Positions 1-64,000 of a DNA stretch of 64,000 nucleotides are shown here, in pieces; the stretch's first letter is position 1, and each line of letters opens with the position of its first letter. The translations under genes were made by a program, and so were the position numbers. Below the pieces are notes generated by a model. That model was not told the origin of the DNA and did no database searches. It worked only from the letters and a program-made list of their open reading frames with translations. Source of the DNA: Gnetum montanum (taxonomy: Eukaryota; Plantae; Gnetophyta). The stretch spans positions 1 through 64,000 of the forward strand of contig MNCI01000909.1 in assembly GCA_015680685.1 (NCBI GenBank), read 5' to 3'.

Positions 1-2579
1 ATGATGCCCTCTAGGCCTACTGCTAAGCATGAAAACTCCTTATAGGCTACTCTTCCTATGAGCTAGTGTATGGAAAACTACCAACACTTCCTATTCAATT
101 CGAGCTATGTACACTTTCAATGGCCTATGACTTGGATCTTGACCTGAGTCTAGCACAAAGAGAATGATTGATCAACCTTAACATGCTAGATGAAAACTAA
201 TTAGTGGTCATATTCTTAAATGAAGTGCATAAGGCATTCAGCAAGCAATGACATGACCTAAGAATAAGGAAAGCCAAACTTCAAAGTAGAGATAAGGTCC
301 TCTACTGGAACCCCACACATGTTCCACAACAAACTAAGTTTTAAACATTGTGGGAGGGGCCTTATAAAATTGACAGAACCTTTCCTTTTGGGGCCATGAT
401 AATTGACAAACCTAAAAGTCCAAATAAGAAACAATTGGTTAACATTCAATAAATAAAACCTTTCCATGAACCTAAGTAAGCCAATGCAACGAATACCTCA
501 TTAGATGGACAACATTTCTCAATCTTTTGAATCTCCTCCTTTCAACATAGTCATGGGGGAGATGGGAATTTGTGCTAACCATTTATGTAGCTCCTTAGTT
601 TTTCTATTTTTTATTTTACACATAGTTTATTCTACACCTTTTTTATTTATAATTTTTTTCTATTTTACAACATTTTTTGTTTTACACCATCATTGGTACA
701 TTTGATTTTTCTTGAATATTTTATACTTTCTTTTATAATTTCCTTTGTTTTAGATGTGATTTTCTAGATATCTACTAATAAAGTGCTTTGTGCCAATAGG
801 ACATAGTGGTACTATAGCTATTATTAATGGTGGTTGGTACTTATTGTTCTTGATTGCTAATGTCAGGTTTCTATTTTTAAATTTTGCTATCGATAACTAA
901 GACATGGTTTCTTTTTCAATGAGTCCATGACATCCACCCATCCACAAACTCTATGGTTTTCCTTGTTTTGGAATTATGAGGTCCCTTTTCATTAAGAAAG
1001 CTTTAATGAACTTATGACCTTGGTAGTTTCCAAACTTGGAAAGGATTCAAGGCTTTGAATGGGGTGTGACTTCAAGGGGACTTAATACTCTTTATACCCT
1101 TCTACTTACTTGGATGCATTAGTGTTTTCATGTATTTCTTATTGTTCCATGTTGACCAATAATAGGAAGTTGAATAAGTCTTTGGATGGTGTGGTTTCTA
1201 TATAAAAAAATACAAAAAAACACAAAACAAAAAAAATGAAAAAAATGATGAAGAAAAAGAATGATGATAGAAATTCAAAGCACATCCCTTAGACAAAATA
1301 ACGGGCTACAAGCACTGATTATGAAACTAGAAAGATACGTTACCCATGCTTGAAGGTCCCCTCTAACTAAGGTTTTTTCTCACTTCTTGCTTCTCTTTTT
1401 TTCTCTATAAGGAATGGTGATTGATTTGTGAGAGCACTCTTGTGTATCAAGGGTTTGAATCGCTCTTAGAGTGGTGATGCAAAGTCAGGTTTTGGTCTGG
1501 ACTAAGGATGGATTTTATTAGACCATTTAACCATAAAAATTCATGAGGGACTTCATGTGACCTTAATCAAAAACTTCATTCCACTTTTTCTCTCATCCAT
1601 CTATGCTTTCCATCACTCACCTCATTTCCGAAGTCCATGTCTATGTTTGATGTCTTGCTTTAACATGCTTGAATTCTTAGGTTGATTCTTCCAGGTTTTG
1701 ATCCTTAAGTTATTATAACCATTAATCACCTATGGGGCCCATGGACTCCTTAGGTTGAGGTTATGCAAGGGCAAAAAAGACATGTGCCTGCTATGGAGAG
1801 GACCCACTTGCATATCTCTTGGTTGGATTAGTTAAGTACCTCATCCTTAGACATTCCCACAATCCAAACCCTCATGCATTCCATTCGATTCATCCAACTA
1901 TGCACTCCTTAAGGTAATTTCTTCAATGAACATATTCTTCACCTAATTTTTCAATTTTTGAGCTTTCAACGATCCTCTTTGATGATTTCATCAAATTCCT
2001 AGCTTTTTTGGGACTCCATGGATCCCACTTTCATTAGAAAACTCTGTGTATTTTTTATGAAATTCAAATTGAAAATTTTATTTTGCATCCTTCGTAAACG
2101 AGTACCCATTGATGGACCCCCTACATATAACACAAAAATAGTATATATATATACATGCACACACTTCAAATTTTTTACATTTCCTTTCAAATGCCAAAGG
2201 AGTATTTGTAGTTTTGAGAGCCCATAACCTTCCAAAAGCCATATTTTCCTAATCGTTTGTCCAAATCACTTCATTGTTTAACCCTATAGCTACCAGAGGT
2301 ATGCTATTAGTCATGAGGACCAGAAACTTGAAGTTTTGATAGAAAATTTTTCTAACTCCCATAAAGGTTTAACAAAAAAACCAACATGAAAACATCAAAT
2401 TATAAAATTTAAACCCTTCCAACTAGTTCTGATAACACTTTGAACTTAAAAATTAATAAAATAACCATTCTACCATGGTCCAACCTTAACCTAGGTGTAA
2501 CTAACTAACAACATGAGGTATCAAAACATTATATGTTACACATTATATATACTAATCCTTGGATGTGTTGTGACCATAG

Positions 2580-3262
2580 ATGGCATGAAAGGGGAAGCAC
2601 ACATGAGAAGGAGGACCATCACAACCATGGGACAAATGATCATGAATGGGAAGGGGCTAAGAACAGGCCCAAGAATAAGAAGCAGCAACCCATGCTATGG
2701 GACCTCTTAGGGAGGAGCCCAAAGTGGAATTTGTCTATTAGATTCCAAAACAAGTGGCTAGCTTGTACTTGTTATACGAGGCAAAATTCAAGCACCACAA
2801 GGACATAAAATAGAAGTTTGTAGTGGCAAACGTGGAACTCAAGGTTCTCAAGATGAAGTTCATTGATCAAGGATGAACTACTAAGAACCTAGCCAAGAGG
2901 ATGAATGACTACAAGGAGCTACAAAATGCTCTCAAGGTATTCAATATTGAGCGTAAGCAATTTGCTATCTAGTTTATCAATGTGAATGAGTTGTCCCTAG
3001 TAATGCCCTGTCTATGGGATATCCACATTCCAGCCCACATTAGTGATGCTGTATGGACTGTGAATGATCCCTAATGCAAGGAGGAGAAGATGAAGGCATC
3101 ATTGGATAACTTTCATCTTTCACTAAAAGTCATAGCTATAGTAAGATAGTCACAATTGCCTCCACCACCTCATGCATCCAAAGAAGGAGAAGATCCTTCA
3201 AAACCTTAGGAACCTTCATTGCCTTAGACCATTTGATCTTTTCAACCATCTTCACACTGTAA
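2580..3262 (+). pseudogene. Athila ORF2 (env-like/accessory) remnant with a ~2.2-kb internal deletion
   Basis: CTAAT...CCATAG|ATGGCA start matches copy 2 at 18906. Homology jumps from ~18760 to ~16580 of copy 2 at about 2720-2745. Confidence 0.75.
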
Positions 3263-3458
3263 GAGGATGCATTATCCAATTTTGTTCAATCAAGTTTTGG
3301 TGTTCAATTTTGTGTCATGAACACCACAATTTTGTAATCAATGTCAATCCATACACTTGGGCACTTAGTTTTTTCATGTCATGTGTCAATCAATAATCCC
3401 ATACCTTTCTAATTTTGTAAAGAACTTGAGAACAAGTTTTCATTCAATTGTGGGGGTA

Positions 3459-4324
3459 TGATGAAGTGTCTTCGATCAACTACATCAACGAGATATCATC
3501 GATGCAACCCCATCAACATAGAGTTGCCCACATTGACGTGTACCCATTGATGTGGTACCCTAGTATGTCTATAAATACAGCACCCTAGCTGTGTTAACTG
3601 GTGGTTTAAAATTTCAGTTGCTAGTGAAATTCTTACAGTTTGCTTTGATAGGAGATAGAATAATTTTCTGAGTACTTGCAGTAGGAGTTAAGGAGTGTAC
3701 AAATCTTTATTTGAGCACTGTTGTACCTGAGCACCATAGTGTGTGTGGCAATAAAGATGAGTTTTTTGATAAACCTTGCAACACTTCGACTAGCTTAATG
3801 ATTTATTTATGCACTTATTGTTTTCGTTGATTAAGTGATTAATTAAGCTAGAATGATTAAGACTTTAAGTAATTAATTAAGCTAAATAGACTAACACACA
3901 TAAGTATGACCACTTCAAGCATATGTATAACACTTGGTAATCCTAGTAGTGCTTAAAACTTGGTCACCTAGTAGTGTTGTATGTGTTCAAGATGTGTATA
4001 GAAAGTGGGACCAAATGCTTATGTTAAGATAGTTAATTATTAATTAGCAATTAAATTAGTTAATCAATTTATTCTCAATGTATTACCAACCTTAGGCAAA
4101 CAAAATATAAAATAATAAAAATCATGTGCCTCAATTGCACTTAACCATACAACTGAGCTTCACAAGTGTAGTTGGGGAAACAATGATTATTCCATAATTA
4201 GATTCACCTTCTAGAATAAATCTTGTGTACAAGAACACTAGAAATCCATAGAATTCAACTGAATCACTCATGAACACCTCAGTGATTTATATGGCTAGGT
4301 GTAGGGGCACCTCTTTGCTCACCA
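3459..4324 (+). repeat. 3' LTR of Athila copy 1
   Basis: PPT GTGGGGGTA (3450-3458) is followed by TGATG...GCTCACCA. Homologous to the LTRs at 14968-15827 and 27359-28213. Confidence 0.9.
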
Positions 4325-5469
4325 AATGGTTTCATGTTGGAGTTCTATGAGTTAATAAATGAAATAGGCAAGATCAGATTCTTTATTCTAATCCTAGGTA
4401 GGTTTGCAAATTGGTGAAATAAACAACACTTCAAAAAATGTAAAAGAGAAAAAATAAGTCTATTTGAATAGTACCAAGAAAGCCTTAATTCAAAGGAAAT
4501 CTATTTATCTACTGTTATTCCTCAACATTTGTAATAAACAATTAATAAAGAATAATAAGATTTCATTATCTAAGACTTACAATAAATATGTCCCAAAATC
4601 CATTATCAAGATAAACACCACATTTTTCTAAAATGTCATACATTTAAGCATATTAGACATAAGTGGGATATTATAGTTGTAAATTTGATTGATTTATTCT
4701 AAATATTATCAAAAACACAAATACTTGGTAATTTTCTCAATAATGTTTTTAAAACTCATACCATGTACATTTCTAGTGTCAAATAGATCCAAACGGTTTA
4801 TTGTTGTACATTTCTAAAAATAAATATTAAAATTAATATCTTGGAATGTAGATCATTTTTAAATTAATGAAACTATAACTAAAATTGACACAAATAATAC
4901 TTTCTAAATATTGATTTTTAAAAATTGAATATGTAGATATTTGAATCTTAGCCTTATTTAATTAAATTACATTTAACAATATAGAGTGTTATCTTGGTGA
5001 TAAGACTCTTGATTTGGAAATTCTAATTATTAGTTAGATTCATATCTACCTCTATATATGATCATCTAATCATCTAGTTCTAATTTGGATAATTACCTTC
5101 TTGAATCTCATTTACTTTAAACTTATACAGGACATTGACTTGCAACAACTTAGTAATTTAAATGTACTGTAAGAAAATAATTGTGCAGATGGGGCACAAG
5201 TAATTAAAGTATAGAATGCAAAAGCAAATGACACAAGAAATTCACATGCATAAATAACTAAAAATGCACAATTCTTGAGCAAATGTGACCTCCAACCATT
5301 GATGCCTCAGTTTAAATTTGGCGTTCTAATTCTTCTTTCAACAGGCGCTTTTCATCTATGAAAGGGACCAGAATTGCAATCCTGCTATGATTCGTGGTGA
5401 CTTTATACTCTCATCAAGAACGAATTTATAGACCATGGAATCGGTTACCATAAGAGACCCAATGCCAAT

Positions 5470-5640
5470 GCGTAAAAAACGTGTTACTAAATATGGAGAC
5501 CATGATATGTTAACCAACTCATAAAAACGTGTTAGTGGGTATGGTGCCACTTTTATGCATTAACTAATCCATAAAAATGCATTAGTGGGCATGGTCCACT
5601 TTCATGCATTAAATAACCCATAAAATGCATTAGTGGGTAA
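5470..5640. repeat. Degenerate tandem repeat, ~48-bp unit, ~3.5 copies
   Basis: Recurring ATAAAA(A)YGYRTTAGTGGGYATGG..CCACTTT.ATGCATTAA unit. Confidence 0.75.
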
Positions 5641-8103
5641 AGCATGCTACATGTACAACATAAACTATTATGTTGAACCGTTTTATTACTTTTCTCAATC
5701 ATTCACAAATTATTCTTATCATTTTACAATTCACCTGCCAGTGTTTTTGGAGAGAAGCGGCTCAACCCTTCAAAAAGTGTTTGGTCGGGTTTCAGCTTTA
5801 TATGAATTAGGAAATACGAAAGCAACTGTCCACAATTTAGCCTGTAACATAAAATAATTGCTAAGAAGCAAAATAAAAATAAAATTCCCAGTGTTACTGA
5901 AATCCTAAGTGGCGGCTATCCTGGATATAATTATTAGCTCATGATGGCCAAGAAATCTTTGCAGTATAAGAGACTATCATTCCAAACATAGTTAGTAGGC
6001 GGCATTTAATTAAAAAACGTATTTATACATCTTGACCAGTTAGCATAGTTATAACAACAGTTCAAGAATACGTAAATCACACTTCTACCTCTGCAATCAA
6101 TAAAGAAAATTGAAATGGATTAAACTTTAAAGAATTATACATTGCATTACAAGTATTATGATAAAATAATATTTCTCACCTATTGAAGAAGTTATAAGAA
6201 GAGGCACAAATGCTTAAAAACTGAAAATGATATATGTTCACTGTTCATATTTTTATTTTCAAAAATTCAACACACAGAGTAACCAGAAAAAGCCATTGTA
6301 AATAAGAAAGAAACCCTAATAAATTTGTTTCAAACTTCAGGTTACAATACAAAGACAGAAGAAAAAACACTTCCATAATAAGATACCCTGCTCAGTTACA
6401 CTGCGTGTGAGAAGTTGTCTATGCACACAGAAACCCTAATTCAAAATAATTATATTGTTAGCTTTGAAACAAGTTGATTAATTTTTCAATAAAAAATGAT
6501 ATATTGATAATAAGATCTTGGACTAGCAAAGCACGTATATTCTCTTTGGTCAGGCTTTTATAAACGGAACGTCATAAAACATAATCACCAGCAAGTTGCA
6601 GATCCTACTCATACATGCAGGATTTCAAAGCCAGTATGCCAACAAACACTTTGAGAAAAAAGAAGAAGCAGAGCATGCTTTAAAATTCAAGCATGAAATG
6701 ATGAAAGAATAAACAAGATAACCACTTCTCTTCTTCAATCAAACACATAAAACAAATGGTTTTTAATCGATTGGATTTTAAAGCTAAGGAAAACCCTAAA
6801 AACATGAATGCAAAGAAAAACCGACTGATTTGGTGAGAGATCTACACACAGCAGTTCTCGGCCCCACCCACATATGATGAAACTTCATTGAACGAAATAA
6901 ATCAGAGCTGCAAAGGTTGGAAACACTTTTACACACAAACTCTTAAAATTCTTAGATTTACTGGGGAAACATAAAAGATAAAGATTCAGCTAGCGCATGC
7001 AGCACATTGAACAAGAGAAGCAGAGACAGACAGACAGCAGTGACATGATTGAAGAGAAATACCCAAATCAACGCTGTGCAGTCACATGCTGATGGGGTAA
7101 GCGTGCCAGACAAATATTGCTGGACACACTGTGACAGCACTATGGCTTCGCCACAAAACAAAATGGAATGGCATGGCTTGATTGGCTTCATCAGAACGTC
7201 AAATCATTGATTGAATAATTGCATTACATTACATTACATTATATTCCACGTTGCGTTGTATTGCTTCAAGTTTCTTTCATTTTGGGTTGCTACAATTCTA
7301 ATTTTGTGTTTTGTCTGAGCTTTTATCAGCGCTCTGCAGTTTGCACTAGCCGGATAAGACTCGAGGGACACTTGCGCCCTATATTTAATTTACAGCCAAA
7401 CCGTACCTGCTACTGGTCGACAAGCTACGACCCTACTACTTACTCCTTTTGTCGTGATAAGAAAGAGTTACATCGTACATGAGAAAATTCCAAAAATATT
7501 AAGTTCGCATAAGCTATTGTTAAAAAAAATTAAAAAAACAAGTAAGCTAGATATGGAAAATAACAGATACCTGTGAGATAGATAGATGGTACAGAGTATT
7601 GAAAGAAAAATGGTGTAGCCAACCTCATATTATTGAGCCAGCGATGGTGAAAATGATGAATAATATATACGTCCGTGAAATGAGTATTCCATCACGCATT
7701 CACGAGGAAATCGTTCTAGATTCAGAGCCTCTGGTTAAAATCTCAACCGTTGACAAACTTAAATTAATCTTCGTACCAAATTTGAAATTCATTTTTGTGT
7801 TTTCAATCGTACATCGATGCTTGAAACGTTTGATAAAATTGTTGAGCTTATCCAGTTGAACCTGAAAGGTTACTGCGTGGAAATGGCAGAAGAAGGTACG
7901 CTTCTGTTTTTGCAGACAAGCTGTCATTGCCTCACAGCCACAGCCACACCAACTTTATTTAATTTCTTTTATGACAGGACGCATGATGAATGACGCATCC
8001 ATGTGAAGAAACATGGCAGTCGCTGTGGAAAATCCTGCAATATACCACAGTGTCAGCATTCATGTCAGAAACCAACTAACCAAGCCCAACGCTTACATTT
8101 CGC

Positions 8104-8110
8104 TATATAA
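8104..8110 (+). promoter_or_regulatory. TATA box of the SOFL/HLH gene
   Basis: TATATAA lies ~50 nt upstream of the ATG and is followed by a pyrimidine-rich leader. Confidence 0.6.
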
Positions 8111-8159
8111 TATATCTTAGCTTTCTTTCCTCCCAAGCGTAAGGTCGCTCAATGGTGGT

Positions 8160-8900
8160 ATGGATTTCAACAGAATTGTTAGCGATCAAACTATTCAGCA
8201 GCAGCCGCATGCGACAACAGCAGAAGCAGCATCAGCATCAGCCAAAGGCTCCGCCTCTGAATGGGCTTCTTACATTTCATCTGCAACTAAAAGAGAGAGC
8301 CACCATGACCAGGATTCTGTAATAACAGACGCCTCATCTCCTGATGCTGTTCTTTCCTCTTCACAAAAAATTCTTCAAAGAAAGAGACCTCCCTCCTTAT
8401 CAGAGGTAGTGAAGGGACTTTGTTTTGGGTTCTTTTATTCCCTAAGCTGCCAATTGTAAAACGGAGTAGCTTGTCATACTGATCAGTTGTTTGTGTTGGC
8501 TGCAGGACACAGAGGTGGAAACCCGGTTAGAAATACTAAAATCTCTTCTTCCCATTGCACGCGAAGTAATGCCATAACACCCTCATCACACTGAATGGCT
8601 ATTGTTTCATCCTCTATGTTTTCTAGCTAAATTATCTTATCATACATAATTAAAAATAACTTTTTTTTTATTTTGTTTTTTCAGATGAGAGATGAAGATG
8701 TTTTGGAGGCTGCCATTTTATATATCAGATTCATGAAGGTTGGCCATGGGCAGTAGTTTAGAACAACATTTAACCGTACACCCGAAATTTGGTGCATGGG
8801 TGATAACACATACTGCAAATAATTCATGTTTCTTGACAGATACGCTTTGTTGCAGGTACATGCGAGGATAATGTTGTATCGGCTCTTCATGAATAGTTAA
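8160..8900 (+). CDS. 134-aa protein with SOFL/VUP1-like N-terminal motifs and an atypical (non-basic) HLH domain; exons 8160-8405, 8506-8565, 8685-8738, 8856-8900
   Basis: Three phase-0 GT-AG introns with polypyrimidine tracts give an uninterrupted ORF. It contains SEWASYI and DSVITDASSP, then EVETRLEILKSLLPIARE|MRDEDVLEAAILYIRFMK|VHARIM. The main ATG has good context and the region retains CpG. Confidence 0.85.
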
Positions 8901-9840
8901 GAAAAGAGTAGTAAATAAGTCGGTGGGTATCTGCAAGTTGAAGATGTTAGCCAGGATTTGCTATTCCTGATATGTTTGATGTACGTCTGTAGCTCTAGTA
9001 AGGTTTCAGAAAAGCCCACGTGTCCTCTCCCCATGCTTTTGCTTCTCGGGTAGTGCTTTGGAAACTGGAAAGTGGAAACATAACATGAGCAACATTGTAT
9101 CTGGCCCTGGATTTTTTAATGTATTGCTATGCTCCCACAAAGAGCTGGATTAAATATAATACATGGGCATTTCTGAAAGACGGATGCGTTTAAGTTTGAA
9201 TTGAATAGACGTTTCGGGTTCTGAAAACCTGCTTTGGCTCCTTGTGGTAATTTTTCAACCGTCACCTTGCATTTGCTCGTTGGGTTTTACGTTTTTCCCA
9301 AGGGTGATGCATGAATAACTTAGCTGTTTTTAAGGATGAGGAATTGGAGGTTCATTCGCTTCATTACTTAAAATGGGTAGTTTTTTTACTTCTTTGACGG
9401 TGGCAGAAGGTAGGTTCATTTCAATTTCAGTGTTCAAACCATAGTAACTTTGAGATGCATAATGCGTAATGGAGTGAAAAACCAAAACAAAGTTATGATT
9501 ACGATATTTGACATAATATCATATATAATGGAAAAAAGATTAAAACAAGGAATATGTAATACGGAAGAAAATCTTTTTAATGTGAAGGGAAAACATTTAC
9601 GGATAAGGCAAGGAATTTTATTTGGAGGGAAGCAATGATTACAAAGCTTCTCTCTTATTGGTTCTCTCCGCATTTGATTGATCGCAAGCTCACATCAAGC
9701 CTAAGTTTAGAGCATAGTTAACGTAGGAGAGACACAAGTTAAACATTAACTTAAATAGCAATATATATATTAATTCTCAAAATAAAAGGAACATTATAAA
9801 GAGAATATAAAAAACACTAATAACTTTTTGTCTACTCAAC

Positions 9841-10150
9841 AATCTTTACTCGCACAACAAACTTACTTCACGTTCGCAAAGATTTTCATTAACTTTTATA
9901 CAAGACCAAAAAATCAAACTACCATTTGAACTTTTTCAAGAGTACCAACTTTGTTAACATATCTATACAATTGTATAAAGTTTCTCTTCCAACGGTGTGT
10001 AACTTCTTCTATAACATGTCTTACTAAATGATATTTAGTGCCAATATGCTTTATTGTATTAAGATGAATAGAATTTTTGGCTAAATATTTGATACTTTGA
10101 TTGTCACAAAATATATATATACATTTTATTTTCCACGACCAACTCATCCA
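9841..10150 (-). mobile_element. Ty1/copia remnant (RNase H C-terminus to PPT/LTR junction)
   Basis: ORF 9914-10147 contains CDNQSIKYLAKNSIHLNTIKHIGTKYHLVR, matching the copia RNase H motif CDNQSA..LAKN..H...KHI..YH..R. Confidence 0.8.
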
Positions 10151-11160
10151 ATATACCCTACAACCAAATGGCTATTTTTGGCAACATCTTGTATTTTTGG
10201 CAACATCTTGTACTTTGTGGGGATGTGCTAAAATTAGATCATATAAATGTAAAAATATCTTAAAGACTTGGTTGGTATTTTTAAGAAACCTTCCCTACTA
10301 TTTCATTTTTAAAAAATGAGTAAATGTTAACCAATTTGAGTGTTTTATTTAAAACAAAAGTTAGAAAATTTTATGACTCTTAGATTATTTGGGCACTACT
10401 ACAAAGGTCTACAAAAGAAAAATAACAACTTACCTTTCAAGAGGAGGGATTATTACATATAAGACTCAAAGTAATGGTAACACAAAGGGTCATTAATTAG
10501 CATTACAATACAGGATAACACTACATCATATAGAAGCATTTGGATTCCATGTTGTTACCTTTCCACTTAAGCTTTGTGTCTTTGTCTCAAAATCTTTTCT
10601 CTCATGCTATGAGAACTAAATTCACTAGCTCTTAGACTATTAAGCTAATGGTAAAAAGGAGGTGTTTGTGCCAACACTCCCATGCTAGCACATTAATCAA
10701 AGGAGTTAGGGTGTGAAATGATTGAAAGTTGGTATTCTCAAACACTTGCTATGGTACCATCTCCCTACCAACAACTATCGATTATTTAGCTTCCAGGGAG
10801 TTTCTTAGTTTGTAACTATTACTGCCCATTTATGGTGGTCATCCATGCCATCGTTCCTCTACAAGTTTTCCCATTTTTCCTACCTTCCACATAGATGCAA
10901 ACATTGCTTGCCACAACAATGAAATTTTAGCTACAATTTTTGTTTCCCTACATAATTTAAAACCACATGATCAATATATGGCTAATCTACAAATGATGCA
11001 CAAAAGAAATTTGCACCTTTCCCTATCCATCTTTACTATGAATGAAGGCATGCTTGGTCAATTTTGGTGTGGAAGAGACACCAAGGATTGTAATGGAAAA
11101 TTATAGGAAATCTTCCAAAGCCTTCTCTATGACTTCGATGAAAATGGTGGTGACGTGAGC

Positions 11161-12008
11161 TGTGATAGGTTCTCTTTGCTCTTAGTGACTTGCACTAAAA
11201 AAAGGCTATAAAAGACTACAAAATTTGCAACTACTTCTCTAATCTTTACTGAAATAGGTCTATCTTTTTGCTAGAAAAATATCTTTTGTTTATCAAATAG
11301 ATCTACCAAAAGGTCCTCAAAATTGTGCCGAATTTGGCTTAAATAGACTCTGAATTCATTACTCTTGTGTTGGTTACATTTCCATGTGCTTTCTAGAACA
11401 TTGCATAACGTATTTGGATTATTTTTAAGGCCAAAAAGTATAGTGTATGGGTCACTAGTGTCTTTGACTTTTTACAACACATTTGGTAGCATTTATAGAC
11501 TTATTTTATGGCCCAAAATTATTGCATATGGGACACTAGAAATTTTAACTTTTTGTGCTATAATTGGTAGCATATCTATTATTTTACCTCTAATATGATA
11601 GCATCATGAAATTCATAGCTAGTGGGCCTTGAATTTCATTTTACATATTAAAAACTAGTCTAGAATTTGGCTAAAAAAAGATCACAGGGTTACATTTTTG
11701 AAGGGAAATCAATGCATTTGTATTTGCTCTTAAATTCAATCAAATTAGCTGGTAAGAATTTGATTACCAAACTTCTTGTTTGTAACATGAATTTTCCTTG
11801 AGATGTTTCATTGGACCCTCTTTGTTGATGTTTTGAGAATCGATCTAAAAGATATATTAAAAAATATGAAACATCACTACAAATTCATCATTAATGCTCC
11901 CTCTTCATATTTTATTTTGTAGCTGTTGAATCTTTCCAAGGAGTATTTGCAATGGTGAAATAGGATCAAAATGGGATGTCAAAAATTTTGGGTGAGATAA
12001 TGGCTACA
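11161..12008 (-). repeat. 3' LTR of element A (left end truncated)
   Basis: PPT-like AAAGGGCTAA then TGTAGCC on the minus strand at 12008. 11161-11420 is clearly homologous to 48150-48400. Confidence 0.65.
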
Positions 12009-12949
12009 TTAGCCCTTTGAATGTTTACATGAGCTAACAAAGAGTTTCAAATGTGTTGACATCAAGCCTATAGTATAATAGTTACAGGTTTTACTAGATG
12101 ATGAGGTATTCATACTTTGTGCTTGAATTGTTGGTCACATGTCTTAATATTTGATAAAAATAGTACTGTAAAATTAGCTACTTTGACCACTTGGCTATTT
12201 TTTTAGTCCATTAATTTGTTGAACTTTAGGCTACATTGGTCTCTTAGCTTTTATGACATTTTCTTCCTCTTTCGCTCTATTTTTGGGAGTAAAATCTTCT
12301 TTAGCTTCCATTGGCAAGGTTGAATTTTTGTTTCATTTTGTCTTTGAATGAGGGGTTTGAAGATTTAGCAAAGTTGATTAAAGAATCATGTAGAGGAAGA
12401 TATCACATGGCCATGGTTTATGAATGTTAAATAATATGTTTTCATCATTAGCAAGGTAAAGAGGGTTTAAGTTTGGTTATGAGGTCATAGCTTAGAAGAA
12501 GTAATGGAAGTGATGTGGGGTAAGCACTATTGGTAAGGTTGACAAAGTTAGTTAAATTGTATGTATTATGATTACATTGTAACTCATTGCTACAATGAGT
12601 TATACCTTTGTGATGACTTCACACTCATCCTACAAGCATAACTCTAAGAGGTCAAGAAAATAAGTTAAAGAATAGATGCGATCACAAGAGGTTACATGAC
12701 TCTACGAGAAATTATAGGCCACCATTAACTATAATTGGTATAATATGAAAGCTCTATGTCTTGATTTGAATATTCATAAAAAGTTTACAATATTTTGAGA
12801 TTCCAAAAAGATAGGAGGTCATGTAGGCTTACTTGTTGTATGCTACTAGAGTGGCCAACACCATTTATTTATCCAAACCTATGAATAAAGATAAACAAAG
12901 GTTACAAGAAAATATGTCAACATTAGATATAATAAGGTTTGAGATAGGA

Positions 12950-14967
12950 ATGGTTGATTTGATTGATCAATTCATTTTCTTCCATGTCAACTATCTTGAA
13001 TGGTCCATTACATTGCCATAGGCCTTGATGAAAAAGAAAGGTATTTCCTAGTTGGCTGAGAATTTGTTGGCATGTTCAAGCATAGCCTTGAGGACAAGAT
13101 ATTCTTCTTTGATCTTTTGCTAAGTAGGATCATAATGGTAACCCTATTTCTTCTTCTCTTGATATCATTCAATGTTGGAAAGCATTTGTATTCACTATTC
13201 CTCCACCAAATTGAGGTCAATGATATGGATCTCATTATTCTGCTCATCATTGATGGAATCAAACAGAGCTACTCTAATAGATGGAATCTACAATTCAAGA
13301 GGCAAAATGGCTTTAGATCCATAAACTAGGCTATATGGGATGACACTACTTATGGTTCTAAAGGTTATCGTATAGGTTCAAAGTGCATACAAGAGTTGTT
13401 CATGTCATTTTCCTTTGTCATTATTTACCATCTTCTTTAGAATATTTATGACAACCTTATTACTAGCTTTAGCTTGACCATTAGCTTATGAATAGCATTA
13501 CATTACATTAGCTTATTAGCTACTAAGGTCCAACATTTCACTTATTTTCTTTAATGTAATATAATGCTATTCATAAGCTTGACCATTAGCTTATGAATAG
13601 TAATAAGATAATTTTGATGAATAGTAATAAGCTAATGACTGTCATCATATGAAATGTAATGCTTAATATTTAATCATTGAAAAAAGTTTGCATGTCTTGG
13701 CTATTAAAATGTGGTGTGTTGTCTCTAAGGATGGTTAGAGGTAGGTCAAAATTGGATACTATGTTGTCTAAAATGAATTTATAGACTTGTTGAGATGTTG
13801 TTTTCCTTAGAGGAATAGCTTCAACCCACTTTGTAAAATACTCAGTTGTTGTGATGATGAAGTTATGTCCTATGGAGATCATAGAAATTATTAGTTTAAC
13901 TATGTTAATTCTGCATCTTTGGAATGGCCATGTGATTTGTGTAATATGTAACTTAGTTGATGGCTTGTATATAAGGTTGTTGTATCATTGAAAGATGTCA
14001 CAAGTATTTACCTTTTTCAAGTAGTTGCTTTCAACATAAATCCAGTTGTATCCTAGGCATTTAATCTTGAAAGCCATGGCTTTAGGTCCTATATGTCTTC
14101 TACATATGCCATCATAAATATGTTCTAGGAACATATGGGCATCTAATTTGCTTAAACATACTAATAATACACCATTGTAGGATCTTTGACATAATGTGTT
14201 ATTATCTACAATGACATCTTATTTCAATTTTTTATGTACAAAATCCTTTTGAGAAGCTGTTAGGTTTTGTGGAGGTTCACCATGCATTAGATAAAACTTG
14301 ATGTCATTGTACCACTCATGTTGGGGGATGTTATCTATGGTTGTTAAATAGGTGCTTTGAGCATTTTTCCTGATGGAAAGAGCATAATTTTCTATCATGG
14401 CTAAACACATTAGATGTCATACTTAAGGCTAAGGGAATTAGCTAAGGTGTTCTTAGCTTAGGGAATGTGTTGGATGATAATATCTATAAACTATAGCAAG
14501 AGTGTGTGGCTAAATCATAGTAAGACTATTAATATTTAGCTTTGTAAGCATAGACTTTGGTTACTTGTTTGACCATTGGTTACAAATCAACTTTTGTGAT
14601 GAAACATGTAAATTTATAGTTATGAGCTATCATCAATCCTCTGATTAATCCTTAATATTCTACTATGTTTTTAGTACATGAAAATTAAAGACAATAAGTG
14701 AAATGTTGGACCTTACTAGAGGAAAATGTTATGATGACAGTAGCACTGGCTTCATATGTAGTTAACGCATAGTTAAAGTGCATGATGACCTCATAAACTT
14801 TAGGCACATCATTAACAATGTTGACATGTTAATTAAGAAACTTAGGATCTATGGCTACATTGTGTTATACTAAAGAAGCAACTAATTGAATGACTATGGC
14901 TTAACCTTTTGCTGAGGGTTGGAAAACATGATGTAGGTCAAACTCAACTATGATGGCTTTCCATCAG
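12950..14967 (-). pseudogene. Element A integrase, additional (archaeal-type) RNase H and RNase H C-terminus
   Basis: ORF fragments TEYFTKWVEAIPLRKTT..VYKFILDNIV and EWYNDIKFYLMHGEPP; also WKAIIVEFDL. Confidence 0.85.
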
Positions 14968-15827
14968 TGATGAGTGGAGTATACCCTATGTCTAGTCATA
15001 AAAATCATTAGTGTTCACTCAATGATCTAGTTAAATTCCAAAGACTTTATGTTTCTTCATACACTGGTTCTAGGAGGTGAAAGTAATCATTGCAATTGTT
15101 GTCTTCCTATCTCCACTTGTGAAGTTCAAGGGTATGATTAAGTGTAACTAGGGCATATGATTTTTTATCATTTTTACCTTTTATAAATTAATTTTCTCAA
15201 GAAAAAAATTATAATAAAGAATTAATTAATCTAAGATTTAACTAATCTAATAACTAGCTATCACTTAACTAACCCTAACATAAGCATCCATTCCCACTTT
15301 CCTTCCATATCCTGAACATGTATAGTACCATTGGCTTACCAAATGTTAAGAATGACTAGGATTACCAAGCATTAAACATATGCTTAAAATGGTTGTACTT
15401 ATGTTTGGTATTTAATTGCTATTAATTAATTAATTACTTAACTACTTAAAAACATTAGAGGAAATTGTTTGAATATTAAATGTGTAAGAAAATAATTAAT
15501 CTAGTCCAAGTGATGCAAGGTTTGTTAGAAAAGCTTATCTTTATTGCCACACACACTAAAGTGATTAAGTACAATAGTACTCAAATAAATATTCATACAC
15601 TCTTTGAATTATATTGTAGGCACTTAGAAAATATTCTAACTTTCAAGTGGAAAAAAAAAAGTAACACTTTGCTACAACTATAAGACTTATGCCAAACTAG
15701 GATTCCCCATTGATGAGTACATGTCAAAAAGTCAAAACCTACATTGGTGGGATCATGTCGATGAGATCCCATTGATGGGATCACATAAACAACATCCCAT
15801 CGATACAACCAAACCATGATGACATCA
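14968..15827 (-). repeat. 3' LTR of Athila copy 2
   Basis: TG...CA ends, adjacent to the PPT (plus-strand TACCCCCA at 15828-15835), and similar to 27359-28213. Confidence 0.9.
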
Positions 15828-16049
15828 TACCCCCATAACTAAATGAAAACTCATCCTCAAGTTCTTTACAAAATTTTGGAAGGTATGAAATTATTAACTA
15901 ACTACAAAATTATTAATTGACTATAGACCAATAAAAAAAAACACAACAAAAAATGAGTGCCCCAAGTGTACAATTTTACAATCATCACAAAATTTTGGTA
16001 TTCAAGACAACAAAATTGAACACAAGGAAAAGATTAGAAAACATAATTC

Positions 16050-18906
16050 CTCTAATGGCATAAAGATGATGAAGAAGATCAAATGGTCCTAGGTAGTGGA
16101 GGCTCCTAAGGCTCTAATGGACCTTCTCCTACCTTGGACACATGTGCTGGTTGAGGTAATTATGGTTGTCCTATGGTGGCTACAACTTTTGGTGAAAGAT
16201 AGAAGATGTCCAACAGTGCCTTGATCTTCTCCTCCTTACTTCAGGGATCATTCAGAATCCACATTACATGACCAATGAAAATTGGAATGGAAATATCCCA
16301 TAGATAGGGAATTGTAGGGAATAGCTTCTTCACATTCATGAACTAGGCAATGAACTATTTACATTCGATGTCAAATGCTTTGAGTGCATTCTACAGCTCA
16401 TGGTAATCATTCATCCTTTTGGCCAGGTTCTTAATAGTTGATCATTGATTAATGAACTTTATCTTAAGAACCTAGAGTTTGGCATTCGTAATCTCAAGCT
16501 TCTTCTTGGTCTCTTTATGGTGCTTGAACTCTGCCTCATATAAAAAGTATGAGTTGGCCACTTGTTTCTTCAATTTAGACCATGGCCTTCTAGTAGTCAG
16601 CATTGCCAAGTTTTTGTACTAGAGATTGGCAAGCTCCATGTATGCAGTCATCTCCTTGATTTGTAGCTCCTTCATGTTGATTTCTACCTTGTTGTATGCA
16701 TTCAACCCATCAAAGATAGGCTTCTAAACATCACCTCCTTCTTGGATCTCTTAGAGGGTTTCATTCACTTTTTCCTTCGCCAATTGGATGTGTTTCAAAT
16801 TAAATTCTTTCTGTAGACCAACCTAATCTCTATAATGGTTTTTGACTCTCTTAAATTTGAGAGCCTTGTTCTTTTAGGTGGCTCTTTTTATTGCATACTT
16901 TTGGTGAAGGGCACAGACTTCCTCCATGGAGAGGTTTCTATTTTTTACTACCAATCCCCTCAATTCATTATTTATCCTAGCTAACTACTCATATTTTTTA
17001 TGGATAAAATCTACCATTTTCTACTTCTGTGTAGCAACATTCCTTAGGCAATGATTCTCTACGGTTAGGATCTCATTCTCTTGGCATGTCTAGGCTAAGT
17101 CCTTTTGGACATTGCACATTGTGGTGTTGGCTAAGGATTGGCCAAAGACTACCAACTCCTTAGCATCCTCAACTTCTTTAAGTTTTTTCTGAAGCTATTG
17201 AAAAGCTTCATAATAGGTTAGTGCTAGGATGAGAAACACAAAATCAGCAGGGTGGGCTCTTAATTCAGCAAATTTTATAGCCAAGCATTGGTTTTGTGAT
17301 ATGGCTATTTTAAGTTGCCTCTCTAGTATAATGCATTTGCCCCTTGCCTTGAGTAGCTCTGACTATGTTGTAGTGATGGTATCTGAAAGATCAAAGACAT
17401 CTAAAATTGGTTGCCTAGTTTCCACCAATTGGTTTAGCAATTCCTCATGCTAGGCTATGCTCAATCTATTGGTAATTATTCATATAGATGTTTTCACATC
17501 TCTCTATGTAGAAATTTTTGGTACAGATACTATAGGTGCGTTAAGTGCTTTGGCAATTCTATCAGCATCACCAAGATAGTTGCCCCATCACCCTTCTCCA
17601 AATGTATTGAAAATGTAGCGATGTTCCCAAGGATGTATTGGAATTGCTGCTCCTATAAGAGAGATACCATTACCTCTCAGGGTCTAGGATTTGACCTCAT
17701 GAGTAGCTCCATTCTTTGGGTTAGAAAATGGATCCCTCATATTCTATCTAACTTATGGTTTGGACTACTTTATTGAGGTGGCTCATTATTGGTCTATACA
17801 TAGATGGATCACCACCACTCATTCCTTCTTGTTGTTGCTACTAGTATAAGAGCTAATCTCAAAGTTCATGCATATGCTCAAGGGTAAAATGAGAGTTTGA
17901 CATTATTTTATGAGTGGGTGGTGGAGGTGGTTGTTTTTTCTCCTCTTCTTGAATGACTTTGGTAGGAACTTTGTCCTTCATCATTTTTACCCAAGAGGTA
18001 TTTGAGCTTGTCAAATGACATCATTTGTAAAGTGTGTTATGCCTCCCCTCTTGCATAACTTTTTAATGAGGCACTGAAAAGGAAGTACCTTCCTTTCATA
18101 TTTATTCTCCTTAAAACACTTATAAATTTTAAAATAGATCAACTATGGAAGGTTGACTGGGAATCTATCATTTAGAGTGGTAAATGCATAGGCAAAGAAG
18201 GCTGTGATCTTACTTAGCCTCACAGTTGGATTAAGGTGAAAGGTTGCAATCTTGAAGTATGCATGCTCCATCATGGTGAGTGCACCAAACTCCTTATGTT
18301 CCACTCCATAACACCATTGCATCCATTCTTTCTTGATGCTAGGATTTTCCTACATTGGAATCTCTACAAGATTGGTTCAAGATTTTGGTAACCCAAGGGC
18401 CTCTAAAATTCATTTCACTAAGTAGGACATTGAAATGTCCTTAATATTGACCTTTGAACTAGCTTGCCTATTGTTCCAGAACAAGGATGTCTCTCTCATG
18501 TCTCACTCCCTATTGAAAGTGGTAGTGGGCCACATGGGATAGTTCTACAATTGGGCTTTCACTTCTATAGGTGCAAACTCCAAGAAAGGTCCAAATTTTA
18601 ACTCTTAGAGCATAGATTTCTAGATCTACTTATTTGTGATCTACTTCAGATAAGCCTCCGTCAAGGTGGTCTCAAGTTTTAGTCTTAGTTATGGTGCCTC
18701 ATCTTAATGAGATTATTCTATCATGGTTGCTTCAGAAATTTTTTAGACAAATTCCATTTCATGCTCCTCCCGAAGAGGTCTCGTTGCATGGGTTTCTGCT
18801 ACTTGCTCATGGGATTATTCTTAGCCTCTTTTGGTTTGTGGACATTTATTCCTTGGTTGGGATGGTTCTCCTTTCTACACATTCTTTCTACACATTTAGG
18901 TGCCAT
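16050..18906 (-). pseudogene. Athila ORF2 (env-like/accessory): N-terminal Transposase_32/PMD-like domain plus long coiled coil
   Basis: Splice-acceptor-preceded ATG at 18906. Translation includes ILEALGLP...RLSKITAFFAYAFTTLNDRFPVNLP, then K/E-rich heptads. Many stops. Confidence 0.75.
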
Positions 18907-21059
18907 CTATGGTGACAACATAATCAAGGATTAGCATATAAAGCATAACTTATAACTTTTAAGTACCTTAACTCATTGGGTAGTTACACTTAGGATAAGT
19001 TATGCTTATGGTGGATTGATTATTTTAATATTATTATAGTGTTATTTCATTTTTAATGTCATGGGAGCTTATTGGAAAGGTTTGAATATCATAATTTGAT
19101 GTTTTAATGTTAGTTTCTTAGTTAAACCTTTGTGGGAGTTAGAATTTTTAAAAAGAAATTTCCAAAAAAAAACTTAAGGTTTGTGGCCCCCACGACAAAG
19201 AGCTTACCTCTGCTAGCTACAAGATTGAAGAACAGAGTGAATCAAACAAATGCTTAGGAAGTTATAGCTCTTGAAAGGTTTTGGGCTCTAAAAAATTCAA
19301 AAATCCCCTTGTCATGTTGGATCAAATATGAAAAAGTCACTAAGGGGCATTGTGTATATGTAGAGTTTTGACCTTGCATTGATGAGGTCCTATTGATGAG
19401 GTCTTGTCTATGTAGGAGTTTTGTATACAGGGTATTGTCAACGGAGCTATTAGAGAAAATATTTCTAGTTAAATATTTTAAAAAATACAAGGAGTTAAAG
19501 CATGAATTTGGGATCTATATAGAGATAGAAAAGCCATGAACATGATCGAATACTAGAAGAGGGCTTATTAATTCACAAAATTAATGTTTTTATTGAGAGA
19601 ATAAAAATTTAATGGAGGAATGCCTTAAGGAGTGCACAGTTGGATGCAACCAATGGGGAATGTAGTGAATTGATTATACAAATGTCTAAGGATAAGGAAC
19701 TTAACTAATCCAAGCAAGAGAGATGTAAGTGGATCCTCCCCATAGTAGGCTCATGCCCTTTTTGCCCTTGCATATCCTCAAACCAAGGAGTCCGTGGGCC
19801 CCATAGTTGATTAGTGGTTATGTAAAGTTAAGAACCTAATTGAGAAGAATATACATAAGAATCTCAACTCATCAAAGTAAGATATTGAACAAGACATGAA
19901 AAATTGGTAGTGAGGTGAATTATGGAAAGCATTGGTGGAAGAGAGAGGAAGTGGAATGGGGTTCCATCTCATGGTCACATGAAGTTCCTTGTGGATTTTG
20001 TGGTTAAATGACCCAATAAAATCCATCCTTAGTTGAGATCGAAACCAACCATTTTTAGTGACTTCCCATTGATACTCTAAGACTAAGCTACCCTCTTAAG
20101 ACACAGGAATGCTCCCACAAATTAATCACCATTCCTTATTTGAGAAGACAAGGGAAGTTGAAAGTGAGAAAGGGCTTTAGTTAGAGAGGACCTTAAGGCA
20201 TGGGTAACATGTCTTTCTATCCCCATAACCAATGCTTATAGCCCATTATTTTTTCTAAGAGATGTAATTTGAATTTCCATCATTTTTTTTCTTGAAATTT
20301 TATGTTTTTATGGAATTTTGGATGGAACCAAACCATGTAAAAGCTTAACTTCTTGTTATTGGTTGAACGTGGAATGGTAAGAAATTTATGAAAAACACTC
20401 ATGAGCTTAAGTGAGTAGAAAATTATGAAAATCATTGAGTCCCCTTGAAGTCATACGCTTATCAATCCATTGATCTTTCTCAAGTTTGGAAACTACCAAG
20501 GTCACAAATTTGTTAAGTTTCTATTAAAGAAAGTGACCTCATATTTCCAAAACTAGAAACACCATAGATTACTGTGGATGAGTGGATGATGTGGACTCAT
20601 TGCCTATTCCATGAAAAAGAAACTGTCTTAGTTATTGATCTCAAAATTTAAAAAATAAAAACTAGACATTAATAATAAAAAACATTAAGTATAAATCACC
20701 ATTAGCAAACAGCTACAACATCACTATGTCTTGTTGGTAACAAAGCAATTTATTAGAAAACATAAAAGAAAATGGAAAATATGTAAGAAAGATCAAACAT
20801 ATTAATAATGTTGTAAAAAAATGTGAAAAACAACAGTGTAAAAACAAAAAGGATTAAAACAAAGAAGGTGTAAAATAAAAAGTGTAAAAATAACAAAGTG
20901 TAAAATAAAAAATTGTAAAACATAAAGGGTAAAAATTGAGAAGCCACTTAATTGATTAGCATGGATGACCATCTTCCCAATGACTATGTTGAAAGAAGGA
21001 GATTGAAAAGATTGAGCATGGTTGTCCATTTGATGAGGTGTTTCTTGCATTGGCTCTTT

Positions 21060-24000
21060 TGGGCTCATGGAACGGTGTTATTTGTTGTGTGTTGACCAAC
21101 TACTTCTTATTTTGGCTCTCAGGTTTGTAGATCAACATGGCCTTAGAAGGAAAGATTTCATAAATGGTATAAGGCCCTTCCCATAATGTTTTTAACTTGG
21201 TTCATTGAGGTACTTGTGTGATGTTCCAGTAAAGGACCTTGTCTCTAGGTTAAAATTTTACTTTCCTTATTCTAAGGTCATTACATTTTTTGTTGAATGC
21301 CTTACATACTTCATTCAAGGATAGGGCCATCAATCTATTCTCATATACTACATTAAGGTTGATCAATATTTCTTTCTATGCTAGGTTGAGGTTAAGATCT
21401 AGGCCATAGACTATTGAAAGTGTATGGAGCTTGGATTTAATTAGAAGAGTTGGCAATTTCCCATACACTAGCTCATAGGGAGAATAGGCTATAGGGAGTT
21501 TTCAAGTTGAGTGGTAAGTCCAAAGGGCATTGTTAAGTTTGATGCTCTAGTCTCTTCTATATTTGCTAATTGTTCTTGTTCAGATTTTAGAGATCTCCCT
21601 ATTGGTAACCTCTACTTAACCATTGTCTTGGGGATGGTAAGGTGTTGTTAATTTATGTTCTACCCCCAAGTGTTGCATGAGTTTTCAAATGGTGGTTCCT
21701 ATAAAATGAGTACCATTATCATAAATCAAGGCACATGGCATCCCAAACCTATTTATAACATTCTATTGTACAAACCAAGCAACAGTGAAGGATGCATAGT
21801 CAGTGATGGCTACTACTTCTATCTATTTTTTATAATATTTAATAATGACTCTAATATACACCTTTCCATTCGATATGGATGTGATGAGACCCATGAAGTC
21901 TATGCCTTAGATGTTGAAGGATTCTAGTGATTGAATTCACTATTGAGGTCCCTCCATCTGAGCAACTATTCCACCATCATGTTGACAATGATCATAAGAG
22001 TAAAAAAAGTTGTGAGGATCCCTAAAGAGTGTTGACTAATAATACCCTACCATTAGGATCTTAATAACCATGTATCTCATAACATAGTGGTACCCACAAG
22101 GTCCCTCATGAGCAGCTTGAAGAACATGTAGTTGATTAGCATCAAGAACATTCCAATGAATTGGGCCATCAACACATACCTTGTAAATATGTCTATTGAT
22201 CTCCATGAAGTGTTTGGCCTAATGAAGAAATTGTTTTTTTTTCTTGTTATCTAACACTTGTGGCATCTCTTGAGTAAGAAGATGAGTGAGGATGCCATCG
22301 TACCATGTAGGTTCATTGGCCATTTGTTGATTTATCACACCAGCAAAGAATAGTTCATCAAGAAAGTGATCTAAAAGTGGGCTATCCTTCTCTTTGTTAT
22401 TCCATTGTAACTAAGAGAAGTGGTTAGCAACCACATTCTTGGTTCCCTTTTGATCTACCATCATAAGTTCGAATTCCTACAAGATCAAAAGCCACTGTAT
22501 GATATGAGGGCTCACCATAAGCTTGTTTAATAGGAAGCAAATTGTACTATGATTTGTGTGCATGAATACCTTATATCCAAGCACATAATACCTAAACTTC
22601 TTCAAGGCATACACCACCATCATTAGTTCTTTCTCAATTGTGATGTAGTTTAGTTGTGCACCCATAATGCTTCATCTCATGTAGTGGATGTAGTATGGAT
22701 AATTTTTTATCATCAAACTATGTAAGCATAGCTCCCAAGGCATAATTTAATGCATTTTTTATGATGCAGAATGGTTTGGACCAATTAGATGCTCATAAAA
22801 TTGGAGTTTCTACAAGCCTTTGCTTGAGGTTATGAATACCTTTTTGCATTTCTCAGTCTAGATGAATGGAGCATCACTCTTTGTGAACTCCACAAATGGT
22901 TTAGTGATTTTAGAAAAATTCTCTATGAATCATTGGTAGTACACAGTGTGGCTAAGGAATGACTAGACATCTTTAACAGTTTCTAGTTAGTGAGTTATTC
23001 CTTGGATGATCCTAATCCTTTTAGGGTCCATCTCAATCCTTGCCTATGAGATTCTATGCTCTAACACAATGCCCTCCTATATCATTATATGGCTCTTTTG
23101 CCAATTGAGTTGAAGAATGATCTTCACACATCCTTTTAGCACTTGCTCAAGGTGGTTTAGGGCTTGCTTAAATGTAGTACCATAGGTGGAGAAGTCATTC
23201 ATGAAGACTTGCACCTTGCTACCGATATGCTCTTAAAAAATGCCAAGGATAAGGCATTGGAAGGTTGTAGGGGCATTGCATAGACCAAAATGCATCTTTT
23301 TGTATGCAGAAGTCCCCTAGGGACTTGTAAATGTAGTTTTCACTTGATCCTCCAATGCAATCTAAACCTAGTTATAGCCACTATAACCATCTAGAAAGTT
23401 GTAAAACCAATGCCCAAAGATAGTGTTCAATACCTGGTTCATAAATGGTAATGGGAAATTATCATTGTAGGTCATCATGTTCAATAGCCTGAAATTAATA
23501 TAGACCCTCCACTTCTTACCTTTCTTTGGAACAATTACAAGTGGAATAACCCATTTACTATTTGCAATGGGATAGATGAACCTCACCTTAAGGAGTTTTT
23601 GAATCTCCTCCTTAATAATCTACTTCAACTTGGGGTTCAATTGCCATTATGGCTACATCTTTGGCTTAATGGAAGGATCAATATAGATGTAATGTTGGCA
23701 TATCTTAGGATCAATCTTAGTGACTTTGGGATATGACCAAGTAAAGGTTGTTGACCATTTGTTAACCACCTTCAATAGCATCTCTTTTTATTCAGGAGCA
23801 AGATTGACATTGATTATCATTGGCTTGCTATTTTTCAGGAAAGCATACTCCATGCTAGGAGGTAGAGTTTTAAACTCAAGGGACTCTTGTTTAAGATTTT
23901 TATGGATTTCAAACTCTCCCGAATAAGTGTCATCAGTTTCGTCATTGGAGAGTTGGGGATGAACTTGCTCTAGTTCATCCATGCCTTTAACATAGATACT

Positions 24001-27000
24001 TGTTAGGCTCTTATTTGGTTCCATGTAAAGTGTGCTACATTTAGGATTAGTTGTCAGCCATTGGATATCCTCTTATTTTGTAGCTACTGTGTACATGCAC
24101 CTTTGAATTTCTATCTCATTTGCACACTATCTGCATGCTGTGATTGATGTACTTTTTATGCTCCATAGTTTTTGCACATAGTTGCACCCTGTATCATTGT
24201 ACGTGATGCATAGAACTCTCTTTTTCTCAATATTTCCAAATGAGTTTTCCTTAAAAATATCCAAGGAAAGGCCTTTGATATCCAACTTTGCATCAGTGGT
24301 ACTTAGAAAAGACCTTCCCATGATGATTGGAAAGTCCCTCTTGCAACTGTTAACTTAGATCACCAAGAAATTAGCAAGATATGACCACCCACATACGATA
24401 GTCACAATGTCATCAACCAATTCTAAGGGAATAGTGATGGATTGGTCTGCTAACTCAAGATGGATCTTACTCTTCCTGAGTGGAGGTAGGTTCCAGGCTT
24501 TATACATCTCATGAGAAATTAAATTAACACTAAAACTTAAATTTAGAGAAGCCTTACAAGGATCATTTCCAATGAATTACAAATAGATTAAGGGACTTCC
24601 AAGATTAGATCTTTCCTAGGAAGATGGCTAGCTTTTATTCAATAAATTATTACATGAATTAACATCATGGTATGCATCTTGGAAGATGTTTGGTTTGAAG
24701 TAGACTTGAATGGATTGGATGTAGAGGATGAGGAAGAAGCAGGATTATTAGTTGCATGAGTATGTGATGGCTTTGCAGGACTATTGGTTTCAAAGAATGG
24801 TCTTTTTCTAAATCTAATTTTTGAACCACTCAACTATGGATCTGGTTTTATGTTAATAGCCCTAATAGCATTTTGTTGCTATGGCAGGGTTGGAATCTCC
24901 TCTTGCATTGATGGAGTGGGTGGTAATTAGGTTGAGGGTGGAGGGACATGCATAGAAGGATGACGAGCCCCTCTTGAAGATGGAAATTAAGATCTATAGT
25001 ACATAGGAGGGTAGTAGTGATACTAGAATGAGGCATGATTAGAAGAGTCACACGGAGACATGGGTTGCTGAACATAGTACCCATATGGATCTAGTTACCA
25101 ATAAGGGTACTACTACCTTGGTGGTGGCATTCCCCACAATTGTGGATGTTTCCATTGATAATACTACTTAAAAGGTTGTGGTGGAACTCCACTTGGATAA
25201 TAGGTCTGTAGTTGGTAGAAGTGCCTTGGATTTCCTTAAGGATAAGGTAACCTTTTGGATGCTTGCCTTTTGGCCAATCTAGGATTTAGAGCATACACTC
25301 TAGATTCCTACAAGTGTGACATAATAGGGAAACATCCCTTAGGATGCTCATAATGAAAGATGTCACATCCACAATTTAGATCTTATATAGACTCCACAAC
25401 CTCATCTACTGTAGCAACCTTGCACTTACCCCTTTGATGGGCATGTTTAGCTTCCTTCCTTCTCCTACAATCATGATCACTACTATGCTCTTTAGATGCC
25501 TCTGCTATTTTTAGGGTTGTTTGGAGCTTTTCATTCATAGAGTCCCATATTTTTTCTACCTTAGCCAAAATATTAGGGATAGATTTTTTTAATTGGCAAG
25601 GTTTTTCATTGGACCACCTAATCAAGTGGTGTCTTTTTTTTTTCATTATCATAGAACCAGACTTTCCTTTTTTTGATGGAAGGATCATAGTTGTACTCCT
25701 CCACACTTTCTCTCTTTCTTAGCTCTCCTTCTTCTTTAGCAACCTACTCAATGAGCCTTTGGATCTAACAGAATCTTAATTCTAACAATCTCTCTTGGCC
25801 ATAGACCCCATGAATTCTTCTCATTTATAATCAAAGTCCATCTATGATATAATGAAGCTACTCTCTTTGAGAATAACCATTGCTAAGACATTAGTCCAAA
25901 AGGGAATAGTACCTATCCATGGCTATGTCCAAGGGTTCATGTGTTCCTTGTCTCCAACCTTGGATCTTCTTTCTTAGGTTAGACACTCAAGAGCACATTT
26001 GATATTTGTAATTGAATAGCTCAAGCATCATACTCCATTTATGGATTGATTGTGGCTCCAAAGACCAATAACAACTTTTAGCTTCTTTCATGAATGTCCA
26101 TGGGAATAACTTTAATTTGTACCATTCATTTTCCATGTTCTATAAGGCATAGGCATCATGAAAGGTTTGTAGATGGTTTTGCAAATTTGAGATATATCCC
26201 ACCTTGAACTTGGAGATATTGTTCATATTTAAGTGCTTTATTTTGCTATCGTTTTCATGCCTTGTTAGAATTCTCACTACCTTTGTGATATTCAACATAT
26301 TTTGAGTTGGAAGCAAAGGCTTATCATATTCATGGCCTCTATGATGGCCATGATGGCCATGATGCCCTTTTCTATTCCTTATCGTGTGGTGATGGGCCTC
26401 CATTAATTGCCCATGTCCCTGATCTCAGTTGGTCTAGTAGGCCCTATGATCATCTTAGCTCCATCAACCACCTCCATCATGGTCACGTCCTCTATAGTTT
26501 TAGTCTAAGCTAGAGGAGGAAGAAGAGGATGATGAAGGTGAAGAGGAAGAAGGGCTATCATTATGGTGCCAACCACTCCCTCTTCAATGGTCACAACCAT
26601 GATCATCATTGTGATGCCTATCCTTGTCCCTACCATGACTCCTATCTTTGGATCCCCCATGATCATGGGACCTATTCTTGCCTAATCCAAGATTATTTAC
26701 AATGGACTATAAATTCTAGTTCAAGCCCCCTTTGTTGAAACCAAGGGGAGGAGAGTTAGTGAAGTGAAAATCCCCATAGAAGTGATTCTCACTTCTTTTG
26801 CCCCAACAGGAACAAGCAGTTATTGAATTGTTTCCCCTTCACAGCTTCATAGGATTTCTCTTATTATTGATGAATTTTATATTATGCTTCAGTGGGATGA
26901 TAATCCTTGGAGTCATGATCCTACATAACATACCCAGCATGGAGCCCTTAGATGCCCAACCTCATAAGAGTTTGTTGAAGCATCATAGGAATTGATTGAT

Positions 27001-27055
27001 TAGGTGGCAACACAATGTTACCCTCCATGTTCCTCCATCAAATCTAGTCATGATG
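21060..27055 (-). pseudogene. Athila gag-pol (gag, protease, RT, RNase H, integrase), degenerate
   Basis: ORF fragments SKWVIPLVIVPKKGKKWRVYINFR..DNFPLP..FLDGYSGYN (RT), NYITIEKELMMVVYALKKFR (RH) and MGRSFLSTTDAKLDI (PR). Confidence 0.9.
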
Positions 27056-27339
27056 ATGTAGGAGGAAGGTGAAGTTAGATACATACTCATCTTGATGAGT
27101 ATATACCATTCAACATTTTTGGGATACTCATAGATTGATTATTTATTCCTTTGATTGGATGTATGCTTAAATTTTAGCGAAGAATCATCCCTATGAGAAG
27201 AATACATTTTAAATTAACAAAAATACTAATGTGCTTTTTATAGTTATTATTATTTAGAATCATTATGACTTTAAGGTTTGATCTAATGATTTTGAATGAT
27301 TATCACTAAGTCCTAGATAGCACACATAACTAACTAATA

Positions 27340-27357
27340 TCCCTGGAAATGATACCA
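27340..27357 (-). promoter_or_regulatory. Primer-binding site, tRNA-Asp type (Athila)
   Basis: TGGTATCATTTCCAGGGA directly after the 5' LTR, a mostly deaminated form of the canonical Athila PBS TGGCGCCGTTGCCGGGGA. Confidence 0.75.
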
Positions 27358-27358
27358 A

Positions 27359-28213
27359 TCATAAGTAGTGAGTACACCCTACACCCAACCATATGAATCA
27401 TTAGCATTTACTCAATGATCTAATTGAACTCCAAGGACTTTAGGTTTCTTCATACATTGGTTCTAGGAGATGAAACTAACCATTGCAATCATTGTCTTCC
27501 CAGCTCCACTTGTAATGTTCAAGGATATGGTTAAGTGTAAGTAAGGCATACAATTTTTATCATTTTTACCTTCTATGAATTGTCACCTAAGAACAAGAAT
27601 ATAGAACAAAGAATTAATTAATCTAATATTTAACTAATCTAATGAGTAACTATCACTTAACTAATTCTAACATAAGCATTCATTCCCACTTTCTTTACAC
27701 ATCCTAAACACGTATAGTGCCACTGGGTTGCTAAATGTTAAGTGTTACTAGGATTACCAAGTGTTAGATATATGCTTGAAGTGGTCATACTTATGTTTTC
27801 TATTTAATCACTATCAGTTAATTAATTATTTAATTATTTAAGAAATTAAAGAAAATTGCTTGAATAGTAAATGCATAAGAAAATAATTAATCTAGTCCAA
27901 GTGCTACAAGGTTTACCAGAAAATTTTATCTTTATTACCAAACAAACTAAAGTGCTCAGGTACAATAATAATAGAATAAATATTTGTACACTCTTTGACT
28001 CCTATTATGAGCAATCAAAAAATATTCTTCCTTTCAAGCAAAAAAATTACTAAATTTGCACTACAACTATGAGACTTATGCCATAAATGTTGTGGACAGG
28101 CACATATTTATAGGTGAAACAGGATGCCACATCGATGTATGTTGATGGGATCACATCAACGAGATCTTGTGAATGACATCCCATCGAAGTAACCAAACCA
28201 TGATGACTCATCA
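27359..28213 (-). repeat. 5' LTR of Athila copy 2
   Basis: Colinear with 14968-15827 and flanked by the PBS and the TSD. Confidence 0.9.
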
Positions 28214-31200
28214 ACTAGGCTATTTGGCTATTATCATACATGTTGGTTGTGATGGCTCTCAATATGTTATCCTTGCATATGACATTGTCTTGACTACTAG
28301 AAAGGTAGTATCACTATTTCTTCAAGAAGAACACTAAGGTTAGATAGTGCTTGTACCTTAGTGTATCATGTCTCATAAGTTACCAATACATGGCTCAAGT
28401 ACTAAATGGGTAATTCTACTCCATCATCTCATTTTTTATAGAGAAAAGAGGCTATATATCTATTGGAGATTGTAATGTAGATGTAGAATGATTTGTCTTT
28501 CTAAGGTAGGTACATAGTAGGTAATTAAGCTAGATCTTACTCAATATTGTCAAAGGCTTCTTGGCATGGGTTAGCTCAGTCATAGTGAACTCCCTTCTTA
28601 AGTAATTAAAGCATGGGTTGTAGCTTGTCTGTAAGCCTTAAGATGAGCCTATGAATAAATTGCAATTTGCCTTGTAAAACATGCAATTCTTTAAGGTTGC
28701 TAGGTGCTGAAAAATTAGTTATGGTCTTAACCTTATCAAGGCCAACTCTTGTTCCTACCTTAGAGATTACAAAACCAAACATTTTTCTAATTTTAACACC
28801 AAAGACATACTTTTTGTGTAACATCTCATCCCCTATTAAGGGAAGAATTATACTATAACAATGTAATTAACCTTTGAAAGAAGGGGTGTGTTGTTATGAG
28901 GAGTCTGATTGAGGATGAAAAGAAAGGTAAAAAGGCTTTTAAATTAGCCCAAAATTTAGAAGAAATAAATGAAGTAATATATATATATATATATATTATA
29001 CTTGTTTGTTAATTATGTGTTTTTAATGTATTTATTGGTAGTAGAATTTGGGCTATAGAATGAACCATTGAAAGGTGCTCAGACTTTTGAAAGAGACTAG
29101 TATACTTCAAGGGGAAATGTGGGGGTGATAGAGATTAGTTCTAAGGTTTATATATCTTTATTTAATGATCTAGTTTATTTTTTTTGTACTTTTTATATTT
29201 TTTTTCTAGTCAATTTTTCTTTTTATAGAAATAACATACTAGGCAAGGTTCTAGTAACCTTGTAATTTTAAGTTCCAAACAAAAGGAGAGTACCAAATAA
29301 CAAAAGGATAGCACCAAATAGAAAGATAAAGGAAAGGAGACTAAGGTAAATTTAATTATATCTAAATTTTAAATACTTATTTCTCTTTCTTCTTCTTGTA
29401 TGATGTTGAATTCATGTTCATTGTTTTGTATTATAGATCTCTCTAGGTCAAAGGTACTTCATTTAAGAGTTGGGGAGAGATACAATCTTTGAACTAGCTC
29501 TCACTCCTCCACCAAGATCACCACTTATGACCTCTCCTCATGTGACCTCAATAAGGGGTTCTTTACCACTATGCCAGCTTCAGTTCCCAGGTTTGTTTTG
29601 GTAACTCCTTTAGTCACCATCATGGTTTCCTCCTTCTCATTGGGATAGATGGTGGTGGCGACTGAAGAATAACTTCTTGTTTTTTGGAATCTTGATCAAT
29701 GGATTGCAAGGAATACATCCTATTCCATTTGTGAGGAGATGTACCACATGATGGAGTCTAGATCTTGTGACTTCAAAGGAGATTATGGACTAGTGTAGGT
29801 TGGTGCTACATCCTTTATTTATCCAATTCTTTAGAATGTTCTAGAAGTTTTCAAAAATCTATAACAACTCTAAGGAGAATTAGAGTGCCACATGCCTTGC
29901 CTATTATTTGCTAATTCATGAATAGATCCTTCAAGTTGAGAATGATTAACTTTGGATGAGTAGCTCTTACTCTTCTTTTTTTTTCTTCCTTTTTACTTCA
30001 TTTGATATTCTTTTTGTAACTTTAATCTTGTTTTGTACATTTAGAGGAAGGAAAAAGAATGGTAGGATGACATGATCCATCGATCTCTTTAGGTAAATTT
30101 GCTACAAGCCAAACTTGCAAAGAAGGATGAGGCACAAGCTATAGTGAAGAGTGCTACCAAGTACATCAAAAAATTATGTGATGGTTTGGAAGGATGTAAG
30201 GTAGTACTAGATAAAAAAAGATGCTGAGGAGAAATGAGAAGCCTAGTTGAAGGTAATTTCTAATCTTCTTGATGCATTTAAACTAAACAAATGTTCCCTA
30301 TTCTACTTCTTTTGTTTCTCTATTTCACTTTCCGCTTTCTTTTTCATGGTTTGGTGTATCTCTTCAAATAATAACAGTAATAATAATAAAGTTTAATAAT
30401 ATTTTCTACCACTTTGGTTCATAAATTGTGATTTTCTCAAATATCAAATGTGACATCCCATTCCTAGATGTCATCAATACAAGATTATTTATTACTTAAT
30501 TCATTGTATTTATGAATGTCACAATGGAAATAAAATGAAATAACTTGGTAGAAATTACTAATGCACTAAATTTAATAGGAAGAAAAATATAGATAAAAAA
30601 TTTTATTGATGAGAATGATACACTATAACGCCCTCTAGGTTATCTTCCCATTACATTAAGGCCTTAAAGGTAATTCAACACTACCACCATGGTTAGGTTA
30701 TCTAGCCAAAGGGATGATCCATCCCTTCTTATCTCACTTCACTTGGCTCTTGTCACTTGCCAATTCTGAGTCTGCAACTCCATGTTAGCATGACCTCTAA
30801 GCCCAATCTTATATGGCATAGGTCAAATCCTTTTCTAAGGGGTATCATGAATAATTGTAACTCCTTATAGTGAAACATCCATTCTTTTGAAGGTTAATTA
30901 CATTGTTATAGTATAATTCTGCTCTTAACAAAGGATGGAACCATTACATCTTGGGGTTATCTCAATGTTTGTACTTAAGACAATGTTGAAGTACTAAGTT
31001 TAGGTTATGTGCATGATCACTAGATTCTTGGATTTTATGGCTATATTGTCAACATAATCATTAAGTAAACTTAACATATAATCACTAAACATGTAAGTCA
31101 TGGCTCATTGATATGTCACATCTATGTTTTTCAAATCGAATGGCATAAACATGTAATAAAAGATTTCCCGTTGGATCATGAAGGTTAATTAGAGTTTATG

Positions 31201-31945
31201 CTCTAGGTTGATCCTAACTTGGTTATATCTTGAGAACCCATACATAAAGGATAATAAGGCATGGCTAGCTATAGTATCAATAAATTGATTCATACTAGGA
31301 AAAAGAAAGTTATCGTTAATGGTTACCAAATCGATGCATAGATGAATGCTCCTATTATTCTTGGGAACTACCACTATGTTGAATATCCAATTAGCATAAT
31401 CAACAACTTAGATGAAACTAGGTTAGTAAAGCTTCTTCATCTCATCATTGATTGCTAGGGCTAAGTCTGGTTTGACCTTACACACTTTCTAGTTGATAGG
31501 CTTAATGCAAGGATCATGTATGATGTTATTTTGATCTAAGCATGGATCATGTCCTGGCATGTCTTTGTATGACCATGCAAAGGCATTAATGTTATCTTAG
31601 AGAGCCTTGGTGATATCTTGGATTAGTTGGGGTTTGAGTGAGGAACTTAGTTTCCATGTTTTCTCCTTATCATTGTAGGTTGTAATAGGAAATTTAACTA
31701 GAGAATCCTTTGTAATGCCTCTAGCCTCTAAGTCAAGGATTTTAACTATGTAATCAGGCCATTCTAAGGACTTTTCTATTGAAGCTATGTGGTCGAATAC
31801 GCTTCTATGCTCAAGATCTAGTCATTCGAGGTCAATTGATCAATCAACATTACCATAAGGTCCATTCAAGCTCAAAGGTTGGTCAAATTATTCTCATGTA
31901 TTCATAGTTTAGTCTTGCATGTCAACAAGGCATATTAACTAGCAT
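28214..31945 (-). pseudogene. Element A reverse transcriptase/RNase H, interrupted by the 28817-30948 insertion
   Basis: VVPKNNRSIHLCIDL..DNFLFP..FMYGFSRYNQ (31189-31374) and KKYVFGVKIRKMFGFVIS (28606-28824). Confidence 0.85.
28817..30948. mobile_element. 2.1-kb non-autonomous insertion with ~87-bp terminal inverted repeats, TGTAA...TTACA ends and a 5-bp TSD
   Basis: 28817-28904 is the imperfect reverse complement of 30860-30948, with a shared core AGAATTATACTATAACAATGTAATTAACCTT. Flanks are TTTTG/TCTTG; excision restores NPKKYVF in the host RT. Confidence 0.8.
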
Positions 31946-32149
31946 CTGTATCATCAAATATACCAAAATAGGCTAAAACTAGATAAAATAATGCAAAAAT
32001 AAAGTAATAAATACTGTTATTTATGTTTTACGTTATTATATGATTAAAATAAGAAAAAATATAATGAAAAAAACCATAAATGAGTAAAATAATATGGTTT
32101 TATGTCAAATAAGCTAGAAAAAGTTAAGTATTCCCATCCCAAGGATGTG

Positions 32150-33330
32150 GGAGATAGTGGGATAGCATGTGAGCATTATGGGTTATATCCACAACATGTG
32201 AGACCTATTGGGACAGTGTGTGTGCAACAAGGATTATCTTGATAGTTTGTGGAACTTGGGTTGCTCGCATATGACCACTCTAGATTAGATCCTTAGCATA
32301 TGGAACCTAGTTTGATAGTGTATGGGTATCTTGGACTAGATCCTTAGTATATGAGACCCAATGGGGTAGTGTATGAACACTCTAGATTAGATCCTTAGCA
32401 TGTGGAATGTAGTCTAGTAGCATGTGGGTATTTTGGACTAGATCTTTAGCATGTAAGACCCAATGAGGTAGCATATGGGATTGATCCAAGTATCATATGA
32501 AGTAGGATTTATTGATTGATATCATCTAGAAACTTATTTCCTTGTTAGTTTTCCTTGTTCAACATATGAGACACTTGGTGATTTGGTTCTAGGATTGTAG
32601 GAACCACCTATTAGCTTGTTTGATTAGTTTGATAGTGTATGGAATCCTAAATATCAGTTTCATGCCAAGATGTAGCATATGAAGTTAATTTCCTAGTTAA
32701 TTTCTCATCCATAGTGTGTGATAACCTTGGTTAATTTTTTCAAACTCTATGGGATTCACTAGGTAGTATATGGAAGATATAGGGGTAGTGTGTGGGGTAA
32801 GGAAAATTAATTTGACAAGATATGTCAGTGTATGAGATTAATTTTGTAGCTAAATTCCCATCCCTAGCATGTGAAACCTAAAGTATTTTTGCTCATGGTT
32901 TGTGGGATCCACCTATTGTCAAAATTGACTATATTGATAACGTGTGAATCTTGGAAATCCAACCTCTTAATCAAAACTAGTGTATGAACTTAATTTCTTC
33001 CTCTATTTTTCCTCCCTAGCATATGAAATAGTGTATGAAATCCTAGTCATTTTAGCCATGTTTCATGGGGCCCACACATCACCAAAATTGAACATGTTTG
33101 TAGTGTATGGATTAGAAAAATTAAATATTCCACTAGAACCAATGATATAAATCTAATTTCATTTTTAATTTTCCATCCAAAGCATGTGAAGGGTAATTCT
33201 TGGCATGTGAGAGAAGATATGCACAATGTGCAGGGTTGGAAAGAAGATTTTTGTAGCAAACCTTAGCATATGAAGCTAATTTCACACTTAATAATCCTTA
33301 CCCAACTTGTGAGAGCGAGACTTGGAATTA
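32150..33330 (+). repeat. Array of roughly 30 copies of YAG(C/T)(A/G)T(A/G)TGR, including a ~101-bp tandem duplication
   Basis: Repeated TAGCATATGG/TAGTGTATGG/TAGCATGTGG. CACTCTAGATTAGATCCTTAGCA occurs at ~32276 and ~32377. Confidence 0.8.
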
Positions 33331-36123
33331 TAAAATAATTTAAATAGAATATTATAAATTTTGGCTTATCTACCTCATGTGTTTAGCATGTTGTAGCAAG
33401 TGTAGGGATTTTGAACTTCTCCTTGTAGTAGTTAGAGACAAAACTATCGAAATCTAGTAACCATGGTAAAGAAAAACAAATTAACAAGTTGAAATCTAGG
33501 ATTTGAAGAGGTAGAGGAGGCTATAAAGATCATATCTAGGCTTTTGAATCCATCTACAAGTAAATGATCTTCATCAATGTCTACCAAGTACCAATTTTCC
33601 ATTATTTTCTTTAGTTTTTGGCTAAATTGTAGAAACCTTTTTCCATTTCTAGGCCTATTTAGTTAGATATTTTGCATTCTAACTACATCGAATCTAGGAT
33701 TTTGATTTTTCTAACCATATTAGGGATGAAATTTGGGATCTTTTTGCTTTTTTGGTAAATATTTTGATTTTTTCCCAAACACGTGCAGCATTGATGTCCT
33801 ATTTTTGCCTATTTTATGCAAATTTATTGTTTTTTGTAGCCTATGTATGATGAGATTTATAGGTTTCAACTACATAGAATTGTTTTTTAGGCTTATTGGT
33901 CATACTAAAGGTGGAATTATATATCTTAAATTTTTTCTAGCAAAGATTTGGATTTTTCTTTACCCACTATATAGTGATATGTCTATTGGCATTATTTTCT
34001 AAGGCTTTTGATTTTTTTCATAGCTAAAGTAGCAGCATTGATAAGGTTTTGATCACATACGGATAATTTCTTGAATCTTTGGGCATGGTAGATGTAGTGT
34101 AGAAGGGTCCTAGGCCATGGTTGTATGTTTTGAAATTTTTTTGAGGTTTTTTATGGTAGTTAATCAATTTCAAACTAGGGTTTTTCTAGCTAAATTTTAT
34201 GAAGATTTGGGATTTTTAGCACTTATAAGTGTAGTGCTATTAATGAATCTAGGTTTTTCTAGCCATGTTCACTACATATATGGTTGAAAATAAATTTTAA
34301 AAAAAATTTCTATATTTTTTCCAACCCTAAGTACTTGCATTGGCCAATTTTTGGTTGAGATATGAAGTTTTAAATTTGTTGTACCTTATGTTGATAGAAT
34401 TTGGGTGCTTGAGACTTAAATTGTGCAATGTTGATTTTTCCTAGTCCTATGGATACCATGTGAGTACCTAAGATCTGCAAGGGTAGTGTATGGGTTGCTA
34501 AAGCTAGGAAAACTTGTGTTTTTTGTCTCATTTCCACATCTTTAGCATTTTGGACTATATGAGTTCTTTTTTACCATTGTTTTTAAAAAATTTTCACTTA
34601 CCAAGCTCCAACGTTGTTAATCTTCATCATATGCTTTTGTGACAACTTGATTTTATGTCAAATATTTGTAGAAATACTCGTTTAATACTTTGTATGTTAG
34701 CTATTTACAAAATGTGAAACTTGGTTCTTCAAAGTATCTATTATCTTTTTTCATGTCAAACAATTGTCAAAATGTCAAATCAATTTTTTTTTATGTCACA
34801 CTCGTCACAATATCAAATTTGATGTTTTGATTTGTACTACAATGGTAATTATATTAATGAACTTGTTTATTTTTTATTTTTTGTTCTCACATCAATGTTG
34901 GTACTATTGATATCATTTTTACTTCTTTTTGTTTGTTTTCAAGTTTTTAAAAGTTCTAAGATCTAATGACTATATATTTTGGCTATGTAAAAGGCTCTAC
35001 TAAAATCAATTTTGATCATTGTGAGGTTGGTAGACATTTTGTACTATATAGAAATGGCTACCTAGAATAGTTTAATACCTGACATGACCCTTAATGAGTG
35101 CACTCATGCATGGTTTAGAATTGGTCCTAGAGATTTCCTAATGTACTTACTACAAGATTACAATGTAATAATGTGGTCACACTTGGTTGTCGATGTTTTA
35201 GCTATAATTACAAAGACTCTTATGGTAGGGTCTTCTAATTACATTTTGAAGTACATGATGGATGATCCTAAAACCTAGATAAACATAGAGCATGAAGGGG
35301 GTTTATACTCCATAGGGGTTTGATAGTTATTGCACATCTGAGAGATGCCGATGTATTCCTGATATAATGCAGACAACACCTTAATGCTAGGTCATAGACT
35401 AAATACTCTATTTAAAAATCCTATTGAAATCATTTACCTACTAGAAGCATAAGCCTTATTTTAGTTTGACATATTTTTATTTCAATTTTAGGTCTTTTTG
35501 TTTGACTATTTTCATATTTTAGTTTTGCAGGTTTAAGGTGCACAATAGAGGATTGTTGAAAAATGACCAAACATTGTCCATAGCCTACATAGCCTCGGAA
35601 GAATCTAACTAAGGTGATGTTATAAGAATGCAAGTGCTTAAGTAGCTTGATGTAGAGTTTTTCTAGTACCAGATGCAATATTCTTATGCATATTAGAGCT
35701 ATATGACCACCAAATATGCACATGAGTTTTGGAATCTCCAAGGTTTAGGAGCCTGTACACAACTTAAACTTATAGTTTTAGCTTTGTCCTAGTTAGGTAA
35801 GTGAAATTGTTTTAATTTATTCAATGCTTTAAACATTTTTTTATTTTATTTTTTTTGATTTTTGGTTTTTAGTTTTAAATTTTTAGTTTTAGTTTAGTTT
35901 TTTTATGATTTCTACATTTTAGTCTTTATGATTTTTAATTTTTTAGGTTTGATGGTTTTTAATTTTTAGGCTTTTTTTGTTTTTAAATTTTTAGGATTTA
36001 TGATTTTTAATTTTTATGTTTTTTTTAAGAGAATGTTCGGGTTTGTATTACTAAAAGTTATGGTACACGAGTAAACAATTACAATGGGGGGGACATCAGG
36101 GATGGCCCACTCTGAGGGGGGGG

Positions 36124-36951
36124 NNNNNNNNNNNNNNNNNNNNNNNNNNNNNNNNNNNNNNNNNNNNNNNNNNNNNNNNNNNNNNNNNNNNNNNNNNNNN
36201 NNNNNNNNNNNNNNNNNNNNNNNNNNNNNNNNNNNNNNNNNNNNNNNNNNNNNNNNNNNNNNNNNNNNNNNNNNNNNNNNNNNNNNNNNNNNNNNNNNNN
36301 NNNNNNNNNNNNNNNNNNNNNNNNNNNNNNNNNNNNNNNNNNNNNNNNNNNNNNNNNNNNNNNNNNNNNNNNNNNNNNNNNNNNNNNNNNNNNNNNNNNN
36401 NNNNNNNNNNNNNNNNNNNNNNNNNNNNNNNNNNNNNNNNNNNNNNNNNNNNNNNNNNNNNNNNNNNNNNNNNNNNNNNNNNNNNNNNNNNNNNNNNNNN
36501 NNNNNNNNNNNNNNNNNNNNNNNNNNNNNNNNNNNNNNNNNNNNNNNNNNNNNNNNNNNNNNNNNNNNNNNNNNNNNNNNNNNNNNNNNNNNNNNNNNNN
36601 NNNNNNNNNNNNNNNNNNNNNNNNNNNNNNNNNNNNNNNNNNNNNNNNNNNNNNNNNNNNNNNNNNNNNNNNNNNNNNNNNNNNNNNNNNNNNNNNNNNN
36701 NNNNNNNNNNNNNNNNNNNNNNNNNNNNNNNNNNNNNNNNNNNNNNNNNNNNNNNNNNNNNNNNNNNNNNNNNNNNNNNNNNNNNNNNNNNNNNNNNNNN
36801 NNNNNNNNNNNNNNNNNNNNNNNNNNNNNNNNNNNNNNNNNNNNNNNNNNNNNNNNNNNNNNNNNNNNNNNNNNNNNNNNNNNNNNNNNNNNNNNNNNNN
36901 NNNNNNNNNNNNNNNNNNNNNNNNNNNNNNNNNNNNNNNNNNNNNNNNNNN
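36124..36951. other. Assembly gap (828 N)
   Basis: Run of N bounded by a G-run and a C-run. Confidence 1.
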
Positions 36952-39900
36952 CCCCCCACCACAAAGCCAAAATTAACCCCGATTGGTGCCCACGGCGTTT
37001 ATGGCGAAGGGCCTCAAGGAAGAACCGCGGCAGGTTAACCTGGGGGCCGTCCTTCAAGCACCTCAAGAAGGTGAAATGCAACCCCTGGAGCTTGGACACG
37101 TTGCCCGAATAGACGAAAAAACGTTCCACCAAGGTGGCGGCGCAAGTCCAGAGGCGCGGGAGAGAAGACCGAGGGACCTGGTGGCTCTACGTTCTCAGGG
37201 TTAGCCCCTTGAAAAAGGTCGCAGAGTTCTGGAGGTCGCAGGAGGTTAGCAGGATGACCTCACCAACGGTCGGGACCCCCAAATAGCTGGCCAGGGTGGC
37301 TTCCATGAGCCGAATTGCACGGCCATGAAAGAAAGTTTGATCACCGTGCCAGTTAGTAAAGAACGTGTTGTTAGGAAGGTCAGGGTCCCTGACCAGCCTT
37401 TGCAGCAGGTCGGCCTAGCCGCACTGGCAGACCATCTACCAGAGTTTCACGTCATCCTGGTAGACGGTGCAGTCAGGTTCGTATGTCGGCGTCGCTCCCA
37501 TGGTGTCCGCAAGCTCGCGCCACGCTCTGAAGGTCCGCAGGATAAGTCGCTAGGGGGGGGGGTTGCCGCCTGCGAAAAGACCATGCAATTCTGCACCTTC
37601 CAGGCGTGCCATAACAGCAGCGTTGACCAGGAGTCACCATTAAATCACCGGGGGGGGGCATCTTGCATGCGCGCCAAGTGGCAACCATGCAAGGGCAGTC
37701 GTAAATGAAGTGGGTGAGCGTTTCGGAGCTAGTTCCTCAGCGCGGACACGTGGTGTCGTGTGTGATGCCGCGCTGCTGTAGTACGGCACGTACGGGGAGC
37801 ACCGCAGACTTTATCTGCCAGAGGAACATTTTGACTTTCTCGGGAAGCCACCTGCGCCAGATCTCCTGCCAGCTGTCCTCCGGGGGAAATTTTTACGTCA
37901 GGATGGTGCGTGGATCGAGGTGGATCCAGCCCAGGCGCAGCATCTTCCGCACGTGCTGACAGATGATCTGCCAAGGGCGCGAAACGTGCGGTCCAGGCTG
38001 CCAAGGCATGTATTTCCGGCGGGCGATGTGGGCCCACTGGCTGCGCTCCCCCAGCGCACGTGTCAGTCGGTGGACGAGCCGTTGCTGTCCCATCGTGCAT
38101 TCATCTTCGAAAGTCATGACCCCCAAGCCCCCCGCTTGACGAAGACGGGGGACGCGGTGCCAGTTTACAAGGTGAAGCTTGCTCTCCCCTTTGCCCCCCA
38201 CCAAATGAAGCCGCGGATCATGGCGTTGATTTGGTGAATTATGGCCTAGGGGGGCGCTGCGACTGCCACCACAAAGTGCGCAGTGGTCGTGAAGATCCCG
38301 GTAGCCACGAGGAGGTGGCCCTTGCAGGTAAGAAAATGGTTTACCTAGTGGTGTATGCACTTCTCGAGTTTGGCCAGGAGGGGAGTCCAAGTATTGTTCC
38401 ATCCCCAATGGAACAGCGGGATACCAAGGTAGGTATCGGTGAGTTTGCTGGACTAAATGTTCAGGATTTGTGTAACCCGGTGCTGCACTTGCAGGTCCAC
38501 ATTGATGAAGTATGCCGTCGACTTTGTGCGGTTGATTTCCAATCCTAATTCGGTGGCCAATCTGGTCAGGGCTAGGTTGATACACCGTGCCTGAGGGGCC
38601 GCCACCCGGCTGAGAAGCATGGTATCGTCGGCGTAGTGTTGAACACGGCAAGCCACCCCCACAATGTCCAGGCCCTCCACCCCTGAGGTACTGCAGTAAA
38701 ATTGCATGAGGTCCATGGCAATGATGAAAAACAAGGGGGACAGGGGGTCGCCTTGCCTCAGTCCACGACTAGGGGAGAAAAAGCCCCACAACCACCCACC
38801 CATGTCAAAAGAGAACCCTACGGAGGACTGGATATGCAGACATAATTGGATAAAATCAGGGTCAAAGCCTTTCTTATGCATGATGTCATGTAGGGCGTCC
38901 CAACTAAGCATATCGTATTCCTTAGCTATGTCTAGCTTGAGACATAGACCAGGAAACTTCGTAGTACGGAGGGAATGAAGGACCTCTTGCATAAGAAGAA
39001 CCTGATCCTAAAGGGTCCTACCATGAACGAAGCCTGCTTGATTACGTCCAACCAACTTAGGCAAGAGGGGTCCCAGACGATTGACCAGGAGTTTGGAGAA
39101 GACGCGAATGAGAACATTGCACACACCAATGGGATGAAAGTGCTCTGGGTGGTGTGCATTCAACTGTTTTGGGATGTAGATGATGCGTGAGTAGTTGATT
39201 TCGTGCCGTACCTGTCATCTGGCCAGCATGACGTTGAAAGCATCCAGAAGATTGGGCCCCACAACATCCAAGAAAGCTCTGAAGAACTCTAGTGACCAAC
39301 CATTCGGTCCAGGCGCTTTACCGCCCAGCATGTTGTTGATGGTGTTAGTCAATTCTGTCGCCGAGAAGGGGGCTAGAAGAAGTTGATTGTCCACAGCAGT
39401 GAGCACCTTGGCCACATGGACGGAGATGGGCTGGGTGGGGTGCTTGGTCCAAATGTGCCCTCAATAATGTGAGAGCTTGTTGGCAATCCCTTATGGGTCT
39501 TCAACCACCGCCCCAGCCTGAGTACGGAGGCCACGGATGTGGGTTTCGCCACGCGTCTTAGCCATGGCGAAGAAGAATTTCGTATGTTGGTCCCCCTCAC
39601 GGAGCCATCTAATCCAGGATCGCTGCCGCCAATAGGTCTCCTCCTCGTGATCTAGACTTTGGAGTTGACGGAGAAGATACATCTCCTTCGAGTGCAGCTC
39701 CTTCCCAGTCTCTTGTCGCGCCTGGATGTGTCCGAGCCGCTCCTGAACCATCTTGTGGCCAGTACGAAACGAAAACTTCTCGCCCACCGGGAGGGCCCGG
39801 ATGGCCCACTTGAGCCGAAGGAGAGAATCTTTGAAGAAGCTCTGAAGGTCCATCCGACCCAGCTGGTAATCGGCCCAGATGTCCTCCACCAGGGGGCGAA

Positions 39901-40630
39901 GCCACGGTTTGGTCAGCCATGTGGTCTCGAACCGAAATGGGCGTGGGGCCCGGGGTTGAGGTGGGCCAATGGACACGACCAACAAGCGGTGGTCAGAAGC
40001 AGCCTGCTCTTGCCCGGTCACGTTGATGGCGGTGCCGAGGAGAAGAGCAGAGCTAACGCAAACGCGATCAATGCGGGAGAGGACACGGTGCGCCCCTTTT
40101 TGTCGGTTGCTCCAGGTGACACGGCAGTTTGCAATGGGTAGATCAACAAGAGAAGAGCGCTCAAGGAACGCCATGAAATCTGGTGCACCTGGAGTTGGGG
40201 GGGCATCCCCCAGATTTCTCCCAAGGGTACAGACATTGGTTGAAGTCACCAAAAACCACCTAGGAGCCGTGATCAGGCACCAGCAAGGCCACCCGATTCA
40301 ACTCGTGAAGCCGTGATTCCCAATCCTGCGCCCCATAGAAGTTGGTTAGCCAAAAACCATGGGCAGGGATGTGGACCGTGATGGTCCATGGGGAGGCATC
40401 CACCAGAGTGGTGGTGGGATGTGCAAGAATGGCTAGGCCTCCAGCCCAGCCCTGGCTGGGGTGTAGGTAGGCGGTCCAGCCCATCCACTGGAGGTGACCA
40501 GATTCCACGGCCTGCAGCTTGGTTTCCTGAGGTAGACCATATCACAATTCTCCTCTCTGACAATACGACGTAGGGTATTTCGTTTATAGGGGGTACCCTA
40601 CCCCCTGTAATTCCAACTGAAAATCTTCAT
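36952..40630 (-). pseudogene. LINE ORF2: APE endonuclease, RT, zf-RVT/CCHC, then an Athila-ORF2-like C-terminal domain (a few stops and frameshifts)
   Basis: MKIFSWNYRG start at 40630. Motifs QETK, GDFN, TWSN, SRIDR, SDH, KAPGPNG, KLDIAKEYD, RGLRQGDPLSP, HYADD, GGLG, KVKMFLW, CPR..ETLTH..C, WHAWKVQN. Confidence 0.9.
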
Positions 40631-43600
40631 GTGCAACCAGAGGTGTGGCACTGGTAGACCTCCTGTAAGGTCTGCTGTTGGCCCAAGTCGATGTGTCGTT
40701 GGGCTTGTTGACTTCTGGACTAGGACTTGGTCAGGCGGCCTAGGTGCCCCTCCCCCTCACGGACCACAGGGGTGTAGCCGGCTTCTTCAGCTGGGGACTA
40801 CGACGCCTTGCGCTGTCGAGTCCGGGTGCTCCTCCGGACGACGTTTATGGTTTGTTACTATGGGCTACATTTGTTGTTTATGGTTTAACACCCTAATAGA
40901 CGAAGTATTTTGTGTGTCATAGATTTCATACATGAGTCTAAAATCACCATGGTTTGTTTTGGTTGTTCTAAGGAGAAGATTCTCCTCAAATGAGGTGAAG
41001 TAGATAGAGCATAGGAATGGCAGACATCCAAAAAGGGATCATCGATGTAGGCTTATTTGATTTGTTCATGTTCACTAGTCCATCTATGTCACAAACTAAG
41101 ATGTTGAACATGATTGAATATTTTTATGAAGGAGTCACCAAACGTTTTACTCATATGCATGGTTTTCTTGTTGTCATGAATATTAATGAGAAAATTTTTA
41201 TCGATCTTTTTGGTATACCTTCTATTGATGTTAAGGTGATTGTTAGAGTAGGGAAAGATGTTGGTATTAGAGAGGATATGGAGGCTTGGCTCAAATAATC
41301 TCATCATGCAATATTATCTTTTAATAAGTGTGACATAAGGAGGTGAATGTGTTATACCTTCTTTTCCAATCTAGTGTTTTCCCCATGCTATTGTCACAAA
41401 AGAAAACCATAGAAATTCAACAAGCTTGGACTATGAAAAATGTTTTGATAGATGGTACTAGGTTTGACTAGGCTAGTTTTCTAGTTGCTGGTTTATGAGG
41501 TGAATCACAAAAAATTTGTAAGAGCCTTTATTCTATATATCATATGCATTTTATGTTTTTTTGTGCATATTAGGTTTGTAGAGTTCTTAGTGATCAAGAG
41601 AGATGAGGAGTGGGTAGCATGTGATGTTTTCCAACTTTTGAAGCCTTCAGCTAAACACATTACTCATTCAATGCATGTCAAAGATCCATCCATGGAAGAT
41701 GTGAAATAGTTGTCTATCACCACTAAGAATGTTATTCTTCTGATGGGATGGGGGTTGAGCCCCATGTTATGTGTGGCAAGGAAGAAAGAATAAAAATGTC
41801 ATATGTGGAAGTAGATGGAACTACTAGAGAAAAAATAAAAAATCCATGAGTTGAGTAAAACATCATAGTTCCTAACCAACAAGCACTTATGAAATTGATA
41901 GTCAAGTTTAACAAATCTACTTAAGTTGTTGATGAAATGCATATGTTTTTTACATCTTTGATTTTAGCATTATTTTTTGTTACATCTCATTGATATAAAA
42001 TGTTTACTAATTTTATTTTATCTTTTTAGCTTTGATTTCATTGTAGGGAAGAAACAAGAATTGGCTACTCAAGTTGTTGTGCAAGAGGTGTGATGATGCA
42101 AAGAAGAAGAAAAAAGAATATCTAATGAAGCATAAGATATCTTGGATTCCATTTTAGGTGATTTGCCTTCAGAAGGTAACCCTCAGATCGACTTATCTCA
42201 TGATATTATTGGTAAATTTTGGTGTTATTTTTATTTATTTATTTAATTTAAATTTTTTTATATTTTTTATTATAAATTGTATTAATTGTTATGGCATACT
42301 ATAGGGCATGATCTTCCTTTGGAAATGTCCACATCCACATTCTACTCTAAACCTTGGATGAAGGCACCAGACAAGATTGAGTTTATGGAGGAAATGATGA
42401 ATGACATGGTTCATAGGCTATAATAGTTGGCTTCTGATGTTAGTAAGAAAAATTAAAACATTTTTGTTTTGCATTTTTTTATTTTTATATTTTTATTTTT
42501 ATGATTTTATTTCTTTAATGTTTTTATAGTTTTAATTGGTTTTAAATATTTTTATATTTTTAATGTTTTTATGTTTTTGTGTGACAATTTCTAAGGTGAA
42601 ATGGAAGCCTTCATAAGAATTTGAGTTTGATGAGTTTCTTGAATTCCCTTTTAATGTGGAGAACCTTTCATGGAGATTATATGAAGGGGCTACAACATGT
42701 GATGCATCTTGTGCAATAAATTTTGGGAGTTCTAATTTTTAAATAAGTTCTTGTGGGAATGAGTTGCAACATTGAAAAAGCTAAACAAGTAGTTGATAGA
42801 TGAAGTTAATAGTCTTAAAGATCACATGGAGTTCATAGAGGTGCATGTGTCCAATTGGGATTCCTTACCCATGAAGAATATTCAGTGGTCCCATTATTGG
42901 AATGCCATCCAATGAAAGGTTTCCCTAGGAAGGAGCAACATGAATAAGGACACGTAGTTGAAGATGATAGTTCGTAGAATGAAGGAATGGAGAGATTATT
43001 GTACATGGGTATTAGAGTAAGGGAAGAAGCAAAAAGCCCACAAGAAGCTATTCAAAGTGAGAAAGGATAACTATATGAAATCTTGGCAAGGTGCAACTAT
43101 GACACAACATACATATGAGTTATTTGTACAAGGAATAGGTGCAAAAGATATTTTCAGTAGGTTCAAGAAGTCATTAGTGGCTATTGATTCCTCCATTTCT
43201 TAGATTGTTACTACATCTAGGAAAACCTCCATGACTTTCTTTTCCTTTACTCCTCTTGAGTGGATAGAAGTAGAGAAGGAAAACGTCTTATCAAGAGTGG
43301 ACATAGGAGATATTGATTGGACCAACATGAGTGAAGAAGAAATTCTTCATAGGTTAGAGGCTAGTATCTAAAGATTCCCTCTTGAGGACATTGCCCATGA
43401 ACCTTGTGAGGTTTGTAAAAATTTTCTTTTATGTTATGTTTTTTTGATATTTTTTTGTTATGGCAGTTTTTATTGTTGCATGGTTATGTTTGTGACTAAT
43501 ATGATTACTAATGTTTGCATGTTTCTATTTCTTGTAGGCCCTAGGTAATGATGGTGATGATGTGAGTGACAATCCTCCTCTTCCTCCAAAGGCTTGATTT

Positions 43601-44149
43601 GGCTATTAATGGACTTGTCATATTTTTGTTTTTTTATTATTATTACTATCTTATTTGGCTATCATAGCCTTAAAGACTACGTATTATATTTTTAATGTTA
43701 TTTGTTGCATAGTGTAGCTATGGCTATTGTATATTTTTGATTTTTGTTATCTATCACATAGTATGACTATGGCTACTATTTTGATTATGGTTATATGAGG
43801 TTTTGGACTATAAAATGTTTAATTTATGGCCTTTTATTTTTTATTTTCTACTTTTTTATGTTTTCTATTTTTTTTATATTTTTATGTAAACATGAAAATA
43901 AACACAAGCTATGAATTAATGTAAAAATGTAAAATAAGGCTAAATAGTAAAATAACAAACATGATATAATAAAGTAAAAATTATAAAAAAAAATGTAAAC
44001 ATGCAAATAAAAGTTACAAATAAGGTTACTAATTAAATGGCCACATGATATGTACAAGGGAAAGAAAATAAGCAACTTATTAATCATGCAATTGTTTTTA
44101 AATCTTTGGTAGATTAGGAAATTTGTAAGATTTTTGTTGCATGATCTTG

Positions 44150-46735
44150 TATTTTCCATTCCATTTGCTCACAATATTAAATGGGATATCTTCTCATAAT
44201 TTGTTCATGGCCCCAGTGTTTCTTTTGACTTGGTTGAATTTGTCAATTTCTTTGGCTTCACTTACAAAAGTTTCTTCTAGAAACTCTAGCTCAAATCCCT
44301 ACTCAAAGTTAACATTGTTGACAAACAAAGGGATTATGCTATTTCTATGAATAATAATAATTTCACCTCCCTTGTAAGGTAGAAGGTAGATGAATTTCCT
44401 AGTGGATTAGGAAATACATCACTTACAACTTGGCCAACCATGATCTTCTTAGGATCAAGTTGAAGCTGGATGTTTCTTGAATAACTAGAAAATCAACAAA
44501 TGTGGGGAATTGTTTCCTAGGTACAAAGTATAATGAGATGCATCCTTTTACTACTACACATGACTCATTAAATTGTTTATGTGTTGAAATGGAGGTATCA
44601 TAAATATTTTCAACCAAGCCTAACCATTCAATAATGGGTAAGGGAATTATTTTTTGTGGTTGCTCCAGCATCAATATGCACCAAGTACATATTGTACTAG
44701 CCAACTCTAATGATTATGAATAAAGGAACAAATAATAGCTTACCTGTCTGCAAGTTAATCTTCATCTCAGTATCATGAAATGTTTAGGGGTTTGGCTTCA
44801 TTTCTTCCTTAGGTAAGGGTGGTACTATCACCAAGTGGATAGACTCTTCATTGGCAAAGATGTCCTTACATATATAAATTGAGATAAACATTTTTACTAA
44901 AGCTTCATGGTGGGTAGAAGAGGTCATAACTAATTCATATAGGGTCAAGAAAGTATTCTTCTATATTAGCAAGAGCTTGACTTTCTCCATGGTAGTGAGG
45001 AAGTCTTTATCATTGTTAGATGATTTCTCAATTTTGTTGAATTTGAATTCCTCTATTCTACCTAGGATTTTGACCTCATGTTTTAATGCATGCTATTTTG
45101 GCCTTTTTCCCCTCTCTTGTATTTGGTTGTTCTTCCTAGGTTAGCTAGTTAATGTAGTTTGGGCATTGAAGTTCATAGGTATGGTTTAAATTGGAGTAGA
45201 ATTTGGTGGGCCTACTTCCTTCAAAACTTTTGGTTGATTGGTGTCCTTAGCATTAGGCTTAGGAACTAATTTTTTCTATTATTTCAGGCATGATTTCTTG
45301 TTGTTTGGCTAAGAAGAGGATGAAGCATTAGTCACTATGGAAGGATGCTAATCAACTTAAGCTATAGGTTTATTGGTGGTGGAAGGGGAAACTCTAATAA
45401 TAAAAGATGCTTTACAAAGGCATAGGTGGTGGTATTCTTATAACAAATAAGGTTCTTGAAGCTCTTTCATCATGAGGAGGCACCTGAACCACAAATAGCT
45501 CCCTTCTCCCTAGAAGGCTTAGACTTTCCATGTACATTGAAAATGGCTATAGTGAATTGATCATTACTAGAGTTGAAGAGATTCTTGTATACCTACATAT
45601 TAGTTTTAAGGCCTAATGAGATTAGATGCATCTAGGATCAAATCTTCACTATCTATCATCTTTTGAAGGTCATCTTTCAAGGAAAAATAGAAATTAGTAT
45701 CATGGCTATGAAGTTGATGATAGTGGCATAATTTGTCCAAATTGAACTGCTTGGGGATAGGTGGATCATCTTTTGTGGCTATTGTAGGATCCTTAGTGAA
45801 TTCACAAAGATGACCGTGCTTCTTGTGAGCATTCTCCAATAGTTTTTTATTTGAATATGGCTTCTTCTAAACAATAGGTCTAGAAGCTCCAATGGTTTCA
45901 TGGACAATTTAGGGTACTTGAATTGGTCCTTTCATTTAAAGTTGGACTTTGGTGGGTTGGAGGTGAAAGCACTAGAAGTTGATGGTTAAGCAATACTAGT
46001 AGTGACTTTGGGTTGTGATGTCTTTGATCCTTGTGTTGTTTTTGGTTCTTTGGCCATAACTACATGGCTTTGTTTTCTCTTGTTCCTATCCCTCTCTCTA
46101 TGTTGGTTCTTGTAAGTGATGTAGAAAGGATTGTTGCTAGCTTTAGCTACCTCTTTAATGTTTTTGATTGGTGAAAATTCTTAGCTCAATGATTAGAATT
46201 CTAAGTAATATAGTTTTACTTGATGACATTATTGATTTTCCCCTTGAAAATGGCTAATAAGTGGATTTCAGAGATGGGATTTAGAATTTCATTAAGTATT
46301 TCATTCCACCTCTAAATAAACCTTTGCACTGGTTCAAGATTTTCAAAATGAAGGAAATGAAATGATTGCAGGAAGCTTGTGGAACTTGATGTCTTAAAGA
46401 AGGTTTGTTAAAGTAAGAAAAGAAGGTGACATGGAAGAGACCATTAGTGATGGTTTTTTAGAATATGGCTGAGTTTCAAAAGGCATCGTTGTAAATAGGA
46501 AGAAGACCTGGGAAGCTGGTTATAAGGTTAGATCCAAGGAGGTGGTAGGCATTTCTTGACTTATTATTAGCATGGAATATAAGGAATTATTTATAAATAA
46601 GTAAGGGATGGATTTTTGTAAGGGTTCTTCCTCATAATCATCATTGTCATAATAGCCCCTAAATCCATTTTGGTCCTCTTTATTTTGTTTCAAGATAGCT
46701 TTCTCACTTATTGTAACTTCCTCATTGGCATCCAC
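44150..46735 (-). pseudogene. Element A gag and aspartic protease
   Basis: KLCHYHQLHSHDTNFYFSLKDDLQKMID (Tat-type gag C-terminus) and FLVIQETSSFNLILRRSWL (protease). Confidence 0.8.
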
Positions 46736-47702
46736 TAATTAGACTAACAAGTTGATATAGATTTTTGAAAGCTCAACTTTTCATATGAAGAAGGAACATA
46801 TGCCTTCCTATCCTTATGAATAAATTCAAACTAATGCTTGAAGTCTAGCTCCTTATATGGGATAGGTAGACTAGCTTGGACTTTTGCATAGATGAAGTTG
46901 TAATATTTCTTAGTAATATTGGCATGTAAGGGACTAACTAAACTCTATTATGGGTGGGTCCTTAGGATCATAGATGTGAGCAGATTCACAATTGAAGGCT
47001 ATGAAAATGATGTTGTGTGGTAGGATGGAAGGGCATAAACATGTATATGACTAAGTGATTGGGCAAACATGAGAATGGCTCTAATATTTTAAACAAGCTA
47101 TAGCTTATACTATATAAGCTTGTAATGTGTAAGCTTGTAGGGTATGAGAGTTGTAGTGTATATGGATTATGGCTTATAAAAGTTCTAGCATATGAGACCT
47201 ATATCTTGTAAGAGATGTAGCGTATAAGGAAAATTTAGCTAAAATGTAAGTACAGAAATATGGAAAATAAAATAAACTATAATTGTAACAATGATGTTTT
47301 TAATTTTTTTCTAGCATATTTAAGCAACACTGAGAAAGATGGAAAAAGGCTTCAGTGTATGTAGAAAAACATCATAAGCTACAAATGTAGAGAATCAAAG
47401 GAAAACTACAAAACCATAGATGCAAAAAATGAGAAAAGTAGTGTGCATTGTAATCATAAAAATAATTTTTTGAATTGTAAATGCAGGAAAAAGAGGAAGC
47501 ACTCTGCAGTGTAATTATAAAAGTAATAATTTTTAATTTTTTAAATTTTGCAATTATAACAATGAAAACTTGCTATAGTGTAGAATGTTGGGATTGTAGA
47601 AAATCCAAAATAATATTTACTCTATCAAATATGTTGTACAAAGGTAGAAACATGTAGAGAAATCTTTTTATAGATAGATTTTAGATGAAGAAGTTAGGTG
47701 GA

Positions 47703-47721
47703 GGTCCTTATGCTAGCACCA
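47703..47721 (-). promoter_or_regulatory. PBS-like sequence of element A (tRNA not identified)
   Basis: Minus-strand TGGTGCTAGCATAAGGAC just inside the LTR end. Confidence 0.5.
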
Positions 47722-47727
47722 AAAAAC

Positions 47728-49358
47728 TATAACGATAGAAAAAATTTGTGTTACAAATCCAAAAAATTTGTATGAAAAAATTTTAGCCACAAGATCTATA
47801 GGACTTAGAAGGATCTAGGGTACCTTAGATTATCTTTTCGATTACCTAAGGACTTAGAAAATTTGTCACTCAACATAATAAATGAGAACGAATGAAAGAG
47901 TACAACTAAAAGATTTAGCACTAGATCCAAGAACAAAAATGAAAAATAATATAGTTAAATAAAAAATTGTAAAATTTATATTAAATACTATGAAAGATTA
48001 TTATGAAATGAAGGTTTAGAGTGTACAAATCTAGGCTTTTACAGTTTGAGAATACAAAAATATCTTTGAAATCTAGTGCTAAGGGTAGGATTTGTTCTAC
48101 CATTGAATTTGCACTAATCTCTCTCGACTGATTGTCTTTGTAGTAAATGTTTTGATAGGCTATTTTTGCTCTTAGTGATCTAAGCTAAAAGAGCCTACAA
48201 AATCTAGAACTACTTCTTTACTCTATGCTAAAATAGGTCTCTCTTTTTTGTAGGAAAATCTCTTCTATTTGTCAAAAAGATCCACCAAAATTTCCTCAAA
48301 ATGGGACTAAATTTGGCTTAAATAGCCTTTGGATTTGCTACTCTTGTGTTGGTTACATTTTTATGTGCTTTATGGAAAATTTCATAGCATATTTGGACCA
48401 TTTTCATGATGTAATGACTGAAAATATCAATAATTGAAAAATCGATAATTTTAGTAAAACAGCTTTAACCTCATATCCCAAGGACCTCCATGAAAACATA
48501 GGATTCAAGGTACCTTGGATGGTTTGGAAAATTCCCCAATGCTAGGTGTAGGTATGTCTATTGTGACAAAAAAAAATCAATGAATGTAATGCAATAGCCT
48601 CAACCTCAAATTACTAGGGCCTCCAAAAAAATGGAATTTGAGGTATCCTAGATGGTTTGGTAGATCATCCATGGACTTATATATATAGCCTTCATAGTAC
48701 TAAATGAGATGAAGGGTGAGGAAATTTTTATATATTACTAAATGGGTATCCTAGATGGTTATCATATATAATAATTTCCTCACCCTTCATAGCAATTCCA
48801 TAGTAATAAGGGCATGCCTTTCACATTGGAGATGAATCTTCCATGTTGAGCCTTCTACCATCCTTTTTGAAATGGTTGGTCAATGTTGGAGTGCATGGAA
48901 TGTTGAAATTTGGATTTTCTAGCTTCCATGCTAGGGACATGCAATTTTCATGTTGCATGGGGAGGGGTGGTGGGACAGAGTTTCCAAGCTAAGAGGAAAT
49001 CCTCCTTTCCTCGATGTTGATGATAAGTGAGATTTATCCCTTGTAAGTGTTTCTAGCATAGAAAAATGTATACCCTCCATAAAACCCATCAAATTACCAT
49101 TTTTGACATTCCAAAAGGTAATTTTGATTCCCAAGCCCAAATATAGACACTAGGTTACTTTTTTCACTTGGGGAATGAGGCTTTGAATACTTATGAAGAA
49201 TTTTTCAGTTCTAAAAGTATGGATTATAATGTTTATGTGAGACTACCCCTCATATATTACAATGTTTATATTTACAATAAAATTTTCCCTCAATTTTCAT
49301 GGGGTAAAAGCTACATGATGAAAATTGGCTATAACATTAAAATTTTGGTGGTGTTTCA
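47728..49358 (-). repeat. LTR shared by elements A (5' LTR) and B (3' LTR)
   Basis: PBS-like sequence on the left. PPT AAAGAGGGGCCA (49360-49371, minus strand) then TGAAACACC on the right. Confidence 0.7.
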
Positions 49359-49599
49359 ATGGCCCCTCTTTGTTGGTATCTAGAGGATTGACCTGAGAGG
49401 CACTAAGAAAGAATAAAAATCACCACTACATATGATAATGCTACAATGCATACAAGCTACATGAGATGATAAAACCAAGATATCCAAGTCACTTAATTCA
49501 CTATTTTAAGGTTGTGGTGGATCATGGTACTAGTTTAAGGCCCTAGTAGGTTGTTGAAAGTAGGCTTGTTTGTCAATGATTGTTAGCTACATGTAGTAT

Positions 49600-52500
49600 G
49601 GATTTAGATAGGAATGATTTACTAGATTAACCAACACATTCCCATCCATGTTAGCTATATTAAATGCATCATTCCTATAGGCTTTAGTGACAAGGATGGA
49701 TCCTTCCTAGTTGGTTGAAAATTTGTTTGCATGCTCGTAGATGGCTATAAGGACCAAGTCACCTTTCTTGACCTTATGCTTGGTCAAGTTATGATGATGT
49801 CTTTTCTTATAAGTCTCTTGATAGTGTTTGATGTAATTAAGTGCTTACATACATTTCTCCTCCATTGAGTCTAGGGCTATTTTGCATAACTCGTTTTGCT
49901 CATTGTTGATGAAGTTGGTCAAGGCTACTTGAAGCAATGACACTTATAGTTCAAGAGGTAAAATAGCTTTAGAACTATAAACTAAACTATAAGGGGTCAT
50001 ACTAGTTGGCATGCAATAGGTTGTTCTATATTCCCATAGTGCATGAACATGATGCTTATGCCAATTTCACTTTCTGTTATTGAGCATCTTCTTGAGCAAT
50101 TTGATGATGGCTTTATTACTTGCTTCTACTTTTCCATTGGCTTGAGGATAATAAGGTGATGAGAAAGAATGCTTAATGCCTAGATTGTAATAGAAATATT
50201 TTTTTTTCTTGAATACTAATTTGTGGTTCATTACCCATAACTATGGTCATGGGTATGCCAAAATGGGCTACAATGTTACCTAAGATGAACTTATAGACCT
50301 ACTTGGATGTAGTCTTCCTTATGGAAATAGCCTCAATCCACTTTGTAATGTATTTAGTTGTAGTGATGATGAAGTTATGTCTTGCAGAGGACTTAGGCAT
50401 TATAGGTCCAATGATATCCAACCCCCATCATTAAAATGGCCATGTTATTTGAGTGGTATGCAACTTAGGTGGTGGTACATGTATAAATTTTCTATATCAT
50501 TGGCATGTGTCACACTACTTAACCTTCTATAGGAAGTAATTTTTCATATGGAGCCAATAGTAGCCTAACCATCTAATCTTAGTGGTCATAGCTCTAGGCC
50601 CTATATGTCCTCCACAAACACCCTTGTGAACCTTCTCTAGGATTCTTCTAGCTTGAATTTTACCTACACACTTTAGGATTATGCCATTGTAGCATCATTG
50701 ACATAATGTATTATCATCTACGATGACATATTGCTTCAATCACTTGTGTTAAATGTCCTTCTAAGTAGTAGTTAGACCTTGTGAGGATTTTTCATGCATA
50801 AGGTAAAATTTAATATCATCATACCATTTCTTGGGAGGAGTAGCATGAATGATGGCTACAAAGGTATCCTTAGTGTTCTATGTGATGGGAATAGTATAGT
50901 TCATGGTTAAGGTGGCAAAATTACTAAACACATTTGGCATCACACTAAGGAATAAAATTGAAATTACATCTACTATGGTGTTCTTGTTTTAGAGTATGTG
51001 TTGGATATTGACATCTATGAATTATTGTAACAATTTCTTTCCTAGGTCATAGTATGGTTGTAAGTGTTTGGCTTTACATTCATAGACCTCAATCACTTGG
51101 TCAACCAAAAGTTGTGAATCACCTTTAATCATTAAGCATCTAATTCCTAGTTCATGGTCTATCATCATCCCTCTGATCAAACCCTTATACTCTACTATGT
51201 TTTTTATGCATGGAAACTCAAAATAATAGGTAAAGAATGATATTTCACTAGATGGTAATGCTATGATGCTAGTGGCATTGGCCCCATGGATGGTCAAAGA
51301 TTCGTCAAAGTGCAAACCACCTCATAACCATTGGGCACTTGGCCAATGATGTTAGTGTGCTCCTCAAGGAACTTAGGATCTATAGCTGCTTATTCATCAA
51401 TAAGTGAAACTATGAGTTATATGGTTATAGCTTGACCTTTCATTGAGGATTGAAAGATGTAATGAAGATCAAATTCTATTGTTATGCCTTTCTAGTGGGC
51501 TATATAGATACTTTCATGGATGTTGGTCATTATGGATTTGAGTATGTTGCGCTTGCAAATGATGTTGACTTGGCTTCTGAAGAGGTAGTGCCTCCACTTC
51601 TTCAAAGAGAAGACTAATGCTATACAATACTTCTCCACTTTAGTGTATCAAGTATCATGGGCAACTAATGCATGACTAAGGTAATACATAGGCATTTCTA
51701 CTCCATCATCATGTTTCTAATAGAGTAGAGAAAAATAAGATATGTTAGAGATGGTAAGGTAAATGTAAAATGATTTACCCTCTTGTAAAGGATAGACTAT
51801 TGGTAGTTATGCCAACTTTTACTTATGGTTTTCAAAGGCCCCTTGGCATTAAGCCATCTACTCATAGTGAACCCCTTTCTTAAGCCAGTGTTGCATAGGC
51901 TACAATTTATTTGTAAGCCTAGCAATAAACCTACAAATAAATTGTAATCTACCTTGTAATCCTTGAAGTTCCTAAAGGCTTGTGGATGCTACCAATTTGG
52001 ATATGACCTTAACCTTATTAAGATTGACATGTATCCCCACTTTAGATACTACAAAGCCAAGCATCTTATCAGTCTTGACATGAAAGACACATTTCTTAGG
52101 ATTGAGCCTAAGCTTGTACTTTAAGCACCATTTGAGCACAAGATCTAGGTCATTAGCATGATCATTAGCCACTTTAGACTTAACGACTTTGTTATCTACA
52201 TAATCCTTAAGCAAACCTAGCATGTAATCATTGAAGATATAGGTCATGGCTCTTTGGTATGTTGCTCCTACATTGTTAAGGCCAAAGAACATCATAGTAT
52301 AGCAAAATGTACCCCAATGAGTCATGAAGGTCATGCTAAGTTAGTGCTCTAGGTTAATCCTAATCTAGTTGTACCCTAAGAACCCATCCATAAAGGATAA
52401 CAAGGCATATTTGACCATATTATCAATAAGTTGATCAATACTAGCCAAAGGAAAGTCATCCTTTATAGTTATTTTATTTAGGTATTGAAAATCAATGCAA

Positions 52501-53089
52501 ATATAGATACTCCTATTCTTCTTATGGATACCTATTCTACATAGGTGATAGCCCTAATGAAACTATCTTGGTAGAGCTTTGAGATCTTATCATGAACTGA
52601 CAAGGCTAAATCATGTCTAGTCTTGTAAACTTTTTGCTTAACTAGTATAATGCTTGGGTCTAGTATGATATTGTGTTAGACTAAACATGGATGTAGACCT
52701 AAAATATCTTCATATGACTAGGAAAAGGCCTTAATAATGCATTGTAGGACCTTGGTGATGTCTTGAACTTGCTAAGGTTCTAGTGAGGAACTTAGTTTAA
52801 GGGTTTTCTCCTCATTACTATGTGTTGTAATAGGAATCTCAGCTAGAGAGTCTTTAGTTATGGCATCCACCTCTAAGTCAAGGATTTTTACTAGGTTCTC
52901 AAGTCCTTCTAGATGTTTCTTTACTAAGGCTATGTGATCTACAAGACTCTCAGGCTTAAGATCTAGGCAATCAGGATCAATACATCATTCAACATTACAA
53001 TGGGATTCATGTAGATAAAAAGTAAACTAATTTGCTCTAGGTACTCATACTTTAATCTTACATATAAAAAAAATCATATTAAGTGAAAC
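49600..53089 (-). pseudogene. Element B RT, RNase H, additional RNase H (aRH) and integrase
   Basis: THWGTFCYTMMFFGLNNVGATYQRAM..DYVDN..LRLNPKKCVF (RT). HFDES..NIVEYKGLIRG..GDSQLLVDQV (Tat-type aRH between RH and INT). Confidence 0.9.
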
Positions 53090-53699
53090 CTAGGTAAATA
53101 ATACTAAAATGCTATAAAATCATATAAATACATGTACATCTAATGCTAACAAGATCATTCAAGGCTATAAATAGGGTAAGGACAAGTTAACAAAGTATAA
53201 TAGAGGTCAAATAAAGGTCAAGTAAAGGTTAAGCAAGGGGAAGTATGACAAATAAGGCTACAAATGGTCAAAAAAGGTCATGATTTTGCTAGTTTTAGGC
53301 CTTGGTAGGCCAAGATGGCAATTTAAATCCATAGTGGACCATGGTCATATGGTGTCAAATGGTGGTCAAAGAAGGCCAAACCCTATTATTTTATACCAAT
53401 CAAAGGCTAAACAAAGGAAAATAAGGAAAATAAAAAGGTTATAAGGTTGTAGAAAGGCCACAAGAAGGTCAACAAGGTTGAAAATGCAATGCAAGGTTAA
53501 AAGCAAGTCAAAGCATCATGTAATAAGTTTAGATTAAGTAAAACATGCTACATATGGTCAAACTTGGCTAATATAGGTTAAAAAGGGCTCAATTTTACCA
53601 ATTTTAGGCCTTAGTAAGATATAATGTAGGGTTAATGGCTATTAGATGAGCATGGTCATTATTCAAGGATGTTTCTAGAATATTTGGACTTAGAAATCA

Positions 53700-56360
53700 A
53701 GAGTTTTAAGGCTTCCATGCTAGGCCGCTTCTATTTCCATGCTGGCTAGTGTGGAAAAAGGGATTCTTAGTGTGGAAACTAAGGAAAATGGATTTTGGAA
53801 CATCCAAATGTTTGAATTGAGGTTTCTAGGCCTCCCCAAGATAGTGTAGGGCTAGATCTATCAAAATTGAACACTCTAAAGGTCGGTAAAGGCTAGAAAG
53901 TAGGTTTTGTAGTCTTTCGACCTTGTTTCTACACTAGCTAGCATATAAAAGAGTGGGTTTAGAATGTAGAATCAAAATATTGATGAAACTAAGGTCACAT
54001 GAGGTCGAATTAATAGTTGAAGCCAAAATCTAGAAGTTTTGCATCCTCTAGATTTGCTTTGAGGCCATTAGAGTTAGTTTTGAGTTTCAAAACATGCTAA
54101 AATTTTTTGAGTGTCAAAACACGTTGAAATGGCTTCCCCTTTTCTTCCATGCTAAGCACAATATCCCTGGTGTGGAAGAATGGTGTAATACTTGTTTTAT
54201 GAATTTAGAGTGGTCTAGGAGCACATTGACCAGGTTTCTAGGCTCCTAGGGCTATAGGTCATGATTCTACAAGTTTTTGGCTAATTTTGGGCATGTTTGG
54301 AGATCATTCAAGGGAATTTATGGTCTCACCCCACCTTTTTCCATGCTAGGGAAGTTGCTCCAGCATGCAAGATTGGGGGAAATGGGCTTTTTAAAGGTCA
54401 AAATAAGGCCAAATAAGAAAAATATTAAGGCTATTATGTCCTAGGCTTCTTTGGCATAGATCTTTGGCTTTCGAGAGTATCATCTTGCCATAAAAAGTGG
54501 AAAATTAGATTTTCCCCTTATTTCCATGATCCCTAGCATGGAAGAAACCTTATATAGTGTGGATCAGGTAAGAATATTAGATCTAGGCCAATTCAGGTTA
54601 CAATCAACCATGCATGTTAGCTCTCGAAGTTAGCAGGGTCAAGAGTTAGGGTTCTAGGCCAAAATTTGGCAATTTTGAATGTTCTTTACTGGTTTTTAAG
54701 CTTTCCAAAATTTTCCACATTGGGAGTAGGATGCTCATCATGGAAGACTAAGGGGAATATATTTTGTTTCATTTAGGATTAGTTTTCCAAAATTTGAAGA
54801 CTCCAGAGGGTGAATACATGGTCATTTGATGTTATTCTAAGGTGTCTATGAGCCTGAAATGAGTCCTTCCCTCAATCGCCATGCTAGGAAATGAGGGGAT
54901 GGGATCCTCAACATGGAAGAATAATAAATCTTACATTTGATCTACTTTTGACCTCAATTAACCATACATGTGTGCTCCTAGGATTACTAGGGTTGAGGAC
55001 TAAGGCTTGAGGTCATAATTCATTTGTTTAGACATCTCTTAGATGGTTTTTGAGCTTTTATTCTTTTTTCCATGTTGGGGATGATATGCTCAATGTAGAA
55101 AACTAGGTGAAATATATTTCTAAATATTTGTGATCACTTTTGCTAGCTTCGAGGACTCTAGAAGGTGTGAAATTGATCTTAGGGCTTATGTAAGGCTATA
55201 GAGCATCTGTTCGAGTTGTTTAACAGCCATTTCGAAGTTCCCCTAAAGTTTCCCCCTCTATGTTTTGCCATTTGTTAACATTTTTGACCATGCATGTGGG
55301 TTTCTAAGGTTGCTAATGTTAGTTATTAATGCCTGGTGTCAAAGATGGGTCATTTCAAAGGTTGTTAATTGGTTTTTGATGTCTCCCCTTTATTTCCATG
55401 CTGAGGTTTCCATGCTTATCATGGAATATTTGGGGGAAAGGGTTGTTGGCTACTTATGGTCAATTATAATGAGTTTGACAATTTTTGGGATGCACAAACA
55501 AGATACTAGGACACACACAAGACTTTCTAGCATTGGTTTGAGGTTTCTAAAGGTTATTTTAGAGTCCCTCGAAACTTCCCCCCTTTCTTCCACATTGGCC
55601 AGCATGGAAGAGGGAGCTCTCAGTGTGAAGAAAGTAAGGAACCCTACTTTTAACCAATTTTTGCTAGTTTTGGAGCATTCAAACACTCTAGAGGGTTCTA
55701 GCAGGGTCTAGGGGTTATCAAGCTTTAAGAAATGACTACTAGGCCATTAATTTAGGTCATTTTAGATTTCATCCATCCATCCACATGGGGGATGTGATGG
55801 TTGGTGTGGATGAAGCCTCCCTCTAGCATGGAAACACAAAATCCCAATATTTTGACTAGTTTTGACTAGGTTTGGTAAGGTTCTGGGGTTGCCAAAAGTG
55901 GTTAGAGGGGTTCTACGTCATGTGGGTCCACTTTGAGGGTCAATCTTAGGCAAGATAGGTATTGGAGTGGGGGGGAGTTGGTAAGAATGGGTGTTACCTC
56001 CCTTATTCTTCACCTGGTACTATTTCCTTAGTGGAAAAACTCAAATTGTCTAGATTTGTTGATGTCCAACCCTCTTTTGAAAACCTGAGTTTGAAAAGGT
56101 AGGTTGTAGCTACTAAAAATGTTAAGATAGTTATATTTTAATGGTTTTGTAAAATGGGAGGCATGTATCCATGTTAGGCATGATATACCTAGTGTGGATG
56201 CATGGGATTTAATGTTTGGTTATGTAAAAAGTGATCAAAACTTAGCATTGATGCAATTTTCTAACTAAGAAGGAAGGCACATGGTGGGGCCTATAATCCA
56301 AAAATTTAAAATTTTAAAATTCTAAGCTTAACTCCCAGAAATCTTAGTGTGGAAGAGACC
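53700..56360. repeat. Dispersed array of TTCCAYRYT / AGYRTGGAA motifs, often in inverted pairs, within degenerate ~350-bp tandem units
   Basis: For example TTCCATGCTGGCTAGTGTGGAA (~53736) and TTCCACATTGGCCAGCATGGAA (~55588). 54600-54770 is similar to 54955-55120. Confidence 0.75.
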
Positions 56361-56645
56361 TTTTCCCCCTTTCACTTTAGTGCACTTAGTTTTATGGTGC
56401 ACTAAATGGGCAACTAGGGTTTGGAGATGGCCGTTTAGGTTTTATTTGAGTTTTTAATGTGAAATTTCATAAGTTTCAATTCAAATTTTCATTTTGCACA
56501 AATAGTGAATTTTAGAAGAGCTTAGGTAGAGATTTTTGTTGTAGAGAGCATCAATATTCAGCATGAAAGCATTTGATCTCCCCTGTAGTTAGTGTTGGAC
56601 TTTTATTCTTCTAAGATTTCAATTATTCTTAATGTTGAGCCTACC

Positions 56646-59600
56646 TTGGTACCTAAGAAATGTGGGGGAAAGTGAAAAAATATCAGGATTCAAAAGGTAG
56701 ATGAGCATGTAAGGGATTTCCAAGGACTACCAAGGCCTATCTCCATCTAGGCCTTATTCGTTGTTGCTCCAAGGTAGGCCGTTCTACCCATTTTTGCTTT
56801 TGTTTCTAGCTATTTTTATTGCTTTTTCTTATCATGTGTGGGATTTCTTTTCTCAAAACAATGCTAATAGAGGGAGTAAAATGAAATTTTGACAAAATAC
56901 AACCTCTTATATTTACTCTTTCTGCATATATCTATGGTCATTTCATTGCTTTGGCCTTAGTAGATTCGATTTTTAAAATTAAGCTTATTGTTTTCATGCT
57001 TTTTTCCAAAATTTGGGGGTAAGGCCATTCTTGTAAGATCTAGGCTTAATGTTTCATCAAAATTAAATTTCAACAAAATTATGCCCCATTATTTTGGTTT
57101 TTTCTCTAATGGGTATGAGTTATTTTGGCTTTTTTGGCTATTTCTTTAAGGCTATGTTAAGTATGGTTTTATGAATTTTTAGCTTTTTTTGATTTTCTCA
57201 TGAAAAATCAAGCAATGTATATTTTTTGGTATGAAAATAGATACATATTTTTGAAGTTTGATGTTATGGGTTGTATCCCTATGTTTTATCTTTTCAATGG
57301 TTATTGTTTCATTTAATTTGGATTAATAACAATGGAGTTATGGCTATTTTCCTAAGGTCATGTAGTTAGGTTTTTTATGCCATTTTTGAAATTTCATATA
57401 AGTTCATGAATTTTTTTCTAAGAAAAAGGTAGGATATTTGGCTATTTTTAGTCATGGCTGGTAAGTTCTTGCCTTCATCTTTGTAATGGATGAGAAATCA
57501 CTCTTATTTGACTTCAAATGAATTTTTAATGAATTTTTTTATTAAGCCTATGTCAAAAAGGGGGTTTGTGCCATTTTTAGATTTTTATCCAAATTGATGA
57601 ATTTTGTCTAAATAAAAGTCTAGGGTTTGGAAGTTTTTAAAGCATGAGTGCATAAGCCTCGATTTAAGCTTTCAAATAATGATAGAATCACAATAGAATC
57701 ACTTTTTTTTGGAGCTCAAATGAATTTTTTTACTAACCCAATGTGAAAGTGGGTTAATGGTGATAGCTATGATTTTTGCTATATTTGCCTATGTTTCATG
57801 TAAAAATGGTTATGTATCTATGGTTGTAATGGTCATGGCTACAAAGCTTTGATTTTAGGATTCCTTCCATTGTGGAATCACTAAAATTGGAACTTGGATG
57901 AATTTTTCCTAAAGTTTTGGCTATTGGCTATATCGTAGTTGTAGCACTTTATCCCTTTGGGTATGGATGTAGTTGACATGCTTAGAGATTACTATTGTCA
58001 GCTTCCATGTCCTTGGGGATTAATAAATATGTAAAATTTATGTTTCAAATTTATAAAGGCTTTTACTATTTTTAGCATTTTTCTGCATTTAGGCATGGTT
58101 TAGACTAAAGCCTAATTTTGGTTGTAAAGTTTTGGCTATGAAAAGCTGTAATAGTGCCCTTTTGTGGAATTTCTTAAGCCAATTTAGATAAACACCTTAG
58201 AGCTTTTTATAGAGGCTAAGTTCACCTCTGAGTAGGATGTTTTTCCAAACTTGTTAAGAAATTCTAATTGGTCATAACGTTTTTTGTTTGTTTCATGTAG
58301 GGTCTACTTGAAGCCCATCCTCGTCATTGTGAAGTTGGTGGGAATTCTATGCTACATTGGTTATCCCAAGGCCAACACCCCACTCCCTGACATGCCTTTG
58401 GGGAAGGTTTCACTGTGGTTATGGCCTAGGACAAGGAAATTCCTTGCCTACATCCTAAAGAACTTTAATGTGATTCTATGGTCACACTTGTTTGTAGATG
58501 TGGTTGGGGCCATAACGGAGACCTTGTTTCCTCAAGCAAGGAAATCAATAGACGTGATTAGGAAATGTTACCTCATAGAGATCTAGATGATGTTAGAGTA
58601 TAGTTAGTATAATTCTAACAATACTCTGATGGTGGTGCATAGAGCCCATACATTATTCTAGAACCCACCCAGCATCATGTATCATCTATAGGGGTAAGAA
58701 TAGTTATTATAGTGTTTTTATGGATTTATTGGCTAAAAAAATTTTCCTAACTCTATTGGTTTTATGAACTTCTTGTAGGTATTGAGTTAATGATCAAGGC
58801 TTTATCATTAATGATCAAACATTGGTAGTGGCTCAAACTACCCTAGATGAATTCACCAAGGGCACCTAGATTAGAACTATTGTGTATCAAAAATTAAGAG
58901 GGGACTTTAATGCATATACTACAATGCTCAACCTTTTATATAATAAGTGTAAGGATGATAGGACAATACACAACTAGTGGGTTAATAACTCCATGGATCA
59001 GACCCTTGCAGCTGGGACCTCCACTCAAACCATACCAAAGAAGAAGAAGAAAGGTAAACATAAAGGCTATAGCTTCTAATGTTTTATGGTTATGAAAAAT
59101 CTAAGTAATATATCTCTTTAAGTAGTTTTTAAAATTGCTTATGTTGATGCTCAAATTTTTTTGTTTCCTTTACAGGATCTTCTACCATTGCTAATGTTCC
59201 CATACCACTTTCAAGAGAACATCATGAGGATACCCTTATTTTGATGTTTGGTAAGGTGATCCCAGCATAGGAGTGGTTGAAGGAATAGACACTTGGGTTC
59301 ATTGAAGCAAACATCTAGCATATTGGTTTGCTTAATATATTTATGGTACCTATCCCTTCCATCCCTTCTACAGATATGCTGCATGTCATCAACTTCTTCG
59401 ATGAGAAGGTTGATAATTTTAACACCATCATTTAGGATGTAAAAATTAACATGGACATTAATGAGGGATTATTTTGCAATTTTTTTGATGTCCCTGATGA
59501 TAGGGCAAGGTTTCCACAAGGATAATGAAGGAATTAGGCCATTGTGAGTAAGTTCTAGAGTGGCTTGATGCCAACATGGGCTATTCAAAAAGTTCCATGG

Positions 59601-61815
59601 ATAACTCCATGAACCTTGATGTGAAGGAATCATATTCTTTATTTAGGTCTCATGCATTTTCAAAACTATTATTATAAAAGAAGAATATTTGCATTACATA
59701 GGAATGGACCTTTAAGAAGGTCCTAATTGATGGCCTAGGTTCAACTAGGTGGCTACTTTGGCTATTGGGCTTTTGAATGAGATCATTAGACTCTGTGTAG
59801 ACATCTTTACAATAATCCACATGCATTTTGCATTCTTTGTGAGTTTACTTGAAGAGGTTTGCAGATTTTTTGGTGGTATGTAGGAATGAGCGATGGATTT
59901 CCCAAGACCCAAGATAACTTTCTAATCCTAGGATAAAACACATTTATCCAACAATGCAATCCTACAGCCCATCAAAGAAGATGGATGATACACTATCCAT
60001 TACCACCAAGGATCTTGATGGTAGGTGGTGTGAGTCCCTTGATAGCATAGATGACAAGGAGACTCTCACATTTCCAATGAGCATCCTGGATACCAAATGA
60101 CAACATAGGGAGGCCAAAGGGATAGCTAGGGAGAAACTTAAGAGGCCCATCAAGGAAGCATTACCAACATTAGACCAACCCATCTCGAAGAAGCTTAAAT
60201 TTCTTAAGCCATCATAGTAGGCAGTTACAGGTATGCTTTATCTATGTTTGGATGTTTTAATTTTATTTTGAGAGTTATGCTTATATAATGGTTACATATG
60301 CTAATAAGGTTTCTATGTGCTATGGTTATAGACAGGCATCAGGTCCTAGTAGCCCAAGTTGCCATAGAGGAAGAACAAAGGTGTGTAGAAGAGACACTTT
60401 TATAGCAACCTAACATAGACATAAATGATCTAGATGCTTTGCTCAATAAGGTGATGCCAAGTACATCCTCCATTATCATTTTAGAAGAAGAAAAGAAGGA
60501 GCCTAGTATGCCTATGCCTTAACACTTTCTTTATATCCTATTGCTTAATTTTGATCTTCATCCTAACCCTTTAATGATTATTATGCTTATAATAGTTTGT
60601 GAGCCATAGATTTAGCCCCATGTCCCTAATTTTCATCCAAAACCATGAATGGAGACCCTCGACAAGGTGGACCTCATGTGTGAAATGGTTAGGGACATCA
60701 TCAAATGATTGCAATAGGTTACACCTAAGATAATTAAGGACTTTTTTTTATATGCCTCAATTTTTTGACTATGTTTGTGTTATGGCTATCTTAGGTTGTA
60801 CATTAGGTTTATGGTTGTATTTCATGCTTTTGTAGTACCTTCTATGGAGTGGAACCCCAACTAAGACATGGAGATTGACTCCTTGCCTAGGCTTCCATCT
60901 AATGTATCTAGTGTACCCTTGAAGTTGTATGAGACTACTACTAATCTAACATTGTCATTTGCAAAAACTTCATGGAAGCTAGGGAGGTTTAAAAAATCCC
61001 TATGTAAGGAAGTTGTGGCCTTAAGGAAGAAGACTCAATAGCAGGATGAGAAAATTAGAGATCTCCAAGTCTACAAGGTCTTTGTGGAAGCCCAAGTGGC
61101 TAACTTAGAGAAATTGTAGACCAAGGAGATCACATGAACTCACTACTAACATAAAATTTAGGACAAAGTAGTGGTTTTATGGGATATGGCAAAACAATAG
61201 ATGTAGATGGACCTCATATTCTAGAAGGTTGAGGATTGGAAAGATGATTGTGCTTAGGTCCTAGAGTGGGGTAAGAAACAAAAGGCCCACAAGTGATAGT
61301 ACAAGGAAAATCATGGGGCCTACCTCAAGTGGCTCAAGGAGGAGTTGGTTGAATGGCATAAGAGAGCATTGTTCATCTAGAAGATCTAAGTAGAGAGTTC
61401 TTATCACCTTTTTAAGAGTACTCTCATAGTGGGACAATCCCCTACTTCTTAGATTACCACTACGATAGGTGAGAGTTCTACGGCTATTATTACCTTGGAG
61501 CCACCTACTTGGACTATGGTAAATAGGACTAGCATCCTTTCCAGCATTGATCTTGGGGATGTTGTCTCAGTCAACATGATAGAGGACCAAATCCTTCATT
61601 GTTTGGAGGAAGGCCTTCCACATCTACCCCTAGAATTTATGGAGTTGAAATTCCCATTAGTTATATGTATTTTATGTTTTAGTTTTTTTTTAAGTTATGG
61701 ATTTGACTATTGGTATTGGCTATGTGTTATTGTATTTCAGGAATCAAGAAACATTAGTAGGCCCAATGGTAAGGGTGGAGATGATCCATCACTTCATCCT
61801 CCATATGCCCCTTAG
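56646..61815 (+). pseudogene. Antisense 8-exon cargo gene of element B; exons 56646-56773, 58301-58693, 58779-59053, 59176-60230, ~60332-60507, ~60596-60730, ~60836-61640, 61741-61815
   Basis: Introns 1-3 have canonical GT-AG and matching phases (2,2,1) that keep one frame. VIVKLVGILC..LWPRTRKFLAYILKNFNVILWSH..YNSNNTLMVVHRAHTLF*NPP is FCP1/NIF-like. Confidence 0.8.
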
Positions 61816-62139
61816 CATCCTCTATCTACTTATTTTTAGCTTGTTGGCTATATTACTTTTATTTTCATGTTGATGGCTAATGTTAGCCAAGTCCATGTTA
61901 TAGATGGTTGTTATTATTTTTTGATATTTTTACCACACAATGTGACCATGGCTATGTATGTTATGGAGACATTGAATTTAAATTTAAAATTTTGGTTTCA
62001 TTTTTGGATATATATATTATTCTAGTGAATTTTATTAATGTTATAAATGTTGTGATAGGCAATGTTAACATTTTTGGTTATAAGGTTAAGGGAGTAATTG
62101 ATGTGATAATAGACTAAAAAAATATAATAAAAGAGATGT

Positions 62140-62297
62140 TAGCTAGTTTAGGCCATGGTAGATGTAGGTTGTATTGTTTTGTCAATTTAAGGCCATGGTG
62201 GGCCATGTTGCTAGTTTAGAGTCTTAGTGGAGTATGATGCCAGTTTAAAGCCATAGAGGACTATGATGCCAATTTAAGGCCGTAGTGGGCCATGTTG
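62140..62297. repeat. Degenerate ~30-bp tandem repeat, ~5 copies
   Basis: GCYARTTTAAGGCCRTRGTGGGCCATGTTG-like units. Confidence 0.65.
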
Positions 62298-62639
62298 AAA
62301 AAAAGAAGCTTATATATGTGGTTTTATGTTCTAAAGTTTTTGAATTTGTTCGATGTTTATAACATAAGAAATGTTGCAATAAATAAGTAAAAATGCAAAG
62401 TAGAAACTTAGGCTACATGCATAAAGAGTAAAACAAAGTACATAAGAAGGTATAACAAATTATGCTACATGGCTATTGGTGCATTTGGTTATAAGGGCAT
62501 GAAGAGGTTAATGTGCACTACACTTGTGCAAATTCTTCCTAATCTTTGAAGGATTAGGGAATGAGTAAGGTCTACTTTACATAAGTATGTATTCAACATC
62601 ACCTTCATTGATGATGTTAAAAGGAAGTTCATCCTGTAA

Positions 62640-64000
62640 TGCATCTTATTGCTTATCATTATCATCATTGGGTTGTTGCTCTCTCTTAGGTTGATGGACT
62701 TCATAAATAGGAGTTTTCTTCTGAAGCTCCACCTCTAACACTTGCTCTATGTTCACATTGTCGATAGCTAGGGGAATTACACTATCATTGTGGATGATGA
62801 TTTCATCTCCCTCATAAGGAAGGTGAATTTTTTGATGTATGGATGAGGACATGGCCCATAATTGAGACAACCATGATCTTCCAAGGATAAGGTTGAATCC
62901 CAATGTCTCCTCCACCACTAAGAAATTGGTAGTTGTGGGAAATTTCTCTTCTATCACAAAATCCAAGGAGATGGGCCCCTTGATTACAACCCTAGATCCA
63001 TTAAAAGACTTAAGGGTAGCTATTGATGTAGGTTGTATTTGCTCAGTTAGGTCTAGGCATTCAAAAATGGTGCATGGGATGACATTAGTTGTAGTTCCAT
63101 CATCAACATGCGCCTGATGCACTTTAAACTACCCTACATGTATGGGTATGAACAAAGGAGCCCTAGTTACATCATAATTTTTGGGATTAACCTTGATTTC
63201 ACTATCAGAAAATAATAGGGATGTTTATTTCTCCTTCCTTGGTAAGGGAGGAACCATCACTACATGGATGGATTCCTCATTAGTGGGGATGTCCTCACTA
63301 ATGAGTATGGAATTCAAAATTTTGATAAATGTCTCATGATGTGTGGTAGAATTCATGATCAAGTCATACAAGCTAAGAGTTGTGTTCTTTTTCTTAAGGA
63401 ATTTCCTAACTTGATCCATCACACTGAGGAAGATTTTTATCATTGATCTTAGGCTTGTCACCATGATTATGCTTTACTTCCTCCATGTGCCCCAAAATGT
63501 GAACTTTGTCTTTAGCTTGTGGTTGTTGAGGCTTTTCCTCATTCTTTTGGTTATGGATTTTGATGTCCTCCCATGGCTTGTTGGTTGGAGTAGGTTGGGT
63601 AGAGGAGGTCATGGGTATAGTTGGAAGGGGAGTGGGCTTTAGTGGGTCCACTTCCTTTTATGCCCTTCATCTAGTTATCATTGTTGCTGCTAGAATTTTG
63701 CTTATGCTTCTTCCATTACTTAGTTGAGGTTTCCTGGTTGTCAGTCATTGATTGTGATAAAGAGGCAATAGCATTATCCATCATAGAAGGTTGTTGTGCA
63801 ATTGGTTGGGCTTTAGCTAGTTGGGTTGTGTTAGGTGGGGTCACCTTGATGACAAAAGATTCTCTCAAAGGCATTCATGATGGTACTCTTATGATAAAGG
63901 GGGATCTTGAGCTAGTGGAATCTAAAGAAGCTTTTTTGTCACAAGAGAATACTCATATCATAAATGGTTCTTTTGAGGGTCTCTAATCATTATCAATGTT
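62640..64000 (-). pseudogene. Element B gag C-terminus and aspartic protease
   Basis: AHVDDGTTTNVIP...FLVVEETLGFNLILGRSWL...SSIHQKIHLP (ORF 62646-63122). Confidence 0.88.

Follow-up and report, generated by a model that had tools for sequence, protein, structure and literature searches.

An accessory coding region of likely Transposase_32/ATHILA kind in the 3′ part of a high-copy L1-type LINE in Gnetum montanum

The 64,000-nucleotide stretch of Gnetum montanum DNA analysed here (positions 1 to 64,000 of contig MNCI01000909.1, called the window below) contains a minus-strand LINE copy with an unusual 3′ part. The best explanation, to which we assign a probability of roughly 0.6, is a decayed and 5′-truncated member of a plant L1-type LINE family of high copy number. 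In this view the family carries at its 3′ end, in place of an RNase H, a coding region likely of the Transposase_32/ATHILA kind; an LTR-type element is the likely source of this region, which in working copies likely continues ORF2 in frame. Judged from sequence comparison and predicted structures, the region would be a module common to two retrotransposon classes. The finding extends the known ORF2 architectures of plant L1 elements and draws attention to a protein family, at least 45 members strong, that lacks annotation.

The LINE copy and the coding content of its 3′ part

The element lies at ~40843–36019 as an island of GC content ~0.55–0.6 in surrounding DNA of ~0.33, and its features are collected in Table 1. 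For comparison with other copies, contigs from four DNA runs (X1, X5, X7 and X8; four organisms, three studies) were aligned at 80%. The copy is 5′-truncated, since 19 contigs of run X5 diverge from it behind 40845 and run on there with different letters. Its ORF1/5′ remnant gave no Pfam match in three frames. The ORF2 region contains 13 stops in the frame read and frameshifts near its start; endonuclease motifs are visible by eye from 40630, while Pfam returned no endonuclease on this frameshifted copy and the match to human L1 ORF2p begins at residue 181. The best PDB match of the reverse transcriptase (RT) region is human LINE-1 ORF2p (E 1.1e-29), R2 proteins following at 1.5e-19 or weaker; by this similarity the RT is closest to L1 ORF2p, which places the element in the L1 clade. 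Downstream of zf-RVT we find WHAWKVQNCMVF, which we take to be the W-x-x-W-x-x-R-N-type C-terminal motif of L1 ORF2; within it, the letter that prevails in the family at 37592 turns Q into R. Five runs of 7–10 G occur within 36086–40203, two of them coinciding with frame breaks, and indels in other copies cluster near 40193–40205.

Table 1. Features of the LINE copy and its immediate surroundings (positions in the window)
Feature	Position	Strand	Remarks
Remnant of ORF1/5′ part	40631..40843	-	GC drop beyond ~40850; truncation near 40845
ORF2 putative endonuclease and reverse transcriptase region	38100..40630	-	RVT_1 E 1.6e-24
zf-RVT zinc-binding domain	37674..37877	-	PF13966 E 1.6e-13, above curated cut-off
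9-G run, frame change between zf-RVT and WHAWK segment	37650..37658	-	
Presumed L1 ORF2 C-terminal W-x-x-W-x-x-R-N-type motif, WHAWKVQNCMVF	37576..37611	-	
Junction: 10-G run 37553–37562 and TAG 37552–37550	37550..37562	-	
16-codon linker, domain frame	37502..37549	-	predicted helix 2–16, low model confidence
Accessory domain from ATG 37501, continuing into the N gap	36952..37501	-	
Assembly gap of 828 N inside the element	36124..36951	.	room for up to ~276 codons
3′ end of high-copy element	36019..36123	-	A-tail ~36019–36027
Possible 6-bp target-site duplication TTTATG, weak	36013..36018; partner 40844–40849	.	

The peptides quoted in the preliminary description were all found where it had placed them on the minus strand, namely WHAWKVQNCMVF at 37611, RLILRTF at 37549, the ATG at 37501 and VNLP at 37039, as were the G run and the TAG which it had noted between the WHAWK segment and the domain. 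Its statement that a coding region stands where RNase H can follow zf-RVT was borne out at the level of Pfam profiles, where neither RVT_3 nor RNase_H was found in three frames of 37702–36953. The same holds for the argument from GC content, which in 100-base bins is 0.49–0.62 in the domain, 0.42–0.66 in the LINE and ~0.33 outside.

A codon model trained on ORF2 favours the domain frame over 37501–36953 by 27 and 43 log units and does so in five of five sub-windows, and the GC content by codon position is 0.55/0.44/0.73 in the domain as against 0.58/0.43/0.65 in ORF2. For the 16-codon linker the model made no frame call; control windows of such size were called right in 28 of 43 cases. In this copy the domain frame lies one base apart from the WHAWK frame and is interrupted by four TAG stops, at the junction (37552) and then at 37438, 37417 and 37189. 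At three of the four, the junction stop and two of the three internal ones, a sense codon is found in the majority of the depth (for the junction, 240 of 270 in X1 and 849 of 956 in X7), the fourth (37189) lying outside the best 40 of 355 rows. The differences between this copy and the majority fall at codon positions 1–2 in 21 of 26 cases, a count confounded by methylation-type changes and therefore set aside. On these sequence criteria, the accessory region is protein-coding and native to the LINE.

The readable domain ends at the assembly gap, which has G/C runs at both edges and is bridged by no contig; the whole element is spanned by none either. The domain is therefore inside the element provided that the scaffold gap is right, the A-tail being joined to the body via the gap alone; on that footing, the distance from ATG 37501 to the A-tail is ~1480 letters. 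To the left of the gap (36121–36020, minus strand) one frame stays open as far as the A-tail, and the codon model favours it. With a gap of exactly 828 it would coincide with the domain frame, an agreement that may be chance, the gap length being an estimate. The TTTATG hexamer is also present at 35997 and 40877, in low-complexity DNA.

Occurrence in the LINE family and homologous proteins

The preliminary description had proposed other copies of the LINE as a check, and they do share the domain. In run X1 the mean summed contig depth, which is not the same as copy number, is 3574 for the four domain bins, 4181 for 23 other LINE bins and 121 for the flank bin. The pattern is repeated in X5, X7 and X8, thus in four of four DNA runs, and the similar summed depth of the domain and the other LINE bins means that domain and RT occur with roughly equal frequency. 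At least 11 contigs, the longest few of many thousands, bridge the junction between the zf-RVT side and the domain with at least 31 letters on each side, each differing from this copy at 18–43 letters in 125–230. At the 3′ end (36010–36069) the summed depth is 4163 and 12064, compared with 185 and 309 for the flank bin, and the flanks beyond are variable, since loose ends before 36019 agree at 0.44. The accessory region is a trait of a many-copy LINE family, fixed next to the RT core. RNA reads aligned (228 and 162), nearly all of them partially and less than 90% alike, those of X14 showing no strand bias; they speak neither for nor against expression.

These data bear directly on a trivial origin of the region, be it a one-off chimera, a nested insertion, a mis-assembly or a degenerate RNase H. 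Such an origin could be suspected from the position of the region beside the gap, with G/C runs at both gap edges and no contig spanning the element. The family depth in four of four DNA runs, the 11 divergent bridging contigs, the sense majority at the stops and the codon model exclude a one-off chimera, and a degenerate RNase H is at odds with a full-length alignment to a non-RNase-H family (see below) and with a predicted fold that is mostly helical with one hairpin. We regard these explanations as very improbable.

The family in question was obtained by phmmer over 1.84 billion representatives, which gave ten matches, seven of them in one family; the matches P0008, P0011 and P0013 were dropped as proteins rich in repeats. 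With 38 more from a profile search, the homologues number 45 in total, six of which carry species names (two from Ginkgo, four from Taxus; among them Ginkgo Gb_11572 and Gb_10421 and Taxus KAH9304312, KAH9291484 and KAH9305769). These gymnosperm-type proteins share 20–36% identity with the Gnetum domain and align with it over its whole readable length, beginning at the start Met. They begin with MGGEP or MGGQL, and the conserved start motif, present in 23 of 45, is aligned with ATG 37501. When a profile of the 45 homologues was built without the query, the query scored 62 bits and the best of 1000 shuffles 3.5; this is a consistency test, because the homologues were found using the query. P0010 and P0057 were excluded from alignment A2 and retained in the 45-homologue profile. 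None of the 44 aligned members matches Transposase_32, ATHILA, PMD or RNase H/RVT_3 in Pfam. As far as sequence alignment goes, the domain is homologous to a gymnosperm-type family of at least 45 proteins for which Pfam has no name.

Other searches with the domain were negative within their scope: none of 273 candidates in a word-indexed homologue search with the domain alone, none of 5364 candidates among long fused proteins of 829–2365 residues (weak evidence), and none of 178 and of 227 stretches in locus scans of metagenome contigs. A scan of viral contigs gave one of 29 (L001), which was discarded as a short chance match. Within the family, the Ginkgo gene model Gb_10421 (P0010) contains two stretches of accessory domain. 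The members P0020–P0056, without Pfam name, have the conserved MGGEP start, with one subgroup more than 60% identical internally, and many of them possess long acidic or low-complexity tails.

Probable kinship with accessory proteins of LTR retrotransposons

The Pfam families that had been put forward for the domain, PF20167 (Transposase_32), PF10536 (PMD) and PF03078 (ATHILA), do not match it; no Pfam family does at the curated cut-off, and so no membership in Transposase_32 or ATHILA is assigned. A kinship is suggested by the ESM Atlas, whose scores concern homologues ~23% identical to the domain and lie mostly below the 0.9 bar of the tool. For a Taxus homologue, the feature scores are 0.88 to PF20167 and 0.85 to PF03078, and its model (pLDDT 0.51) fits a PF20167 cluster with a TM of 0.78 over 188 residues. 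For a second homologue the scores are 0.90, 0.89, 0.89 and 0.88, the top three named clusters being PF20167. One structure row of the Taxus homologue has a TM of 0.71 to a cluster with 14% PMD (PF10536).

The window also allows a direct comparison, as the ORF of its Athila-like element weakly matches Transposase_32 (PF20167) with E 7.5e-7, below the cut-off. Fitted end to end to the profile of the whole domain, this ORF gives z 4.8, a fit that none of 300 shuffles and none of 271 other pieces of the window reached. Local methods give little: the best E in BLASTP of the domain against the Athila protein is 2.5 and not significant, hhalign of the family against the Athila ORF yields a probability of 1.7–2.3% over 28 columns, and local hmmsearch 2.6–3.6 bits. 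The preliminary description had instead relied on a gapless alignment of 47 residues to Athila ORF2. The alignment is present, the Athila peptides lying at 18409–18146, with 9 identities and a score of 10, and 20 of 127,720 six-frame windows score as high, the self match included. Its resemblance is weak alone, since the score depends on VNLP and drops to −11 without it. The alignment was consequently rejected as stand-alone evidence, the whole-domain and indirect tests being those that carry the resemblance.

Structural searches with the domain itself were uninformative. Its AlphaFold model (pLDDT 61) consists largely of helices and has one hairpin; compared with solved and with viral structures, it gave no E below 0.001 and a best Z of 5.3, for a helical part alone. 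RNase H was absent from the fold-search rows of this low-confidence model (pLDDT 61), and a PDB sequence search with the domain gave one match, at E 0.31. Taken together, comparison of sequences and of modelled folds makes it likely that the domain is a remote homologue of the Transposase_32/ATHILA accessory proteins.

The Athila-like element is represented in the window by two copies, at 4–3463 (plus strand) and 21530–15823 (minus strand), which are ~71% alike. The former is without ~2.2 kb (18744–16567 of the other copy), a stretch that contains the Transposase_32 ORF together with the greater part of the ORF after it. This following ORF is a second long decayed ORF at 17800–16250 (minus strand) in the same frame, K/E/L-rich and coiled-coil-like, with no useful Pfam match.

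Extra ORFs of Athila, Ogre and Retand LTR retrotransposons are described in passages of three sources as carrying PF20167, PF03078, PMD (PF10536) and Transposase_28 (PF04195) (PMC6317226, PMC11728184, PMC11963269). As in those elements, the region here would be a sense ORF 3′ of the polymerase, and the predicted features and folds of its homologues match PF20167 and PF03078 clusters; it differs in its non-LTR carrier, in lying below Pfam detection and in being possibly fused to ORF2. Plant L1 elements, according to portions of two other sources, have either one ORF or two, and an RNase H/RVT_3 may or may not follow the RT (PMC5203782, PMC9033089). The present LINE agrees with the plant L1 clade in the order of putative endonuclease, RT and zf-RVT, in 5′ truncation, in the A-tail and in its L1-like RT, whereas a Transposase_32-like coding region stands where RNase H can be. 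The terms ATHILA, PMD and DnaJ have no occurrence in the one supplement file of PMC5203782 that was searched. A literature search, whose scope stopped short of Repbase, Heitkam 2014, Smyshlyaev 2013, the eORF tables of PMC6317226 and one supplement file of PMC5203782, found no LINE with such a domain in the portions of the sources covered.

Comparable additions have been described elsewhere. Parts of two sources report insect R1/Jockey LINEs with a viral SF1 helicase (PMC4686597, PMC6338049), and a third, likewise in part, bdelloid ORF3 types common to LTR and Penelope-like elements, for which template switching was proposed (PMC5408684). In these cases, too, a module is added at the end of ORF2 or is common across retroelement classes; the domain and the kingdom are different, and the modules there are enzymes while no catalytic family is seen here.

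Mode of expression, origin and possible function

Whether the domain is read as part of ORF2 depends on the G runs. At the junction run, the net lengths (without gap positions) of the 11 bridging contigs relative to this copy are +2, 0, +1, 0, −3, −3, 0, −2, −2, −4 and 0; four of the 11 also reach the second G run. By these lengths, the domain is in frame in three of the 11, which would fuse ORF2 to the domain, and not in the others, six having the offset of this copy (four gapless) and two the third offset. At the 9-G run 100 bases upstream (37650–37658), where this copy is likewise out of frame, one extra G is found in ten X1 contigs and one bridging contig is net +1, so that the family seems to be one base longer at this run. 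In favour of fusion, the majority sequence reads through from the junction run to the domain without a stop. A divergent loose end of two contigs at 37509–37534 reads, in hand translation of the domain frame, A-W-K-E-I versus A-W-R-E-L, and the linker would resemble what we take to be the helix following the W-x-x-W-x-x-R-N motif in L1 proteins. We give fusion to ORF2 about an even chance; a separate, overlapping ORF3 is somewhat less probable, and slippage at the poly-C run, which would yield both a fusion and a free protein, is improbable.

In its more definite form, the alternative of a separate ORF keeps the same element and domain and starts a third ORF at ATG 37501, which would share sequence with the end of ORF2 but use a different frame and be translated by re-initiation or from a shorter RNA. 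An ATG within ACCATGG has a strong start context by the Kozak rule, and ATG 37501 is the sole one of this kind among the 57 ATGs of the element; moreover, it is aligned with the Met within the start motif of 23 of the 45 homologues. The offset is kept in six of 11 bridging contigs, and no contig listed crosses the upstream 9-G run gapless. These points have to be weighed against the course of ORF2 itself, which would need at least 100 further codons in a frame rejected by the codon model, because its first two stops past the junction run (37449 and 37248) are sense in the majority. For the same reason there is no stop–restart coupling near ATG 37501. The linker, in addition, looks coding in the domain frame in the two-contig loose end, and the contig tables show the longest pieces, with a bias towards gap-free ones. 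The third ORF in this form is thus unlikely and we retain the fusion. Another ATG, at 37612–37610 (minus strand), belongs to the domain frame and lies across the ORF2 W-x-x-W motif; it is a possible start of an overlapping ORF3 or a by-product of the Leu-Trp codons.

The preliminary description had further proposed that a LINE lineage acquired an accessory domain of LTR elements. This proposal holds as regards a region that is coding, native, family-wide and likely a remote relative of Transposase_32/ATHILA; the Athila of the window was rejected as its donor, the similarity in sequence being merely remote. An LTR-type element would still be the source. The accessory gene could have been captured by a template switch between retroelement RNAs or by 3′ capture, then have been copied as part of the LINE RNA during target-primed reverse transcription, and in time have taken on the codon pattern of the LINE. 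Having retained its own ATG (37501), the captured gene may also allow a free protein to be made.

The converse is rather doubtful, namely a domain that has long belonged to a LINE lineage outside the flowering plants, with LINE-borne gymnosperm homologues and no recent LTR capture, the fold being ancient or having moved in the opposite direction. It would fit nearest relatives that are 20–36% identical and are not Athila proteins, as well as a codon pattern of the domain that is fully that of the LINE. The homologue fragment P0057, by contrast, adjoins PF25597, a Copia-type SH3 domain, at what may be a nested junction. The available sections of two papers, moreover, place accessory ORFs of the Transposase_32/ATHILA kind in LTR lineages (PMC6317226, PMC11728184). 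Capture from an LTR-type element hence remains our preferred reading.

As for function, LINEs form no particle and have no integrase, and the fixation of the domain in a high-copy LINE suggests that it is useful to an element lacking both. It would have been kept because it is beneficial to the element, and its fixation in a LINE makes a part in envelope or capsid less plausible and a role directed at the host (chromatin, silencing) more so. ORFs of the Transposase_32, ATHILA and PMD types occur widely in plant LTR elements, and what they do is left unsettled in the portions consulted of PMC6317226, PMC7264820 and PMC8616336. Among likely relatives, the sunflower Athila 14 ORF(+) combines PF20167 with a predicted nuclear signal, according to an excerpt of PMC11728184; DNA binding is predicted for the related Transposase_28 in part of PMC11963269; and passages of PMC8616336 describe host PMD proteins that act in silencing and suggest TE-encoded PMD as counter-silencers. 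Because of the nuclear signal, the DNA-binding prediction and the silencing roles of PMD among these relatives, we tentatively favour, by analogy, a non-catalytic nuclear factor that might help the element to escape or steer chromatin silencing. A bolder version would have a plant L1 lineage replace RNase H by an RT-fused, LTR-type chromatin accessory module, with a long helix and an Hsp70-recruiting J-domain hidden in the gap. This we consider unlikely; if true, the LINE would deliver an anti-silencing, chaperone-recruiting module to its own insertion site.

Elsewhere in the window, a tandem duplication of ~100 bases, 83% alike, is located at 32270–32477.
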